Assembly: GCA_000165345.1 (NCBI GenBank)
Contig: CM000435.1
Span: 1,184,001 to 1,248,000, forward strand
DNA: 64,000 bases
Direction: 5' to 3'
Under the pieces are notes generated by a model. That model ran no database searches, was not told the origin of the DNA, and worked only from the letters and a program-made list of their open reading frames with translations. This document shows, one piece after another, positions 1-64,000 of the stretch; the stretch's first letter is position 1, and each line of letters begins with the position of its first letter. Position numbers and translations under genes: made by a program.

Positions 1-1126
1 TTGAGCTTTCTAGCTGGTACCTTACTAGATATGGTAGAGAGCTGGTATTTTCTAATTCACATTCCAGGTCAAATTGTGTCTTATTTTCTTGTATCTCGAC
101 TAATCTAATTAGAATTTTGATTCCGACTTCCTTTTCAAAAATAGTGAATATGACTCCAATTAATATATGTATGAATGAACGGTCAGTGGGAAATGAGATC
201 TGGTGCTTTTCCGTGAATGAGACCCATATATCCAGAACTCCTGTTGAAATCTTTCTCCTATATTGTATATCTCTAGATGCTCCTTGTTTTAGCCAAAATT
301 CTGATTTATCACTACTTACAATATCACTTTGACCCTCCCATTTACTTATCTCAAGTTCAAATGTCTCTTTTGGATCCAAAATGTACTTACCGTAGAATAA
401 GTCATTAGTCAGTATCTCTGCTAACTCTGTTGCTGTAATTGAGACAATACAACCAGGAAATATGTGTGATAAAGGAGCAAAATCTGAAAATGATTCTTTT
501 CCAACATGTTCCCTGCTACTTATTGGTATGTCTGCATTGTATATAGTAAAGCTACGAGCATTTGGATTTTTTGCATTTCCCTTGTTTTCTAAATCTCTTA
601 GAGAGTCTCTTCTTTCATTGTAAATTTCATAAACTTTCAAAATGCACTCTTCATTATCCCCTAAAAAATAACTTATTCCAGCTTTTGTCGTTATTCTCAC
701 TTCTTGCCCTTGGCTTTGTAATTCAACTCCTGTAATATGATCAAAAGGAAGTACAATCCATTCCCCTTTAGAGACTTTTGAATTATCCCCATTAAATGAG
801 GTAGCAAAAGCTGTGGCTGCTATTGGAGCTAAGATTCTTGAAATATTAAGGTTATTTCTACTCACCAAATGCAATACTATAAGTTGCTTCTCCATGAAAA
901 TTACATCACATTTATAGGATCCCAGTCCTACTCCACTTGTACGAAGAGTACATTTGTAACATCCATTCAACTCATAAATCTGGCTAAAGATGGAAGAATC
1001 GTTTGCTAAAATCTCTTCCTCACTTTCATTCCTGGAAGTTATATTATTTTTAGAGTGATTTACGGAATTCTCAGAATTTATTCCCGTTGTTAAGTTCTTG
1101 GTTAGTTTTTCCAACCACCAACTCAT
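1..1126 (-). CDS. Hypothetical protein, 5' portion only; the gene runs off the window start
   Basis: Reverse-complement translation from the ATG at complement 1126 (an in-frame TAA lies just upstream) reads open to position 1 with no stop (MSWWLEKLTKNLTTGINSENS...LVRYQLESS). It is absent from the ORF track only because no stop occurs inside the window. Confidence 0.5.
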   Translation of the reverse strand, partial: MSWWLEKLTKNLTTGINSENSVNHSKNNITSRNESEEEILANDSSIFSQIYELNGCYKCTLRTSGVGLGSYKCDVIFMEKQLIVLHLVSRNNLNISRILAPIAATAFATSFNGDNSKVSKGEWIVLPFDHITGVELQSQGQEVRITTKAGISYFLGDNEECILKVYEIYNERRDSLRDLENKGNAKNPNARSFTIYNADIPISSREHVGKESFSDFAPLSHIFPGCIVSITATELAEILTNDLFYGKYILDPKETFELEISKWEGQSDIVSSDKSEFWLKQGASRDIQYRRKISTGVLDIWVSFTEKHQISFPTDRSFIHILIGVIFTIFEKEVGIKILIRLVEIQENKTQFDLECELENTSSLPYLVRYQLESS

Positions 1127-1575
1127 TTAACGCTTTAATCTCCTTTTCTTTGATTTCAGCTATGCTTTTATTTCCTCTCCAAATTCTAAAATTTTCCAAA
1201 ACTCCCCTTCATCAGAATATTTTTTTGATATTGCATGCAATTTTTGAAATTTCATTAATTTATTTTGGAGCCCATAGCAAAAGGCTCCAAAATAAATTCC
1301 AGTTTGAGGGGCAATAATTAATCGAAATTTGACTTTTTTAAAGAATTTGAAATCCCCGTAAAACTCGACTTTATAAATTAATTTCTATTTTTTAATTAAT
1401 TCCAATTTTTCTCAGAATTCACAATTTCCACTCCCAATATTAGCAAATAATGGAGAGTTCCCCACTTTCTACACCATTCATTTGACCCTATTTACTGCTG
1501 AACTCTTGGAGTCTAGGCTAAAGTTAAGTTAACTTCTTGAATTAACAGAGCACTCTCTTACTATTACTTGCTTTG

Positions 1576-3087
1576 ATGTACCCAGAAATAATTAGTAATA
1601 AGCTTCCAGTTCTTATAAAACTGCTTATTGATCAATACATCTCCATATTTTCAAGTCCATTATTTCTATGTTTAAGTATTTTACTGGCTTTAGTTGTTCT
1701 AATAGATTTTATTATAAGAAAGAATAATGCAAAGAAATATTCATCATACTCCTTAAATAATCGTCAGAATGTGGTCCAAAATTCAAAACATATTAGAAAA
1801 TTTGTTGAGCAAACCAAAATATCCTTTGGATGTTGTTGGAGATATGAATCAAAAAAAAGAATTCATGGAAGGATGTTTGTGAACGATAGATCAATCACAT
1901 TCTTCTCACCAATCTCCATTACTTACGAAGATGAAGAGTTTATCTCAAAATATTCGTCATTCCCAGGTATGCTCATTTCAGATGTTACCAGAATCACTCT
2001 AGAATATACCCAGATCTCAAGGATGATACGTAGAGGTGGAAATAAAGTTTTAAGAGGAAGTGTTACTTTTGAGATCCATAATAACAGTGAAATTCCTTTG
2101 GAATTAATGTTTTGCCATTTTTTCCATACAAAATATGTATATGATTTACTTTCTAAGCTTTGTACTTTAAGTTGTAGCAGAATTCATGAAACCATCCTAG
2201 GGGATAAAAATAATCCCGATTTGAATAATATTGTTCATGAGAAGGTCAATTCTATTGAAGATTTGGAAAATATCGGGAAATTGGATCAAAAAACTGAGTC
2301 TATTATTCCTAATGAACCTTGCAATTTTCTCCTGTATAATATTCAAGATAGAATTTCCATAAGTAATAGCTGTGACTTGGATCAACAAAATATATATGGA
2401 ATATTGGCCAAAAAAGCAAGTAATGACTTTGAAGAATTTATTAACGAGTATGACTTTAACTCTATTCCAACATCATCTTTGTCAAATGTTTTCCCTTGTG
2501 TGATTATACCATTAAAAGTCCAGAAAATCTTCTCAATACTTTCAAACCATACCATGGATAGCTCAAAGAACGTTTATCTTAAATACCTGGAACTTTCTGG
2601 AGCTTCTAATATTCAAATTGAATCTAAACCTTGCAATGGTGACTTTATGTTTCATTATATATATAAATATGAAAAATCTTTAAGTTTAACAGGCAGTTTT
2701 GGATTTGGTTGGCTTTCCAAAGGAATGATGAATATAAAGTGTCAAGAGGATCTCAAACTTTATAATCTTGGTAGTGATGTTGGTATTTTACTTTGTATAG
2801 ATATTAACTCCACTGGTATTCCTGAAAATGACGCTTTTACTGTCAATATAAGACACAGATTTACACCTTTTACAACAGTTTCAAATGCTAATAGTTCAGT
2901 TAATATGGATAATCAAATATCAAATAAACAAGAGGATCAACAAAACAACTTTGTTCAGCTTGATGTTGAATGTGATGTTACTTTTTATAGATTTTCTTTT
3001 TTCAAAAGTCCTGTTGTTCAAAATGCAATTGACCAGACTAAAAAGGGTCTTGAGCTTATTAGATCATCATGGAAGATGCATTACTGA
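1576..3087 (+). CDS. Hypothetical protein with an N-terminal transmembrane segment
   Basis: 503-codon ORF. The ORF track starts it at TTG 1573; the first ATG is at 1576. Hydrophobic stretch LFLCLSILLALVVLIDFII near the N-terminus. No recognisable catalytic motif. Confidence 0.5.
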   Translation: MYPEIISNKLPVLIKLLIDQYISIFSSPLFLCLSILLALVVLIDFIIRKNNAKKYSSYSLNNRQNVVQNSKHIRKFVEQTKISFGCCWRYESKKRIHGRMFVNDRSITFFSPISITYEDEEFISKYSSFPGMLISDVTRITLEYTQISRMIRRGGNKVLRGSVTFEIHNNSEIPLELMFCHFFHTKYVYDLLSKLCTLSCSRIHETILGDKNNPDLNNIVHEKVNSIEDLENIGKLDQKTESIIPNEPCNFLLYNIQDRISISNSCDLDQQNIYGILAKKASNDFEEFINEYDFNSIPTSSLSNVFPCVIIPLKVQKIFSILSNHTMDSSKNVYLKYLELSGASNIQIESKPCNGDFMFHYIYKYEKSLSLTGSFGFGWLSKGMMNIKCQEDLKLYNLGSDVGILLCIDINSTGIPENDAFTVNIRHRFTPFTTVSNANSSVNMDNQISNKQEDQQNNFVQLDVECDVTFYRFSFFKSPVVQNAIDQTKKGLELIRSSWKMHY

Positions 3088-3321
3088 TTTAACCTAATCG
3101 TTGTTTGATTTTAATTGGTTATACTTTGACAACTTTTTTCTTTCCTTGTGAACATCAAAGAAAACTGACTTTATTGTTATTGGTAATTTTCAATATAGAG
3201 AAATATAACTAATATATTAGAGGAAATGACCATTGAATTATATTTATTTTAGATCTTTTGTTATTATCATATCTCCTTAACTCACTTGTTTTTATTTTAG
3301 AATGCAATAACTTTTATTTAA

Positions 3322-6300
3322 TTATTCGCTTTCTTCATTAATTATCATATTTTTCAAAATCTGTCTTAAATCCAATTTCTTTGTTGTAGATTTTCTATAT
3401 TTGCTTCTCTCCATCTCTTTCTTTTCTGATAATAATTTTATACTATTTTCTACCCTTTTCTTTTCTCTTTCAATTTCTTCCTTAAGTCCAACTATGACTT
3501 TCTTTCCTAATGAAAATTTATCTTGTTCTAATCCCTTTATATTCATTTCCTTTTCCTTATTAATTTTCTCGCCAATCATTTTCAAATCTGCAATATATTT
3601 TTTTTGTAAATTTAAATATTCATTTTCTATCTGAGCTCTGCTTGCTTCTACTTTTAATGTAAGATCTTTCCTTTTTTGAGAAAAAACATTAATCTTTTCA
3701 TTCCACATATTTTCAATACGGGTTTTAATTAAAATGAAGTAAGCTTCCAGCTTCTTCTGACACTTTTCGTAAAGTCCTTTACTAGTTGTCTCTAACTTGG
3801 TCAGTGCATTCTCAAGTTGTTTATTTTCCTCTAATTTAAGCTTTGAAATACAAAGATCAGAAGGTAACGAAGAATAATTTTGATTCTGGTTAATATTATC
3901 ACGGTGATCTTTTTCTTTAGATTTACAAATAAAATTGTAATTATTTACTGTCATATTATCATCAAAGTTGGTATCAGGGCTAAAAATAGAATCAGAGATT
4001 GACATTTTACCAATAGAATTGAGGGATTTTAAAGAAAAATCAGAAAATCCTCTTTTTTTTGGCTTTCTCATTATTTCATCAAGTATCTCAGTCCCTGTTA
4101 TAGATGAATAATTATCAAAATAGTCTCCAGAATTAATAGAGCCAAATTCACCTTTAGTTTCAGTTTCTGTAATTTGCTCAAATATTTTATTAATTCCAGA
4201 GAAGATTACAGATTTAGTTTCTTCCAAATCATATTTTTCTGAAATATCTTCATCCATTTCTGAAGACTTGTTTTCATTTAAGCAATAAACATTTTCGGAT
4301 ACTTCTTTTATTTTTGATTTCGACTTTTGTTTCACTTTTTTCTTTTTCTTGTTTAATCCAATATTAATAACTGTTGGAGTTTTTTCATCATTTTCATTAG
4401 ATTCTTGTAAACTATCACGAGTATCCCCATTAATTTCTGATATCCACATATTTAATAGCTTGTCTGACCTGGAATCAGATGAATATTTTCTCTTCTTTAT
4501 TTCAATTTCCTCAGTTTCCTTTAATTCATCAAAACTTCCTAGAATTGGATATTCATTGTCAACAACTGCAATTTCTATGGGAACTATTGATTTAGTTTCT
4601 TCTATCTCTATATCTTTTTTGTTATTATTTATCTTTTTCACTTCATTTTCCTGCTTTTGTTTATCTTGATCTTGATCCTGTTCTTCTTCTGTTTCTTTCA
4701 TCCTTGTTGGGCAAGTAGTTTCATTTTCTATTGTAATTATACTCTCTTTAAGAGATTTAGGAGGCTCTGATCTTTTTGTTATTGGAGTAAATACCTCACT
4801 ATTCTCTTTTTTATTTACTTTTTTTGAAAGATCTTTCTTTTCCTTGAAATTAGCATTTTTTTCACAATCGTTCTTACCAAAAACTATGTCTCTTAATGTA
4901 TCATAACTAACTCTTTCGTAAACTATATCCATCTTTAGTTCATTACTTTCTTTATTGAATCTCCCTCTCTTTAACCCAGATGCTCTCTTATTTGTCTGGT
5001 CCAATGTTGAGATTGGAAAGGCAACTTTCTTTACCTCCTTTTCATCATGATCATCCATAAGACTATTGCAAACCTTTTTATTATTTTCTTCTAACTGTCC
5101 TTCATTAACATTTGAATTAAATTCAATTTCCCCATTTTTTTTCTTTTCTAAATTCACTTCTTGACCTTTTTTTTCAGTTTCTATCTTTTCCTTTTTTCTT
5201 TTAAGCTCTTCCTCTTCTTTCTTTTTCTTATTTTCCTCCTCTTTTTCCTTCTTTCTCTTATTCTCCTCTTCTTTTTCCTTCTTACTCTTTAGCTCTTCTT
5301 TCTTTTTCTTATTCTCCTCTTTTTCCTTTTTTTTCTTAATATCCTCTTCATTCTTTTTTTTGAGTTCCTCTTCCTTTTCTTCTTTTCTTCTGATTTCCTC
5401 TTCTTTCTTCCTTTTAATTTCTTCTTCCTTTTCTTTCTTAATCTTAAGTTCTTCTTCTTTCTTTTTTTTATTTTCCTCCTCTTCTTTTTTTCTTTTTATT
5501 TCCCCTTCCTTTTCTTTCTTACTCTTAAGTTCTTCTTCTTCTTTCTTTTTCTTATTTTCCTCTTCCTTTTCCTTCTTTCTCTTAAACTCTTCCTCTTCCT
5601 TCTTTCTCTTAATCTCCTCTTCCTTTTCCTTCTTTTTTTTAAGTTCCTCTTCTTTTTCTTTCTTTCTTTTAAGTTCCTCTTCTTTATTCCTTTTAATTTC
5701 TTCTTCCTTTTCTTTCTTCTTAATCTCTTCTTCTTTTTCCCTCTTACTATTTAGCTCTTGATCATCATTTTCCTTTCTTTTCAATAAATCCTCTTCTTTC
5801 TCAATTTCTTTTCCTTTAATCTCCTTCTTTTTCCCTCTTTTAAGATTAGCTGGATTCTTAACAGAAGAATTTAATACTTTGTCGTCTCTTTTCTGTTGCT
5901 GATAATTATCAAATTTGTCTATATTTACATCCGTTTCAATCTCTCTGTTGGTTGCTTCTGCATTTTTACATTCGAATTCAAGTAACTCTTTTCTATTTTC
6001 TTCTACTCTGCCTCCTTCAGCCTTCAAATTTCCTAGTTCAGGCTTCTTTTTGCTTCCTTCTATCTCATTGTTATTCAAGCTCTTACCCCTTAATCTTGAT
6101 TTATTATTCTTAGAAGTTTTATTTGGATTACTTTTCTTGCTTTTGACTTTATTTCTTTCATCTTTTTCTGAGTCTATCTCAACATCTTCTCTTCCTTCCA
6201 ATGCTATATTCATATTTGGTAATTTTCCTGGAATTAAAGAATCCAATCCTCTACTTTTATCTAATAATACTTCATTTGAAATATTTCTAGTATCTTCTTT

Positions 6301-8196
6301 ACAATCTTTTATATTCCAATCTAATTCTGAACTATCTGAAGAACTATTTTCACTCTCCATTTCCTGAGTAAGTTTCTTCTGTTCATTGATTAATCCAAAT
6401 ATGATCACATCCGCCTTATTCTTCTTCTTTTGAGAATCTTCTATAATATCCGAATTTAATATCATATTCTCTTTCTCCAATTCTTTAACTATTAGATTAC
6501 TACTCCTTATATCTGAATCTGCTTGACTACACTCTTTAGAAGAAACAAAACTAACTCTTCTTGCTTTGTCATCTATTTGTTGATTATATAATTGATTCTT
6601 TTTTGGAGTCATTTTTGATGTAGCGATTGACATCTTAACATTCTCAATATTCTTATATCTATTCTCAACACTTTCTAAAATGACATTATGTTGATCCATC
6701 TTATTTAATTCTTTAATTGAAACTATTCTAGAATCTACCATTGATACTTTTCTTGAAGGTGTCTCTATTTGTTTCATTCCTTGGATATTTTCAATCTTAC
6801 TTGCTTTAAATATACCCATTATTTGATATGCTTGCTCTTCATCTATAATTAATGATACTTTAAGTAAATCATCCTTCATTTTTGGTTTGCTCTGTAAATT
6901 CTCAATATTAGTTGAAAATATACCCGTCCAACTCTGCTTTATTTCAAGAAGTTCACTAAAAACTATATTTATATGAAGATTATTCGTATCATCATCATAT
7001 ATAATCGACTGAATAGTCCAGTATGGTATTTCAGCTGTTGAAACAAATGGCTTTAAATCCTTCTCCTCAGTATTTCCCATATCAATTGAATATTTTGATT
7101 GATTACTATGGCATTCCTCTTCATCTATATCACTGTGAAATACTATACTAAATGCACATATATCAATTACTGTTACCAATTTGATCTCCAAACCTTGCAT
7201 CTGAATTAAAATCCCAGATAATGACCAAATATTCTTTCCATTTCCATTACATGTTTTGTTCCATGGGGTTAATAATCCTCTAAAAGAAAAATCAAAGTTT
7301 TCTATTCCAATATATCTAAGTTGTATCAACCCTTCAGGCCATGATGACCTAAATATTTCAATAAAGCTTAATTCTTCATTATCACTTTGAGAGTAGCCCC
7401 TTCCATAATTTGTCTTCTTTAAAACCCTCCAAATCAATTCCCCTAATATAAGCTGTAAATCAAAATCAGGACATGTTAAAAACCTTTTTATGCATACTTC
7501 CATCAATGCAGAAGGTAAATAACAACTAGATTTCTGAATACTTGAAATCTGTTGTATCATTGTATAAGTCTCTGCTGCATATCTGCTGGATAATATAAAA
7601 CTATGGCCAATATATAGATATTCCAATACTCCATTGCAATTTGACCTTTTTGGTTCAATCATTGTTAATAGCTCAAACAAACTATATATATACTTTTCAA
7701 GCATTACCTTATCTTTTATAAACATTGGAGTCTGCTCAATATTATTCCTTGATTCAGTATCTTCTATATCTATTTTGCTGATTTCTAAATAATATTCATC
7801 CACCCAAGACATAAAAAACCCTGTAATATTTCTTAATAATGTAGCAAATTCCAATTCTACCACCTGGTTTTTTTGAGACACTGAAACTATTGAATAGTAT
7901 ACATTCATGAGAATTTTAATATTCTTTTCATCAATATCATTGTATCTCAAACTTTTATATTGAATTAATGTCCAGATAAATCTTAAACAACTGTTGCAAC
8001 AGGACCAATTATTATCTTTTAAAGAGTCCCCTAATATGCTAAAAATTTTTCTTGTTAAGTTTTTACCTATCTTTGTTGATTCATTTTCTTCTTCTCTTTC
8101 CAAAATTTCAACAATCCCATCTTCAATAATAACCCATAAATCTTCATTTCCCTTTACTTTCTCAAGCTTCTTTTCAAGCTCTAACTGCCAGTCCAT
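3322..8196 (-). CDS. Very large low-complexity protein with a central charged (K/E/R) coiled-coil repeat array and a C-terminal coiled coil
   Basis: 4.9 kb uninterrupted ORF. The track start 8220 is TTG; the first ATG is at 8196 (…SMDWQLELEKK). Central block is (KKEKEEEIKR)-type repeats. No enzymatic motif seen. Confidence 0.6.
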   Translation of the reverse strand: MDWQLELEKKLEKVKGNEDLWVIIEDGIVEILEREEENESTKIGKNLTRKIFSILGDSLKDNNWSCCNSCLRFIWTLIQYKSLRYNDIDEKNIKILMNVYYSIVSVSQKNQVVELEFATLLRNITGFFMSWVDEYYLEISKIDIEDTESRNNIEQTPMFIKDKVMLEKYIYSLFELLTMIEPKRSNCNGVLEYLYIGHSFILSSRYAAETYTMIQQISSIQKSSCYLPSALMEVCIKRFLTCPDFDLQLILGELIWRVLKKTNYGRGYSQSDNEELSFIEIFRSSWPEGLIQLRYIGIENFDFSFRGLLTPWNKTCNGNGKNIWSLSGILIQMQGLEIKLVTVIDICAFSIVFHSDIDEEECHSNQSKYSIDMGNTEEKDLKPFVSTAEIPYWTIQSIIYDDDTNNLHINIVFSELLEIKQSWTGIFSTNIENLQSKPKMKDDLLKVSLIIDEEQAYQIMGIFKASKIENIQGMKQIETPSRKVSMVDSRIVSIKELNKMDQHNVILESVENRYKNIENVKMSIATSKMTPKKNQLYNQQIDDKARRVSFVSSKECSQADSDIRSSNLIVKELEKENMILNSDIIEDSQKKKNKADVIIFGLINEQKKLTQEMESENSSSDSSELDWNIKDCKEDTRNISNEVLLDKSRGLDSLIPGKLPNMNIALEGREDVEIDSEKDERNKVKSKKSNPNKTSKNNKSRLRGKSLNNNEIEGSKKKPELGNLKAEGGRVEENRKELLEFECKNAEATNREIETDVNIDKFDNYQQQKRDDKVLNSSVKNPANLKRGKKKEIKGKEIEKEEDLLKRKENDDQELNSKREKEEEIKKKEKEEEIKRNKEEELKRKKEKEEELKKKKEKEEEIKRKKEEEEFKRKKEKEEENKKKKEEEELKSKKEKEGEIKRKKEEEENKKKKEEELKIKKEKEEEIKRKKEEEIRRKEEKEEELKKKNEEDIKKKKEKEENKKKKEELKSKKEKEEENKRKKEKEEENKKKKEEEELKRKKEKIETEKKGQEVNLEKKKNGEIEFNSNVNEGQLEENNKKVCNSLMDDHDEKEVKKVAFPISTLDQTNKRASGLKRGRFNKESNELKMDIVYERVSYDTLRDIVFGKNDCEKNANFKEKKDLSKKVNKKENSEVFTPITKRSEPPKSLKESIITIENETTCPTRMKETEEEQDQDQDKQKQENEVKKINNNKKDIEIEETKSIVPIEIAVVDNEYPILGSFDELKETEEIEIKKRKYSSDSRSDKLLNMWISEINGDTRDSLQESNENDEKTPTVINIGLNKKKKKVKQKSKSKIKEVSENVYCLNENKSSEMDEDISEKYDLEETKSVIFSGINKIFEQITETETKGEFGSINSGDYFDNYSSITGTEILDEIMRKPKKRGFSDFSLKSLNSIGKMSISDSIFSPDTNFDDNMTVNNYNFICKSKEKDHRDNINQNQNYSSLPSDLCISKLKLEENKQLENALTKLETTSKGLYEKCQKKLEAYFILIKTRIENMWNEKINVFSQKRKDLTLKVEASRAQIENEYLNLQKKYIADLKMIGEKINKEKEMNIKGLEQDKFSLGKKVIVGLKEEIEREKKRVENSIKLLSEKKEMERSKYRKSTTKKLDLRQILKNMIINEESE
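5170..5760. repeat. In-frame, imperfect ~30-bp tandem repeat array encoding KKEKEEE(L/I)KR units inside the large gene
   Basis: Periodic ctcttcctcttctttttccttctt-type units on the + strand (coding strand is -). The antisense frame yields the spurious SSSFFL 'ORF' 5360..5761. Confidence 0.7.
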
Positions 8197-8341
8197 TGAT
8201 TTCAATGACCATATATCCAATTCTGTTATTTTCTTTCCTTTCCTCTCAATGCAGAATTTACCAGTTTATTACCTTATTATACTTGTCAATTTTCTACTTT
8301 TTACTAGTTTCCCCCCACCCTCATTCTGCTCTTCCCCTTAT

Positions 8342-8380
8342 TGCATGCATGCAATTCACATTTACTTTCTATATACCGGT
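8342..8380. promoter_or_regulatory. TGCATGCATGCA cluster plus an ATATACCGGT element
   Basis: 5' spacer of the large KE-repeat gene. TGCATGCA is the type of site bound by ApiAP2 factors in apicomplexans. Confidence 0.4.
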
Positions 8381-8635
8381 GTCCACATGCAAATATTTTA
8401 AAAAAATAATTAAACAAATTTCTTGATAAAAAAGTAGTTAATTAATTTTTTAAAAATTTATATAATAGCTAGTTATGTTTGGTAACTACCATTTAATAAT
8501 TTAGTTTTAAATATAAAATAGTAAAAGCAGATCAGAAAATCAATTATAATATATTTTACTAGGCAAAAGTACTATTTATTAATTATAATAAATGCCATAT
8601 TTATATTTATTTTTCATTTTGAGAAAATGATTTTT

Positions 8636-9696
8636 TTATTGAGACTTTTTTCCTCCACCCATATGGACAGATGCATAACCAGTTGGTGGTGCATCATCAA
8701 TAGAGACCATTAAGTGCTCAGCATCCGACTCTACGGTTATGAAGTATTAATGAGTCATTTGTAGAAAATTAGATGATTCTGATATATTTAATAACTTACC
8801 TAGAATTGCAAGCTTTTCGGAATCGGTCAAAATGGAGTTACCTGCCATATCTTGACTTGCAGAGCCTAAAGATTTAAGAATAAATTATTTCATTTTAATT
8901 AGTTCATTAATTGATAAAAAAACTTACCGTCAATTTCTGCAGGAATTTCAACACTATCTTCTTCGCTCTCCTCACCCTTTGGTGTAGTCAAAGCATTTTG
9001 TGCAGCCATTGTTTGCTTTTGAATAATCTGAGAAATTGGCTTTCCATTAATAGTGAGGAATGGCTTGCCTTGGCTACTGTCCTTGATAATAATATCAATT
9101 CCAGAAGGTTTCAGCTCACCAACATTACTTCCAGCGAGTACATTTTGTTTTTTTGATATTGCTGGTAATTTACCACTTCTAACTCCAGTTTTTTCACATA
9201 AAACCATTTCTGTAATGGCATTCATCCAAATATTTCTCATATTTCTGTTTTTTGTGCATACATTATAGCCTATTCCTTTATCGCTTCTGATTCCAAAACA
9301 TATATCGGAAATACTATCTATTGGTAATAAAATAGATGTTGATGATAAAGTTACAATTGGTAATTTTCCACGGAATAATTGGAAATTTCCTTGGTGAATG
9401 ATACCTGAAACTCTTTCCAAAGCATCTGGATCTCCTGGAATTAATTGTCTATCTAATAATCCTTTTAATCCCTCTCCGCATTGACCAATTTGTTCGTCAT
9501 CTACAGTCAAAAGTGAGCTTCTAATTGTTCCCACTAATGACTCTATATCACTTTTTGTGTATCCTTTATTCACCAACTGATTAAATACTGACTCTGACAA
9601 TCCTAGATGAGTCTTTGCTCCTTTAACTAGTGCAATAGATGCAAGGAATAGTGTTGCTATTGAAATTCTTGCCATATTCCCAATTTTTTCAATCAA
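8636..9696 (-). CDS. Secreted hypothetical protein, three exons: complement join(8636..8730, 8791..8865, 8928..9675)
   Basis: First ATG at 9675 gives MARISIATLFLASIALVKG (signal-peptide-like). At 8927 the reading frame meets GTAAGT (plus-strand acttac 8922-8927). A 62-nt AT-rich intron ends in TAG. A 75-nt exon follows (…GSASQDMAGNSILTDSEKLAIL). A second GTAAGT (plus acttac 8785-8790) opens a 60-nt intron ending CCGTAG. A final exon runs to TAA at 8636 (ESDAEHLMVSIDDAPPTGYASVHMGGGKKSQ). The track ORF end 8899 (…GKFFYQLMN*) is intron read-through. Confidence 0.5.
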
Positions 9697-9857
9697 TAAT
9701 TAATTAAAAAAATTACTTGTAATTAAATACAATACTTAAATTCCTATTTCACTGCTATATTATCCTCATAATCTATCTAAATTCAAGTAAACACAAAATG
9801 CAATTACTATATACCGGTATTCATGCAAATCATTTTTTCAATTACGTATTCAATTTT

Positions 9858-9884
9858 CATGCATACATGCATACATGCATTGCA
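9858..9884. promoter_or_regulatory. CATGCATACATGCATACATGCATTGCA cluster in a divergent spacer with no E2F box
   Basis: Between the secreted spliced gene (start 9675, -) and the COWP-like gene (10214, +). Shares the 17-mer ATACATGCATACATGCA with 16710-16726. ATATACCGGT at 9809-9818. Confidence 0.4.
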
Positions 9885-10213
9885 AAATAAATTTGTCCAC
9901 ATAAAAATAAAATAAAAAATAAAATAAAAAAAATACTCGGAATAGAGTAAAATGAGTGAATTAAATAAGCTAAAGATTATTTATGGCAATATGAATTTGG
10001 TATTGAAAGGGGAGATCGAATATATTAAGGCCAGTGATTTAAGGTAAAAATAAAAAAAGGAAATATTGCTTCAGTACTCTAAGACAATTTTAATAAAAAA
10101 AATTAATAACAAATAAGCAAAATTCATTTGATTATTATTAATATTCTTAATATTATTTGATAAGTATGAAAATACTGTCAGCGAAATAAAAGCTGGGAAT
10201 CAAATAAGTAAAG

Positions 10214-12103
10214 ATGTCGACAAGAATTCAAATTTTCCTGTTAACTGTGCTTTTTATTGGATTATTTAACGATTCAGTGTCACAATTTACACAAAACTTG
10301 AAAATAATTGAATCAAAGTCTGTATGTGTAGATTCAGATATTTATGATTCAGAAACAGATATGTGCCTGGCGAAAGTTAATGCAATAAGTAAAAGTTGTC
10401 CTAAAAATTGTCAAAAGTTTGGTCATCTCTGCAAATGCATTGATGAAATTCCAATTCAGTCAATTTGCCCAAGCGAATATGTTCTTTCTCCAAATATGAA
10501 AAAATGTATCAAAGTGGAAAAGCTTGCACCTTCAATAGAATGTGGGAGAGGATTAAAGTGGTCAGAAAGTAAAAATATATGCGTTGGAGTAAAGTTATCA
10601 GCTCCAGAGCTGACATGTAGTAAAGAGAATTCCATGTTAATTAATGGAGTTTGTTTGACGTATAGTAAAAAGAGTATTCAAAATGTTTGTGAAGATGGGT
10701 TTATTATTAGGGAAAAAAATATATCAGAAAAGTCACAAACTGTCAAGTTAAATACAAGAGGAATTAAGACTGGACATCAGAATAATAATGATGAATCGAG
10801 AATTAGTACAAGTTATTGTGTAAAAGAACTTAGCTCACCTTATAATTTAGAATGCCCCAATGGTTTTATTCTAGACAGAGAAAGATCTTCATGTATTTCT
10901 CAGGTTTTCAGTGATCCAGAACCTAAATGCTTACCTGGCTTTGAGTTTGATAATAAATCTGAAACTTGCGTAAATAGGTCATTAGAAGAGTCTTCCAGCA
11001 GAGTATGTCCAAAAGATTATGTGCTTGAAGGTTTTCAGTGCGTCCAATCATCTTTTGTCAGTCCTGAGCCACGATGTAGAGAGGGATTCGTTTTTAGTGT
11101 TGAAGATGCTGCATGCATTAAAGTATTACGAGAGCCTCCATCATATAGATGCCCTTCTGATTTATATATTTTTGATGGAAAACAATGCGAACTAAGAAAA
11201 ACAGAGAAACCAACAATAATGTGTGGAAATGGGACCATTTTAGACGAAAAGATACAAAAGTGTGTTAAAATCAATGTAATGCCAGCAACAATGGTTTGTT
11301 CAGGAGGAAGACAGTATGACGAAGATAAAAGAAAATGTTATGTAATTCAAGTTCAAGAATCTAACAAAACTTGCTCAAGTGAAGAAAAATATGATCCAAA
11401 AAGGGATATGTGTATTAAATTTGAAGAAAAGAAACCCGTCAAAGGTTGCCCTTATGGTTTTAATCTTAATGAATTAGAACAAATTTGTGTTCAAGAAAAC
11501 TTCGAAGAACCCAAGCTCTCTTGTAAGGCTCCTTTCTCCTTAGTTGGAGGGGACTGCCTTTATAATGCTGAAGTTCAACCCGAATATGTTTGCCCTGAGA
11601 ATTTTGAGTATAATGCACAAAATTCGCAATGTTTAATGCAAAGTACTATACAGCCTGAAAATGGGTGCCCCGAAGATTATAATGAGTACATTGATAAATG
11701 TATTAAACAAATAGAAAAGAATCCAGTAAGTGTATGCCCTACGAATTCAAAGTTAAACACAATCACAAATGAATGCTTTATTCCTAAAAAACCATTGAAG
11801 GAGTGCCCTACAGGGTTTAAACCAACTAATGATTCTGCCACTCAATGCATTCAAATATTAAATCAAAATAGACCTCAAGCTATCCAAACTACCCACAGCA
11901 ATAATAACAGACATCACAACGGTCATCATCAAGCTTTCATTGGAGATTACTACAATAATCATCCCAATATAAGAAATTTCGGAGATGTAAGTAATACCCA
12001 GGTGCAAACAGTTCAACTATCAAATCCTAATAGAAGAATAGGAGATCCCAGCTTAAATGTATATCCTCAAAACATTAAAACCGCACCTAGACCAAGAAGG
12101 TGA
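10214..12103 (+). CDS. Secreted cysteine-rich protein with oocyst-wall-protein (COWP)-like repeats and a His-rich C-terminal tail
   Basis: Signal peptide MSTRIQIFLLTVLFIGLF. At least 11 reiterations of C-x(n)-C-P-x-(G/D)-(F/Y)-x(4-8)-C modules (ECPNGFILDRERSSC, VCPKDYVLEGFQC, GCPYGFNLNELEQIC, ECPTGFKPTNDSATQC…). Tail NNRHHNGHHQ. Confidence 0.6.
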   Translation: MSTRIQIFLLTVLFIGLFNDSVSQFTQNLKIIESKSVCVDSDIYDSETDMCLAKVNAISKSCPKNCQKFGHLCKCIDEIPIQSICPSEYVLSPNMKKCIKVEKLAPSIECGRGLKWSESKNICVGVKLSAPELTCSKENSMLINGVCLTYSKKSIQNVCEDGFIIREKNISEKSQTVKLNTRGIKTGHQNNNDESRISTSYCVKELSSPYNLECPNGFILDRERSSCISQVFSDPEPKCLPGFEFDNKSETCVNRSLEESSSRVCPKDYVLEGFQCVQSSFVSPEPRCREGFVFSVEDAACIKVLREPPSYRCPSDLYIFDGKQCELRKTEKPTIMCGNGTILDEKIQKCVKINVMPATMVCSGGRQYDEDKRKCYVIQVQESNKTCSSEEKYDPKRDMCIKFEEKKPVKGCPYGFNLNELEQICVQENFEEPKLSCKAPFSLVGGDCLYNAEVQPEYVCPENFEYNAQNSQCLMQSTIQPENGCPEDYNEYIDKCIKQIEKNPVSVCPTNSKLNTITNECFIPKKPLKECPTGFKPTNDSATQCIQILNQNRPQAIQTTHSNNNRHHNGHHQAFIGDYYNNHPNIRNFGDVSNTQVQTVQLSNPNRRIGDPSLNVYPQNIKTAPRPRR

Positions 12104-12271
12104 TAATTAATATATAAAAGTTAAATTGGCGCCAACAATTCATACACGTTAATTTCAATAATTATAATATTTAAGTCGAATTAACAATAAGGCCCATTAG
12201 TTTTGCTCAGAGATTAAAGAATATACCAGGATCTAAAGATTTTATTAATATAATTCTATGAGAGGTGAATA

Positions 12272-12637
12272 ATGCTTAAAAAGTTAGTATCTGGAAGTGA
12301 AGAACAGCCTGCAAATAAGACTCTATATTGCAAGAACTTGAACGATAAAATCAACAAAAAAGATTTAAAGATTCTATTATTTGAACTCTTTATTCAATTT
12401 GGTTTGATTGATAAGATTACAATAAGGGGAGGAAGCCCATATAGAGGCCAAGCATTCATTTTGTTTCAAGATTTAAATTGTGCAATCAATGCAAAAAATA
12501 GCATTAATGGCATGAATGTATTAGGTAAACCTATACATATAGAATATGCAAAAGAAAACTCAATTTTGAATCCTGGACTAGCGGAGAAAAAGAGCTCGGG
12601 ATACATATTGGGACCAAAAATGCCGGACAATAAATAA
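12272..12637 (+). CDS. U1A/U2B''-type snRNP protein (single N-terminal RRM)
   Basis: TLYCKNLNDKINKKDLKILLFELFIQFG…RGQAFILFQD…PIHIEYAKENS aligns with U1A [28 protein letters not shown]…RGQAFVIFKE…MRIQYAKTDS. Confidence 0.7.
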   Translation: MLKKLVSGSEEQPANKTLYCKNLNDKINKKDLKILLFELFIQFGLIDKITIRGGSPYRGQAFILFQDLNCAINAKNSINGMNVLGKPIHIEYAKENSILNPGLAEKKSSGYILGPKMPDNK

Positions 12638-12732
12638 AACAGAATTAAGAATTAGAAATATTACGATAGAAGTACATAAAAACAAATAATTCTATTAAAA
12701 CGTAACTCTTCTCACACAGAATATTTTGGTAC

Positions 12733-13263
12733 TTATTGAACATTCTCTATCAAGTTCTCAGCGTTTTCTGTATCAATCTTTGCAATCTTTTGAGGTAATC
12801 CTTTTACTGAATCCAATTTGTCAGTAGAGCCAAAACCTCCCTCACCTCTAGTAGTTTTGTCCAATTCATCGACAATACTGAAGGTAATTTTTTCTCCATT
12901 AAAAGAAACGAGTTGGAAATATCTCTCGCCCTTTTTGACTTGGAAGTCAAAATCTTTAATATTATCAACTGGTGCCAAAAGTTCGCCTCTATACCCAGCA
13001 TCAATCAATCCAACAGAGTTGCATAGTCTAATTGGCGACTTTGAAATTGATGACCTTGCAAATAAAAGGTAACTAACTGGCTTGCCATCATCACTGTGAG
13101 CTGCAGCTTTAAATCCAAGCTTGATGTATGCAGTTTCTCCTGCTTTAATCACTTGGTCTTCAATTATGAAAAGGTCAAGTCCTGAATCACCATCGTGAAA
13201 AGTTTTATGGTTTTTGTAGAGCTCTTCAGCTATGGGGCATAAAGGTAACAAAGATAGATGCAT
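12733..13263 (-). CDS. DUT: dUTP pyrophosphatase (trimeric dUTPase)
   Basis: Canonical dUTPase motifs: DSGLDL, GLIDAGYRGE, and C-terminal RGEGGFGSTD. Confidence 0.85.
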   Translation of the reverse strand: MHLSLLPLCPIAEELYKNHKTFHDGDSGLDLFIIEDQVIKAGETAYIKLGFKAAAHSDDGKPVSYLLFARSSISKSPIRLCNSVGLIDAGYRGELLAPVDNIKDFDFQVKKGERYFQLVSFNGEKITFSIVDELDKTTRGEGGFGSTDKLDSVKGLPQKIAKIDTENAENLIENVQ

Positions 13264-13652
13264 AGTTAAATAAAATACAAAATAATGTTCTCTCCTTTAA
13301 CCAGTAATTACTTAAAATAGTAAATCTTTAAATTTAATTAGTATTCTATAATTTTTTTTTCCTAACGGAAGATACCTACCTTATTTATTTGTATTATTGT
13401 ACTTTACCACTATTTAATCAGTTAGAAAAAATGACGTTTAGGCGGGAAATATGTGGGATGTATACCGGCATAGAAAAAATATGAAGGTGAGGAGAAAAGT
13501 AGAAATATAAATCGTTAAGATTCAAAACAAGATCCTATAGTATGAAAACAAAAGCATAGCTCCTGTATTTGTGAGTATTGGTCAAGTTAGATTTTAAGAC
13601 CAATGATAATAGTGTTATTAGCTAAATCATCCCAACGGTTATAAGCGGAGCA

Positions 13653-15005
13653 TTACATGTCGTTCTTGATGTTTCGAATGAGAACCTTGGTAAGGCTTTC
13701 CTTTGAGTTGAAGTTTATTTCATTGCATTGAGATTCAACATATTTGGAAACAAGAATAACTGGGAGAGGATTTGGTGGGTCAACCTTCTTAATTGATTCC
13801 GTATCAATAGGTAATGGAGTCTCACCCTTGAGTTTTCTTTGTTCATTTTCAATTCTTCTCCTTTCTGCCATCTGTTTGATAAGGTATTGCTGTTTGTTAT
13901 AGTCCCTATATCCTTTGTAAAGTTTCTCTTGTTCTAATGACAAAACATCGATAGATTCTGCGAGATTTAATAGCGCCTTGTCATTGATATCAAGGGGTGT
14001 TTTTGTGTTGATAGATAATTCAGAATAGTCAATAGTGGATTGGAGTACATCTGAAGTTATCCAATCAAGTAGGAAAGCTTCAGAAAGAACTGGGTATTTA
14101 ATATAAATTGGGACTTCAACAAGAATATCCTCAAAGCTGGCATTCTTAAAAATGTGAAAGTTATCTTCGTCATCTTTGAGTTTGCTTGCATATTCAGAGT
14201 TCAAGGTAAAAGCTTTAAAAGCATTTTTCTTACCCTGAATAAGTAAGTCAGGATCAATGCTTAAAAGGATAGCATTTTTACTCTCAATGTTATTATAGTA
14301 AGATAATAATGTAGAAACAACTCCATAATCTTGGAAATCATCAAGACGTATAAGCTGGTACCATCCAAGCACAAAACAATCGGAACGTATTTCATGCATA
14401 AGCTCAACCATTGCAGCCTGATATTTGTCAACTTCTTCAACAAGACGCTCCTCTAAATCCAGTTTTTCTGATTTATCCAACTTTCCTCCACTATAGTTAG
14501 ACATGAGAGACGGAAGCAAATCTTCTCTTGTTGGAAGCTGGAAGGATGTTGTAATTTCTAGCTTATTGCCGTATTCCATACCTAGCAATTGACCTGTAGC
14601 ATTCATTTGTGAGTAGTTCTCTGTACAATGCTTAATAATTCTTAAAATGGCAGAAATATCAGCCTCTACTGAAGAAACTGTAGTTTTTGTTGATAAATGT
14701 TTATAGTGAGATGATCCTCCTGAATTTCCTATTGTATTTCCACTTGAAAAACTATAGTGCTGATGATGTCCAGTACCTGATGACAAAGAACCCTGTGAAA
14801 TCTGCTGTCCTCCTGACTGAGATTGAAAGTATCCAGATCCTTTTCCTCCTGAAATACCTGAAGAACCAGAAAGTTGCTGGACCTCCTCTTTTGAATCTTT
14901 ATCTTCAGTCTGTCTGCTAATTCCCCAACCTACATGTTTCGTTGTTTGAGTGGCTCCTTCCATTGGATTAGAACTCAACCCTATTAGGCCGTCTTTCCCG
15001 ATCAT
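13653..15005 (-). CDS. MPN-domain protein, eIF3h/eIF3f-like, with a Gly/Ser-rich N-terminal extension
   Basis: ILRIIKHCTE…ATGQLLGMEYGNKLEITTSFQLP…CFVLGWYQ is an MPN fold without a JAMM His-x-His motif. The N-terminal ~120 aa are G/S/Q-rich. Confidence 0.4.
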   Translation of the reverse strand: MIGKDGLIGLSSNPMEGATQTTKHVGWGISRQTEDKDSKEEVQQLSGSSGISGGKGSGYFQSQSGGQQISQGSLSSGTGHHQHYSFSSGNTIGNSGGSSHYKHLSTKTTVSSVEADISAILRIIKHCTENYSQMNATGQLLGMEYGNKLEITTSFQLPTREDLLPSLMSNYSGGKLDKSEKLDLEERLVEEVDKYQAAMVELMHEIRSDCFVLGWYQLIRLDDFQDYGVVSTLLSYYNNIESKNAILLSIDPDLLIQGKKNAFKAFTLNSEYASKLKDDEDNFHIFKNASFEDILVEVPIYIKYPVLSEAFLLDWITSDVLQSTIDYSELSINTKTPLDINDKALLNLAESIDVLSLEQEKLYKGYRDYNKQQYLIKQMAERRRIENEQRKLKGETPLPIDTESIKKVDPPNPLPVILVSKYVESQCNEINFNSKESLTKVLIRNIKNDM

Positions 15006-15161
15006 CTTGGCAAATTCTTGCTTCTGGAGCCGTAGTTCTAATTATTTATATCCTTTATTTTATACAAATATCAAGGTTTTAAAAGTTAAAACCTTTTTGT
15101 CAATTTAATATTTCTTTCCACTTTTTTCAGTCATATAGTCAATTAAAGCAATATTAGCCTT

Positions 15162-15179
15162 TTGGCGCCATGGCGCCAC
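15162..15179. promoter_or_regulatory. Paired E2F-type box, perfect 14-bp palindrome GGCGCCATGGCGCC, upstream of the MPN/eIF3-like gene
   Basis: TTGGCGCCATGGCGCCAC lies 160 bp upstream of the ATG at 15005. A TATACCGGC element follows at 15201-15209. Confidence 0.6.
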
Positions 15180-15337
15180 ATTTCGAGACGAGTATTTTTA
15201 TATACCGGCTAATTTACATGATCATTTGGAATTAGGGGGAAATGGCGAGTAAAGAAAATTGTAAAAAAAGCTATAATTAAGTAAAACTAAATAGAAAGCT
15301 TGAAACTGTCATATTAATGACTTAAAGGTATATAAGA

Positions 15338-16579
15338 CTAGGTATTAAATAGAATTGACTGTAGGCATGCGGGAAGATCAACTTCAATATTGCCGTACAA
15401 ATATTCGTTAAAAAAGCATCCGTTGGAGATCTGTTTATTTAGACTTAGGTTTTTATAAAGCTGATTTTTTGTAGAGATCCTCTTCAGTGTGAGATGAGAT
15501 GAATCTATCTGATTGAGAAAGTAGAGTGAAATTTGATTTAGCGTGACAAAGTCTTTATTGCATGATTGTTTTGTCATTTGAATTAGGTTAAAAATTTCGG
15601 ACTTAAGAGCCCACCAACTTTTATATCCTTTTTCTGAATTTGAGTTTACTTGTTCTAAGTAACAATTTGGGTGATATTGTTGGATAATATGGTTTGAAAT
15701 CGAGAAACATAGAGAAAAGTTGTCGATTATGTTAATTTCAATGACCCCATTTAATAATTTGTTTTTGCTTATAATGTTAAAAGTTTCGAGAACTTTACTA
15801 AAAATTGAGCTCAGGATTGCTTCCCTAATATAACAAGAAGAACAAGATTGTTTTCTTTTTTGAACGTTTTCATTTGGCTCTGAAACATCGCCTTCCTGAG
15901 TACAATTTGCAAGGGATATAATAAGATCTGACAGTACGGGACGTGATAGCCAAGTCAGAACATTATCATCCTTCCAATTACAGTTTATTAAAGTATTTAC
16001 AATTTCTCTGCAAATTTGGAACATTACTATACGAATATTGGAGAAATGTGAGTACTTTGTGATCATATCAAACATTGATAATATAAAGGACGGGAATAGA
16101 CTTTTCTTCTCATGCCATGATGCTTCATTGATGCTATTTTCGTAGATAAACTCTTTTGTTGCAAAATAATTTTGAGATTTTTGAGTACTCTCAATATTTT
16201 TATTGATAAATATTGAAATATTTTCTGGTCTACACATTTCAGTTATAGACTTAAATGTTCTTGTTAAAACCTCAAAATCATCCAAATCAATACAACCTGT
16301 TGAAATAGCCTCCCTTATCTCAAGTATATCTGGAATCTGATTAATTAGAGAATTAAAGTTATTTTCTTTATTATAATCAAAATCTATTAAAGAAAGTGAA
16401 CTCCTGGAATTAATGGCCCCTAGAATTCCAGACTTTATTTTCTCTTTGGTAACTTTCTTTTGGTCTTCATTCAAAAATTCATTTGAATCTTGTACTACTG
16501 AAGTCAGTATTGTAATAAAGTCCACTATAGAATCCTCATTTTCCTCAAATAAACTCAAATTATGACCAGTTACATCCAT
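15338..16579 (-). CDS. Hypothetical protein
   Basis: 413-codon ORF with an ATG start. E2F-like GGCGGG box and a TGCATG cluster about 110-150 bp upstream. No recognisable domain. Confidence 0.5.
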   Translation of the reverse strand: MDVTGHNLSLFEENEDSIVDFITILTSVVQDSNEFLNEDQKKVTKEKIKSGILGAINSRSSLSLIDFDYNKENNFNSLINQIPDILEIREAISTGCIDLDDFEVLTRTFKSITEMCRPENISIFINKNIESTQKSQNYFATKEFIYENSINEASWHEKKSLFPSFILSMFDMITKYSHFSNIRIVMFQICREIVNTLINCNWKDDNVLTWLSRPVLSDLIISLANCTQEGDVSEPNENVQKRKQSCSSCYIREAILSSIFSKVLETFNIISKNKLLNGVIEINIIDNFSLCFSISNHIIQQYHPNCYLEQVNSNSEKGYKSWWALKSEIFNLIQMTKQSCNKDFVTLNQISLYFLNQIDSSHLTLKRISTKNQLYKNLSLNKQISNGCFFNEYLYGNIEVDLPACLQSILFNT

Positions 16580-16690
16580 TTAGCTAAAGATATAACTTTC
16601 CAAGTAATTAATATAGATCAATAAAAATTTAGTTCTTTCAGTTTCATTTATATACATAAATTAATTAATATAAAAAAATCTGCCATATTT

Positions 16691-16730
16691 GGCGGGAATA
16701 TTGTGCATGTATACATGCATACATGCAAGC
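16691..16730. promoter_or_regulatory. GGCGGGAA box immediately followed by a TGCATG cluster (GTGCATGTATACATGCATACATGCAAGC)
   Basis: 110-150 bp upstream of the 15338..16579 gene start. Confidence 0.45.
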
Positions 16731-16736
16731 TTGTGG

Positions 16737-17609
16737 TTATGTGGGATGGATTGCTTTTTTTAGACTCTTAATAATAATTTGATGAATTGTTCTAGAAGTT
16801 TTTTGTGGAATTTCTGGATCATGTGAAACAATATGTACTGGCCAGTTCGTTGCATTATTTACAGTATTGGAAATGATTTCATCTTGAAGTTTTTGCAAAA
16901 AATCTATTTTTTCAGGGTTTACTCGGGTTTTTTTCAAATCTGCCTTAAGTAAAATTGGTATAAAGAGTAAGCTAATCGAATCTTCATTTTTTCTTGGAAG
17001 AAAGTAAAGTGGAAAAGAATGATTTACGGAATCATCTTCCATTTCGTTAATTAGAATTGGGGCAGGAAAAAGACCACCAGAGTGAAGCTCAAAAATATAT
17101 GGCAAAAATAGATTGTGGCCGGACAAAATGATAGATTTTCCTTGTTTTATTGCCTTTTCAATATCAACTTGAATACCTTTAGTAATTTCTCTTGAATCAA
17201 TCAAGTAGTTTGAAAAGCTAAAATTATCATTTTCTTTAGTATTATTTGTCTTTCCATGGTAAATTCTCAATGTTTCCTTAACAGTATTTGTGGATACAAC
17301 ATTTGGAATATTCAAATAATGCGACAAATCAATAATCACAGAGGATTTGTTTGAGCCTTGTATTCCAAATATAAGAGGAACAATTGCAAGCTTTGATGTA
17401 AACATTTCTTTCATAACTTTAATTTCTTTGCTAATATCTCTGTTGATTATTAATAGTGTATTCTTCGCAAGCATATCCAAAAATTCATCTTTATATTCAT
17501 CAACGTTAATTTCTGAAAGAGTATCTAGGATTTTATCTATTTGATCATTATCATAGACCTGACATGTAAGAAGTAACCTTCTGATATTGAAAGTATTTAG
17601 AGTCAACAT
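16737..17609 (-). CDS. Hypothetical protein, possibly a degenerate P-loop kinase-like fold
   Basis: PLIFGIQGSNKSSVIID…VVSTNTV loosely resembles the Walker-A/VISTD region of 2-phosphoglycerate-kinase-like proteins. Weak. Confidence 0.3.
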   Translation of the reverse strand: MLTLNTFNIRRLLLTCQVYDNDQIDKILDTLSEINVDEYKDEFLDMLAKNTLLIINRDISKEIKVMKEMFTSKLAIVPLIFGIQGSNKSSVIIDLSHYLNIPNVVSTNTVKETLRIYHGKTNNTKENDNFSFSNYLIDSREITKGIQVDIEKAIKQGKSIILSGHNLFLPYIFELHSGGLFPAPILINEMEDDSVNHSFPLYFLPRKNEDSISLLFIPILLKADLKKTRVNPEKIDFLQKLQDEIISNTVNNATNWPVHIVSHDPEIPQKTSRTIHQIIIKSLKKAIHPT

Positions 17610-18027
17610 ATTATTTACTTTAATCCCAAATTTACTTATTCAAAATATTTTAAGTTTATATTACGTTTTAAATTTGTCTTAAATATTACATAGAACACAA
17701 TTTATCTTCAATTAAACATTGTTTGGAGGCCTTAGAAATGCTTTATGTTTGTGTGTGTATGAGTAAGTTACCTATTTATATTTCAAAAAAAAATTTCAAC
17801 CTATTGTTTAATATTTCAATTAAAGCCTAATTACCAGAAAAACTATTCTGATCTTAATCTATTCCAACATTCTGAATAACTAATGCAACATTATTCCAGA
17901 ATATATCTGATTTGCAAGCTAATCTCTCACTCTTTATTGTTATTTTATGCCCTATTTATTTAATTTAATTTTTTTTTATTTTAGTTTATTCTTGCTTGAA
18001 TTTCAAGATATTATTACTCCATAGTCC

Positions 18028-18060
18028 TATACCGGTACCGCTTCAGTCGATTTTGGCGCC
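18028..18060. promoter_or_regulatory. TATACCGGTACCG element plus a GGCGCC box in a divergent promoter
   Basis: TATACCGGTACCGCTTCAGTCGATTTTGGCGCC lies between the 17609 (-) and 18176 (+, bromodomain) starts. Confidence 0.5.
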
Positions 18061-18175
18061 AACAGGTTTTCTAACTAATATTTTTAAGAATTTCAAAAGA
18101 AAAAAATAAAAAGAAAAGAAAAAAATTCAAGCAAAGAAAGACAAAGGAGAGAGTTACTCTTGTTCTTAACTTTGT

Positions 18176-19717
18176 ATGGAGCTTATAAACTCGAGAGGAG
18201 GCCTTGATGAGAAGGTGAATGGTGAGGGAAATTCTAGAGGAGAGTTATATTTAACGTTAGATGAATTGCGTTGGGTACAGTTACATGTAAGACCTGAATT
18301 TGGATTCATTCTATCTCCAACTGCTCCCAAAACGCAGAAACAAAAAAAGAGTAAAACTAAATCAGAAAATGACAGTGAGGATAAAGGCGTGAATAAATCT
18401 GCACTTTCTACTTCAAATAAAAGACAAAAAACTGGCTCATTATCTGGAAAAGGTACTTCTGGCTCATTTCTTGGTATTCCTGAAGATAGAGGTAACTGTG
18501 CAAGTAGTGAAGTCAGTTTTGAGGGAAAAACCACAAGGCAAAATAGTGGTAATAGAGCAACTATAAATCACGATGCTTCATCAAAAGATTATGCAGGTGT
18601 TAATAATATAGGTACAGGTTCTGCTACTACTTCCGTTAATTTGAAAAATATTAAGATGATTGATTTTAAAGCCTTTTCTCTGACACTTTTAGAAAAGTTG
18701 AGTAAGATTCCTGGATCTAGATGGTTTTTACAGCCTGTTGATCCAGAACTTGATGGAGTCCCTGATTACTTTGCTGTTATTGAAAACCCTATGGATTTCC
18801 AAACCATTCATGAAAAGCTAGTTCAAAACATGTACAAGAATCCTTTTGGTTGGCAACTTGATATGAGATTGGTCTTCTATAATGCTTTAAAGTATCACAA
18901 GGAGGGTAATACTGTTAGAGAAGATGCTCTTACTTTAGCAATCGAGTTTGAAAATAAATGCAAAGAAATTAAGGAAGTTAACCCATATTATTATACTATT
19001 CTGCAAGATAAGCAAGAGCTTTTGCCTTTATCAGAGTTTGATCCTAATGATGCTTTGTTGGAAAAACTTAATACTTTGGATCCAGAAATCCTAGTTAGAA
19101 TTTATTCCTTATTAGTTGACTCCAAAGAAGAGATACAGGATTCTGTAGATGACCCTAATCCCACATCAGAAATGATTCTTGATCAACTTAGATTCAAGCC
19201 TAAAATAATTCGTGATCAAATTATATTACTTGTTGATTCAATTATTCAAATTGAAGATAAATATCAAAAAGTTTCTCAATATACAAAAGTTGATGATACT
19301 ATTAATACAACTAATTTCCTTAACAATGATGTTGCAATGACTCCAAGCAGTGAAGGAAGCAGCCCCGAGGATGTTAGCTTTTCCAAAGATCCAGATATTG
19401 ACGACGAGTTTGAAGGAAGTGAGGATTTTGTAAGGATGCAAGCTGAAAATTCCAGTCCACAACATGATATTCCAATCAATTCGGGTTCTAATAGCAACGA
19501 CGATGAGCATGATGATATTTATAGTAACTCAATTCATGAAAAGGAGATCATGAACTCCTCTTTTACCTCTAACACCTTTCCAATACCTCCTCAAGAATCA
19601 GCTTGGGGTGAGTGGAAGGCAAAGGTTATTCACAACAGTACTTTAACCCAAAGAGAGAATGCTCCAAAGAAATCAAAGAGAGAAAGAGAGGCAGAACAAG
19701 CCGATGCTGAGATTTGA
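18176..19717 (+). CDS. Bromodomain-containing protein
   Basis: FLQPVDPELDGVPDYFAVIENPMDFQTIHEKL…YNALKYHKEGNTV matches the bromodomain ZA loop, B/C helices and the Asn pocket. Acidic Ser-rich tail. Confidence 0.75.
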   Translation: MELINSRGGLDEKVNGEGNSRGELYLTLDELRWVQLHVRPEFGFILSPTAPKTQKQKKSKTKSENDSEDKGVNKSALSTSNKRQKTGSLSGKGTSGSFLGIPEDRGNCASSEVSFEGKTTRQNSGNRATINHDASSKDYAGVNNIGTGSATTSVNLKNIKMIDFKAFSLTLLEKLSKIPGSRWFLQPVDPELDGVPDYFAVIENPMDFQTIHEKLVQNMYKNPFGWQLDMRLVFYNALKYHKEGNTVREDALTLAIEFENKCKEIKEVNPYYYTILQDKQELLPLSEFDPNDALLEKLNTLDPEILVRIYSLLVDSKEEIQDSVDDPNPTSEMILDQLRFKPKIIRDQIILLVDSIIQIEDKYQKVSQYTKVDDTINTTNFLNNDVAMTPSSEGSSPEDVSFSKDPDIDDEFEGSEDFVRMQAENSSPQHDIPINSGSNSNDDEHDDIYSNSIHEKEIMNSSFTSNTFPIPPQESAWGEWKAKVIHNSTLTQRENAPKKSKREREAEQADAEI

Positions 19718-19925
19718 AAACTTCCTAATTAAATTGACCGTAACTAGATCTTATAATGCTATTAAAGTAAATTCCTTGTGGATTAATGTGTTTCATTTGT
19801 ATAAGTAGTTAAGCCTCTTCTATTTCTAACTTAACCATTATATTAAATAATTAAATTGTGAATATTATACTTAATAATTACACTATCTTCTAATTTTCAC
19901 AAATATTGGTAATTAAACCAGAATA

Positions 19926-21617
19926 CTAGGATTTAACGGCTTTAGGGAATTCCTCATCTTTGATGAAGCTTACATTTAATTTCCTTCCAGCAAAGAACCT
20001 CCCGTGGAAAACCATCTTAGCTTTAGAGGCCTCCTCTGGACGAGAGTATTTTACCCACACATTTCCGTCCATCTTCTCCTTATCCAGAAAACATTCAAGT
20101 AGTGTTCCGTATTTTCCACATTCTTCCTCAACATCAGCTTGAATTTCCTCCAATATCTGTTCGATAGTTTCATCTTCCTCCATAGATTCTTTAATACTTT
20201 GTTCAGTGAACATATTACTAAGTAACAGGCAACGGAGATGTATTTCAGAGTTATTGAATTCAATGTTATTTGAAGAAGATTGTGAATACGCTTCTGTTAA
20301 GACTGGAAGATTTTGATTAGTGTTAGATAACTGATTAAGAGAAGGTATAGAGGAAGAGGGAGAAGGCAATGAGGTGTTTAATATAGTGGATGAAGAAGTA
20401 TCATTAGAGGTTTCTTGGATGGGAGGAGGATTATCAATCTGAGATTGAGCCCTTGCTAATAGCTTTTTTGTCAGAAAGTTTCTTGAGTCTGCACCAAGGA
20501 GTACTGCCTCTTCTGATTCATCTAATTTATCAAGTTCAGATACTCTTTCCAAATTATGAGCTGAGGAATTCCCCTTAGAAGGTTCATTTTGAGAATTGGA
20601 TACTGCAGAAGGAGACAAATAACTATTAAAGGTGGAGGAGGCCAAACAATTGGAAACTTTAATACTGGAATTGCATTCTTGAGATATTGTAACAGTAATC
20701 TTTTGTCCAGCAATTTCAAAGTTATTTAGAGCTTTGATGGCATCGTGGCCTTCAATAGCCTTTTCAAACAAAATATGAGCAAATCCAAGACATCTTTGAG
20801 TCTTTTTGTCAATTTCAATATCAATTTTGTTAACTTTACCAAATGTTGAAAACAAGCTTTCGATTTCATCTCGTCTTATTCTTGCCAATAAACCAACCAA
20901 TCCATCAACTCTAAGCAGAAGAGGTGTAGTTTCAGCCTTAATTTCTTCCAATTTAGCGAGCTTGGCAGCTCTGTTCTTTTCAGCTTGGGATGCCTGAACC
21001 GTGATAGGTGTATTCATAATCTTTTGGCCGCTAAGTTTGAGAGCCTTAAGCACTGACTCCACAGAATAAAACTCTACATAACAAACTCCTTTAGACCTTC
21101 CTGTGCGATGGTCCCGGATAATACGTATATCTCGTACATTTCCAGCATAAGTTGTAAAGAACTCATAAACTTCAAACTCACGTGCATCCAAGTTTAAATT
21201 CATGACTAAAACAGTCAAGTCATCCCTACTAGAATATTCTAAATCTTTTTTGACCTTGTCCAGCTTGGAATCCAGATTCTTTTCAAAATTTGGATTTGGA
21301 TATCTCCTACTACTATTAGAGGAGATTCTATCTGGTGATATAGAATTTGATCTTGAATATTCTATTCCTTTGGATATTTGATTTCTATTCCTATATCTTT
21401 CAGGGGATCTAGAACTATCTTTCCTAAAGTATTGATCTTTTCTTCTAAATTTATATGGGTATTCATTTCTATAAGGTTTATATGAGTTAGAATGTCCAGT
21501 TACATCGCTTTCTCTTCCATAGAAGTCTTTTTTCCTATAGTCGTAATTCCTTTTGCTTGATTCCCTGGAGTAGTCTCTTGGAAAATCTGATTTAAGCCTA
21601 TTATTGTAATCGTCCAT
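19926..21617 (-). CDS. RBM39/CAPER (CC1-like) splicing factor: RS/RY-rich N-terminus, two RRMs and a C-terminal UHM
   Basis: N-terminal RD/RS/RY repeats. RRM1 LTVLVMNLNLDAREFEVYEFF…KGVCYVEF. RRM2 LLLRVDGL…LGFAHILFE. C-terminal UHM RCLLLSNMF…GNVWVKYSRPEEASKAKMVFHGRFFAGRKL. Confidence 0.7.
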   Translation of the reverse strand: MDDYNNRLKSDFPRDYSRESSKRNYDYRKKDFYGRESDVTGHSNSYKPYRNEYPYKFRRKDQYFRKDSSRSPERYRNRNQISKGIEYSRSNSISPDRISSNSSRRYPNPNFEKNLDSKLDKVKKDLEYSSRDDLTVLVMNLNLDAREFEVYEFFTTYAGNVRDIRIIRDHRTGRSKGVCYVEFYSVESVLKALKLSGQKIMNTPITVQASQAEKNRAAKLAKLEEIKAETTPLLLRVDGLVGLLARIRRDEIESLFSTFGKVNKIDIEIDKKTQRCLGFAHILFEKAIEGHDAIKALNNFEIAGQKITVTISQECNSSIKVSNCLASSTFNSYLSPSAVSNSQNEPSKGNSSAHNLERVSELDKLDESEEAVLLGADSRNFLTKKLLARAQSQIDNPPPIQETSNDTSSSTILNTSLPSPSSSIPSLNQLSNTNQNLPVLTEAYSQSSSNNIEFNNSEIHLRCLLLSNMFTEQSIKESMEEDETIEQILEEIQADVEEECGKYGTLLECFLDKEKMDGNVWVKYSRPEEASKAKMVFHGRFFAGRKLNVSFIKDEEFPKAVKS

Positions 21618-21908
21618 TAGAGAAATTCTTTCTTACCCCACAAAGAATACCTAAAATCTATTCAAGGAATTCATTCAGGAAAATTAATTTCTAACCGAGA
21701 TTTTTCCTTTAGATATTTATAAATCAACTTTACCTAGTTTTTCCTCGATCGGTTGGAATTCTGTCAAAAGTATACGTGAAAACCGGATGAATCAAATCCC
21801 AAGTTCTTCAATACAATCAAAATTCGTTCTTATCCGTGTAAATTATTACTCTGATATTAATTCATTCACTAATGTTATTTTGTCCATAAGTAAATAATTA
21901 TAACAAAA

Positions 21909-21924
21909 GCCCGCCTAGGCGGGC
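21909..21924. promoter_or_regulatory. Perfect 16-bp palindrome GCCCGCCTAGGCGGGC: two head-to-head GGCGGG half-sites
   Basis: Located 290 bp upstream of the RBM39-like start (21617). Confidence 0.55.
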
Positions 21925-22033
21925 TCTTAAAGGCATGATTATGTAAGAGAGCTTACAAGCACAAAGAAAGAAGTCAAAGAACAACTCAAGAAATAGAACA
22001 AACTACTGAACAATTAGTATAGGGCCAGAATTT

Positions 22034-22534
22034 TTATGCTATACTGGACTTATCACTACCTGCATCATTCTTACTATTATTTTCTAATATAAGGGTAACT
22101 GGTCCATCATTGACAAGACTGACTTCCATTTCTTCTCCAAAGCAGCCAGTTTTGATTTTCTCTGGATCATGCGATTTTTTGAACTTTTCTACCATATTGT
22201 TAAAAATAACCAACGCATCTTTTCCGCTCATAGCATTATGGAAGTCGGGTTTCGATCCATTCTTTACATTGCCAAATAGAGTAAACTGTGAAACAACCAA
22301 GACTTCAAGATCCTTGTCTTTAACACTAAGTTTCCAAGGTTTGCTTGAAGTTGGATCTGATTCATCTGGCCAGAGTCGGATGCTTAGACATTTTCTAACC
22401 AAATAGTCAGAGTTTGAGTCAACATCATCTGTTCTTATTCCGACAAGTAGTAATAGTCCTGGCCCAATACTGCTAACAATTTGGCCATCAACCTTAACGG
22501 AGGCACCTTTAACTTTTTGTAAAACGACTTTCAT
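22034..22534 (-). CDS. DTD1: D-aminoacyl-tRNA deacylase
   Basis: MKVVLQKVKGASVKVDGQIVSSIGPGLLLLVGI…SQFTLFGN…NDGPVTLILE carries the DTD signature SQFTL and NDGPVT motifs. Confidence 0.8.
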   Translation of the reverse strand: MKVVLQKVKGASVKVDGQIVSSIGPGLLLLVGIRTDDVDSNSDYLVRKCLSIRLWPDESDPTSSKPWKLSVKDKDLEVLVVSQFTLFGNVKNGSKPDFHNAMSGKDALVIFNNMVEKFKKSHDPEKIKTGCFGEEMEVSLVNDGPVTLILENNSKNDAGSDKSSIA

Positions 22535-22873
22535 CCTTAAAGGAGAAAATTTTAAGTCTATTAATATTAATTATGTTATTTGCCCCTCTTAATACATTAC
22601 GTGTCTATCTGTCAAATCATAATTATTATCTAGAAAAATGATTCGTCAAGAATTTATTAAAAATATCTAATTTCTGAATTTAACCAATATATTGTTGCAA
22701 TCTTTGCAACTCAATAAGATAGTGATATCATCTCGTCTTATTTATATTTATAAATTTATCTCTAACTCCCACCATACTAATTAAAATCTAAATGTGTCCT
22801 TTATTACATAGATACAGTTTATTAAATTTGTATAATTGGCAAATTCACAAACAAATTCAACTAATTAGTCGAA

Positions 22874-24097
22874 TTAATGTTTAGGGAAGAAAAATCTTGA
22901 AACTTCATCCCAAGAAAAAGCCAGTAACAGTATCCCATTGAATCTAAACTGGGAGGTTTTGGAGTTGTGATGCCTCATCATCCTAGAAACACGTAAAAAA
23001 TCTCTAATATCAGCAATACCTTCTTCATCTCTCAGAATATCCTTGTATACTTTTAATCCAGAATTTTGAATACGTTCAGTATGATCATTCGAAATTGGAA
23101 CTATTTGAATAGAGAATAAAAGGCAGATTTTGAACATAAAGTGGTCGATATTTAGAGTATTCTCAGTAGCAGATAATGATGAATGCTGAGATAGTTCAAC
23201 AATTGAAGAATGCTCAGAAGTTTTAGCATCACAAATATTGTCTAAAGCAGGAGAATCTGCTATTATAACTCCAATTTCAGAATATAAGATACACTCTAAG
23301 TCGTTGACTTTGTTCCCAAAGAAAATTGATTTAATATAAATATCGTACTTAGAAATAGCATTCATACTTATTGATGCAATTACATAGTGTATTTTGTCTC
23401 TCATTCTTTTATTGTACTGTTTATTGATTTCCTTTACAGATTGTCTAAATGCTCTATACTTACAAGAAGGACCATAAAGTGAATTGGGAGCAGTTTCAAC
23501 GGTATCACAACTTTCAGATTTATACTCAAATTCGCTTGCAGAGATTTCAAGCTCACATTTGCCTTCATTATCAGACAGGATACCTTCAACAGTATCTTTA
23601 ATTCGCTTAGAACCCTTTGAGGTTGAAACTATTATAAATCTGTTTGTAAACTCACAAAGTGATTTTAATGTTTCAAATGCCCCTTCTCTAAATTCCCAAC
23701 CTTCTTTAAATTCAACAGATGATCCATCAACTATATCAGAATTTAAAAACTGCAATATCTTCATTTCCTTTTCTATTTTAAAGTTATATATATATTCAAA
23801 CTCTGAAATTGCCAAGAATATCTTTGCTATGGCATTTCCATCAAACTTTTCCAGTGGAGTCTCTGGTAACCACTCATTACACCATAAAAGTCGATCGTTT
23901 ATGTGTGTGTTTAGTATTTTTTCTGCCTCTTGTTCTAATAACAACATATCACATGCTTGTGGTTTATTTGAATAATACTTCTTACATGCTTGTAAAATCA
24001 CAGTTTCGAAAGTGTTATATTTTGTAATTGTTCCATCATAATTGGCTCCCACTGTTCCAATTAATAGCTTCTTATTTTTTCTGTTCTTCTTAAACAT
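22874..24097 (-). CDS. Hypothetical protein
   Basis: 407-codon ORF with an ATG start. Two E2F-type boxes upstream (24332 GGCGCC, 24395 GGCGGG). Confidence 0.5.
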   Translation of the reverse strand: MFKKNRKNKKLLIGTVGANYDGTITKYNTFETVILQACKKYYSNKPQACDMLLLEQEAEKILNTHINDRLLWCNEWLPETPLEKFDGNAIAKIFLAISEFEYIYNFKIEKEMKILQFLNSDIVDGSSVEFKEGWEFREGAFETLKSLCEFTNRFIIVSTSKGSKRIKDTVEGILSDNEGKCELEISASEFEYKSESCDTVETAPNSLYGPSCKYRAFRQSVKEINKQYNKRMRDKIHYVIASISMNAISKYDIYIKSIFFGNKVNDLECILYSEIGVIIADSPALDNICDAKTSEHSSIVELSQHSSLSATENTLNIDHFMFKICLLFSIQIVPISNDHTERIQNSGLKVYKDILRDEEGIADIRDFLRVSRMMRHHNSKTSQFRFNGILLLAFSWDEVSRFFFPKH

Positions 24098-24517
24098 TCT
24101 ATAAATACCATATATATATTACGTTATTAAGATTTTTCTTAAGAAATTAATAGTAATTCGCCGCATACCTTGCTTCAGACTATGAGAAACAAATGTAAAA
24201 ACTTAATCCTATCAATAAAATCTTACTAGAATAAGCCCCACTCAGGCCATAATACGATCTCTAATCCTACTAAGTTCGACTTAAATATTTTTCCTCATAT
24301 CTGGGTTTAATTATTGAATGCGCTTGTATTCGGCGCCATATCCGTTATTTTTCTTGTTATCAACTTTGCATGCATTTAAATATTGTAACAACAAGGCGGG
24401 AATTAAGATGAATTTAAAAATGGCAAGAAACGTATGCGAAGTTAGGGTAATAAAATCTAATGGAGAGAGCAGCAGAAATAAAAATATATAATTAGGAGAA
24501 ATGGAGTAATACTGGTT

Positions 24518-25819
24518 CTATTGTCTTCTGGCAATTAAGAGATAAAACTCAGATTGTGAAGAAAGTTCGTTAAATAATGAATCAGCAAGCTGTTGGCTTT
24601 GGCCATATAAAGGATTTCTAGTGTAATCTTCAGGGGATTGAATTTCTTGGCAAGCAAGTCCTGTGCTTTCAAGAGCTTGCTTAAACTTTGAAGCACATAA
24701 TCGATCATGCCTATGCACATAATAAAATGTTCCTTGAATAGCTAGAAGCCCTGATATAACTTGGGATAGTTGAATCTCCATATCAGAATTGTATACAAGA
24801 TCTGAGCCAAGAATAATATCAAAAGATCCCATAATTTCCGGATTTTCAGGGTCTAAGCTTCTAAAGCTTTCTTGATCAAACCAATTTAAGTACTTTGCTT
24901 GAATAAAATTTTGATGACTGCCAAGAAGTGAGGAGTTTAATTTAATGTTAATACCAGCATTTTCCAATGATAGTCTTGAAACATCTGTTAGAAAAAGCTT
25001 GGCTGGTTGACTATCAAAAAAGTATCTGGAGTAAATGGCAGCTGCCAAACTCATTAAACCACAACCACAACCTAATTCAATGACGCGTTTTCCTGCAAAT
25101 ATATTTTCATTTCTGACCAAATTAGCTATCCAATAGGAAGCTACAATTGAACTAGACCATAAGTGTACTCCTGTAGTATCATTTTGAGGATTCTGATCAA
25201 ACACTTCCTTAACTCCCATTAAAGCTAACTCCCTGCATTTTATTATAGGTCTCGCTCCAAGTTTATCAACATCATCGCTAGTAAAAGTAAGGTTATGAAT
25301 AACTTCTTGAGAAATCGTTACGTTGGAATCGCTATTTAATTCGCCATGATCTTCATCAAATTTGACGGATCCTGAATGTTCTTGTTCTAACTTATCTGCA
25401 GAAGGGTGTTCTAAAGCTAATTTTAAAATATCCTCGTCATTCATATTAAATACCTCAGTAAGCACACTCTTATTCAAAGAATTTTTTAATAAAACATCTG
25501 CTCCTCCTTCTTCTACTTTTCTCCTGTCACTCAATAACTTGATTATAACTTCTTTCTTCTTATTTGTCGTAGCCCAATGTAATGGTGAATTCCCATTATT
25601 ATTTTGCTTATTAATCGATGCTCCTCTATTCAAAAGTTCGCATACTACATCTAGATGCCCATTTGCGCTTGATTTATGTAAGGCAGTATTTCCATTATCA
25701 TCCTGATAATCTATATCAATCTTATAATTATCTAGTATATATTTCATATCATCCAACTCCCCGTATCTTGCACACTCAGTCATCTCGTCACTAATTTCCT
25801 TAACTGTTAGACCTTCCAT
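24518..25819 (-). CDS. Ankyrin-repeat / class-I SAM-dependent protein-lysine methyltransferase fusion (Methyltransf_16/FAM86-Nnt1-like)
   Basis: N-terminal ankyrin repeats (DDNGNTALHKSSANGHLDVVCELLNRGASIN…GNSPLHWA). C-terminal motif I VIELGCGCGLMSLAAA, post-I FLTD, motif II FDIILGSDLVY. Confidence 0.6.
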   Translation of the reverse strand: MEGLTVKEISDEMTECARYGELDDMKYILDNYKIDIDYQDDNGNTALHKSSANGHLDVVCELLNRGASINKQNNNGNSPLHWATTNKKKEVIIKLLSDRRKVEEGGADVLLKNSLNKSVLTEVFNMNDEDILKLALEHPSADKLEQEHSGSVKFDEDHGELNSDSNVTISQEVIHNLTFTSDDVDKLGARPIIKCRELALMGVKEVFDQNPQNDTTGVHLWSSSIVASYWIANLVRNENIFAGKRVIELGCGCGLMSLAAAIYSRYFFDSQPAKLFLTDVSRLSLENAGINIKLNSSLLGSHQNFIQAKYLNWFDQESFRSLDPENPEIMGSFDIILGSDLVYNSDMEIQLSQVISGLLAIQGTFYYVHRHDRLCASKFKQALESTGLACQEIQSPEDYTRNPLYGQSQQLADSLFNELSSQSEFYLLIARRQ

Positions 25820-25924
25820 TCTTATATCTACTACTTCTGAGCAATATGTGTACTCTTCTGCCTATTTTTTTTTCTATTTTCTTAAACAGTTTACTACTCA
25901 AATGGTCAGTTATAACCCCGAAAA

Positions 25925-25944
25925 GGCGCCACATATGAGGCGCC
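25925..25944. promoter_or_regulatory. Paired GGCGCC boxes flanking CATATG (GGCGCCACATATGAGGCGCC)
   Basis: About 105 bp upstream of the ankyrin-methyltransferase ATG (25819). An additional TTTGGCGGTAACC at 26131-26143. Confidence 0.55.
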
Positions 25945-26579
25945 TCTAAATTTTTGATCAGGATTTGAAAAAAGTAGGGTAGCAAATTGGAATCTAATTT
26001 TTAAATTTTTAGGAAAAATAGAATTAATAAAAAGCTTCCTACCAAGTTTGAAACTTTAGCAAGTATTTAGGTAGTGCACTTAGTTATCTAAATATTAAAT
26101 AATTCCTTATTTACAATTTAAAATAACAGTTTTGGCGGTAACCAATCAGCATTATAGCTTTTTAATTCAGTTTAAAAACTAGTGAGGAATTGAATAGAAA
26201 AATAAATTCAATACAAATTAATAAAGACAATAGAGTATTTTGATCTATTATTTTTTATCAAAGATGTTGTATAGCCTATCAAGTCCATTATTTAGACAAT
26301 ATTTAAGTGTTGTAAAGTAAGTTGAGTTTGATTCACTGCTAAATTTGAGCTGTTGAGAAATTAAAATTTTCATCAACTATTCGTAACTTTTTTACTCTTA
26401 TAAATTAACTAGAAAATCAAACAAGCAGTTACAGACAGGAGGAGCTGTAAGTAACTCAAAAGCTGTCTCTGAAAGAGCTCAAGTTTATCCTTCTAGTACA
26501 GGAATATAATATGAACATTAATTCTTAGTTTAATTTCAAATTATTCTTAATACCTTATTTCGATTATTCTGATTATCTT

Positions 26580-28247
26580 TCATAACACATTAAGAGGGTC
26601 TTCATCATCTTCGCTTTCATATATTTGTTGTTTCTGTTTAATATAATTTGGAGCGTTCATATTGGAGCTAGACTTAATCAACTTAGTGTCTATTGGATCA
26701 TTTCTGGGATTCTGATTAGAGTTTGCACCGTGAATACTAAAAATATGCGCAAATTGAGACCAGGATGGCCTTCTAGAAACGGAATTTGACTCAAATTGAA
26801 TATTTTTCAGTGACTCAATTTTCTCATTTAGGCATTCTTTTGATGATAAATCCTTATTTTTTTTGTTTTCAGTTGTCCCCATTCCTTTTGAATTACTTTT
26901 ATATAGAGAACTCTGTGCCTTATTAAGATATTTCTTTGTTAATAAATTCAGGTTAAAAATACGACCAGAAGTGGATACTGACATTCCTTTAAGTTTTGAT
27001 GAAATTGCATCCAGAGCTTTGTTTGTATTTGCATCTAAATTATACAATTTTTCACTAAATTCTTGATCAAACTCATTATCTATTTCTTCACTATCATATT
27101 CATCTGATTCTTGAAATTCTGATAATGAAAATGTATCCTCTTTCTGATAGCTGCTCAAATTATTTGAGATATCTATAAAACCCATAGAATATTCTTCAAT
27201 AGGTAAATCCCTTTTCAGAATTTTATTATCTGTTAATATCAAAGTATTTTGCACTATATTATGTGAATTTTCATAGTATTGATTCGTATCAATATTGCTT
27301 GAAATTAAAGAATCTTTTTTAGATTCATTAAATTGATATAAGGAATAAACTGATCTTACAAATTCATTCATTGTTGTTTCCTGAAAAAACCCACCGTTTG
27401 AATTTGAGCTTTTAAACAGGCTTGACAATGAAGAATCCTTCAAATTTTGTACATATTTATTTACTTCATTCCAAGTAATACAATTTGGTCTATATCCAAA
27501 ATTACAAATTAGTTTAATAGAAAAGTCATCAAAAATTCCTATCAGACTTTTTACTGTATGTTCTTGAATCAATTCTTTGCTTCTTTTTCTTGTAAATGAA
27601 CTCTTCTTTCTTGAAGAAAAAGTTCCTTCTAATTTATTTGGAATATATTGCCCTTGAGATCCATGAATCCACTCATGGGCTCCTGTTATTAGTGCTTTAA
27701 TAAACCTATTTGTTGAAAATGGATGGTCCATAATTTGGCATAATGAAAAATAAAAAGATATTCCAAGTCTTAATAGCACCAACTCAACTCCTTGCATTAC
27801 TGCTGGTCTCTTTTTTAAAGATGATCCAAAACAGGCTAATGCATTTAAAAGATTGAATAGTGCTTCGTTCTTACATCCAAATGGAGTTAATAAAGGGAAT
27901 TTCCTACTTTTGAGAAATTCCTCGAACCACTCCTCTTCAAAATCTTTTAATTTATGCACGTGGCAAATTGTTAATAGTAAGACTGAATATAATGTTGGAA
28001 TGCATAATCCATATTTTGCATCTTCTACCATATTATCAGGCTTTACTGAAAATTCATTAAATAACTCAGTTACAACTAATTCTATTAAACCCCTTTTATT
28101 TGCAGGAAATGCAGAACTTATTGAATGCAATACTGAAGGCCTTACTGAAAAATAATTACTTTCTCCCACTCTTTCCGAACTCAGATCTATGTTTGGAAAT
28201 TTATGACCCAGTTCACCAAATTCATTGCTTCCTTTTGAGTTATACAT
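26580..28247 (-). CDS. Hypothetical protein
   Basis: 555-codon ORF with an ATG start. No recognisable domain. Confidence 0.5.
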   Translation of the reverse strand: MYNSKGSNEFGELGHKFPNIDLSSERVGESNYFSVRPSVLHSISSAFPANKRGLIELVVTELFNEFSVKPDNMVEDAKYGLCIPTLYSVLLLTICHVHKLKDFEEEWFEEFLKSRKFPLLTPFGCKNEALFNLLNALACFGSSLKKRPAVMQGVELVLLRLGISFYFSLCQIMDHPFSTNRFIKALITGAHEWIHGSQGQYIPNKLEGTFSSRKKSSFTRKRSKELIQEHTVKSLIGIFDDFSIKLICNFGYRPNCITWNEVNKYVQNLKDSSLSSLFKSSNSNGGFFQETTMNEFVRSVYSLYQFNESKKDSLISSNIDTNQYYENSHNIVQNTLILTDNKILKRDLPIEEYSMGFIDISNNLSSYQKEDTFSLSEFQESDEYDSEEIDNEFDQEFSEKLYNLDANTNKALDAISSKLKGMSVSTSGRIFNLNLLTKKYLNKAQSSLYKSNSKGMGTTENKKNKDLSSKECLNEKIESLKNIQFESNSVSRRPSWSQFAHIFSIHGANSNQNPRNDPIDTKLIKSSSNMNAPNYIKQKQQIYESEDDEDPLNVL

Positions 28248-29199
28248 TATTTAAAAACTTTTTTTTTCAAAGATTGCTTCTATTATTAACAGTGACTGTT
28301 GTGAATATATAGATTTAACTTAATAGGTTGAAGCTTATTATTTACCTTTCCTATTCAAAAATTACGTTAAAATTCTTAAGCAATAATCCTTAGTAGTTTC
28401 AGACTCCTCTTTTCCCATTTCTAAACACAAGCTTTTGGGATTTCATTCACAAGGAATAATGGATTTCTAGTTATTCTTAAAGCTAAAACCAGGCTCTATT
28501 TTATCTGATAAATAATAAATACATTACAAAATAAAACAAAGTAATTCAGGTATAAAAGGTTGACTAGGTTAAAATTTTTTTTTCCTGTGACTTCACAAGT
28601 CTGACAGTTTCTTTAGACTTCTTTTTATTTGTGCTTGGTTTAATTAAAATGCATTATATGAAAATCAAGAAATTCTAATCCGCACCCTTAATTTGGCTTC
28701 TTAATAAATTCTTTCACATACTCATTATTCAAAATTTTAAAAGTTACATATAAGTTTTTCCTGTTCTTCCTTGAGTAATAGCAGTATTTTTATATTTGTT
28801 TTTTCCCACTATTTAATGCTTTTACATGCTCGTATTTTAATAAACTTTAAAAAAATTTTATCGTGGAAAAAAAAAATACTTTGCTTTTATATCCCGGGTA
28901 TATTTTTGTGTATTTTCTTTGTGAATATTTTGCCGGAATATTATTTATGTTTTTAGTACCGGCATTTTCATAATTGCATGCAAACAATTCCCAAAAAGTA
29001 ACAAATTTTTGATGATATTATTTGGCGGGGGGCTTAGCAAATTAATGTGGGAATTAAAGCTAAAAAAAAAAAAATAAAAATAATAGAAATAAAGAATTGG
29101 AATTTAAAGTGAAAGAAATTATAAGGAAACTTATTATATCATGTATTTCTATAATGTGTACTAAGCAAAGTTGACAAATTCTTGTATTTTCTCCCTTTT

Positions 29200-30207
29200 C
29201 TATTTGCCTTCTTCATCATCATCCTCAACATTGTCATTTTCATCGAATGGAATGTCCATATCTTCAACACGACCCATTGTTTCATCTTCCTCTTCATCTT
29301 CAGAATCAGAGTAATCAGACTCATTTTCAGATTCAGATGCACTATTGAGATCATTTTTCTCATCATCGCCTCCAACAACTTCAATTTCACCTTGTCTCTT
29401 AAAATCTCCTCCTTTATATTGAGTTATAACATTCTTAATAGTTTCCATCGCTTTTTCAATTGCTTCAACTCCTGCAGCCTTTCCATATGAAACTGCAGTA
29501 ACCAAATATTGAGGTGGAGCAATGAATTTGACTTGGATTTCAACATCGTCCTTGGTAACAGTTTCTTGTCCTGCAATGATTGCATGACGAACAGCATCGA
29601 TACCATCATAGCCACAGCAGCAAACATGGATTCTTGCTCTTAACTTTAACTGTTGTGGAGATAATCTAAACTTAATATCTTGAATGAGAGCTTCTTTAAC
29701 ACTTGCTGGCAAGTCAAATTCTCCGAGTACTGCTTCAGGATTAACAGCTGCCTCCTTGAGAGCATCCAATGCATGACCATACTTTCTATGTAAAGGCCAA
29801 ATCAATTTCTCACTAAGTTCTTCAACTGAAATACCCTCCTTTTGAGCAATATGGCGAACAGTCTGATAAACTTTCTTCATTTTAGAATATTTCTCCTCAC
29901 ATCTCTCAACATCTTCGGGATTTACTCTTCTTTTTGATAGATCAATATAGCCTTTATTCTTGTCTACCCTAAGTACAACAACAACTTCAAGTCTTCCAAC
30001 TCTGGTCAACTTATTAACACTACGAATACGTCTTTTAGATAGCTCTGACATCAAAATCATACCCTCAATATCATTATATTCCAAAAGACTAACAAAAGCT
30101 CCAACCTCTGTTATTCTTTTAACCCTAGCCATAACAAATTCTTCAGGTTCGGGAAACTTATTTTCGTAGAATCTACAATCCACCACATCTTGCTGCTTTG
30201 TCTCCAT
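29200..30207 (-). CDS. EIF2S1: Translation initiation factor eIF2 alpha subunit
   Basis: S1 domain plus the phosphorylation loop: GMILMSELSKRRIRSVNKL…GYIDLSKRRV aligns with human GMILLSELSRRRIRSINKL…GYIDLSKRRV. Acidic tail. The track start 30255 is TTG; the first ATG at 30207 gives METKQQ…CRFYENKFPE, matching the human N-terminus. Confidence 0.85.
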   Translation of the reverse strand: METKQQDVVDCRFYENKFPEPEEFVMARVKRITEVGAFVSLLEYNDIEGMILMSELSKRRIRSVNKLTRVGRLEVVVVLRVDKNKGYIDLSKRRVNPEDVERCEEKYSKMKKVYQTVRHIAQKEGISVEELSEKLIWPLHRKYGHALDALKEAAVNPEAVLGEFDLPASVKEALIQDIKFRLSPQQLKLRARIHVCCCGYDGIDAVRHAIIAGQETVTKDDVEIQVKFIAPPQYLVTAVSYGKAAGVEAIEKAMETIKNVITQYKGGDFKRQGEIEVVGGDDEKNDLNSASESENESDYSDSEDEEEDETMGRVEDMDIPFDENDNVEDDDEEGK

Positions 30208-30330
30208 TTTCAAATCACTCCAAGTATTAAGGATTCTTGTTGATAATAATGCCAATAAAATAAAAGGCTAGTTTATTTTGATCTCTTTTTATTTTCTGTT
30301 ATTAATAATAAATTAATTGACTCTGTCTTT

Positions 30331-30356
30331 GGCGCCAAATTAGCTTTAATACCGGT
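30331..30356. promoter_or_regulatory. GGCGCC box plus ATACCGGT element upstream of eIF2-alpha
   Basis: TTTGGCGCCAAATTAGCTTTAATACCGGT, 125-150 bp upstream of the eIF2-alpha ATG (30207). Confidence 0.5.
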
Positions 30357-30883
30357 TATTATTAAGAGAGAAAATTAAAAGCACAATTTGTGGGTTTAAT
30401 TTAGTTTTAAATGAAAAAATATCTATGTAGATTAGATCCAATTCAATTTGATTTTATTTCTAGTTTATACCCAGTATTAAATATTTAGGCCTTAGCTTAT
30501 TAGTAGAAGACATATTCAAAGTGTGAGGAATAGGTGGTTTATAATTCAGCCTTAGACTCTTTGATATATTCAAATTAAACAAATTGTAGACTTAATTAAT
30601 TAGTATTATGTATTCTAAAATATCTATTTAGAGTGGGATCTATTTTTCATTTGAAGAAAAAATAGTCCAATATTCACTATTCAGAAGTTGTTTATAATAA
30701 ATCTAATAGATGGAAACTAATAGCAATGGTAAATTAACTTAGAAATCAGCTGCATCTGAAATTCATAAAGATTATCATCCTTATTTGTGCTAGTATAAAA
30801 TCCGCAGTGATCAAGAAAAGCCAACATATTAGTTGGAAGAAAGCATGTAAAACCATGAATATTAAATAAGAATGCAATTCACT

Positions 30884-32455
30884 TTACTCGTCATCATCAT
30901 CATCGTCAGCCTCATCTTCATCTTCACTCCCACCCTCCTCATCTCCATCGGAACTGCCACTACTTGAAGAATAAGACTCCTCATCATTTTCAAAGTCTTC
31001 GTCATCTTCATCATCACTTGGTAGGTCTTGCTCAAGAATAGACTTGGTTGATGATTCTTTCTTAGAAGAATCCTGATCTTTTGATCTAGAAGTTGTTCTT
31101 CTAGATGAAGAATCAAGACTCTCCTGAAGATTTTTAATTCTGATATTCTTTTCTTGTAAGAATTTTATGAGTGGATTATACTCAGCTTTATCAATACTTG
31201 TGAAACTGTAGTCACCTCCACCCCTAATTGTAATAGTTAATTCAAAGAATCTAGTTTGATTACCACCCATTCTTGAAAACTCAATATTCAAGATATCATC
31301 AAATCTAATTAATATTACAGGTTTTGTAATAAAAATGAAGCTACGATTAAGAGGATAAAGTAGACCATCCTGAGCCTTATATGAGCATCTAATACAGTGG
31401 TACATAGATGCAGATCTGAAATCTCCTGGAACTATGATTGAGTGCCCTGTTAGGGACTTTAAAATACGAGTAACTATATCCCAGAATTTACCGGTCATTA
31501 TAGGGGATAGCCCAGTGAACCTTTGAATTTCTTTTTCTGAAAGATTTAAAGGCATTTCAATATTCTCATCTTGTTGTGTATCAAATTGCATTACAACAAA
31601 TGGGTATTTTGTGTTTCCTTGTCTCATTGGAGTTTCTAATGCTACTACTAGGTTAACCAAGGATGTACCAGGCCTTGGGAGTAGAAATAGTCTGGAAATT
31701 GATTGGAATAAGATTGTATAATCGAAAGATTTACCATGGAGTTTTAAGCAGTTAACCAAAACTTCAATTTCGTATCTACCTCTTGGAACCAATAAGTGAA
31801 TATCATTCCAACGACAGACTTTGTCCATAGATCCACTAGATCCTATTCCTGTCAGCTTTAATAAATCAGATCTCAATTTTTCTGCTGATGACAAGGAATT
31901 TCCATCAAGGGAATTTTCTTGATTTGGTACGAATAAACGTATCTCCATTAATTCATCACAATCTTCTCCTGCATTAACTCCTTCATTGAACTCCAAAACT
32001 AACTCTGATTTAGATGGCATTGCTATTTGATTAATATTAATACTCGGAACATACATCATTACTTTGCCTTCATTACCTATACATATGGTATCATTGTGAA
32101 TAGTTAAATCTCCCCAATTAATTCCTTTTGTATTCAGCTCCTTAGTCTCCAAATTAATTCCATAATATGTCTCAAAATGGCTCTTAATTACACTATAATC
32201 TTCAGTCTTAAAACCTGTAAAGTGGATGCAATCCTTTTTTTCTCTGATAAATACTCTTAATTGACAGCTGCTATCCTCACAACTTGTTTGTATCCATTCA
32301 ACTCCCATAACTTCCTCTGGTTTATAATGATAAGTTGCATTTGTTCTTCTATTCTTCCACCCAAATAGTTCTTTACTTGCTTTAAATATTCCTTGGTCCT
32401 GGTAACCCAGCCCTCTAATATTTCCATAAGATAGTACTCCAGCGGTTGTCGCCAT
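30884..32455 (-). CDS. SSRP1: FACT complex subunit SSRP1/Pob3
   Basis: N-terminal MATTAGVLSYGNIRGLGYQDQ… (SSRP1 N-domain), PH-like middle region and a long Asp/Glu/Ser acidic C-terminus. No HMG box, so Pob3-type. Confidence 0.7.
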   Translation of the reverse strand: MATTAGVLSYGNIRGLGYQDQGIFKASKELFGWKNRRTNATYHYKPEEVMGVEWIQTSCEDSSCQLRVFIREKKDCIHFTGFKTEDYSVIKSHFETYYGINLETKELNTKGINWGDLTIHNDTICIGNEGKVMMYVPSININQIAMPSKSELVLEFNEGVNAGEDCDELMEIRLFVPNQENSLDGNSLSSAEKLRSDLLKLTGIGSSGSMDKVCRWNDIHLLVPRGRYEIEVLVNCLKLHGKSFDYTILFQSISRLFLLPRPGTSLVNLVVALETPMRQGNTKYPFVVMQFDTQQDENIEMPLNLSEKEIQRFTGLSPIMTGKFWDIVTRILKSLTGHSIIVPGDFRSASMYHCIRCSYKAQDGLLYPLNRSFIFITKPVILIRFDDILNIEFSRMGGNQTRFFELTITIRGGGDYSFTSIDKAEYNPLIKFLQEKNIRIKNLQESLDSSSRRTTSRSKDQDSSKKESSTKSILEQDLPSDDEDDEDFENDEESYSSSSGSSDGDEEGGSEDEDEADDDDDDE

Positions 32456-32852
32456 CTTATAGAGGATTACAATAGGCTCTCCAGTTAATCAAAACAATCG
32501 TCTATGTGTGTTAATATTTACTAAAAGTCTCAAAACTATCCTTTGATCAACTTACAATTATTATTTTATTATTTTATTTTCCTATTATTATTTACTCCAT
32601 AGTGGGGCAAAGGCGGTACCTTTCCTAAATATTACATAAAAACATTTAAAAAAATTGAATATTGTTTTAGATCAAATAATTAAAAGAAAATCTCAAACTA
32701 AAACTTCATAAATTGAAATAAACAAGTTCTATAAAATTGTTAAATCTTCAAAACATATTCCCTTCCCTTTGTCACATTAATCTAAAATATTCATTACTTT
32801 TCATTTGACTATAATTAAAATACTATTAGGCGGGAACATCCCAAATTCTGAA

Positions 32853-33983
32853 TTACTTGACAAAAAGAGAAATTGCTCTAATAATTTCTAAAGAGAGTGC
32901 AATACTTTGATCAAATGTATATTTTGATGAAATATTGCTAATATATCTGAGAATCTTGACCACTCCATTTCTGGTATAATCAAAAATTTGTTTGAAGTGG
33001 ATTTCTATATTAACAATAGGTCTTGCGAGTAGATCTATAAGATTATGACTAGGATTCAATAATTCCATTGGCCAAGGGAAAGGCTTGCTATAGCTTGAAA
33101 CTAAAACCCCATTTACAATTAAGTAGCCATCTGTTGTTAATGGAGCATACCTTCCCACATACTCGTAATTTTTTTGATTGCTGTTTACATTAGAAATTAT
33201 CGAGACTTGTGTTACCCACCCAACTCGCTCTTTTGAATAGATAATTACTGAGTCACCAACCCTAATATCCTTTGCTTGGATTGAAGTAAGTTTCTTTTTT
33301 TTCTCAAGTTGAGGAGTGACTTCAATTCCAATAGCTTTTTCAATTTGACTAGGATAATAACAATTTCCTTCGTGTGGTTTTTCTCCAAGGTATTGTATGA
33401 ATATTAGATGATTCGGAGAAAGAACCAGAGGTTTCTCCATCCCTAAATATTCTACTTGAATCCATTCATCATCCAAGTATATATTTTTATCTTTATGTAA
33501 CATTATTTCAACTTTGCTGTACTTAAATTTCATTGTGTTAAGATCTCTAATTAAAACATACTCTCCAATTCTTAAATCTTCCAACTTTATTTCTCCCCTT
33601 TCTCTAGTGATTACTAAGCTATTTCCTGGGAAACACAAATTATTTGATTGACTCTGAGCCCCACAATTTGGATTATAAGGATAATCATCCTCATCAAGTT
33701 CATTAGACAAGTAACCAATATTTATCAGTTGGCCTACACAGGAAGAGGGAAATGCTAATGAAATGGCATTTGAAATAACATTCCCCCACCCAGACCTAAA
33801 TCCGGTTCCTCCTGCTGACATTCCTGAAAATGTATCAAATATCGATTTGGTTCTAACTCGAATAAAACTTAGATTTGAATGAAATAAATCCACATTTTTG
33901 CGAGATTCTTTATTAAACCAGAATAATTCAACAAGTATAGTTAACCAGAGAAAGCAAATAATTTTTATATTATTAACTTTCAT
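32853..33983 (-). CDS. Secreted protein with a Hedgehog/intein-type Hint (Hog) autoprocessing domain
   Basis: Signal/anchor MKVNNIKIICFLWLTILVELFWF. About 115-aa N-terminal region ending …GAQSQSNNL, directly followed by CFPGNSLV…IGEYVLI…SPNHLIF…VGDSVIIY…YAPLTTDGYLIVNGVLVSSY. This parallels Drosophila Hh-C CFTPESTA…IGDRVLS…TPAHLVSV…YAPLTREGTIVVNSVAASCY. Confidence 0.65.
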   Translation of the reverse strand: MKVNNIKIICFLWLTILVELFWFNKESRKNVDLFHSNLSFIRVRTKSIFDTFSGMSAGGTGFRSGWGNVISNAISLAFPSSCVGQLINIGYLSNELDEDDYPYNPNCGAQSQSNNLCFPGNSLVITRERGEIKLEDLRIGEYVLIRDLNTMKFKYSKVEIMLHKDKNIYLDDEWIQVEYLGMEKPLVLSPNHLIFIQYLGEKPHEGNCYYPSQIEKAIGIEVTPQLEKKKKLTSIQAKDIRVGDSVIIYSKERVGWVTQVSIISNVNSNQKNYEYVGRYAPLTTDGYLIVNGVLVSSYSKPFPWPMELLNPSHNLIDLLARPIVNIEIHFKQIFDYTRNGVVKILRYISNISSKYTFDQSIALSLEIIRAISLFVK

Positions 33984-34230
33984 TTACTCAAACCAAACCT
34001 CAATATTTAGCTATATCATTAGATTAGTTAAAGTTACAAAAAAAATTTAATTAATAAAACTCTCTGCATTCAACCAATATCAATCTGGCTATTTTTTAGT
34101 TTGATTTAATTATTAATACAACTCTCCTTCTAGAACTTGATTCCTATATTCTTCCTTTTTTTTAATCACTACCACATTTTTATTAAATTGTCACTTATTG
34201 AAATTTGTGAGTACACACATTCAACTATTT

Positions 34231-34249
34231 GGCGCCACAATGCGGCGCC
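34231..34249. promoter_or_regulatory. Paired E2F-type boxes (TTTGGCGCCACAATGCGGCGCCAAA) in a divergent promoter
   Basis: Between the Hint-protein start (33983, -) and the RabGGT-alpha start (34367, +). Followed by TTGCCGGTAC at 34251-34260. Confidence 0.6.
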
Positions 34250-34366
34250 AAATTGCCGGTACTTGAAAAGATCAAAAAGAATTTTTGAAAAGAAGTCAAG
34301 TGGAAAAAAATTACAAATAAATAAATAACTAGAATTGTAAGCAAAATTTATACAAACCTAGATTAA

Positions 34367-36070
34367 ATGCATGGCAGAGTGAAGAGCGAGCAGAAGGAAC
34401 TTACTGAGGAGGAAAAGCAGTACATAGCAAGAGCAAAGCGGCTTTTTGATGAATGCATAGAGTTAATTAATCAAGATCAAAAAGAGTCAACCTTTTCAGT
34501 AAAAACTTTGGAATTAACTGAAAAGATTTTGAAGATTAATACAGAAGTAGCAACTATGTGGAATTTCAGGAAAAGCTACATTATTTCTGAGCAAAGCAAT
34601 ACACAACTTATTGATAATATATTAAACAATGAATTAATATTGACAGAAAGTCTGTTCAAAAATGACCCAAAATCTTACAATCTTTGGTCAAATAGAGCCT
34701 GGTTACTTGAGTTTATTGTGAATCTTAAGGATGCTGACAAAATTCTACTTAAGGTTGAAGAAGATTATTTGAAGAATATTTCAAATTTTGATAACTTAAA
34801 TTATATACAACCATTTAAAGAGTCCTTAGCTAAGTACAGCAATATAAGATTAAAGTTATTGATAAATGAATTAGAGCTTTGCAATAGGTTATTTGAAGTA
34901 GATGATCGCAATTTCCATTGTTGGAGACATCGATCATTTGTTCTTTGTTGTTTAAGATATATTTCTGTTATTATATCATGGAACACCTTTCTAGAAGAAA
35001 TGCAACTACAAGAACTAGAATTCCTTAATAGAATGACAGAAACCAATTTTTCAAATTATTCTGCTTGGCATCATAGGACTTTACTTGCGTTTGGACACCA
35101 ATTTAACAGCATAAAAGACTTTAATAGAGAAGCAGAGTTTGTGCATACAGCAATTTATACTGAACCAAATGATCAGAGTATTTGGCAATACTATTTTTGG
35201 CTAATGGGTGACTTTCTTCCTAAGATACTCTTTAAAAATGAACAATTTAAAGTAACTCCATCATTTCATATCAAAGATTTACAGGTTGAATTTCCTGAAA
35301 ACAAAGATGATCAAATAGTAATTCACATTAAATTTTCATTACCTTGTTTGATTAATAGTTCTACATCAAGCCTATCAATAGAATCTGATGATGGTTCCAC
35401 AATCACTTTTGAAAAAGGTACCTGGGAACCAATTTATGAGGACTATGCAAGCATCTATGGCTTTTTTAACTCCAAACTAAACTCTGATTTTGACAATAAA
35501 CGTAAAAAACGAACTGCAACTTGGAGTTATTCTTTATCTCTAAAAGAAAATTCCCAAGATGAAATTAGATCCATCACTAATTTACTAAGTAATTCCCCAT
35601 CCATTTTTCTAATAATATCTGCTGCACATTCTGATACAACATATACAAACACTCCATCTTGGAACTTAAATGACCCAGAATATAAAAATGAAACGTTTTC
35701 ATCACTCAGAATTAGTCCAAAATTAATTTTGGATGAATACAAATTCTACAGTTTTAATACACGTACAAATGACAATATAGTTACTTGTAAATATTATTTT
35801 CAGTCAGAATCTTCCAAATCTCAACTTAGAGAATGGATTGGAATTCTTCAAAGTGAATTTGACCTTTTAAAGAGCATACAAGAATTAGAGCCTGAATGTA
35901 AATATCCTATAATAGCACTTAAGTATGTAAATGACATCTATCATCTATGCTCTCCGCCAGATATTGCGGAGAATGAAAAAATGAAAGTGGATCCAGAAAT
36001 GATAAAACTGCTACCAACTATAGATCCTCTAAGAAAATTATACTATAGTGAAAAGTTCAATATTGCATAA
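34367..36070 (+). CDS. Protein prenyltransferase alpha subunit, Rab geranylgeranyltransferase alpha-like
   Basis: Repeated PPTA motifs: KSYNLWSNRAWLL, NFHCWRHRSFVL, NYSAWHHRTLL, plus an N-terminal helical repeat. Extra ~250-aa C-terminal region as in RabGGT-alpha. Confidence 0.65.
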   Translation: MHGRVKSEQKELTEEEKQYIARAKRLFDECIELINQDQKESTFSVKTLELTEKILKINTEVATMWNFRKSYIISEQSNTQLIDNILNNELILTESLFKNDPKSYNLWSNRAWLLEFIVNLKDADKILLKVEEDYLKNISNFDNLNYIQPFKESLAKYSNIRLKLLINELELCNRLFEVDDRNFHCWRHRSFVLCCLRYISVIISWNTFLEEMQLQELEFLNRMTETNFSNYSAWHHRTLLAFGHQFNSIKDFNREAEFVHTAIYTEPNDQSIWQYYFWLMGDFLPKILFKNEQFKVTPSFHIKDLQVEFPENKDDQIVIHIKFSLPCLINSSTSSLSIESDDGSTITFEKGTWEPIYEDYASIYGFFNSKLNSDFDNKRKKRTATWSYSLSLKENSQDEIRSITNLLSNSPSIFLIISAAHSDTTYTNTPSWNLNDPEYKNETFSSLRISPKLILDEYKFYSFNTRTNDNIVTCKYYFQSESSKSQLREWIGILQSEFDLLKSIQELEPECKYPIIALKYVNDIYHLCSPPDIAENEKMKVDPEMIKLLPTIDPLRKLYYSEKFNIA

Positions 36071-36161
36071 TATTCACAAAATTCCCAATACAAATTGAGG
36101 AAAATACCTGTAAGATGAGCTATATTCAAATTAGGGAGGAATCCATCATTCGAAAAAACTC

Positions 36162-36755
36162 TTATAAGACAATTTCCTCCTGATCGTCTTCCATATCCAT
36201 CATGCTAACATCTGTGTTACCACTAAATTTATCTATAAATGATTTTCTCTTTTCAACGATCTTATTCATTTTCTTCTCGCTCTTTTTAAGAGCTTTCTGG
36301 CGAGAAATATCACTCATTGTTGTTGTTTGTGCTAAAGGAATTTCAGGTCCCTTTAGTAATGTAGCATTTCTCTCAGTTTCCTTATCAACTAAAGTCCTCT
36401 GTGTCTGCTGCTGCTTCATTAATCTAGTCTTGTAGAATCTCTCCTTTCTTGATTCCTTAATCTTTTCCACCAATTTCATTGCCTTGATTGTCTTAATATA
36501 TAGCTCTCTGTCATATCTTATTGGGCAATTCCTCTTCTTTTCAAATTCAAATGTAGTATCCATAATCATTTCTTTTCCACGAGTCTTTCTATATGCCTTG
36601 GTCCATTTGGACTTTCTTGGGTTATGCTTCATCTTAAAATGTCTATGGCATTTACTTCTGCAAAACCTGAAAATTTTGGCATCATTTCTTACAAAAGTTA
36701 CACCGTGACCTGGATATATATTACTTGAACAGTACCAACACTTCTCAATACGCAT
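36162..36755 (-). CDS. RLP24: Ribosome biogenesis protein RLP24 (ribosomal L24e-like)
   Basis: MRIEKCWYCSSNIYPGHGVTFVRNDAKIFRFCRSKCHRHFKMKHNPRKSKWTKAYRK is near-identical in pattern to RLP24 [57 protein letters not shown]. Confidence 0.9.
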   Translation of the reverse strand: MRIEKCWYCSSNIYPGHGVTFVRNDAKIFRFCRSKCHRHFKMKHNPRKSKWTKAYRKTRGKEMIMDTTFEFEKKRNCPIRYDRELYIKTIKAMKLVEKIKESRKERFYKTRLMKQQQTQRTLVDKETERNATLLKGPEIPLAQTTTMSDISRQKALKKSEKKMNKIVEKRKSFIDKFSGNTDVSMMDMEDDQEEIVL

Positions 36756-37069
36756 ATTTTCTGTGCTCTTCTATTATACAGTCAAATGCTACTCTTGGGA
36801 CAACGCACTTCTTCTTTTATAAATGTATCAATCTTTTAGTTCAAAGTCTGACTTCAAGCTAACTTGTCTCTTAGAATGTTACTTTATATCAGACGTTTCA
36901 AATTCCTTAGATTACTTATAGCTCTACTCGAGATACTAGAACTACACCTGAATTGTTCCAAATACTTTTCCAGCCCTCTTTCTACTACTTTTATAGTTAT
37001 CCCCTTGTAACTTATGTTTTTTTATTCCCTCCTTTTTATTTATCTATTATTATTAGTCAAAAAATACAT

Positions 37070-37098
37070 GGCGCCAAAATGGGTCCACATGTGGCGCC
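37070..37098. promoter_or_regulatory. Paired GGCGCC boxes (GGCGCCAAAATGGGTCCACATGTGGCGCC) in a divergent promoter
   Basis: Between the RLP24 start (36755, -) and the Slt11-like start (37217, +). Confidence 0.6.
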
Positions 37099-37216
37099 AT
37101 TAGCAACAATATAATAATAAAGAAAATCTGAAAATTGATTAAAGTAATTACAGAAAGACCGGCAAGAGTTTGCCTTAATGCCCTTAAAGTAGGTTTAGAG
37201 AAGGGAGGTTTGAAGA

Positions 37217-37777
37217 ATGTCTCACGGTTTAAGTTATGAGGACTGCAATTTCCCCATTGTATGCGACAGATGCTTGGGTGAAAGCAAGTTTCTCAGAATG
37301 ACAAAATCAAACCAAGAAAGATCTTGCAAGATTTGCAATCGACCATGCACAATGTTTCGCTGGAAGCTTCACAATTCCAAAAAATACAATCAAACCACAA
37401 TATGTTATTCTTGTGGTAAAATCAAGAATGTATGCCAATCATGCGTAAGTGATTTAAACTTTGGATTATCATTATATGCCAGAGATGACTATATAAAGAG
37501 TAAAAAAGAACAAGGAGATGAAACTGCTCTTCAAATTATGAATATTCCGGATAGCGTAGATAACAGGGATCATTTCATGGAGAATAAATTGAATGGAAAT
37601 GATGAAACCTTTATTAAGAGAATTGATGAAAACCAGAAAAAGAGAAAGGAAATATTAAAAAAGATTTTGGCAAAGGATGACAAAATTGAAGCAAAAGAAG
37701 TGACCAATTATAGTAAGAATACCACAGAATGTGGCTCTAGTTCTAAAACTACAATCAAAAGTATTTCGAAAAATTGA
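37217..37777 (+). CDS. Slt11/Ecm2/RBM22-family zinc-finger splicing factor, short form lacking the RRM
   Basis: CDRCLGESKFLRMTKSNQERSCKICNRPCTMFRWK…TTICYSCGKIKNVCQSCVSDLNFGL matches the RBM22/Slt11 N-terminal Cys pattern (CxRC…CKIC.RPFT.F.W…C..C.K.KN.CQ.C..DL.FGL). Confidence 0.55.
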   Translation: MSHGLSYEDCNFPIVCDRCLGESKFLRMTKSNQERSCKICNRPCTMFRWKLHNSKKYNQTTICYSCGKIKNVCQSCVSDLNFGLSLYARDDYIKSKKEQGDETALQIMNIPDSVDNRDHFMENKLNGNDETFIKRIDENQKKRKEILKKILAKDDKIEAKEVTNYSKNTTECGSSSKTTIKSISKN

Positions 37778-37927
37778 ATACTTAATACTTTAATAAGTAT
37801 ATTTGTAGCCATAATGCCACTATATATAAATGCATACATTTCATTATACAAATATATTTTTCATAAAAGCCTTCTAATAGTTAAAAATCTGTTGCTAATT
37901 TTTTTTTTTTATCAATTCGATGTCAAG

Positions 37928-39922
37928 TCATTCATTTACCTCATCACTTTGTATCATTTCTGAAACTACATGATCACTGGAAGATGATTGCTCGGAAGGC
38001 TCTGCTGCCTGACCTGAAGTAGTTTTGTCTAAAATATTAATGGTATTTGAGCTTTTTTGGCCGGCTTGAAGGAACAATTTATCATCCTGCTCACCTTGCG
38101 TTGGTGTGATCAACCTTTCGCTGTTGTCTTTTTGAAGTTCATTGAGCATTCCAACTTCACGACTCTGAGAATCTACTTCATTCAAATCATTGATAATCTC
38201 TGATTCAACTTCAGCTCCAACTATTTGGTCATTATCATCGTTTTCTATATCTCTAATTTCCTTTTCTGCTTCTTGCTCCAACTTTTGTTCCTCTTTAATC
38301 ATCTCCTCATTCCTTCTATTAATGCTATCAGAGAGCTTCTCAAATTCTTCTTTAGACGGTAGTTCAAGGCCTTCTTTTAAGCCCTGATCTTCACTATTCT
38401 CTGGATTTGCCTCAATTAAATTCACAATCTTTTCTCCACCAGCCTTATTATTTGCTTCCAATTTGTTCAGAATGCTCATTCCTCTGAACGATGGCTGATC
38501 ATACATACTTTCTGCCAACTCCTCCTCCTCCTGTTCTTCCTTATTCTTGGAGATTTGTTTATTTTGAATCTTGGCCTTTTTTTTCTTAATCGCATTTCTT
38601 CTCTTCTTTCTCTTATTTTTCTGAACATCTTTTTGAATTTCTTCTACAACCTCACTCGATTGTTCAAAATTATCTTCTTTATCATCGCCAACTTCATTAT
38701 TATTTCTAATTTCTTCCCCAAGCTCTTTTGCTATTAAATCAACTTTTCCCTCTCCAAATGAAACTGAGCTTAGCTCTTTTGAAATATCCTCGCCTTGAGC
38801 TTCTGTTGAATCGGTATCTGTATCTGTGCTTGCCTCTGTACTTGAACCTTCCGAAAAGTCAGATATTCTATTCTCAATTTCCTTTTTATCATCTGGATGA
38901 ACTAAAGCAAGAACTTCCTCTGATAACTCCTTCAAATTGATATTTACCATGTGAGCAATAGTCTTTGGTGAAACTACTCCAGAAATTGTCTTGTCCCCAA
39001 TTAGCCAAGTTGGATAAGATGTGATTTTTTCTTCAACACAACTTGTCCAAGAATTTCTATTCTGATCAAAGTTGCAGTCAAAATATGAATTATTGTCTTT
39101 AAGTACTTGAATAGCTGCTTTTCCCCACTCCAGTTCAGTTGCAATTGCTGCAGGTGAAGTACTTATTGTGTAATATTTTCCTCCAGATTCTACATACCTT
39201 TCAATAATCCTTCTATTGATTATTTCCTCTCCTTTAGTTAGTTTTCTAATATTCATAACTTCTGAAGTTAGGTCTTTTACTTTTCCAGTAATTTGATAGT
39301 TTCTTGAATACATCATAAATATAAACACAATAGAACTTGCAACAACTATTCCAAATAACCTGAAACTTTCTGTATAAGTACTAAGAACTCCAGGTATCCA
39401 TGTTAAAATAAGAGCTAAACCAATTACAGAAGACTTGAGTAAAAATGTCACTGATCTAGTATTATATTCAAATAAGCCAATAAACAAGAAGTAGCAACTC
39501 ATAATTGCAATAAAGTTAGTCATCATGAAAACTATTCTATTCCATATTCCAATGCTATCTATCCAATTCAAAATAGAAGAAGTATAACCCTCAGCATTTT
39601 CGTATAGATTTGAGTAGGTATAATTTGAATTATAGCTTCTGTACTCTTTAAATCTTTCCCCATCTTCAAACTCTATTTCATTTTGAGCTTTCATGTACGA
39701 AAATGAAGTTGCAATTAACAATGAAATCTCAGCCAATAAAGAGTATACTGATAATGGTATTCCACAAATCCACCAAGCCTTGCTTTCCAATAGTTGGTGG
39801 TCATATATTGACCAGTTTTTATCCATATTATTTAGATAATACAAATCTAATATACTCAAAATTATGCAAACTGACCAGCAAGCCAATAGCACTGGCATTG
39901 TAAAAGCACTAAAAACGCTCAT
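37928..39922 (-). CDS. Multi-pass membrane protein with an acidic low-complexity C-terminus
   Basis: At least 6 hydrophobic segments in the first ~230 aa, then a soluble region and an E/D/S-rich tail with KKRKKRR. No catalytic motif confirmed. Confidence 0.5.
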   Translation of the reverse strand: MSVFSAFTMPVLLACWSVCIILSILDLYYLNNMDKNWSIYDHQLLESKAWWICGIPLSVYSLLAEISLLIATSFSYMKAQNEIEFEDGERFKEYRSYNSNYTYSNLYENAEGYTSSILNWIDSIGIWNRIVFMMTNFIAIMSCYFLFIGLFEYNTRSVTFLLKSSVIGLALILTWIPGVLSTYTESFRLFGIVVASSIVFIFMMYSRNYQITGKVKDLTSEVMNIRKLTKGEEIINRRIIERYVESGGKYYTISTSPAAIATELEWGKAAIQVLKDNNSYFDCNFDQNRNSWTSCVEEKITSYPTWLIGDKTISGVVSPKTIAHMVNINLKELSEEVLALVHPDDKKEIENRISDFSEGSSTEASTDTDTDSTEAQGEDISKELSSVSFGEGKVDLIAKELGEEIRNNNEVGDDKEDNFEQSSEVVEEIQKDVQKNKRKKRRNAIKKKKAKIQNKQISKNKEEQEEEELAESMYDQPSFRGMSILNKLEANNKAGGEKIVNLIEANPENSEDQGLKEGLELPSKEEFEKLSDSINRRNEEMIKEEQKLEQEAEKEIRDIENDDNDQIVGAEVESEIINDLNEVDSQSREVGMLNELQKDNSERLITPTQGEQDDKLFLQAGQKSSNTINILDKTTSGQAAEPSEQSSSSDHVVSEMIQSDEVNE

Positions 39923-40446
39923 CTTAAAATTTAAAACTATCCATATAAAATTTGAATTACTATATTAATTTTCTATTATTTGATTTTGGGTGCAAAATTT
40001 ATATTGATTACCGAGCACACTAAATTTTCAATACACTATTCGGGAAAAGCTAACAAGCCTAAATTCACACTTTAACAAATCATTAGATTTTAATCTCAAT
40101 AGTAACATTATAGAGAAAATTTGTTCAATGTAGTACTATTTGGTTTATTAATCAATAATTGGTTTTGTAGAATTTAGTGTAATGTTAACAATTTTAGATT
40201 AATTTTAGAATAAAAAATGAAATGGAGACTATTAGACAAATAAATAAACCAGAAAGATTTAAACTCTAATATAAAGAGGGCTTCAACGAATTCTACTTCC
40301 TAATTTATAATTATTTTTTTTCAAAACTTAATTTGGACTTGAATATTAAAAATGCACCTTTTTGGCGGCATATGTGGGCAGAAAAGCATGTATATCTTGA
40401 TTTTTTTTTAATATGGAAATAAGTGTAAAAATAATTAAAGAATACC

Positions 40447-42093
40447 TCAATTCCATGATAAAGACTGATTTCCAGAATTGATGTAACTTGGAATACTTGA
40501 ACAGGAAATGCTGAAAATAAAATTGTTAAACTCGTGGTTTAACTGATCAAACCTAATTTCAATACTTTTAATTTTATTGAAAGCATATTCTCTAGATTCG
40601 CTCATCAAATTTTTATTATCAATTACAGCTTCTCTAGATTTGATTCCATAGAGCTCAACAGACTGCCTAAGCTTTTCCATTCTTTCAATAAACTGAGCAT
40701 ATCCAGAATTAGAAATGACAGGCTGCAAGACTGAAATTTGGTCATTGTCTGTTACAACAAATTGATTTGCTACCTCTGATTTCTTGGCTTTTAAGCTTTG
40801 ACTATGTAAAATTAAAGCACTTTCCATGTACTGAATCTCTTCTAAAAGGGACTTATATGTAATCTCGTTTGCTGTTCCGTGTACAGTAAAGGATGCAGGT
40901 GAGGTCGCCATGAACATGTCCATAATACCAACAAGCTGGAGTTGTAATTCACTCATTTCTTGCTTAAGTAGTTGAATATCCTTATTTGTAGACTCTAAAC
41001 TACTTGGCTGTGGATAAAATTCTGAATCACTATCTTCAACAAAACTCTCCTCTGTAGGTGTTTTATTTGAACCTGAATTAAAGTCCCCATTAAAATACTT
41101 TACTTTTCCATCCTGATCAATCAAAACTTTTCCTTCGAGTATTTTGTCCTTATTTTTTGTGAGAAACTCCTTTAGATAATCCTTTCTCTCCTTTAATCTA
41201 TTGAGAAGGTATTTATAATCTGTAATACTACTCGAGTGTTTGACAAGTAAAGGACCATCTAAATTGGCATCTTCGGATTCATTCAATCCTAAAATTTGGT
41301 TTTCAACTCTATCAGCATTTTTATTCTTATTAATACCTTCATCATCACCAATTAATAATGATCTAATAGACCTGCAACCTTCTGGAAGTTCTAAATCTCT
41401 CAAAATGATGTTATTTAGCGCATAACATAAATTTTTGGAATCTTTAATTTTTTCAATTAAACTATTTGCTAAATACATATGGGAAAGAGGTTTCATATTC
41501 CACCTATCAGCATAAATAAAAAACATCATTACTGCAATATTGTTCCAATCTTCATCAATATCATAAACGCTTTTATCTTCAACAGGTGAAAACGAAAAGA
41601 TATTCCATACTTCCTTTTCTTCCTCTGCTTTATAAAACTTATCTTTATTTCTAAAAGTTGAAGGATTTACTACATCCAAGTAAACTGTTAAATTCTTCAT
41701 AACTTCATATATTGAGCTAGTTTTAGTATTTAAAGTTACTAATATTATTCCGGTACCAGATGATTGAACTGCATTCAGGTCTATTTTTGCTCTTGGGAAA
41801 TATCTTTCAATATCTGAGCTAACGCTAACACACCCGTCAAGTGCAGGATTGTCTGGATTAGTTACACAGTCAATAAATTCTCCGATACTATCCATCATCC
41901 AAACATTACAACTTACATCTTCAGGAAGCTTCCAGTTATCGTAATCATCATTATTGGCTTCTTCAGGAAAAATTTGTGATCTTTCAAATCTAACAATGAT
42001 AACTTCCCCTGCATATTTAGGTATTCCGAACCCTCCATGTGAACTATAATGCTTCAATCTCCCTGTTTCATTTTCTGTGATAAGCTCTGTCAT
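40447..42093 (-). CDS. Hypothetical protein with a C-terminal coiled coil
   Basis: 548-codon ORF with an ATG start. E2F pair about 460 bp upstream. Confidence 0.5.
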   Translation of the reverse strand: MTELITENETGRLKHYSSHGGFGIPKYAGEVIIVRFERSQIFPEEANNDDYDNWKLPEDVSCNVWMMDSIGEFIDCVTNPDNPALDGCVSVSSDIERYFPRAKIDLNAVQSSGTGIILVTLNTKTSSIYEVMKNLTVYLDVVNPSTFRNKDKFYKAEEEKEVWNIFSFSPVEDKSVYDIDEDWNNIAVMMFFIYADRWNMKPLSHMYLANSLIEKIKDSKNLCYALNNIILRDLELPEGCRSIRSLLIGDDEGINKNKNADRVENQILGLNESEDANLDGPLLVKHSSSITDYKYLLNRLKERKDYLKEFLTKNKDKILEGKVLIDQDGKVKYFNGDFNSGSNKTPTEESFVEDSDSEFYPQPSSLESTNKDIQLLKQEMSELQLQLVGIMDMFMATSPASFTVHGTANEITYKSLLEEIQYMESALILHSQSLKAKKSEVANQFVVTDNDQISVLQPVISNSGYAQFIERMEKLRQSVELYGIKSREAVIDNKNLMSESREYAFNKIKSIEIRFDQLNHEFNNFIFSISCSSIPSYINSGNQSLSWN

Positions 42094-42555
42094 TTTTTTT
42101 TAAAAGCTCTTTTATATTAATATTATTTAAAATATTTTCATTTAACTAGAGATCTTAATTCGCTTAGTTCATATAGCATGGTACTTTACGTTACGTATCT
42201 ACGTGTTATACCAATATTGTTCATAACTAACAGTTACCTGCAAAATAATCTTAATTAAAAGAAATTTAAATTGAAAATATTTAAGAAAAACAAATATTAT
42301 ATCTAAAATCACTTTTAAAAAGATAATAGTAAGTCGATATTCACTTTTATCGCAACCTAATACAAACATTAAACTCCACTTCAAAATGATAAGTTCTAAA
42401 AATGTAGGCTATATATATTAATGCTTTAAATTTCAAAAATCCTATGTAATATAGTTGAAAATCTGAATAGATTTGGATAAGATCTTTTATCAAAACTTGA
42501 ATCAATTTTTCAAATGCTTATTTTTGAACTGACTACAATAGTGCATGCAAGGCAG

Positions 42556-42584
42556 CGCCAAATCACACGAACGCTGTTGGCGCC
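42556..42584. promoter_or_regulatory. Paired E2F-type boxes (AGCGCCAAA … TTGGCGCC)
   Basis: In the 1-kb gap between 42093 (- start) and the small ORF at 42777. Confidence 0.5.
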
Positions 42585-42776
42585 TATTTGAAACAAATTT
42601 GTGTGGTTTTTGATATAAATGTAAGATGAAAAAGAAAATGTATTTTTTTTCATTTTTTTTCGCAAGTTAAGGTAGGATTATCTTTTGTAATATTTTTAAA
42701 TTACTTAGGTTGATAGAATGTTTCTCTTTTTTGTAACTTGACTAACTATTAGAGCATAAACTCTTTTAAAGTAGAA

Positions 42777-43001
42777 ATGTACAGAAATGAAATATTAAGT
42801 AATTTCTCCTCTAGATTGAGAATTATGTATCGCTACTACGAGAATAGATGGAATGAGCTTATATACAAACAAAATGATGATTTGGTAATGATTCTAAAAG
42901 AATATAACTTGAAAATAAAACGTGTAGCAAACAACCAAGGAAAAGGGATAGTTAAAAAAATAATGTTTTGTGAGCCTGATATAAAAAGGAATATAATTTA
43001 A
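42777..43001 (+). CDS. Possible small protein (74 aa). Very uncertain
   Basis: ATG ORF MYRNEILSNFSSRLRIMYRYYENRW… sits about 190 bp downstream of a paired E2F box (42556-42584) in an otherwise ORF-free 1-kb gap. No homology recognised. Confidence 0.2.
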   Translation: MYRNEILSNFSSRLRIMYRYYENRWNELIYKQNDDLVMILKEYNLKIKRVANNQGKGIVKKIMFCEPDIKRNII

Positions 43002-43147
43002 ATAAACTTGATTCTACAGAAAGAGCGTTTTCTATCATCAAGTACAATTTTCTAAAGTTGGGAAAAGCAATACATAATTTAAAATAACTTGGGTGTTGGA
43101 AATAAATAGTATTCAAGAATTGAATAAAAATAATCCAAAACCTTTAT

Positions 43148-43444
43148 TTAAGAATCTGAAATCTTTTGCCTCTTATATACTTGTTGGTCTTTCTCAAAGT
43201 TTTGAGTCAAATCTTCATATCCCTCTCCTACCATTCCAATACAATCGCCACGTAAAACAAGAGACTCCATACTTACAGTTTCTACTTTGTTCAGATCTTT
43301 ATTATATATCTTTTCAAAGCAATTTTGTAATACTATATTTGTTAGCTGATCGAACCCTACCAAATTCCCAACATATACTTTGTTATCAACTGTCAATACG
43401 CTCACAGTCTTGTTGATAAACTGTTCTAATGTAGAACTATTCAT
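43148..43444 (-). CDS. LSM8: Sm-like protein LSm8
   Basis: LEQFINKTVSVLTVDNKVYVGNLVGFDQLTNIVLQNCFEKIY…LVLRGDCIGMVGE aligns with human LSm8 LENYINRTVAVITSDGRMIVGTLKGFDQTINLILDESHERVF…IVRGDNVAVIGE. Confidence 0.8.
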   Translation of the reverse strand: MNSSTLEQFINKTVSVLTVDNKVYVGNLVGFDQLTNIVLQNCFEKIYNKDLNKVETVSMESLVLRGDCIGMVGEGYEDLTQNFEKDQQVYKRQKISDS

Positions 43445-44070
43445 CTGCTAATTCTAAAAGTTGGTAAAAAGTATGCAAATAATTAATAAGGACCAATATA
43501 AATATATATATTTATATAGATCAGTTTGCCAATGTATTTTGGAATCCTAATTTTTTTTAAACCTTGAAAGTAACTGGAATAATTGAAACAGTCAGTTCAA
43601 AAATAGAAAATCCTAAGGCATTGTCTAGCCACGTATTTAAGATGAATTCTTATTTAATATATTGTTAACAAATAAATTTCCTTGAAAAATAATTTTAAAA
43701 TAATTTTTCTGGTCTCATTCTACCGACATCAATGGACCCTCATCTTGATACCGGTTTTTGACTATGAGTGCATTTTGGCGGGCTTCGGGAATAATTTATT
43801 TATTAAGCTGATGAAAAAATTAGTATACAAATAATTTAGATTACTGTGAGTTTGAAAGAAAATTTTCGGTATTATTTGTTCTCACTGGAAAGAAGATACA
43901 ATCTCTTGAAGGTATAAAGTAAAAGTCCCTTATATTCGTATTAATAATAAGTGGCTCATAAAGCCATTAATAATAAATTTAAAAATACGAAATTTATGTG
44001 AGAATATAAGTAATAAACCTTTAAAGTGAGGGAGAAAGAGGTAGGAGTTTATCATATTGAGTACAAAACC

Positions 44071-46044
44071 ATGTATGTGGGCTCTCAGAAGAAGAATGGA
44101 GTTGTGGAATTAGAACTTGTGGGAGAAATTCCAAAAACTGAAAGGTTAGATACCGATGTAAACTCTCCCGTTTCATATGATGATTTATTCGAAATTATAC
44201 CAAATTCTAGAGGAAGAAAACGCAGTAATGAGCTGAAGATTGATATACCTGAGGACTTAAACTCTCAGATGGCCGAACTTCTAAAATTTTGTGGTATTAA
44301 TGAATTTGATGATGAGGAACCCTTAAATTCGGAAGAAAACAATAAGCAATCAAAATACAATAAGGACTCTAAAAATGATAAATTACTTAAAGCTCACTCT
44401 ATAGGTCCACCATTCTTAGTCAGATTAATGAGGTATAATTTACTGGAAAATAAGTTTCCTAACTTTTTTGATTTTGGGGTAAATTTAACTTTGCCTGCTT
44501 CTTTTCAAGTCTCTGAATATCGCCTTCTAAAGACAGTTCATCCCAGAGATAATCCATGGTACAAAGGTTGTAATAAACTTATTTTATTGGGGATCCCTTC
44601 ATCTTTACGTCCAAATGACTTGAAGGAAATTATCCTATCTTTTGCTAATAAACCAGGGTGTAATTTAAAGATCAGAGAAACAGAAGTTGAAAATTCTAGC
44701 CCAGATTTGAAGTCTTCATCCCAGAAGTCCTTCTCAATTACAGAGTTGGGTATAAAGAACTTCACAAATTTGTTTACAACAGAAAATAAAGGCCACTACT
44801 TAAATAATTTATATCAGCCTTCTGGAGCATTGGTAAAGAGTCATATGAATATGGCAATATTAGAATTCCAAGAAGAAGAAGATGCATTTGAATTTTGGGT
44901 GGCGTTAAGTACCGGACTATTTCAATGTTATGGAAGCGTTTTAACAGCAATTCCTGACCCTTCTGGAAAGAGAATTCTTGCCGAGGGAATGTTAACGGTA
45001 TTTTCCCCAAAAAACATTCCACTTATGGATTCTATTGAATCTTTTACAAAAAATATTCTTCAAAAGAATTATCAAAACTCAGATGAAGTAGAACTTGTTT
45101 TATCTTTTCCACTTATTGGTTCATCACGTTCTATTGATACTTTAAAAAATGAATTAATTCAAATATTTAAAGATTTACCAGAATCTGACAGTTATGTAAT
45201 TGAAGAAACTGTATACTGTCTAACTATACGTTCTAAGACTCAAAAAATCATGGAACTAATTAACAATCGGCTTTTTCAACTTTGTACTTTCAAACTGACT
45301 TCAGAATCCGATCAGATGAATTTTATGGATGAGAATAATCAAATTATAAATACTGCAATGTTTATTTTCAAAGACAAAATTTGTGAACCTGTAATAATTC
45401 AAGGGAATTATGATATTCATCCAATAAAGCACCGTACAATTGAGCTTTCAAGCTTTAATAAAAAGCACGAAAAGAACTCTAAAGTCAGTTTTTCCTCAGT
45501 AAACCAGAATGATCAAGACACAGAGCCTGTTGGGTTTCTTTTCAAGAAATTTGAGGAATTAAGAGAAGCTCTTCAGCATGGGCTAGCACCAATCTCTACA
45601 AACTCCGGAGACCAGAACATTAATTCTGACCAAAATGGTTCAAATAACGCTAAGAGATTGCTTAGAACCCCTTCAGAAGTTTGTTCAATTGGTGACTCGA
45701 ATTCTTCGCAAATAGCATCTAACACGATGAATGCTATCAACAAGAAACTTTCTGGAGTCCAAATAGATGGACCATTAAAGAATGAAGAAGAAAATTTCGT
45801 ACAAGAATATCCAGATTCGCATTATAGACGCTCAAATAATAGAAAAAGAGCTCTCGAAAGTTTAGATGAGGATCCTGAACTTCCATTAGGTTCAAATTCT
45901 GACAATAGAAATGTGAACGGGTCAAATAAAGATGAAACACAAAGATCTGAAAACAATAAAGCTGAGAAATCTACAAGCAAGAGGAAAACCTCCGTTGAAC
46001 TACCCAGGAAAAACATTAAAAGTAGCTCATCTAGGAGAGACTAA
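44071..46044 (+). CDS. Hypothetical protein
   Basis: The track start 44026 is GTG; the first in-frame ATG is at 44071 (MYVGSQKKNG…). 657 codons with a basic Ser-rich tail. No recognisable domain. Confidence 0.45.
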   Translation: MYVGSQKKNGVVELELVGEIPKTERLDTDVNSPVSYDDLFEIIPNSRGRKRSNELKIDIPEDLNSQMAELLKFCGINEFDDEEPLNSEENNKQSKYNKDSKNDKLLKAHSIGPPFLVRLMRYNLLENKFPNFFDFGVNLTLPASFQVSEYRLLKTVHPRDNPWYKGCNKLILLGIPSSLRPNDLKEIILSFANKPGCNLKIRETEVENSSPDLKSSSQKSFSITELGIKNFTNLFTTENKGHYLNNLYQPSGALVKSHMNMAILEFQEEEDAFEFWVALSTGLFQCYGSVLTAIPDPSGKRILAEGMLTVFSPKNIPLMDSIESFTKNILQKNYQNSDEVELVLSFPLIGSSRSIDTLKNELIQIFKDLPESDSYVIEETVYCLTIRSKTQKIMELINNRLFQLCTFKLTSESDQMNFMDENNQIINTAMFIFKDKICEPVIIQGNYDIHPIKHRTIELSSFNKKHEKNSKVSFSSVNQNDQDTEPVGFLFKKFEELREALQHGLAPISTNSGDQNINSDQNGSNNAKRLLRTPSEVCSIGDSNSSQIASNTMNAINKKLSGVQIDGPLKNEEENFVQEYPDSHYRRSNNRKRALESLDEDPELPLGSNSDNRNVNGSNKDETQRSENNKAEKSTSKRKTSVELPRKNIKSSSSRRD

Positions 46045-46091
46045 TATTTAGAATTTAAGCTCCAAACTTTATAAAATATATTATTTATGAA

Positions 46092-47267
46092 CTATTCATT
46101 TCTGTTAATTTTAATAGAGGAAATAGTTTTATATACCTGTTCTTCATTACTTATGACTCCTATTTCTTGAATTCCAGATAATTCATTAAGCTGAATTTCA
46201 GAGATATATCCAGGACCAAAGCTTTTTTTTGAGTATGCTTTCACAAGACTACTAGAATTAAATGTTAATTTCTGTTTTTCACTTTTATTTCCGTATTTTG
46301 TATTGATAAAGGTTACATGTGGGTTATAATCCTGTACTATAGAATCTTTTAGATTTTGTGATTTGTTACTAATCTCTGAATTAGAATCAGATATTGTTAA
46401 ATTAACCCCATATTTTATCAGTATCTCACAAAGTTTAATCCAAAGTCGTTTAATCATTGCAATTTTATGATTTTCAGATATTTTTGCATATACAACTCTA
46501 GAATTATAAGGAGATCCAAAGTACCCTAATCCATGTAACTCCACAGGAAATCCCTTTTCAGAAGATGATTCTTCCAAAATGTCTCGAAACTCTTGAGTTT
46601 CTTTTAATTCGAATAATGCATTCTCACACTGTAAAAGTTCTTGAGGTGTTTCTGCTCGAACTAACCCCAAAGTTATGTGCAATTTCTTCTCACCAATAAA
46701 AAATGTCGGTTTAATTTCTCCGTACTCTGCAGATTCATTCACCACTTTTTTTAAAGCTTTGAATTCCTTGAATAGATTCAAAGAGTGCTGATTAAATGAT
46801 AAACTGAAAAAGTGTGTTGGAGTTTGATTTACTTTGATATTTTGATCTTTTTCCTCCAAATAATCCACAAATTCCAAATGATCAAAATTTGAGCCAAGCT
46901 TAGTAGCTTCTTCAGATTCTTCGCTTTCAGAATTTGAGAAATTACTATCTTCCTTAATAACTTGCACTTCGCTTGTAGGCTTAAATGAAAGTCTTTTCAA
47001 CAAACTTGCTGGAATCTGACTCAAGTCCACATACTCACTCACCATCCTCCCCCTTTCTTTATCCCCTGACCTCTGAAAGATGTTGTCTCGTATTTCAACA
47101 GCTTTTACTGGCGGGAATAAAATCATCTCATCTAACTTTTCGATTTCATTTGAATGAAAATGACTACCCTGGGGGGAATTATGATCATTATAAGATCCCT
47201 CTGCTCCCGTAACTCCGCTTTCTTCGTTCAGTTGTTTTTTAGATTCCTTAATTTTTTTTGAAGCCAT
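46092..47267 (-). CDS. 2H-phosphoesterase-fold protein (ASCC1/AKAP7/LigT-like)
   Basis: Two H-x-T/S-x motifs at the right spacing: KKLHITLGLV and NPHVTFINTKYG. Confidence 0.45.
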   Translation of the reverse strand: MASKKIKESKKQLNEESGVTGAEGSYNDHNSPQGSHFHSNEIEKLDEMILFPPVKAVEIRDNIFQRSGDKERGRMVSEYVDLSQIPASLLKRLSFKPTSEVQVIKEDSNFSNSESEESEEATKLGSNFDHLEFVDYLEEKDQNIKVNQTPTHFFSLSFNQHSLNLFKEFKALKKVVNESAEYGEIKPTFFIGEKKLHITLGLVRAETPQELLQCENALFELKETQEFRDILEESSSEKGFPVELHGLGYFGSPYNSRVVYAKISENHKIAMIKRLWIKLCEILIKYGVNLTISDSNSEISNKSQNLKDSIVQDYNPHVTFINTKYGNKSEKQKLTFNSSSLVKAYSKKSFGPGYISEIQLNELSGIQEIGVISNEEQVYKTISSIKINRNE

Positions 47268-47340
47268 AAATCATTCTAATCGGTACCGTTAATTTCCTCA
47301 ATTTACTTTTACTACTTTAAGCACTGCAAGCAAACAGAGA

Positions 47341-47358
47341 GCGCCAACTAATGGCGCC
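47341..47358. promoter_or_regulatory. Paired E2F-type boxes (GCGCCAACTAATGGCGCC) in a divergent promoter
   Basis: Between the 2H-phosphoesterase start (47267, -) and the CtIP-like start (47623, +). CGGTACCG at 47281-47288. Confidence 0.55.
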
Positions 47359-47622
47359 GTTTGTCGATCTAATTTACAGCCAAAATTATTTAAAGGGGTG
47401 GGCTTAATAATATTCTGAATTTACTTAAGAATAGAAACGGGTATAATTTGACTTGGAAAATAGCAAGAGGTTGCAGATGTTTTATATTTTTTGTGTGAGC
47501 ATTTTCATTCGGAAAATACACTCGTATTAAGTAAATAGTATTAATATATCGATCGCATGCTGGTAGTTACCAGGAGCTAAACAGTAAAATAAAAATAAGA
47601 TAATACTTGTTTTAATGAAACC

Positions 47623-48423
47623 ATGGATCAAATCATTGACGATGATGAGTACAATTCAATTTTCCCACTTGAGAAAATTGCTTCTCATTTGAATATTTCC
47701 TTAAAATTCCTAGAAAATGCTCAAATTCAGTGGATGAATGAAAAAGAATCACTCCTTCGTGAAATTGAGAGACTAAGAATGGAAAATAGAACTCTAAGAA
47801 TGGAAGTTAGAAGTAGTGAAAATATTGAAAGGAATTCTGTCTCAAATACTCCAAATAACAACAGAATTAAAAGTTATTATTTAATAAACAATGACTCTGG
47901 TCAGATTATTCCTATCCCTCCAAATCCAGTAAATCAAGTAGTTGGAAGAAGCTGCAGTAGTTCAAACAATATTAAAAGAGTAAACGATGTTCTTGAGATT
48001 CAAAATATTACCGAAAGAAATTCGAATGCTATTCCAAATAGAAATTCGATTTCTGCATCGAGAAGCATCCAAAATGATCAGATTTCTCCAGCTACAAGTT
48101 CACAAAACTGTCGAGTGAGACATATACAACTTGAAGACGAAAATAGCGACCATGAACCATTAGAGGAAAAGAAAAAAGCTATTAAGTATAGAGAAGTTGG
48201 AAAAAGTATTGGCAAAAAAGAACAAAGAAAGAATCTTGAAGCATTCGAGTGTACCGAGTGTTCTAAGTTTTACAAAGCTATTAATAATAATAGAACATCA
48301 AATAGCCAATCAATGTGTAAGCATCTAAAGCAAAGCCTTCTTCTTCAGAATTCAGGAAGGCATAGGTTCAAACATCCTCCAACTAAATCTCCCCCAGGGT
48401 ATTGGGATTTGGATGAAATTTGA
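47623..48423 (+). CDS. CtIP/Sae2/Ctp1-like DNA end-resection factor (short form)
   Basis: N-terminal coiled coil (LLREIERLRMENRTLRMEV). C-terminal Sae2/CtIP signature FECTECSKFY…GRHRFKHPPTKSPPGYWDLDEI, matching the CtIP C-terminus C.ECSKFY…GRHRY.PP.TPE.FW…F. Confidence 0.55.
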   Translation: MDQIIDDDEYNSIFPLEKIASHLNISLKFLENAQIQWMNEKESLLREIERLRMENRTLRMEVRSSENIERNSVSNTPNNNRIKSYYLINNDSGQIIPIPPNPVNQVVGRSCSSSNNIKRVNDVLEIQNITERNSNAIPNRNSISASRSIQNDQISPATSSQNCRVRHIQLEDENSDHEPLEEKKKAIKYREVGKSIGKKEQRKNLEAFECTECSKFYKAINNNRTSNSQSMCKHLKQSLLLQNSGRHRFKHPPTKSPPGYWDLDEI

Positions 48424-48514
48424 TATTAAGAAAGTATAATAAAATTTTGTTAACTTATTATTTCTATTATCTTTTTTTTTTACTTATATTTCATTTTAAA
48501 TTATCAATATGTAA

Positions 48515-50411
48515 TTATCCGGCATTAGTAAACGGTAAATCTTTTCCATTAGGTATTAAGTTAGAACCAGAATCGGGATCAGCTTGCAGTACAAAAACGG
48601 CCCAATCTCTTAAGATGTGGTTTATTTCTTTCAAGAAGGGTGACTTACATTGTAAAGGAGTACAATTTGTAGAATGCACCGCTACAACGAGAGAGCATGC
48701 TGGCTCTTTAAAAAATTGTGCCTTTTTCTCCACGTACTGGAGAAGTGGAGCAGTTGTAGCTTGATTATTACCTATAAGTTGCCCAAGATTTCCAGAAATA
48801 ATTATTTCTTCTTCTGTTTCTTTACCAAATACATTACCATAGTTTCCCATATATACCCCCGATAAAGGACCAAATTCCAATTCTTTTTCTAAACCAGGCT
48901 CAAACATTTGGGTCGCTAATGTTCCTCCGAATGCCATTTCTTGGAGTCTTCTAAGCATTATATTGTTGTTATTACCGATATCATCCCATTTCCTTTTACC
49001 CACTCCAATCTCAGATTCATCATCTTTTAATCCTTTGGAATCTCCACAAATTCCTTTATCTTTGATACAATTCTTTGAACTGTTTTCAAATTCGTTAGTT
49101 AAAAACTCAACATTATTTTCCATATCAATTCCCATACCTCTCATTTGAACAGCTTGGATGTCTGCTTGACTTTTCTTCACATAACGAGAAGAGGAAGTGA
49201 ACAAATTGTTTGAAATAGTGTCTTGACCTCTTGAACTAGTGTCATTAAAGTTGATTGGAAACTCTTGATCATTCTTATTTTCAGAAATTTCGTTTAAAGT
49301 TTCAAAGATATCTTCAACTACTTCATCTGACACCACATCATTCTCATCAAATGTTCCAGAAATAATTTTGTATGTCTCATCTTCAGGAATTTCTTCTCCA
49401 AACTCATATTTTTCGAGTGCTTTAGGAGGAAAAATAACGTTGAAGCCCTTTGGACACCAAATTCTGCCTCTTGTATAATTAACAATATTACAAATCATAG
49501 TTACTCTTTGATAAAAAGCAAAGTTTGAGCCAATATATGAAGGTTGGGAATTATCTGGACAAATTGCTATTGGTGGAATAACCTGAAATGCTTTGCATCC
49601 TTCAATTGAATTAACAAATCCTGCTGGACAAATTCCTCCATCCAATTCCTATAAAAAAAAAATTCAAATGAATTATCATCAATAATTTTATCTCCTTAAA
49701 CTTACAGAAAATGGAATAACACGATACCCTTCGCATGCCCATGATATAATATCTGGAGTAACTTCTCCTGTATTTGAATTAGTTTCTGATTCGTACTTAA
49801 GTCTAAGTTTCATTCCTGCTGGACATGCTAAAGAAGGTCCTACTTCTCTTTTTTCCTGGCAAATTCCTATTTTTAATAAATAAAAAATATATTATATTTA
49901 ATATAAGTAAATTTATTACTGTAAGCCAAAAAGAATATTTTGCAAAATTACCTGGATATAAAGATGACTGTTTAGGAATAGTGCCTGACGCTGAGCTAAC
50001 AAATCTTCCCAGATCACCAAAACACTCTGTTCTTGGTCCCAAAGAAACCTCAGCCATACAAAGTGGCCCCCAAGGAGTCCAGCCTTTTGGGCATCTGACC
50101 TGAACAGGTCTAATTAATTCAGGTACCCTATTATCTACTCCTTTTTCTTGCTTTCTAGTTAAAATGGGTTCAAATTCAGGTTTTTTTTCCGTCAATTTAT
50201 GAAGCTCAAGAATCTCCGTAATATTTGCATCATATCTGGGAAACTTGTCTTTCCAAGGAAGGGGCTTGTAATCTGACTTTAATTTTTGAGGTCCATACAT
50301 TTCAGCTGGGTTTGTAGATCCTGAAAAGTCATGCCTTTCTTGTGCCACATTTCTTTGCGATAATACATATCTAAAACATAAAACAAGCAGTAATAATATC
50401 AAAAAATTCAT
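48515..50411 (-). CDS. Secreted cysteine-rich (COWP-like) protein, spliced; the middle exon is not resolved
   Basis: The track ORFs 49803..50411 and 48515..49645 belong to one gene. The first has an ATG and a signal peptide MNFLILLLLVLCFRYVLS. The second starts at a TTG artefact. Exon 1 ends at 49952: CCAG followed by GTAATT at plus 49946-49951. A perfect 57-nt intron (GTAAGT…TTTTTTTTTATAG, 49648..49704) joins …PFS to ELDGGICPAGFVNSIEGC. Between them the 49705..49866 segment has stops in all frames as one exon. The best model uses acceptor CTTAG at 49803, giving exon 49705..49802 (DLKYESETNSNTGEVTPDIISWACEGYRVIPFS). Motifs RCPKGWTPWGPLC, ICPAGF…C and WCPKGF. Confidence 0.45.
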
Positions 50412-50760
50412 TTTATAACTAGAAAATGAGTATCATCTGCTCAGTTCAATTCATATTTCTTGAACTTTCATTAAAAAGAAAAACCTTATTGCATGCTTTT
50501 TTATAATATTACCAAATTACCCGCCAAAGCGATTTTTTGATGATACCCCAAAAAGATCGATAAAGAAAAAAAAATAGGACAAATTATTACGTGAAAAGTG
50601 GGAAAAACTTTGATACACATATTTTTGTGTATGAGCCCTAATAGTGAATCAGATATTAGGTAGCAGAGAGAGAGAGAGAGAAGCAAAATATCTTGGAGTT
50701 GGAACAATGTTTTGAAGTTAATGGGATCAGAAAGAAGAACAAAGGTATTTCCGGTTAAAT

Positions 50761-53433
50761 ATGAATAACGAGATTGAAGTATCCGGAATTTATTCATTAC
50801 CTGAGATAGATAAGTTAATAGGAGAAAAGGTATTTTTTTCATCGGCTCTACAAAATAGCCTTTCAAGCAAAAATGAACAAGAATTAAAAATATATAGTTA
50901 TCTAAATCAAGATTTAAGCGGATCTATCTTAGAGACTGAATCAATTTTAAATAAAGTATTTAACACTGATAACTTTTCTATGACGGATTCGTCTATTTTG
51001 GAGAAAAATGAAGACAATATAGTCGATGGAATTCATCAAAAAGAAGAGTTAAATAGTCATTACGTCTCAGTAGAAAACACTCTGAAAGAGAATCAAAGCA
51101 TTGAAAACTCTTTGAGTGAATTTCCAGATGAAAAAGGAGTAGCAGCTCAAGATGATTTAAACGAGAGTTCTGAAGGGAAAAGTAAAATTAATATCAACGA
51201 AATGGAGCATTTTATGGATGCTGATGCAAACTCTGTTGGGTCTGAGATGGATTCTCTGGATGGATATACAACATTTGACTATGGATTTGATGGGAGTGGG
51301 ATTATTTCTTCTGTGGAAGACTGGGAAAGTGACGATAACTCGGTAGTTTTTAGATATAATGAAATGGCCTGGCCAGAAGAAGCCATATTAGAAGGAACAG
51401 AAACGGATGCAAATGAGGTTATAGAAAATATATGTGAAGAGGATGACCCAGATAAAGATTTAGGCGAAGCTAAATCTGAAGAAGAAATTGTACCTAAAGA
51501 AAATACTCCTGAATGCAAGGATTATAATCAAATTTCAGTTAATGAAGAGAATTTTATTAAAGAATCCGAATTTGTTAGCAGTGAAATCAAAATTGGTGAT
51601 GTTGAATCTATTGGCAGAAGCGATCAAATAGATAGTGATGAAAGAGATGTTATTTATATAAAAAGAAGACCAGGTTCTGAAAGCAGCTTTCATGTTGAAG
51701 GAGGGATGATGCACGTACCTTCAGTTGAACAAGAGGTAGTACTGGAAAAAGTTGCGGGAGAGAGTGCTGAGGCTTCTCCGTCGTCGACAAAATTCAGGAA
51801 ATGGCTTTCAAGTAACTCAGGAACCTCTAAGATCCATTCATATTTAGGAAATTTTAGAGGAGAAAATTTCAAGGATGGCTCCGGGATATCTGGTTCAAGT
51901 ACTTTGAAGAGTTTATTTAAAGTTGGAGGAGTTTTTAGAAGATATGGGTACCTTTCAAACTCTTCTTTTAACTCAAATCTTGTTACAAGTTTGGGAAGTA
52001 TTATTAATCAAGCAGAAAAGAGCAATAGTAGGACATTCAAAGGTGATGATTCTGGCCTATCTCATGTAGAAGTCTTAAACGGAGCTCACGAAGCCAGAAG
52101 AAACTTGAGACAGCGTACCCTTCCGATGAAGATTTCTACAAAATTTCAAATCAGCAATAAGACAAGGAAGGCAAGGGAAAATGATATTGGATCAATTTGG
52201 CTGATAAGAGAAATATATTTATCTTTAACACCTCAAATTCTAAAGCTATCAATGAGTATTGATGGAGAGTGGTTGATTTTAGGAAGTCAAGATGGTAGTA
52301 TACGACAATGGAAGTTTAAAGGAGATGAATTTGGAGATTCTGGAATGATTTCGTCATCAGGCCATCAAATAGAGCCATTCTTTAATGAAAAGGAGGACTT
52401 TAATATTCAAGCTCATTCAAATGCAATCATATCTTTGCACTGGGAGAATGATGAAGGAAGCCATAGGTTTCTCTCAAGCAGTATGGACAGAACTGTGAAG
52501 CTTTGGGAGGCAGGCTCTACAGAACCAAATGCTGTAATTAACTGCTCAGATTGGCCGACATCTGTTTCTTTCCATCCAATACAAAAAAATATTATTTTTA
52601 TTGGCTCATTAGATGCATCTGTACAGATTTTGAGACTAATTCCTAACGAAGGTTCCCCAAATAAATTCCTAACCAAAGTAGTTGAAACGATTAGAGTACA
52701 GGATTTATTGACTTCTTTATCTATTTCACCTAATGGTAAATATCTTGCTTGTGGATTTAAGGATGGGGGAGTTGCATTTTACGATGCTAGAACTTTAAAG
52801 TATAGATGTGATGTGGATTGTAGAAATAGAAGAGGAAAATCCTCAAAAGGCAGAAAAGTTAGTGGTATTTCTTGGAAAAGAGACAATAAAAGTGTTTTAG
52901 TAACTACTAATGATAGCAGAGTGAGATTATTTAATTTGAGTGATTTGTCAACATTTGTTAAATTTAAAGGCCATATAAATGAGGAAACTCTTCTTTCTGC
53001 TCAAATTTCTAATGATGAAAAATTCATAGTCTCTGGTTCGGAAAATGGGTACATTTGTTTGTGGGATCTTCAACCAGATTTTGGAAGATCCATTTTTGGA
53101 ATCCAATACAATAAAAATAACCTAAATGGCTCGAACTTCCACCCAAATGTTACCAGCAACCAAATTTCTTTAAGATATGATAGGATTAACATTAGAAGAG
53201 GTCCCACGCAACATTGTGTTGACTCATTCAAGGCATTTGATTCGTCTCTAACCTCGACTATACTTGCTCCTCCTGCTTTTTCCAAAAAGATTATTAAATT
53301 CTTCAAAATGAACCAAAGAAATTCATTGAATTATCCTTCATTTGGAACCTACATTAATGAAAAAAATGCTCAAATATTTATCGCTGTAAACAGAAATGGA
53401 CAAATCAGAATTTTTATGAACATTCCTAATTAA
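50761..53433 (+). CDS. WD40-repeat protein (C-terminal beta-propeller, long low-complexity N-terminus)
   Basis: WD signatures LGSQDGSIRQWKF, SSSMDRTVKLWEA, GSLDASVQILRL, CGFKDGGVAFYDA, SGSENGYICLWDL in the last ~400 aa. Confidence 0.7.
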   Translation: MNNEIEVSGIYSLPEIDKLIGEKVFFSSALQNSLSSKNEQELKIYSYLNQDLSGSILETESILNKVFNTDNFSMTDSSILEKNEDNIVDGIHQKEELNSHYVSVENTLKENQSIENSLSEFPDEKGVAAQDDLNESSEGKSKININEMEHFMDADANSVGSEMDSLDGYTTFDYGFDGSGIISSVEDWESDDNSVVFRYNEMAWPEEAILEGTETDANEVIENICEEDDPDKDLGEAKSEEEIVPKENTPECKDYNQISVNEENFIKESEFVSSEIKIGDVESIGRSDQIDSDERDVIYIKRRPGSESSFHVEGGMMHVPSVEQEVVLEKVAGESAEASPSSTKFRKWLSSNSGTSKIHSYLGNFRGENFKDGSGISGSSTLKSLFKVGGVFRRYGYLSNSSFNSNLVTSLGSIINQAEKSNSRTFKGDDSGLSHVEVLNGAHEARRNLRQRTLPMKISTKFQISNKTRKARENDIGSIWLIREIYLSLTPQILKLSMSIDGEWLILGSQDGSIRQWKFKGDEFGDSGMISSSGHQIEPFFNEKEDFNIQAHSNAIISLHWENDEGSHRFLSSSMDRTVKLWEAGSTEPNAVINCSDWPTSVSFHPIQKNIIFIGSLDASVQILRLIPNEGSPNKFLTKVVETIRVQDLLTSLSISPNGKYLACGFKDGGVAFYDARTLKYRCDVDCRNRRGKSSKGRKVSGISWKRDNKSVLVTTNDSRVRLFNLSDLSTFVKFKGHINEETLLSAQISNDEKFIVSGSENGYICLWDLQPDFGRSIFGIQYNKNNLNGSNFHPNVTSNQISLRYDRINIRRGPTQHCVDSFKAFDSSLTSTILAPPAFSKKIIKFFKMNQRNSLNYPSFGTYINEKNAQIFIAVNRNGQIRIFMNIPN

Positions 53434-53744
53434 AAACAATCTCTTATATTAGGTTATTCTTCATTTGCACTCTGATAAAAAAAAATTAATATCTTTCAAT
53501 CTATTCCTAAGATAATAACTCTATCTTTTCATTCAAATACACAATATATTCTCGTCACGAAGATACGTATTTCTTTGTTTTTTCTTTATCTAAATAGCAT
53601 TAAACTTATATGAAGGATAACATAATTCTGTGTTATTCAATAGTAATAAATCAAAGCCTGAAAGTAATTACATCAATAAAACTCGGGTATTAAATTTAAG
53701 ACCCTTTCCCGATCAAGGATGAAATATCTAGTATTTACTTTCTT

Positions 53745-55316
53745 TCAAGTAGGAACAAATCCAACTAAGTTTACTATTTTTAATTTATTACTTGAATCAA
53801 ATGATGCATTTAGGCAAATATTTCCCTGAATAAAACGAACATATAATAATAAATTATCGATAGTGAAATTAGGGTTAGAACATTCAGAAGATCCTTCATT
53901 GTTTTCAATAGACAGTATTCTCTCAGCTACTTGCCTGGTTAAACATACATCCTCCAATAGTAATTCATCCCACGGCTTTGGTAAAGGTATTGGATAATGA
54001 ATACCTAGTTCAAGGAGCATTTCATCACTATTTACACTCCTTCTAGAGTTAATTACAACAGCTTCAACCCAAATGACTAATTCATCTTCATTTTGTGGGT
54101 GATCAATTTCATTTAAACTTTCAGAATTAGTTTGTAATACTGATGGAGCTTCCGATAAATTAAATTCATGATTATTATTTATATCAGGATAATAGCTATT
54201 TAAACCCTCGAAATTTTCATCTTGATATTCTAAATCCTCTCTAATTTCAATATCAGCATAATTTTCAAAGTCAAAATAACCTTGTAAATCGTCTACAATA
54301 CCGACATCCAATATTTCATTTTCCTTTTCTTCAATGGACTTAGGAAAAATCTCAATAACTGAATTAGAATCAGAATTAGAGTTATCTGGTTCTATAAAGC
54401 ATTCATCTTTGATTTCTAATTTCTCTAATAATAACTCGTCTTCAATCAAAGAGTTGCTTAAAAAAGAATCTGAATTAACTTGATTCAGTGCTTTTTGGTT
54501 TGAAATAACTTTATAGTTCTCTTCAAATATCTGATTATCTTTTTTTTCCTTTAAGCCTGAATTTGTAATCACAAAGTTTGAGTATGACCTGATATCTAAG
54601 ATCCCCTCTGGGGTTTTAATTGGTTTCTTAACTAAGTTTTCTGACAAAATAGAGGAGCTGGAATTGCTTGTAGACTTTTCTCCTATGTTTTCATTGAGCT
54701 TTTTAACTCGATCATGAACACTTTGTTCAGCATCTTTATGCATGATAAAAGTAAGCATTCCAGGTAATAAAAGCATGACTCCTCTTTTGATTTCAGGCTC
54801 ACCTGACAAAAGAACCAATATATGGGCGTTGTTATCTCGCTGATTTGAATCTCCATTCTTTTCAATATGTTCTGTATATTTGCACCAAAAGCTTATGAAT
54901 TCATCTAATTCAGGCATGTACCTATATTCCATTGCAGAGCATACATTTGTGCCATCTGTTAAAATGAGTTTCATCATCCTATTCTTAGAAGGAGTAGTTA
55001 TTGATACTTGCTCCATCTTAGATAAATCTGAGTTAAAATAGAATCGATTTCTAGACTTAGCCTTGGAAACATCCTCAGCCTCTATTAATTGCAATAAATG
55101 AACTCCTTTTAAGTTAATTTTATGCAAAGAATGAATATCCAAAGGTAGACTTCCTTTCTTAATAATTTTTGATAGGTCCACTGAAAGCAAAAGTTTTAAA
55201 AGTTTGTCAGAATAATCATCATAATCCTCTTTAAATGGTTCTAATAGCTTTTCAACCTCCTCACAAACTTGAATTTGCAAATCCTTCAAAATGTGTTCAA
55301 TCAAATTTTCACTCAT
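53745..55316 (-). CDS. RMI1/TDRD3-like DUF1767 + OB-fold protein
   Basis: NRMMKLILTDGTNVCSAMEYRYMPELDEF…KRGVMLLLPG aligns with human RMI1 [31 protein letters not shown]…LGVLLLKP. The track start 55328 is TTG; the first ATG is at 55316 (MSENLIEHIL). Confidence 0.45.
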   Translation of the reverse strand: MSENLIEHILKDLQIQVCEEVEKLLEPFKEDYDDYSDKLLKLLLSVDLSKIIKKGSLPLDIHSLHKINLKGVHLLQLIEAEDVSKAKSRNRFYFNSDLSKMEQVSITTPSKNRMMKLILTDGTNVCSAMEYRYMPELDEFISFWCKYTEHIEKNGDSNQRDNNAHILVLLSGEPEIKRGVMLLLPGMLTFIMHKDAEQSVHDRVKKLNENIGEKSTSNSSSSILSENLVKKPIKTPEGILDIRSYSNFVITNSGLKEKKDNQIFEENYKVISNQKALNQVNSDSFLSNSLIEDELLLEKLEIKDECFIEPDNSNSDSNSVIEIFPKSIEEKENEILDVGIVDDLQGYFDFENYADIEIREDLEYQDENFEGLNSYYPDINNNHEFNLSEAPSVLQTNSESLNEIDHPQNEDELVIWVEAVVINSRRSVNSDEMLLELGIHYPIPLPKPWDELLLEDVCLTRQVAERILSIENNEGSSECSNPNFTIDNLLLYVRFIQGNICLNASFDSSNKLKIVNLVGFVPT

Positions 55317-55520
55317 CAATCTATTCAATGTTCAAATCTCATTTAACAGGAAGAAAATGTATTTTGCACATTATAAGTTCATTTGAGCTACTCACTATTA
55401 TTTCAAACTAATTATTTTTTTCTTTTACATTTGGATCAAATATTGTTTGGTACCGTACATAATTTGGCGGGAATTGCAATTCCAAAATAATCAACAAAAA
55501 AATAAAAGAAAGTTAAGATC

Positions 55521-57266
55521 ATGTTTAAAAAGCTTAATATAAAAGAAAAGGGCTGTGATGATGAATCTTTACTCTCTGACAGGTTTCATATTCAGAAACT
55601 TCTTTTAGATTTTGATAGGGAAGCATCCATTCATTTAGATGATGACAATACCGAAGAACTGCTTATTCAACTTTCTAAGATTTATTCAGAATATGTTATT
55701 CCCTTAACTGCAGTTACAATAAATGAAGACCTTGTAAAAAGTTGGAGTTTGTTTAATATTTATTTAAAATTAGAATTGTGTGGTGGCTGTATTGAACACT
55801 TCATATTAGCATTTCAAATGATTTCTAGTATTATTACCACAAATCCAAATTCTGTATATTTATTATTTACTCCATTAAATGAAAGGACTGATATATGCCC
55901 AATAAAGTACATATGTTTGATGTTGAGTAATTCTTTTTATGGCTTAGATCCCAAATCACCAGAATTTGAAAATTTGTTAACTAGTATTAGTTTTTTACAA
56001 ACTGATTATATTGGAAACGGAATTGAAGATGAATTTATTAGAAATTTGGAAAATGGCCAAAAAGATAATTTGAAAGCTATTAAGAATGAAGAAATTGAAA
56101 ATAAGAAATTCAAATTAGAAGAATTGGCAGTAAATTTAATTATTGAATCTCTAGATTTACTTGAGCTAATCCTAAAGTACATAGATGATTTATCATTGAT
56201 GTATGAAGCAGATTTTAAGCAAACCGAAAATTTTATTATTTGCATTAAAGCTTTAATAGATACTTACTCCCCTATATTTCAAACAATTCTCTCATCTAAA
56301 ATGATGTTAAAATTACATGGGAAGGAAACTGATAAGATTAAGGAAACACGAATTATTGTTTTGAGGATTTTTGAGAGGCTGGCTTTGGTTTTATTTAATA
56401 CAGGCCTACTTCCTTACTTTCTTGAATCCCTTAATAAAGAAATAGTTAGTAATCAAGGTACTGTTTTTGAAAGTTTGATGGACATTCTATCTCCAGATTT
56501 TCCGAATTGGTACACATTTAAGTACAAAGGGCTGGAAGAATTAAAAAATTTCATTTTTTCTTTACAACTTCAATTTACTGGATTCTTGTTTTTAAAAACC
56601 ATATGTAACACTGTAGAAGAGCCATCTTCCGCCGTTAATATGCTCTTAAATGTAAGAAAGTATCATATACCTTTTGATGAACTCCCTGACTTTATCTCAC
56701 AATCCAATTATTGGTTTAGCGACATTAAAGACAAAATAAACTTTGATAAAGAAAACACTATTTTTGGAAATTTCTCGGAATATGGGAATTCTTTACCAAA
56801 ATATGTAAACAGTATTTTCTCCAACTTATTCTATAGGGTGGCTGCTGTAGCGTTTCATAATGGGCTCAAACTCCAACAGAATATGATCGATTTTTCTCAA
56901 ATCACTGAAACATTTCATGAAGGTATTATTGGAAGTGAAACTCTGGCTCTAAAAAGACTTTACTCTCTTAAGACTGATCTTTTTATTGTTAATATCCAAA
57001 TTATTACTTTTATAATTTCTTCAATTGTTTCAATTTCTGCAGAAGTTGTTTCCGATGATGAATTTATAAAGTCAAATCCTACAGCAGAAGTTATTTCTAT
57101 TCTTCACTTGTTTTTAGTATGGATCTGCGAGTTCGTATTTGATTACAAATCTAAAATTCCAATATTCTATCATATTCTTGAGGAAATTAATATTATAAAA
57201 ATTAGGCTTCCTATACTATATAATGCCTTTAATAATAAAGATTCTACAAATGATAATAAGATATAG
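55521..57266 (+). CDS. Hypothetical protein
   Basis: 581-codon ORF with an ATG start, predicted helical. Divergent from the 53745 gene, with an E2F box (55466) between them. Confidence 0.5.
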   Translation: MFKKLNIKEKGCDDESLLSDRFHIQKLLLDFDREASIHLDDDNTEELLIQLSKIYSEYVIPLTAVTINEDLVKSWSLFNIYLKLELCGGCIEHFILAFQMISSIITTNPNSVYLLFTPLNERTDICPIKYICLMLSNSFYGLDPKSPEFENLLTSISFLQTDYIGNGIEDEFIRNLENGQKDNLKAIKNEEIENKKFKLEELAVNLIIESLDLLELILKYIDDLSLMYEADFKQTENFIICIKALIDTYSPIFQTILSSKMMLKLHGKETDKIKETRIIVLRIFERLALVLFNTGLLPYFLESLNKEIVSNQGTVFESLMDILSPDFPNWYTFKYKGLEELKNFIFSLQLQFTGFLFLKTICNTVEEPSSAVNMLLNVRKYHIPFDELPDFISQSNYWFSDIKDKINFDKENTIFGNFSEYGNSLPKYVNSIFSNLFYRVAAVAFHNGLKLQQNMIDFSQITETFHEGIIGSETLALKRLYSLKTDLFIVNIQIITFIISSIVSISAEVVSDDEFIKSNPTAEVISILHLFLVWICEFVFDYKSKIPIFYHILEEINIIKIRLPILYNAFNNKDSTNDNKI

Positions 57267-57879
57267 TATATTTGAGCTAAATCTAGACAACTATTGATTC
57301 ATGTGACACAAATGTGAATAGTTATTATTCTCAACAGGGATTAATCTTTCTAGCTCCCCTATTTCTTAAATTACTATTCTATTTAGGCTACACACTAAAT
57401 ATATTATTTCATATTTAAAATCAAACAAGCCAAACTGAATTGAAAAGTCATTTAGTTTCGTAGTCAAAGTAATTTTTTTAATTAAATAGACAAATCTTTA
57501 GGGTGATAGCTTAGAGAAACTTGTGACATAACTCCCCTTATATCTTGCTTTGGACTTGTTTAATTTTACTTGGAGGCGGAGATAGGCTCATTCTTCAGAA
57601 AAATGGCGCGCGCTTGAAAATGTTTTTTTTTGTGTTGTATTGATTAAAATACTTTTTGTTATATATAATAATTAAAAAAATAGAGGAGTTTAAAAACCAC
57701 AACATAGATAAATTTAATAGATTTAGAGAAACAAAAGTAGCTAATCAACTCATAATTGATGTGTCTAAGGTTGAAAACAAAGGCAAAAAATCCGCAGAAT
57801 TAACACTGAAGAATTTATGACAAAAATTAATTAATTTAGGTGGGAAAAGAAAATAGTGGCAGGAGCCTTAAGATCAAAG

Positions 57880-60800
57880 ATGGATAGAGACAGATGGATT
57901 GGATTACTGAGAAATTGTAACAGATCCCTGCTTTCATTCCAAGTATATGCAAACCACCAGTATACAGAAAAGGGGAGTACCCAAGAAATAGAAAATCTGG
58001 TTCTGAAAGATATTCCTCTAGTTGTTCGTGAGAGGATTGAGAGTTATACAAAAAAAAGTATTATTCCTCAGAATATTTCTCCTGAGAGTCAAATATTTTC
58101 AGAAAAGGATGTAATTAAGACAATTTCAAATTGCTTTCAAGTAGAATCAGAAGAAGCCTGTCGAATTTTTAGAGGCTTTAACTATTTAAGAGAAGGCGGT
58201 TTCATTATAAGATTTACAAATACAGACGACCAATTTTTATCAAAAGAGATCATAAATAGAAACGGGAATGATCCTGAAGGTAAATATAGTAATGCTGGAA
58301 CAAACTCTGGAGGAGTTTTGGATTGTTTTTTTTCAGATGTGGACTTAATAAGCAAAATATACGATTTCATATTACAAGAACAGCTTTCTCTACTAGACTC
58401 AGTGAAATTCATGTATGAAAATGCAAATTTTGAAAAGGAACATTCAGGCTATGGAGCAGTTTTAAAGAAGGTTTGTTTTGGAGAAGTCCTCTGGGGAAAA
58501 GACCAAGATCAATCAACAAAAGAAGGGATTGGAAAACATTCTTCCTCATTTAATATACTAGATGAGCTTTGGAGATGGTATTCTAGGTTAGTTAATGACC
58601 AGTTTGTTGATTTTGACAATCCAGAATTGGAAAGAGTTTTTGGAGGTCCTCTATTACAAGCATATTCTAGACAACTACTCGAGTCTAATCTGTTACACAC
58701 TATTTTGGTGGTTCTCCAAGCTCATAAAGGGTATATGGGTAGTTTAACTGGTATTCAAAAGAAACCAGAAACTGAAGTGAGCTCTAACAATAATAATAAT
58801 AGAATCCCTATTGGGGAATCTCTTTCAAGGTCTTCACCTCTTAACAGATGTAGACTCATCATTTCTGAACTCCAGTCAAAATGCTTCCTTGGTAGTCTTT
58901 ATACTTTATATTCCTCCAACAGTGGAATTGGCATAGGACCACTCACGTTTTGCGATAGCAGCTTGGCTCACTCCACATCTATGATAGATCAACTCAGACA
59001 AACTGCCTCCAATGGAGTACTTTTGGCTAGCTCTCTAATACTTTCATTCTCTCCAAAAGAGATTACAATTAATAATGAAGATTTGGGCTTTTTAATCAAC
59101 GTTATAGTAACTTTATTACAGTCAATATGCTCGAATGACTCAGGAGAGGTTTTGTGTGATATCCAACAAGAAAAGTATAACTTTTCTACTCCTGCGAGAG
59201 CTAAAGCTGATACATTTAGTAGAAATGCTCAGAAACAACTATTTATAAGAGGTAACTTACTTTTGGTTCATGCTAAGGTTGTAAAACCCTTATTACCTGC
59301 TCTAATATTCAGCTATGCCTCCATAGTTGTACAAACTCCAAATAGAGATTCACTTTTGGCTCCTATTCTTGAAGCTCCGTCATTCTTTCAATCCTCTGCA
59401 TTTTCTGATTCTTTGGAAAGTATACTTCATGCTCTCAGTTCTCAACATCCTCTTAAACAATATATTTCAGTTTCATTACTTTCAAGCTGCGGATTGGAAA
59501 ACAAGACAACTCAAAACAAAACTTTAGATTTGGATGATGCTTACTTTTCAGAAGATTTTAATAGTGACAATAAGAAAAATATCATTCTGGGAGAAGCCTT
59601 TGGAACATATTACCAGCATTTGGTTCTTTATAGTATAATTAGAAATACAGTTTCAACATTTTCACTCAACTCCTTACCTTTAGTTGCAAGAATTTCGAAA
59701 CATCTAAGTTTCTTACTCAGAAAAGAGCCTAGACTGGTTTATAGAGAATGTTGGAGAGGGGACTATTTCAGACAAATTGGAGTCCATTTAATCATTGAAT
59801 TATTCATGTCATCATTTCCATACGGAATTGTTGAGTTTCTTGATCTCTTAAACAGTCTTGTTCCTGACTTTAATTCAATTTCAAAATTCAATCAAGCTGA
59901 CATCGATATGGCCAAGCAATCATTCAAACTTTTTATGACTTTTTTGAGAACTCCAATTAGAAATATTTCCTTTCCTCCATACCTTTCCTCTCTTGGGTTA
60001 TCTCCTATTCCTGTTAATAATTGGAATCCGGATTCAATAAAAAATGATTCTGAATTCCCTGAGCTTCCTCTACATTTACAAGTATCACGCTTAGAGACAC
60101 CAGATTTGGCTCTTGGAGCATCCTTTTCTCAGGCATCCTTGGCAGGAACGCTTGAAGGATGCTTGTTGGACTTTTTAGAAATCAAACTCAACGATGTAAC
60201 TCCGCTCTCTGCTGGATTTCCGAATGCAAGAAAATGTCTCACACCACTTAGAGTACTTCCTATTGGAGTTGCTCAGTCAGTTCCTTTAAAGTCGCTTTTA
60301 ATCGAAAACTCAGAAACTAGTTTTTCTTCACCTCTTTGGTCAAATTCTCCCTATGGAACTTCTTATGACTTTCCTGAAGTTGAAATGCCACCATATTACC
60401 ACATTTACAATTCTAGAAGCAAGTTAGAAGAAAGCAAAAAGGTAAGAAGTTCCGATCTTCTTGATATTAATAAGCTTAGACTTCCTTCTGAACTTAATAA
60501 TAACTCAACAGAAATTAGGCTTGGAGATTTGGACCCTTTCACAATAAAATTCTGTTGTAAAAATATTCAAAATCCTGATTCTTTGCCATCGCTTCTCAAA
60601 ATTTTGTTGTTGATCTGGGAATCTATTGGCCTTTCATTGTCACAGTTTGGCGGAAACTTGATAAAACAACATATTGAAATGCTGGTTTCACTTAGCGAAC
60701 TTATATATAGACTTGCATCATTCCACCCTTCAATTATATTTGTTCTTGATCAGGAAATCTTCTCATGGAATGCACTAATTCCGAATGCTACCCAACAAGG

Positions 60801-63800
60801 ATTAAAAGCTTCCACTAGATTTGGGCTTTTACCAATCAAAACTATACAAATGCTGAAGGGAATTTGCTATCTAATTAACAACAAGAATAATGGAGAGGAG
60901 GCTGTATCAGTTACTTTCCAAACTATTCCTAGACTCATTAATCTTCTTCAAGTATCCCTCCAACCTATTGATTTACTTTCAATCGATGACGCAGCTAATG
61001 GGAACTTTTTAAAGCTTCAAATTGGTTCTAAAGAGTTTAATAGAGAAAATAAACAAGTAAACAAGCAATCAAAGTTATTTAGCTTTCAATTCCCGTGGAG
61101 CCACCAATCTCACAATATACCAATGTACTGGCTTGTTCCTCTGTTGGTTTCATGTCTTGGTTCGAAAACTCTTGTGGATCCGGCTACACAAAGAGATTCA
61201 GGTTTTTATTCTCCAGTGCTTAAAGGAATACAGGGATTCAACTTGGATGAGCTTTTTAACCTTGTATCAAAATCTCTAGAAATTGTCGAAAAGCAGCTGA
61301 AGTCATATCCAATTACTGCTCAAATTCTTGAATTTATTGTTACTTTACTTAACTTTTGTCCTGCTTCATTTTGGGGTCTTGGATGGGACAGACATGCAAG
61401 ACTTCTGCTTTCAACTTTGGAAGAATTTAGCTATAGTTCATCTACAACAAATAAGATTATTAGAGATATTCAGTTTCTAATTAATGACTGCATATTATGT
61501 CAACAATGCTCTGAAGAGTTGGAGCAGAGAGATTTATTTGGATTTTTTGGTAGGATCTCCAACTTCTCAATTCATACCGTTCTTTCTAGAATTTCAAGCT
61601 GGCAATTCAATTTGGAGTCAGAAAGGAACTTATTGTTTCTACGCTCACTTTCAGTGTTTGGATTACTATTAAACTCAATGGACTCTGCTACAATAATAAA
61701 ATCTGACGAAGATTATGAACAACAATTAAATGAAAACATGATAAAGTCTGAAGTTAAAGATAGCAACTCTTATAGCCTAAAAGATATTGTTCCCAGTATT
61801 TCAGGAATTGCATCGTCTAATCATCGTGCTATTATAGCTACTCTTTTAAAACACATCACTGAAACTGGCTTGATACCTTCATTACTTACAATACTGTCTT
61901 GTGAATACAGCATTCACTCCCAGTCATTTAGAAGGTCGCGGTATTCGCAGTTAGCAAAAGATGAATTGAATGATATTCCTGCTCCTTGGGAATTACTTAT
62001 TTCAAACTCTGTAGTTGCCCAGGCAATGGAAAAGAATGAATCTCTTTCCTTTACTCTCGCTCTCCATCTTCAACATTCAAACTCTCAAGTTATGTTTTTA
62101 GATAAACTCCTTGTTCCTACGTTCGAATGCAGTAATACTCTTCCTAACAGAAGCGGGGAATTATTCTCTTCTCCAGATGTTATCGTTGCTCAACAGGTTG
62201 TTACTGAAGTTCTCAAGGTAATTCAAAAATTGCTCAACTCCGTTGCCGATCTTCAAACTAGTTCAGATATGCTTTGCTCTCTAAGAACGGCTTTAGTTCA
62301 ATGGATTTTATCTTCTTCATCAAATCAAGGCTCTCATATTTCAAATAGTCTGCTGAATTCCCCAAAGTTTAGTTGGTCAGATACTGACATTATCGCAAAT
62401 CATATACATTCAAGAATATCACTGCTTTATCTTTCTAAGAAGCCAGTAATGAATTTAGTAAAGTCTTTATTTTCACTCATGCTTAGCTTTGTACCTTCAT
62501 CTATGGCCTCAAATACTCCAATTGTTGCAGCAAAGCTTCTCTCTTCATTCTGTTATATACTTTCATCAGAATCTTCCGTAAACAACTATGAGCAAAGCCA
62601 AGTACAAAACTCCAGATTGGACATAATTCTTGAGCAAATTCTAAAGCCATCTACATCTCTCGGCTCAATACAGCAAGATTTCTTACTTTCACTAACAAAT
62701 ACTAAACTATTTCCATTGCTGATCAAACTTCTATACCAAGAGCTTGACTTTGTACTTTTAGCCCCGATTTTCAGCTTCTTAAAGACCTTTGACTTTTCTG
62801 AAACTAAAATAAATAGCCAGGACAAAACCCCAATTGAATTTTGTAAAGTGGTTTTGGAACTCATTAACTTATTTTCTGCATCCCATCCTTCAATGCTTAT
62901 TGGATCAACTAAAAGCTTTTCTTTTGAAAGGCTAGATTATGTTTTAGCTCACTGTAAATCTAATCTCACTATTTGCTCTGGTAATCAGATTAATGGGTCT
63001 CCTTCATCCTCTTTTAGTAGAATCGGATTAATTTGCCATGCTATAGTTGGAATCCTTGAGAAATGTAATTCACTACTAACATGTATCAACAAGGCTAATC
63101 TAGTAATCTCCTCAAATCTGCTCAATATTTTACATCTAATTCCTCTTTCATTAAGTATATTGAACCAACTTTTTGAAAATACAAGATCAAAGGATTTCTT
63201 GATCAGGGAAATGTTTATTAAAACAAAAGATAAAGATGGCAGTCCATCAGCCACTTCAACATGGAATATTGTCATTTCAGTTACACAAAATCTAACTTCT
63301 CTTTGGAGTTGTCTTCAACTTGATTCCAATATCTCTCAAGCCAAGTTGCAATTGTTAACTATAATATCTTCATCTGTTGCATGTACATATCATTTAACAT
63401 CCAGGTTTATCAGTGTATCTACTCATCTGAGCTTTAAAAACTATGACAAACTTCCAGTTTTCCTAAGAGAACGAAAAATATTTGATTTTGTCAAGTACCT
63501 TGTTTCAGACAAAACTATAAATGAAATTCTTCACTCCTCCAAGAGCTCCAAGCTTATTTTTGGTTTATTCCTTAGATCCAATAGCCATTTTTCAGAAGTT
63601 GAAGATAAACTAGGAGTGCCAATTAAATATTGTGTATTCAGTAGAAAAAACTATGATTCCAGTAATGATTCAGAATTGGCTAAAACTCAAAGCTCATACA
63701 CAGATAATTCCTTGGAACAATTTGTTAACAAATATTACTTTGAAAGATACCTCAAATTCTCTCATTTGATCATTTCAAATGAGACAATTAACAATCTCAC

Positions 63801-64000
63801 AGAATTTAATATATCAAAGATTTGTGAGTTTAGAGATGAAAGTACTAAAGATTTGAGATCAAGTTCCTTTGATCCCAGCAGCCAAACCTTCAAGCTTCCT
63901 CCTTCCAGCAATAGTGAAACTTCTCAGCTTGCTACACTTGAAATGGTATGGGAATCTGGACAGCTTTTAGCTCCAAAACAACACTTTTCTCCAAACAATA
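57880..64000 (+). CDS. Giant (>2,030 aa) predicted alpha-helical protein, 3'-truncated by the window edge
   Basis: From ATG 57880 (MDRDRWIGLLRNC…; an in-frame TAA lies at 57832) the frame stays open to position 64000. Absent from the ORF track because no stop lies inside the window. Leu-rich helical-repeat character. No specific family recognised. Confidence 0.55.
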   Translation, partial: MDRDRWIGLLRNCNRSLLSFQVYANHQYTEKGSTQEIENLVLKDIPLVVRERIESYTKKSIIPQNISPESQIFSEKDVIKTISNCFQVESEEACRIFRGFNYLREGGFIIRFTNTDDQFLSKEIINRNGNDPEGKYSNAGTNSGGVLDCFFSDVDLISKIYDFILQEQLSLLDSVKFMYENANFEKEHSGYGAVLKKVCFGEVLWGKDQDQSTKEGIGKHSSSFNILDELWRWYSRLVNDQFVDFDNPELERVFGGPLLQAYSRQLLESNLLHTILVVLQAHKGYMGSLTGIQKKPETEVSSNNNNNRIPIGESLSRSSPLNRCRLIISELQSKCFLGSLYTLYSSNSGIGIGPLTFCDSSLAHSTSMIDQLRQTASNGVLLASSLILSFSPKEITINNEDLGFLINVIVTLLQSICSNDSGEVLCDIQQEKYNFSTPARAKADTFSRNAQKQLFIRGNLLLVHAKVVKPLLPALIFSYASIVVQTPNRDSLLAPILEAPSFFQSSAFSDSLESILHALSSQHPLKQYISVSLLSSCGLENKTTQNKTLDLDDAYFSEDFNSDNKKNIILGEAFGTYYQHLVLYSIIRNTVSTFSLNSLPLVARISKHLSFLLRKEPRLVYRECWRGDYFRQIGVHLIIELFMSSFPYGIVEFLDLLNSLVPDFNSISKFNQADIDMAKQSFKLFMTFLRTPIRNISFPPYLSSLGLSPIPVNNWNPDSIKNDSEFPELPLHLQVSRLETPDLALGASFSQASLAGTLEGCLLDFLEIKLNDVTPLSAGFPNARKCLTPLRVLPIGVAQSVPLKSLLIENSETSFSSPLWSNSPYGTSYDFPEVEMPPYYHIYNSRSKLEESKKVRSSDLLDINKLRLPSELNNNSTEIRLGDLDPFTIKFCCKNIQNPDSLPSLLKILLLIWESIGLSLSQFGGNLIKQHIEMLVSLSELIYRLASFHPSIIFVLDQEIFSWNALIPNATQQGLKASTRFGLLPIKTIQMLKGICYLINNKNNGEEAVSVTFQTIPRLINLLQVSLQPIDLLSIDDAANGNFLKLQIGSKEFNRENKQVNKQSKLFSFQFPWSHQSHNIPMYWLVPLLVSCLGSKTLVDPATQRDSGFYSPVLKGIQGFNLDELFNLVSKSLEIVEKQLKSYPITAQILEFIVTLLNFCPASFWGLGWDRHARLLLSTLEEFSYSSSTTNKIIRDIQFLINDCILCQQCSEELEQRDLFGFFGRISNFSIHTVLSRISSWQFNLESERNLLFLRSLSVFGLLLNSMDSATIIKSDEDYEQQLNENMIKSEVKDSNSYSLKDIVPSISGIASSNHRAIIATLLKHITETGLIPSLLTILSCEYSIHSQSFRRSRYSQLAKDELNDIPAPWELLISNSVVAQAMEKNESLSFTLALHLQHSNSQVMFLDKLLVPTFECSNTLPNRSGELFSSPDVIVAQQVVTEVLKVIQKLLNSVADLQTSSDMLCSLRTALVQWILSSSSNQGSHISNSLLNSPKFSWSDTDIIANHIHSRISLLYLSKKPVMNLVKSLFSLMLSFVPSSMASNTPIVAAKLLSSFCYILSSESSVNNYEQSQVQNSRLDIILEQILKPSTSLGSIQQDFLLSLTNTKLFPLLIKLLYQELDFVLLAPIFSFLKTFDFSETKINSQDKTPIEFCKVVLELINLFSASHPSMLIGSTKSFSFERLDYVLAHCKSNLTICSGNQINGSPSSSFSRIGLICHAIVGILEKCNSLLTCINKANLVISSNLLNILHLIPLSLSILNQLFENTRSKDFLIREMFIKTKDKDGSPSATSTWNIVISVTQNLTSLWSCLQLDSNISQAKLQLLTIISSSVACTYHLTSRFISVSTHLSFKNYDKLPVFLRERKIFDFVKYLVSDKTINEILHSSKSSKLIFGLFLRSNSHFSEVEDKLGVPIKYCVFSRKNYDSSNDSELAKTQSSYTDNSLEQFVNKYYFERYLKFSHLIISNETINNLTEFNISKICEFRDESTKDLRSSSFDPSSQTFKLPPSSNSETSQLATLEMVWESGQLLAPKQHFSPNN

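What the first reader, a model, noticed from the sequence alone, without database searches (positions are those of the whole stretch)
48515..50411. Second COWP-like secreted gene is spliced, and the ORF-caller start (TTG) is an artefact
Two adjacent minus-strand ORFs are exons of one gene. The upstream one (49803..50411) carries the ATG and signal peptide. The downstream one (48515..49645) begins exactly after a textbook intron (GTAAGT…poly-T…TATAG, 49648..49704), with a Cys module (GGICPAGFVNSIEGC) at the junction. The sequence between them cannot be one exon because there are stops in all frames. My best model skips to acceptor CTTAG at 49803 (exon 49705..49802), giving a 149-nt first intron with an atypical GTAATT donor. 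A frame-preserving alternative through …LACPAGMKL hits TAA. So there may be a sequencing frameshift, an additional micro-exon or alternative splicing. Either way, multi-intron genes are unusual in this intron-poor genome.
Basis: seen in the sequence. Interest (0 to 1): 0.5.

Follow-up and report, generated by a model that had tools for sequence, protein, structure and literature searches.

The report
Three-exon oocyst-wall gene, already annotated

Summary
The window is C. parvum chromosome 7. It is 99.97% identical, with no gaps, to two newer assemblies over 9.9 kb.

The donor GTAATT at 49951 joins the acceptor ATAG at 49867 (85 nt), not the AG at 49803 (149 nt). The supposed in-frame TAA is a misreading: CTT AGA CTT AAG encodes LRLK.

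The clean model is exons 50411..49952, 49866..49706 and 49648..48515, giving 584 aa. It matches the deposited C. parvum protein (CPATCC_0011350 / cpbgf_7005400) at all but one residue. Deposited gene models in seven other Cryptosporidium species have both introns at the same positions, and exon 2 is 161 nt in every one.

No frameshift, micro-exon or alternative splicing is needed. In the literature the gene is female-enriched and is listed in the hyperLOPIT oocyst-wall set. It is only remotely COWP-like and belongs to a separate, unnamed family shared with coccidia, gregarines and Cardiosporidium.

Verdict: already known, low interest.

The parts
49952..50411 (-). Exon 1 (460 nt, ATG at 50411; ends in phase 1 inside Gly154). 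Encodes the signal peptide and the first CPKGW cysteine module.
   Evidence: Same 460-nt exon in C. parvum IOWA-ATCC/BGF, C. hominis, C. meleagridis, C. ubiquitum and C. canis.
50355..50411 (-). Signal-peptide coding part (aa 1-19, MNFLILLLLVLCFRYVLSQ).
   Evidence: It contains the most hydrophobic 19-mer of the protein (Kyte-Doolittle 1.89 at residue 1), and all of the top five 19-mers start within residues 1-5. The cleavage site is inferred, not predicted with a dedicated tool.
49867..49951 (-). Intron 1, 85 nt, GTAATT…TTTTTTATTTATTAAAAATAG, 13% GC.
   Evidence: An intron sits at the same codon position and phase in the deposited models of all 8 species (61-110 nt). It diverges faster than the exons (59% identity against 82-86% for C. 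parvum vs C. ubiquitum).
49706..49866 (-). Exon 2, 161 nt (Gly154 to Ser207: GICQEKREVGPSLACPAGMKLRLKYESETNSNTGEVTPDIISWACEGYRVIPFS).
   Evidence: It is 161 nt in all 8 species. Substitutions concentrate at third codon positions: 54 of 87 in the first 66 nt and 82 of 128 in the rest. Cys156 and Cys168 are invariant out to Toxoplasma and gregarines.
49649..49705 (-). Intron 2, 57 nt, GTAAGT…TTTTTTTTTTATAG, 18% GC, phase 0. If retained, it gives an in-frame stop at codon 213.
   Evidence: Same alignment column and phase as intron 3 of T. gondii TGME49_208760 and intron 4 of the Cardiosporidium cionae homologue.
48515..49648 (-). Exon 3 (1134 nt including the TAA stop at 48515..48517). Starts GAA TTG GAT = Glu208-Leu209-Asp210.
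   Evidence: The TTG that the ORF caller took as a start is Leu209. Public 376-aa 'MDGGICPAG…' proteins from Logan assemblies repeat the same artefact.
49454..50093 (-). Cysteine-module region (aa 107-272, 11 Cys, four CPxG[WMF] modules). It spans both introns.
   Evidence: Nine of these Cys are invariant across the apicomplexan family. There is a remote profile match to COWP5.
48518..48703 (-). Conserved C-terminal domain (aa 523-584: PACSLVVAVHSTNCTPLQC…W…DPD…IPNGKDLPFT).
   Evidence: Most conserved stretch among the Cryptosporidium orthologues. C525, C536, C541, W556 and D564 are invariant in the wider family. No Pfam match.

Best explanation
Window 48515..50411 (minus strand) is one ordinary protein-coding gene of Cryptosporidium parvum chromosome 7. 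It is now called cgd7_5400, CPATCC_0011350 or cpbgf_7005400. The 2004 Iowa II annotation split it into cgd7_5390 and cgd7_5400.

The gene has three exons separated by two short, AT-rich GT-AG introns of 85 nt (phase 1) and 57 nt (phase 0). Splicing gives a 1755-nt CDS and a 584-aa protein. The protein has an N-terminal signal peptide, no transmembrane segment, a region of four CPxG[W/M/F] cysteine modules, an acidic low-complexity middle, and a highly conserved three-cysteine C-terminal domain.

Shown here: the exon-intron structure, its conservation in annotated orthologues across the genus, and membership of a family shared with coccidia, gregarines and Cardiosporidium.

Taken from the literature: transcripts are roughly 10-fold enriched in female gametes, and the protein is listed in the hyperLOPIT oocyst-wall set.

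Inferred: the protein enters the secretory pathway in macrogamonts, is released with wall-forming-body contents, and becomes a disulfide-linked component of the oocyst wall.
For: Gene model:
- The model is open and in frame.
- It differs from deposited C. parvum QOY40867.1/WRK33724.1 (584 aa) at one residue, I499M. Its C-terminal 327 aa are identical to Iowa II EAK90491.1.
- The deposited C. parvum gene spans 1897 nt with introns at 461-545 and 707-763, which are the same positions.
- Deposited models in eight species (parvum, hominis, meleagridis, ubiquitum, canis, bovis, andersoni, serpentis) have both introns at homologous positions. Exon 2 is always 161 nt, every intron is GT..AG, and intron lengths vary without regard to the reading frame (introns 61-110 and 46-83 nt).
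- The introns have lower GC and lower identity than the exons, and retaining either gives an in-frame stop.
- Cys156 and Cys168, within that stretch, are invariant in 11 family members from Cryptosporidium to Toxoplasma and gregarines.
- There are no indels against two other assemblies.
- Baptista et al. 2022 state that the introns of the IOWA-ATCC annotation are 100% supported by RNA-seq (PMC8744675).

Function:
- The old halves cgd7_5390 and cgd7_5400 show matching female-enriched expression in Tandel 2019: log2CPM 1.99 in asexual stages for both, against 5.2-7.0 and 5.8-6.1 in females.
- cgd7_5400 is in the hyperLOPIT oocyst-wall gene list together with COWP1-9 (PMC10233709 supplementary code and methods).
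- UniRef names the C. ubiquitum and C. canis orthologues 'Oocyst wall protein'.
Against: I could not inspect junction-spanning reads for this gene. The RNA-seq support is a general statement about the annotation, not about this locus.

The orthologous gene models could have been propagated by homology. However, the codon-position bias, intron divergence and invariant cysteines do not depend on the annotators.

The oocyst-wall assignment comes from a spatial-proteomics list seen only through another paper's code. No tagging or localisation was found for this protein.

The AlphaFold2 model was unusable (pLDDT 28.8), so there is no structural support.
Confidence: 0.93

Rival explanations
1. One reading: the first intron is 149 nt, from donor GTAATT at 49951 to acceptor CTTAG at 49803, with a middle exon 49705..49802.
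For: An AG is present at 49804..49803, and the donor is the correct one.
Against: With the correct intron-2 borders it is also out of frame. The only in-frame version would use TA, not AG, as the acceptor. It would delete ICQEKREVGPSLACPAGMKLR, which is conserved in all orthologues, includes two family-invariant cysteines, and evolves as coding sequence. The sequence upstream of that AG, GGAATGAAACTTAG, is not a pyrimidine tract.
Confidence: 0.01
2. Two independent genes, as in the 2004 Iowa II annotation and the 2015 re-annotation: cgd7_5400 (the 202-aa read-through ORF) and cgd7_5390 (327 aa from the internal Met258).
For: Both models are still in public databases (P0016; P0023, a 202-aa protein that differs at one residue from the window's 49803..50411 ORF). 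Isaza 2015 lists them separately.
Against: The 202-aa model ends in intron-encoded sequence (NFAKYSFWLTVINLLILNIIYFLFIK…) that is not conserved in any species. The 327-aa model starts in the middle of the conserved cysteine region and leaves exon 2 and 50 codons of exon 3 unexplained. Both halves have the same expression profile. Later analyses list only cgd7_5400. Toxoplasma, Cardiosporidium and gregarine homologues carry both parts in one protein.
Confidence: 0.03
3. A sequencing frameshift, a hidden micro-exon, or regulated alternative splicing is needed to connect the ORFs.
For: Mechanically, several other in-frame AG dinucleotides exist inside exon 2.
Against: A simple GT-AG solution exists with no frame problem. 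The sequence is gap-free against two newer C. parvum assemblies. Exon 2 length is invariant in 8 species. Retaining either intron gives a premature stop.
Confidence: 0.02

Closest known systems
Current C. parvum gene model cgd7_5400 = CPATCC_0011350 / cpbgf_7005400 (QOY40867.1, WRK33724.1), and its annotated orthologues (ChUKH1_15460, CmeUKMEL1_03040, cubi_03211, OJ252_710, FG379_003285, cand_017220, ACR3K2_33230, ELE39_002972)
   Same: Same locus, same three exons, same 584-aa product. There is 1 aa difference (I499M) and 1 nt difference within the gene. Synteny is conserved (WD40 gene | this gene | SAE2-like | AKAP7/LigT-like).
   Different: Nothing of substance. The window carries A instead of G at 48773, giving Ile499 where every other isolate and species has Met.
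Cryptosporidium oocyst wall proteins COWP1-9 (for example COWP5 = cgd7_5150, in this window at 10214..12103 +)
   Same: Signal peptide, no transmembrane domain, and CPxG[F/Y/W]…C modules. Female-enriched transcripts. Listed with the COWPs in the hyperLOPIT oocyst-wall set. Remote profile similarity over 140 columns (hhalign probability 73.6%, E 2.9e-5).
   Different: Cysteine content is 2.9% overall (one per 15 residues, and only in aa 107-272), against 6.7% in COWP5 and the 'every 10th-12th residue' that defines COWPs (PMC12548878). No COWP was recovered by phmmer or by a profile search of 1.84 billion proteins. It has a long acidic middle and a distinct conserved C-terminal domain that COWPs lack. 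Female expression is about 8-16-fold lower than COWP5.
Toxoplasma gondii TGME49_208760 and homologues in Hammondia, Neospora, Cardiosporidium cionae, Gregarina niphandrodes (GNI_096100), Selenidium and Ancora (all 'hypothetical')
   Same: Same architecture: cysteine modules plus a C-terminal three-cysteine domain, with 12 invariant cysteines, W556 and D564. Profile E-values range from 1e-46 to 1e-4. One intron (the C. parvum second intron) is at the identical alignment column and phase.
   Different: Only 20-28% identity to the C. parvum protein. The T. gondii and Cardiosporidium gene models each have four introns against two here. The middle regions are unrelated. No function is known for any member.

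Membership tests
Spliced (GT-AG, U2-type) three-exon protein-coding gene | Canonical GT donor and AG acceptor, with an AT- or pyrimidine-rich tract before each acceptor | tested here: met
   GTAATT…TTTTTTATTTATTAAAAATAG and GTAAGT…TTTTTTTTTTATAG.
Spliced (GT-AG, U2-type) three-exon protein-coding gene | The spliced product is one open reading frame from ATG to stop | tested here: met
   1755 nt, 584 aa, no internal stop.
Spliced (GT-AG, U2-type) three-exon protein-coding gene | Intron positions conserved in orthologues, introns evolving as non-coding and exons as coding sequence | tested here: met
   Deposited models of 8 species: exon 2 is always 161 nt, intron lengths vary without regard to the reading frame, intron identity is 52-68% against 60-86% for exons in the distant species, and substitutions are biased to third codon positions.
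Spliced (GT-AG, U2-type) three-exon protein-coding gene | Transcript reads that span both junctions | not testable with these tools
   No read data are available here. Baptista 2022 state that all introns of the IOWA-ATCC annotation, which contains this model, are RNA-seq supported.
COWP family (COWP1-9) | Signal peptide and no transmembrane domain | tested here: met
   Hydrophobic N-terminus only. No other 19-mer has high hydropathy. No dedicated signal-peptide predictor was available.
COWP family (COWP1-9) | Cysteine-rich throughout, about every 10th-12th residue (PMC12548878) | tested here: not met
   17 Cys in 584 aa (2.9%). One per 15 residues only within aa 107-272. COWP5 has 6.7%.
COWP family (COWP1-9) | Detectable sequence homology to known COWPs | tested here: inconclusive
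   No COWP among the phmmer or hmmsearch hits. BLASTP against COWP5 gives E 0.037. hhalign of the family profile against the COWP5 profile gives probability 73.6%, E 2.9e-5. Cysteine-repeat profiles can inflate such scores.
COWP family (COWP1-9) | Expressed in female gametes and located in the oocyst wall | not testable with these tools
   Literature only: log2 fold change female vs asexual of 3.2-3.8, and inclusion in the hyperLOPIT oocyst-wall list. No tagging study was found.
Unnamed apicomplexan cysteine-module family (cgd7_5400 / TGME49_208760) | Conserved cysteine framework in the module region, plus the C-terminal C…C…C…W…D domain | tested here: met
   C107, C118, C130, C156, C168, C225, C237, C260, C272, C525, C536, C541, W556 and D564 are invariant in 11 sequences. 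Profile E-values reach 6.6e-46 outside Cryptosporidium.

The most novel reading that the evidence does not exclude
cgd7_5400 and its relatives (TGME49_208760, gregarine and Cardiosporidium homologues) may form a previously unnamed, ancient family of oocyst- or cyst-wall proteins distinct from the COWPs. Its CPxG cysteine modules tend to be one per exon: all four T. gondii introns lie 2-8 residues upstream of a module. At least one of these module-delimiting introns has survived since the apicomplexan ancestor, even in the intron-poor Cryptosporidium genome.
Probability: 0.4. Interest if true: 0.3.

Novelty: already known. Interest (0 to 1): 0.1.

Why it matters
The value is mostly in annotation clean-up. 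It shows that a bacterial-style ORF caller and a by-eye splice model both mislead at this locus, and that the correct model is already public.

Practical points:
- Truncated or split versions of this gene are still deposited. These are the Iowa II 327-aa model, a 202-aa read-through ORF of the cgd7_5400 type (P0023), C. hominis 327 and 413 aa, C. tyzzeri 327 aa, C. felis 412 aa, C. ryanae 168 + 338 aa, and Logan 376-aa 'M'-for-TTG products.
- The 202-aa version carries a spurious hydrophobic tail encoded by the intron, which would be mistaken for a membrane anchor.

The biological interest is modest. The protein is a poorly studied candidate oocyst-wall component with homologues in Toxoplasma and gregarines.

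Tried and rejected
- Pfam scan of the 584-aa protein: no family, even at E ≤ 1.
- AlphaFold2 with the six-orthologue alignment: mean pLDDT 28.8, pTM 0.17. The model is unusable, so no fold search was run.
- Full-text searches for cgd7_5400, cgd7_5390, CPATCC_0011350, cpbgf_7005400, cubi_03211, cand_017220 and TGME49_208760 found no relevant paper.
- The oocyst-wall proteome supplements of PMC9508764 do not list the gene.
- The hyperLOPIT paper itself (PMID 36958336) is not held.
- No supplements are held for Baptista 2022.
- I enumerated every in-frame AG acceptor after the donor. Thirteen keep the frame open, but only the first keeps all conserved residues and has an AT-rich tract upstream.
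- My first codon-position count included intron sequence by an indexing mistake. It was redone correctly.

Full report
**What is in the sequence**

On the minus strand, the ORF 49803..50411 starts with ATG and encodes MNFLILLLLVLCFRYVLSQ…. The ORF 48515..49645 is listed with a TTG start. Between them every frame contains stops. The window is 31.7% GC.

The C-terminal 327 residues encoded here are identical to C. parvum Iowa II EAK90491.1/XP_628682.1. The 9.9 kb around the gene aligns to two other C. parvum assemblies (CP044416.1 and CP141124.1) with 3 mismatches and no gaps. So this is C. parvum chromosome 7, and an indel or frameshift is excluded.

**The gene model**

| Part | Window coordinates (minus strand) | Length | Notes |
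|---|---|---|---|
| Exon 1 | 50411..49952 | 460 nt | ends …CCA G, phase 1 |
| Intron 1 | 49951..49867 | 85 nt | GTAATT…TTTTTTATTTATTAAAAATAG |
| Exon 2 | 49866..49706 | 161 nt | Gly154 to Ser207 |
| Intron 2 | 49705..49649 | 57 nt | GTAAGT…T10ATAG, phase 0 |
| Exon 3 | 49648..48515 | 1134 nt | includes the TAA stop |

The spliced CDS is 1755 nt and gives 584 aa with no internal stop.

In frame, that sequence reads CTT AGA CTT AAG TAC = L R L K Y, and it stays open to the GTAAGT donor.

With corrected intron-2 borders it is still out of frame. The only in-frame variant would need a TA "acceptor".

The TTG at 49645 is Leu209, the second codon of exon 3. Public Logan assemblies contain the same artefact as 376-aa proteins starting "MDGGICPAG…".

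**Independent support for the model**

- The 584-aa product differs at one residue (I499M) from deposited C. parvum proteins QOY40867.1/WRK33724.1 (locus tags CPATCC_0011350 and cpbgf_7005400). Their gene spans the same 1897 nt with introns at the same places.
- I recovered the exon structure of the annotated orthologues in C. hominis, C. meleagridis, C. ubiquitum, C. canis, C. bovis, C. andersoni and C. serpentis. All have two GT..AG introns at the homologous codon positions and phases, and exon 2 is 161 nt in every species.
- Intron lengths vary freely: 61-110 nt for intron 1 and 46-83 nt for intron 2. The introns are more AT-rich than the exons, and retaining either one gives a premature stop.
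- The introns diverge faster than the exons. Between C. parvum and C. ubiquitum the exons are 82-86% identical and the introns 59% and 68%.
- Annotations can be copied between species, so I also checked the substitution pattern. In exon 2 the changes concentrate at third codon positions.
- That stretch encodes Cys156 and Cys168. Both are invariant in an alignment of 11 family members that reaches Toxoplasma, Cardiosporidium and gregarines.
- Baptista et al. 2022 state that the introns of the IOWA-ATCC annotation are 100% supported by RNA-seq (PMC8744675). I could not inspect reads for this locus myself.

**History of the annotation**

The 2004 Iowa II annotation had two genes here. cgd7_5390 was 327 aa, starting at the internal Met258. 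cgd7_5400 was the upstream ORF; a 202-aa read-through version of it, P0023, is in the protein collection and differs at one residue from the window ORF. The 2015 re-annotation still listed the two separately (PMC4637869 supplement). Later annotations merged them.

The 202-aa model ends in intron-encoded NFAKYSFWLTVINLLILNIIYFLFIK…, a spurious hydrophobic tail.

Truncated or split models also remain for other species. These are C. hominis (327 and 413 aa), C. tyzzeri (327 aa), C. felis (412 aa) and C. ryanae (168 + 338 aa). The missing exons are present in the C. felis and C. ryanae DNA.

**Is a two-intron gene unusual?**

Not particularly. Isaza et al. 2015 report introns in 10.8% of C. parvum genes. 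Those genes have 2-10 exons (mean 2.6), mean intron length is 99 nt, and intron GC is 22%. This gene is typical of that set.

The GTAATT donor is within the range seen at this very intron in other species: GTAAGA, GTAAGT, GTAAGC and GTATGA.

**What the protein is**

- It has a hydrophobic N-terminus and no other hydrophobic segment.
- It has four CPxG[W/M/F] cysteine modules between residues 107 and 272.
- It has an acidic, poorly conserved middle.
- It has a very conserved C-terminal domain (PACSLVVAVHSTNCTPLQC…W…DPD…IPNGKDLPFT).

Pfam finds nothing and AlphaFold2 gave an unusable model.

A profile search of 1.84 billion representative proteins found 24 hits. Apart from Cryptosporidium orthologues, they were:
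- T. gondii TGME49_208760, plus Hammondia and Neospora;
- Cardiosporidium cionae;
- gregarines (Gregarina niphandrodes, Selenidium, Ancora and other transcriptomes);
- one protein filed under a bee genome.

There were no COWPs and no Plasmodium proteins. Twelve cysteines, W556 and D564 are invariant.

**Is it COWP-like?**

The true COWP in the window is COWP5 (cgd7_5150) at 10214..12103 on the plus strand. Against it:
- BLASTP gives only E = 0.037.
- A profile-profile comparison gives 73.6% probability (E 2.9e-5) over 140 columns.
- Cysteine content is 2.9%, against 6.7% in COWP5 and the "every 10th-12th residue" used to define COWPs.

So it resembles COWPs in module style, but it fails one defining feature and is not a demonstrable member.

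Both old gene halves are about 10-fold higher in sorted females than in asexual stages, with near-identical profiles (Tandel 2019 supplement). cgd7_5400 also appears with COWP1-9 in the hyperLOPIT-derived oocyst-wall gene set used by Tandel et al. 2023. Wall localisation of this particular protein has not been shown by tagging in anything I could find.

**A side result on intron age**

Mapping the annotated exons of the T. gondii and Cardiosporidium homologues shows an intron in the same alignment column and phase in all three lineages. The C. parvum second intron (IPFS|ELDGGICP, phase 0) matches T. gondii intron 3 (IPIA|VAAGDHCP) and Cardiosporidium intron 4 (KPYT|SLKGKHCP). It is therefore probably ancestral.

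The first C. parvum intron lies 17 nt away from the nearest T. gondii/Cardiosporidium intron and is in a different phase, so its homology is unresolved.

In T. gondii all four introns sit 2-8 residues before a CPxG module, which hints at one module per exon.

**Verdict**

The proposed first intron and the speculation about a frameshift, a micro-exon or alternative splicing are wrong. The correct model is already in public annotations. This is an ordinary, already known gene.

Noticed in passing
window 48773: Single coding difference from the other C. parvum assemblies: A on the minus strand instead of G, giving Ile499 (ATA). IOWA-ATCC, BGF, C. hominis, C. tyzzeri, C. meleagridis, C. ubiquitum and the chipmunk genotype all have Met. 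Either a private Iowa II SNP or an old sequencing error.
   Followed up: partly
window 10214..12103 (+): The 'first' COWP gene of the window is COWP5 (cgd7_5150): 629 aa, 42 Cys (6.7%). It has a sub-threshold Pfam hit to the chitin-binding Peritrophin-A domain CBM_14 (E 3.3e-4, 21.2 bits against a cutoff of 22.1) at residues 52-100.
   Followed up: partly
L010 (T. gondii KL998107.1), gene positions about 737-761 of TGP89_208760: The annotated donor of intron 2 (GTAGGA) lies 21 nt downstream of a perfect GTAAGT donor. The 21 nt encode VSRIILL, an insertion absent from every other family member. The T. gondii model probably uses the wrong donor, or this is an alternative donor.
   Followed up: partly
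P0027 = XP_053992436.1 'Hylaeus volcanicus': A family member filed under a bee genome (profile E 2.2e-29). All other members are apicomplexan, so this is most likely from a gregarine or other apicomplexan contaminant or symbiont in the bee assembly.
   Followed up: no
L012 (C. felis) 1357..2341 and L013 (C. ryanae) 1507..2545: The deposited models are truncated (C. felis, 412 aa from an internal Met in exon 2) or split (C. ryanae, 168 aa + 338 aa). tblastn finds the missing upstream exons intact in both loci.
   Followed up: yes
window 50655..50680 (minus-strand reading): A (CT)n microsatellite (ctctctctctctctctctg) lies within the first coding bases of the plus-strand WD40 gene cgd7_5410 (50761..53433).
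   Followed up: no
window 46092..48423 and 50761..53433: Gene order around the locus is conserved in the seven other Cryptosporidium species whose deposited loci I examined (not looked up for C. hominis, where only the protein was fetched...): WD40 protein (890 aa) | this gene | SAE2/CtIP-like protein (266 aa, weak PF08573) | AKAP7/LigT-like 2',5'-RNA-ligase-fold protein (391 aa).
   Followed up: partly
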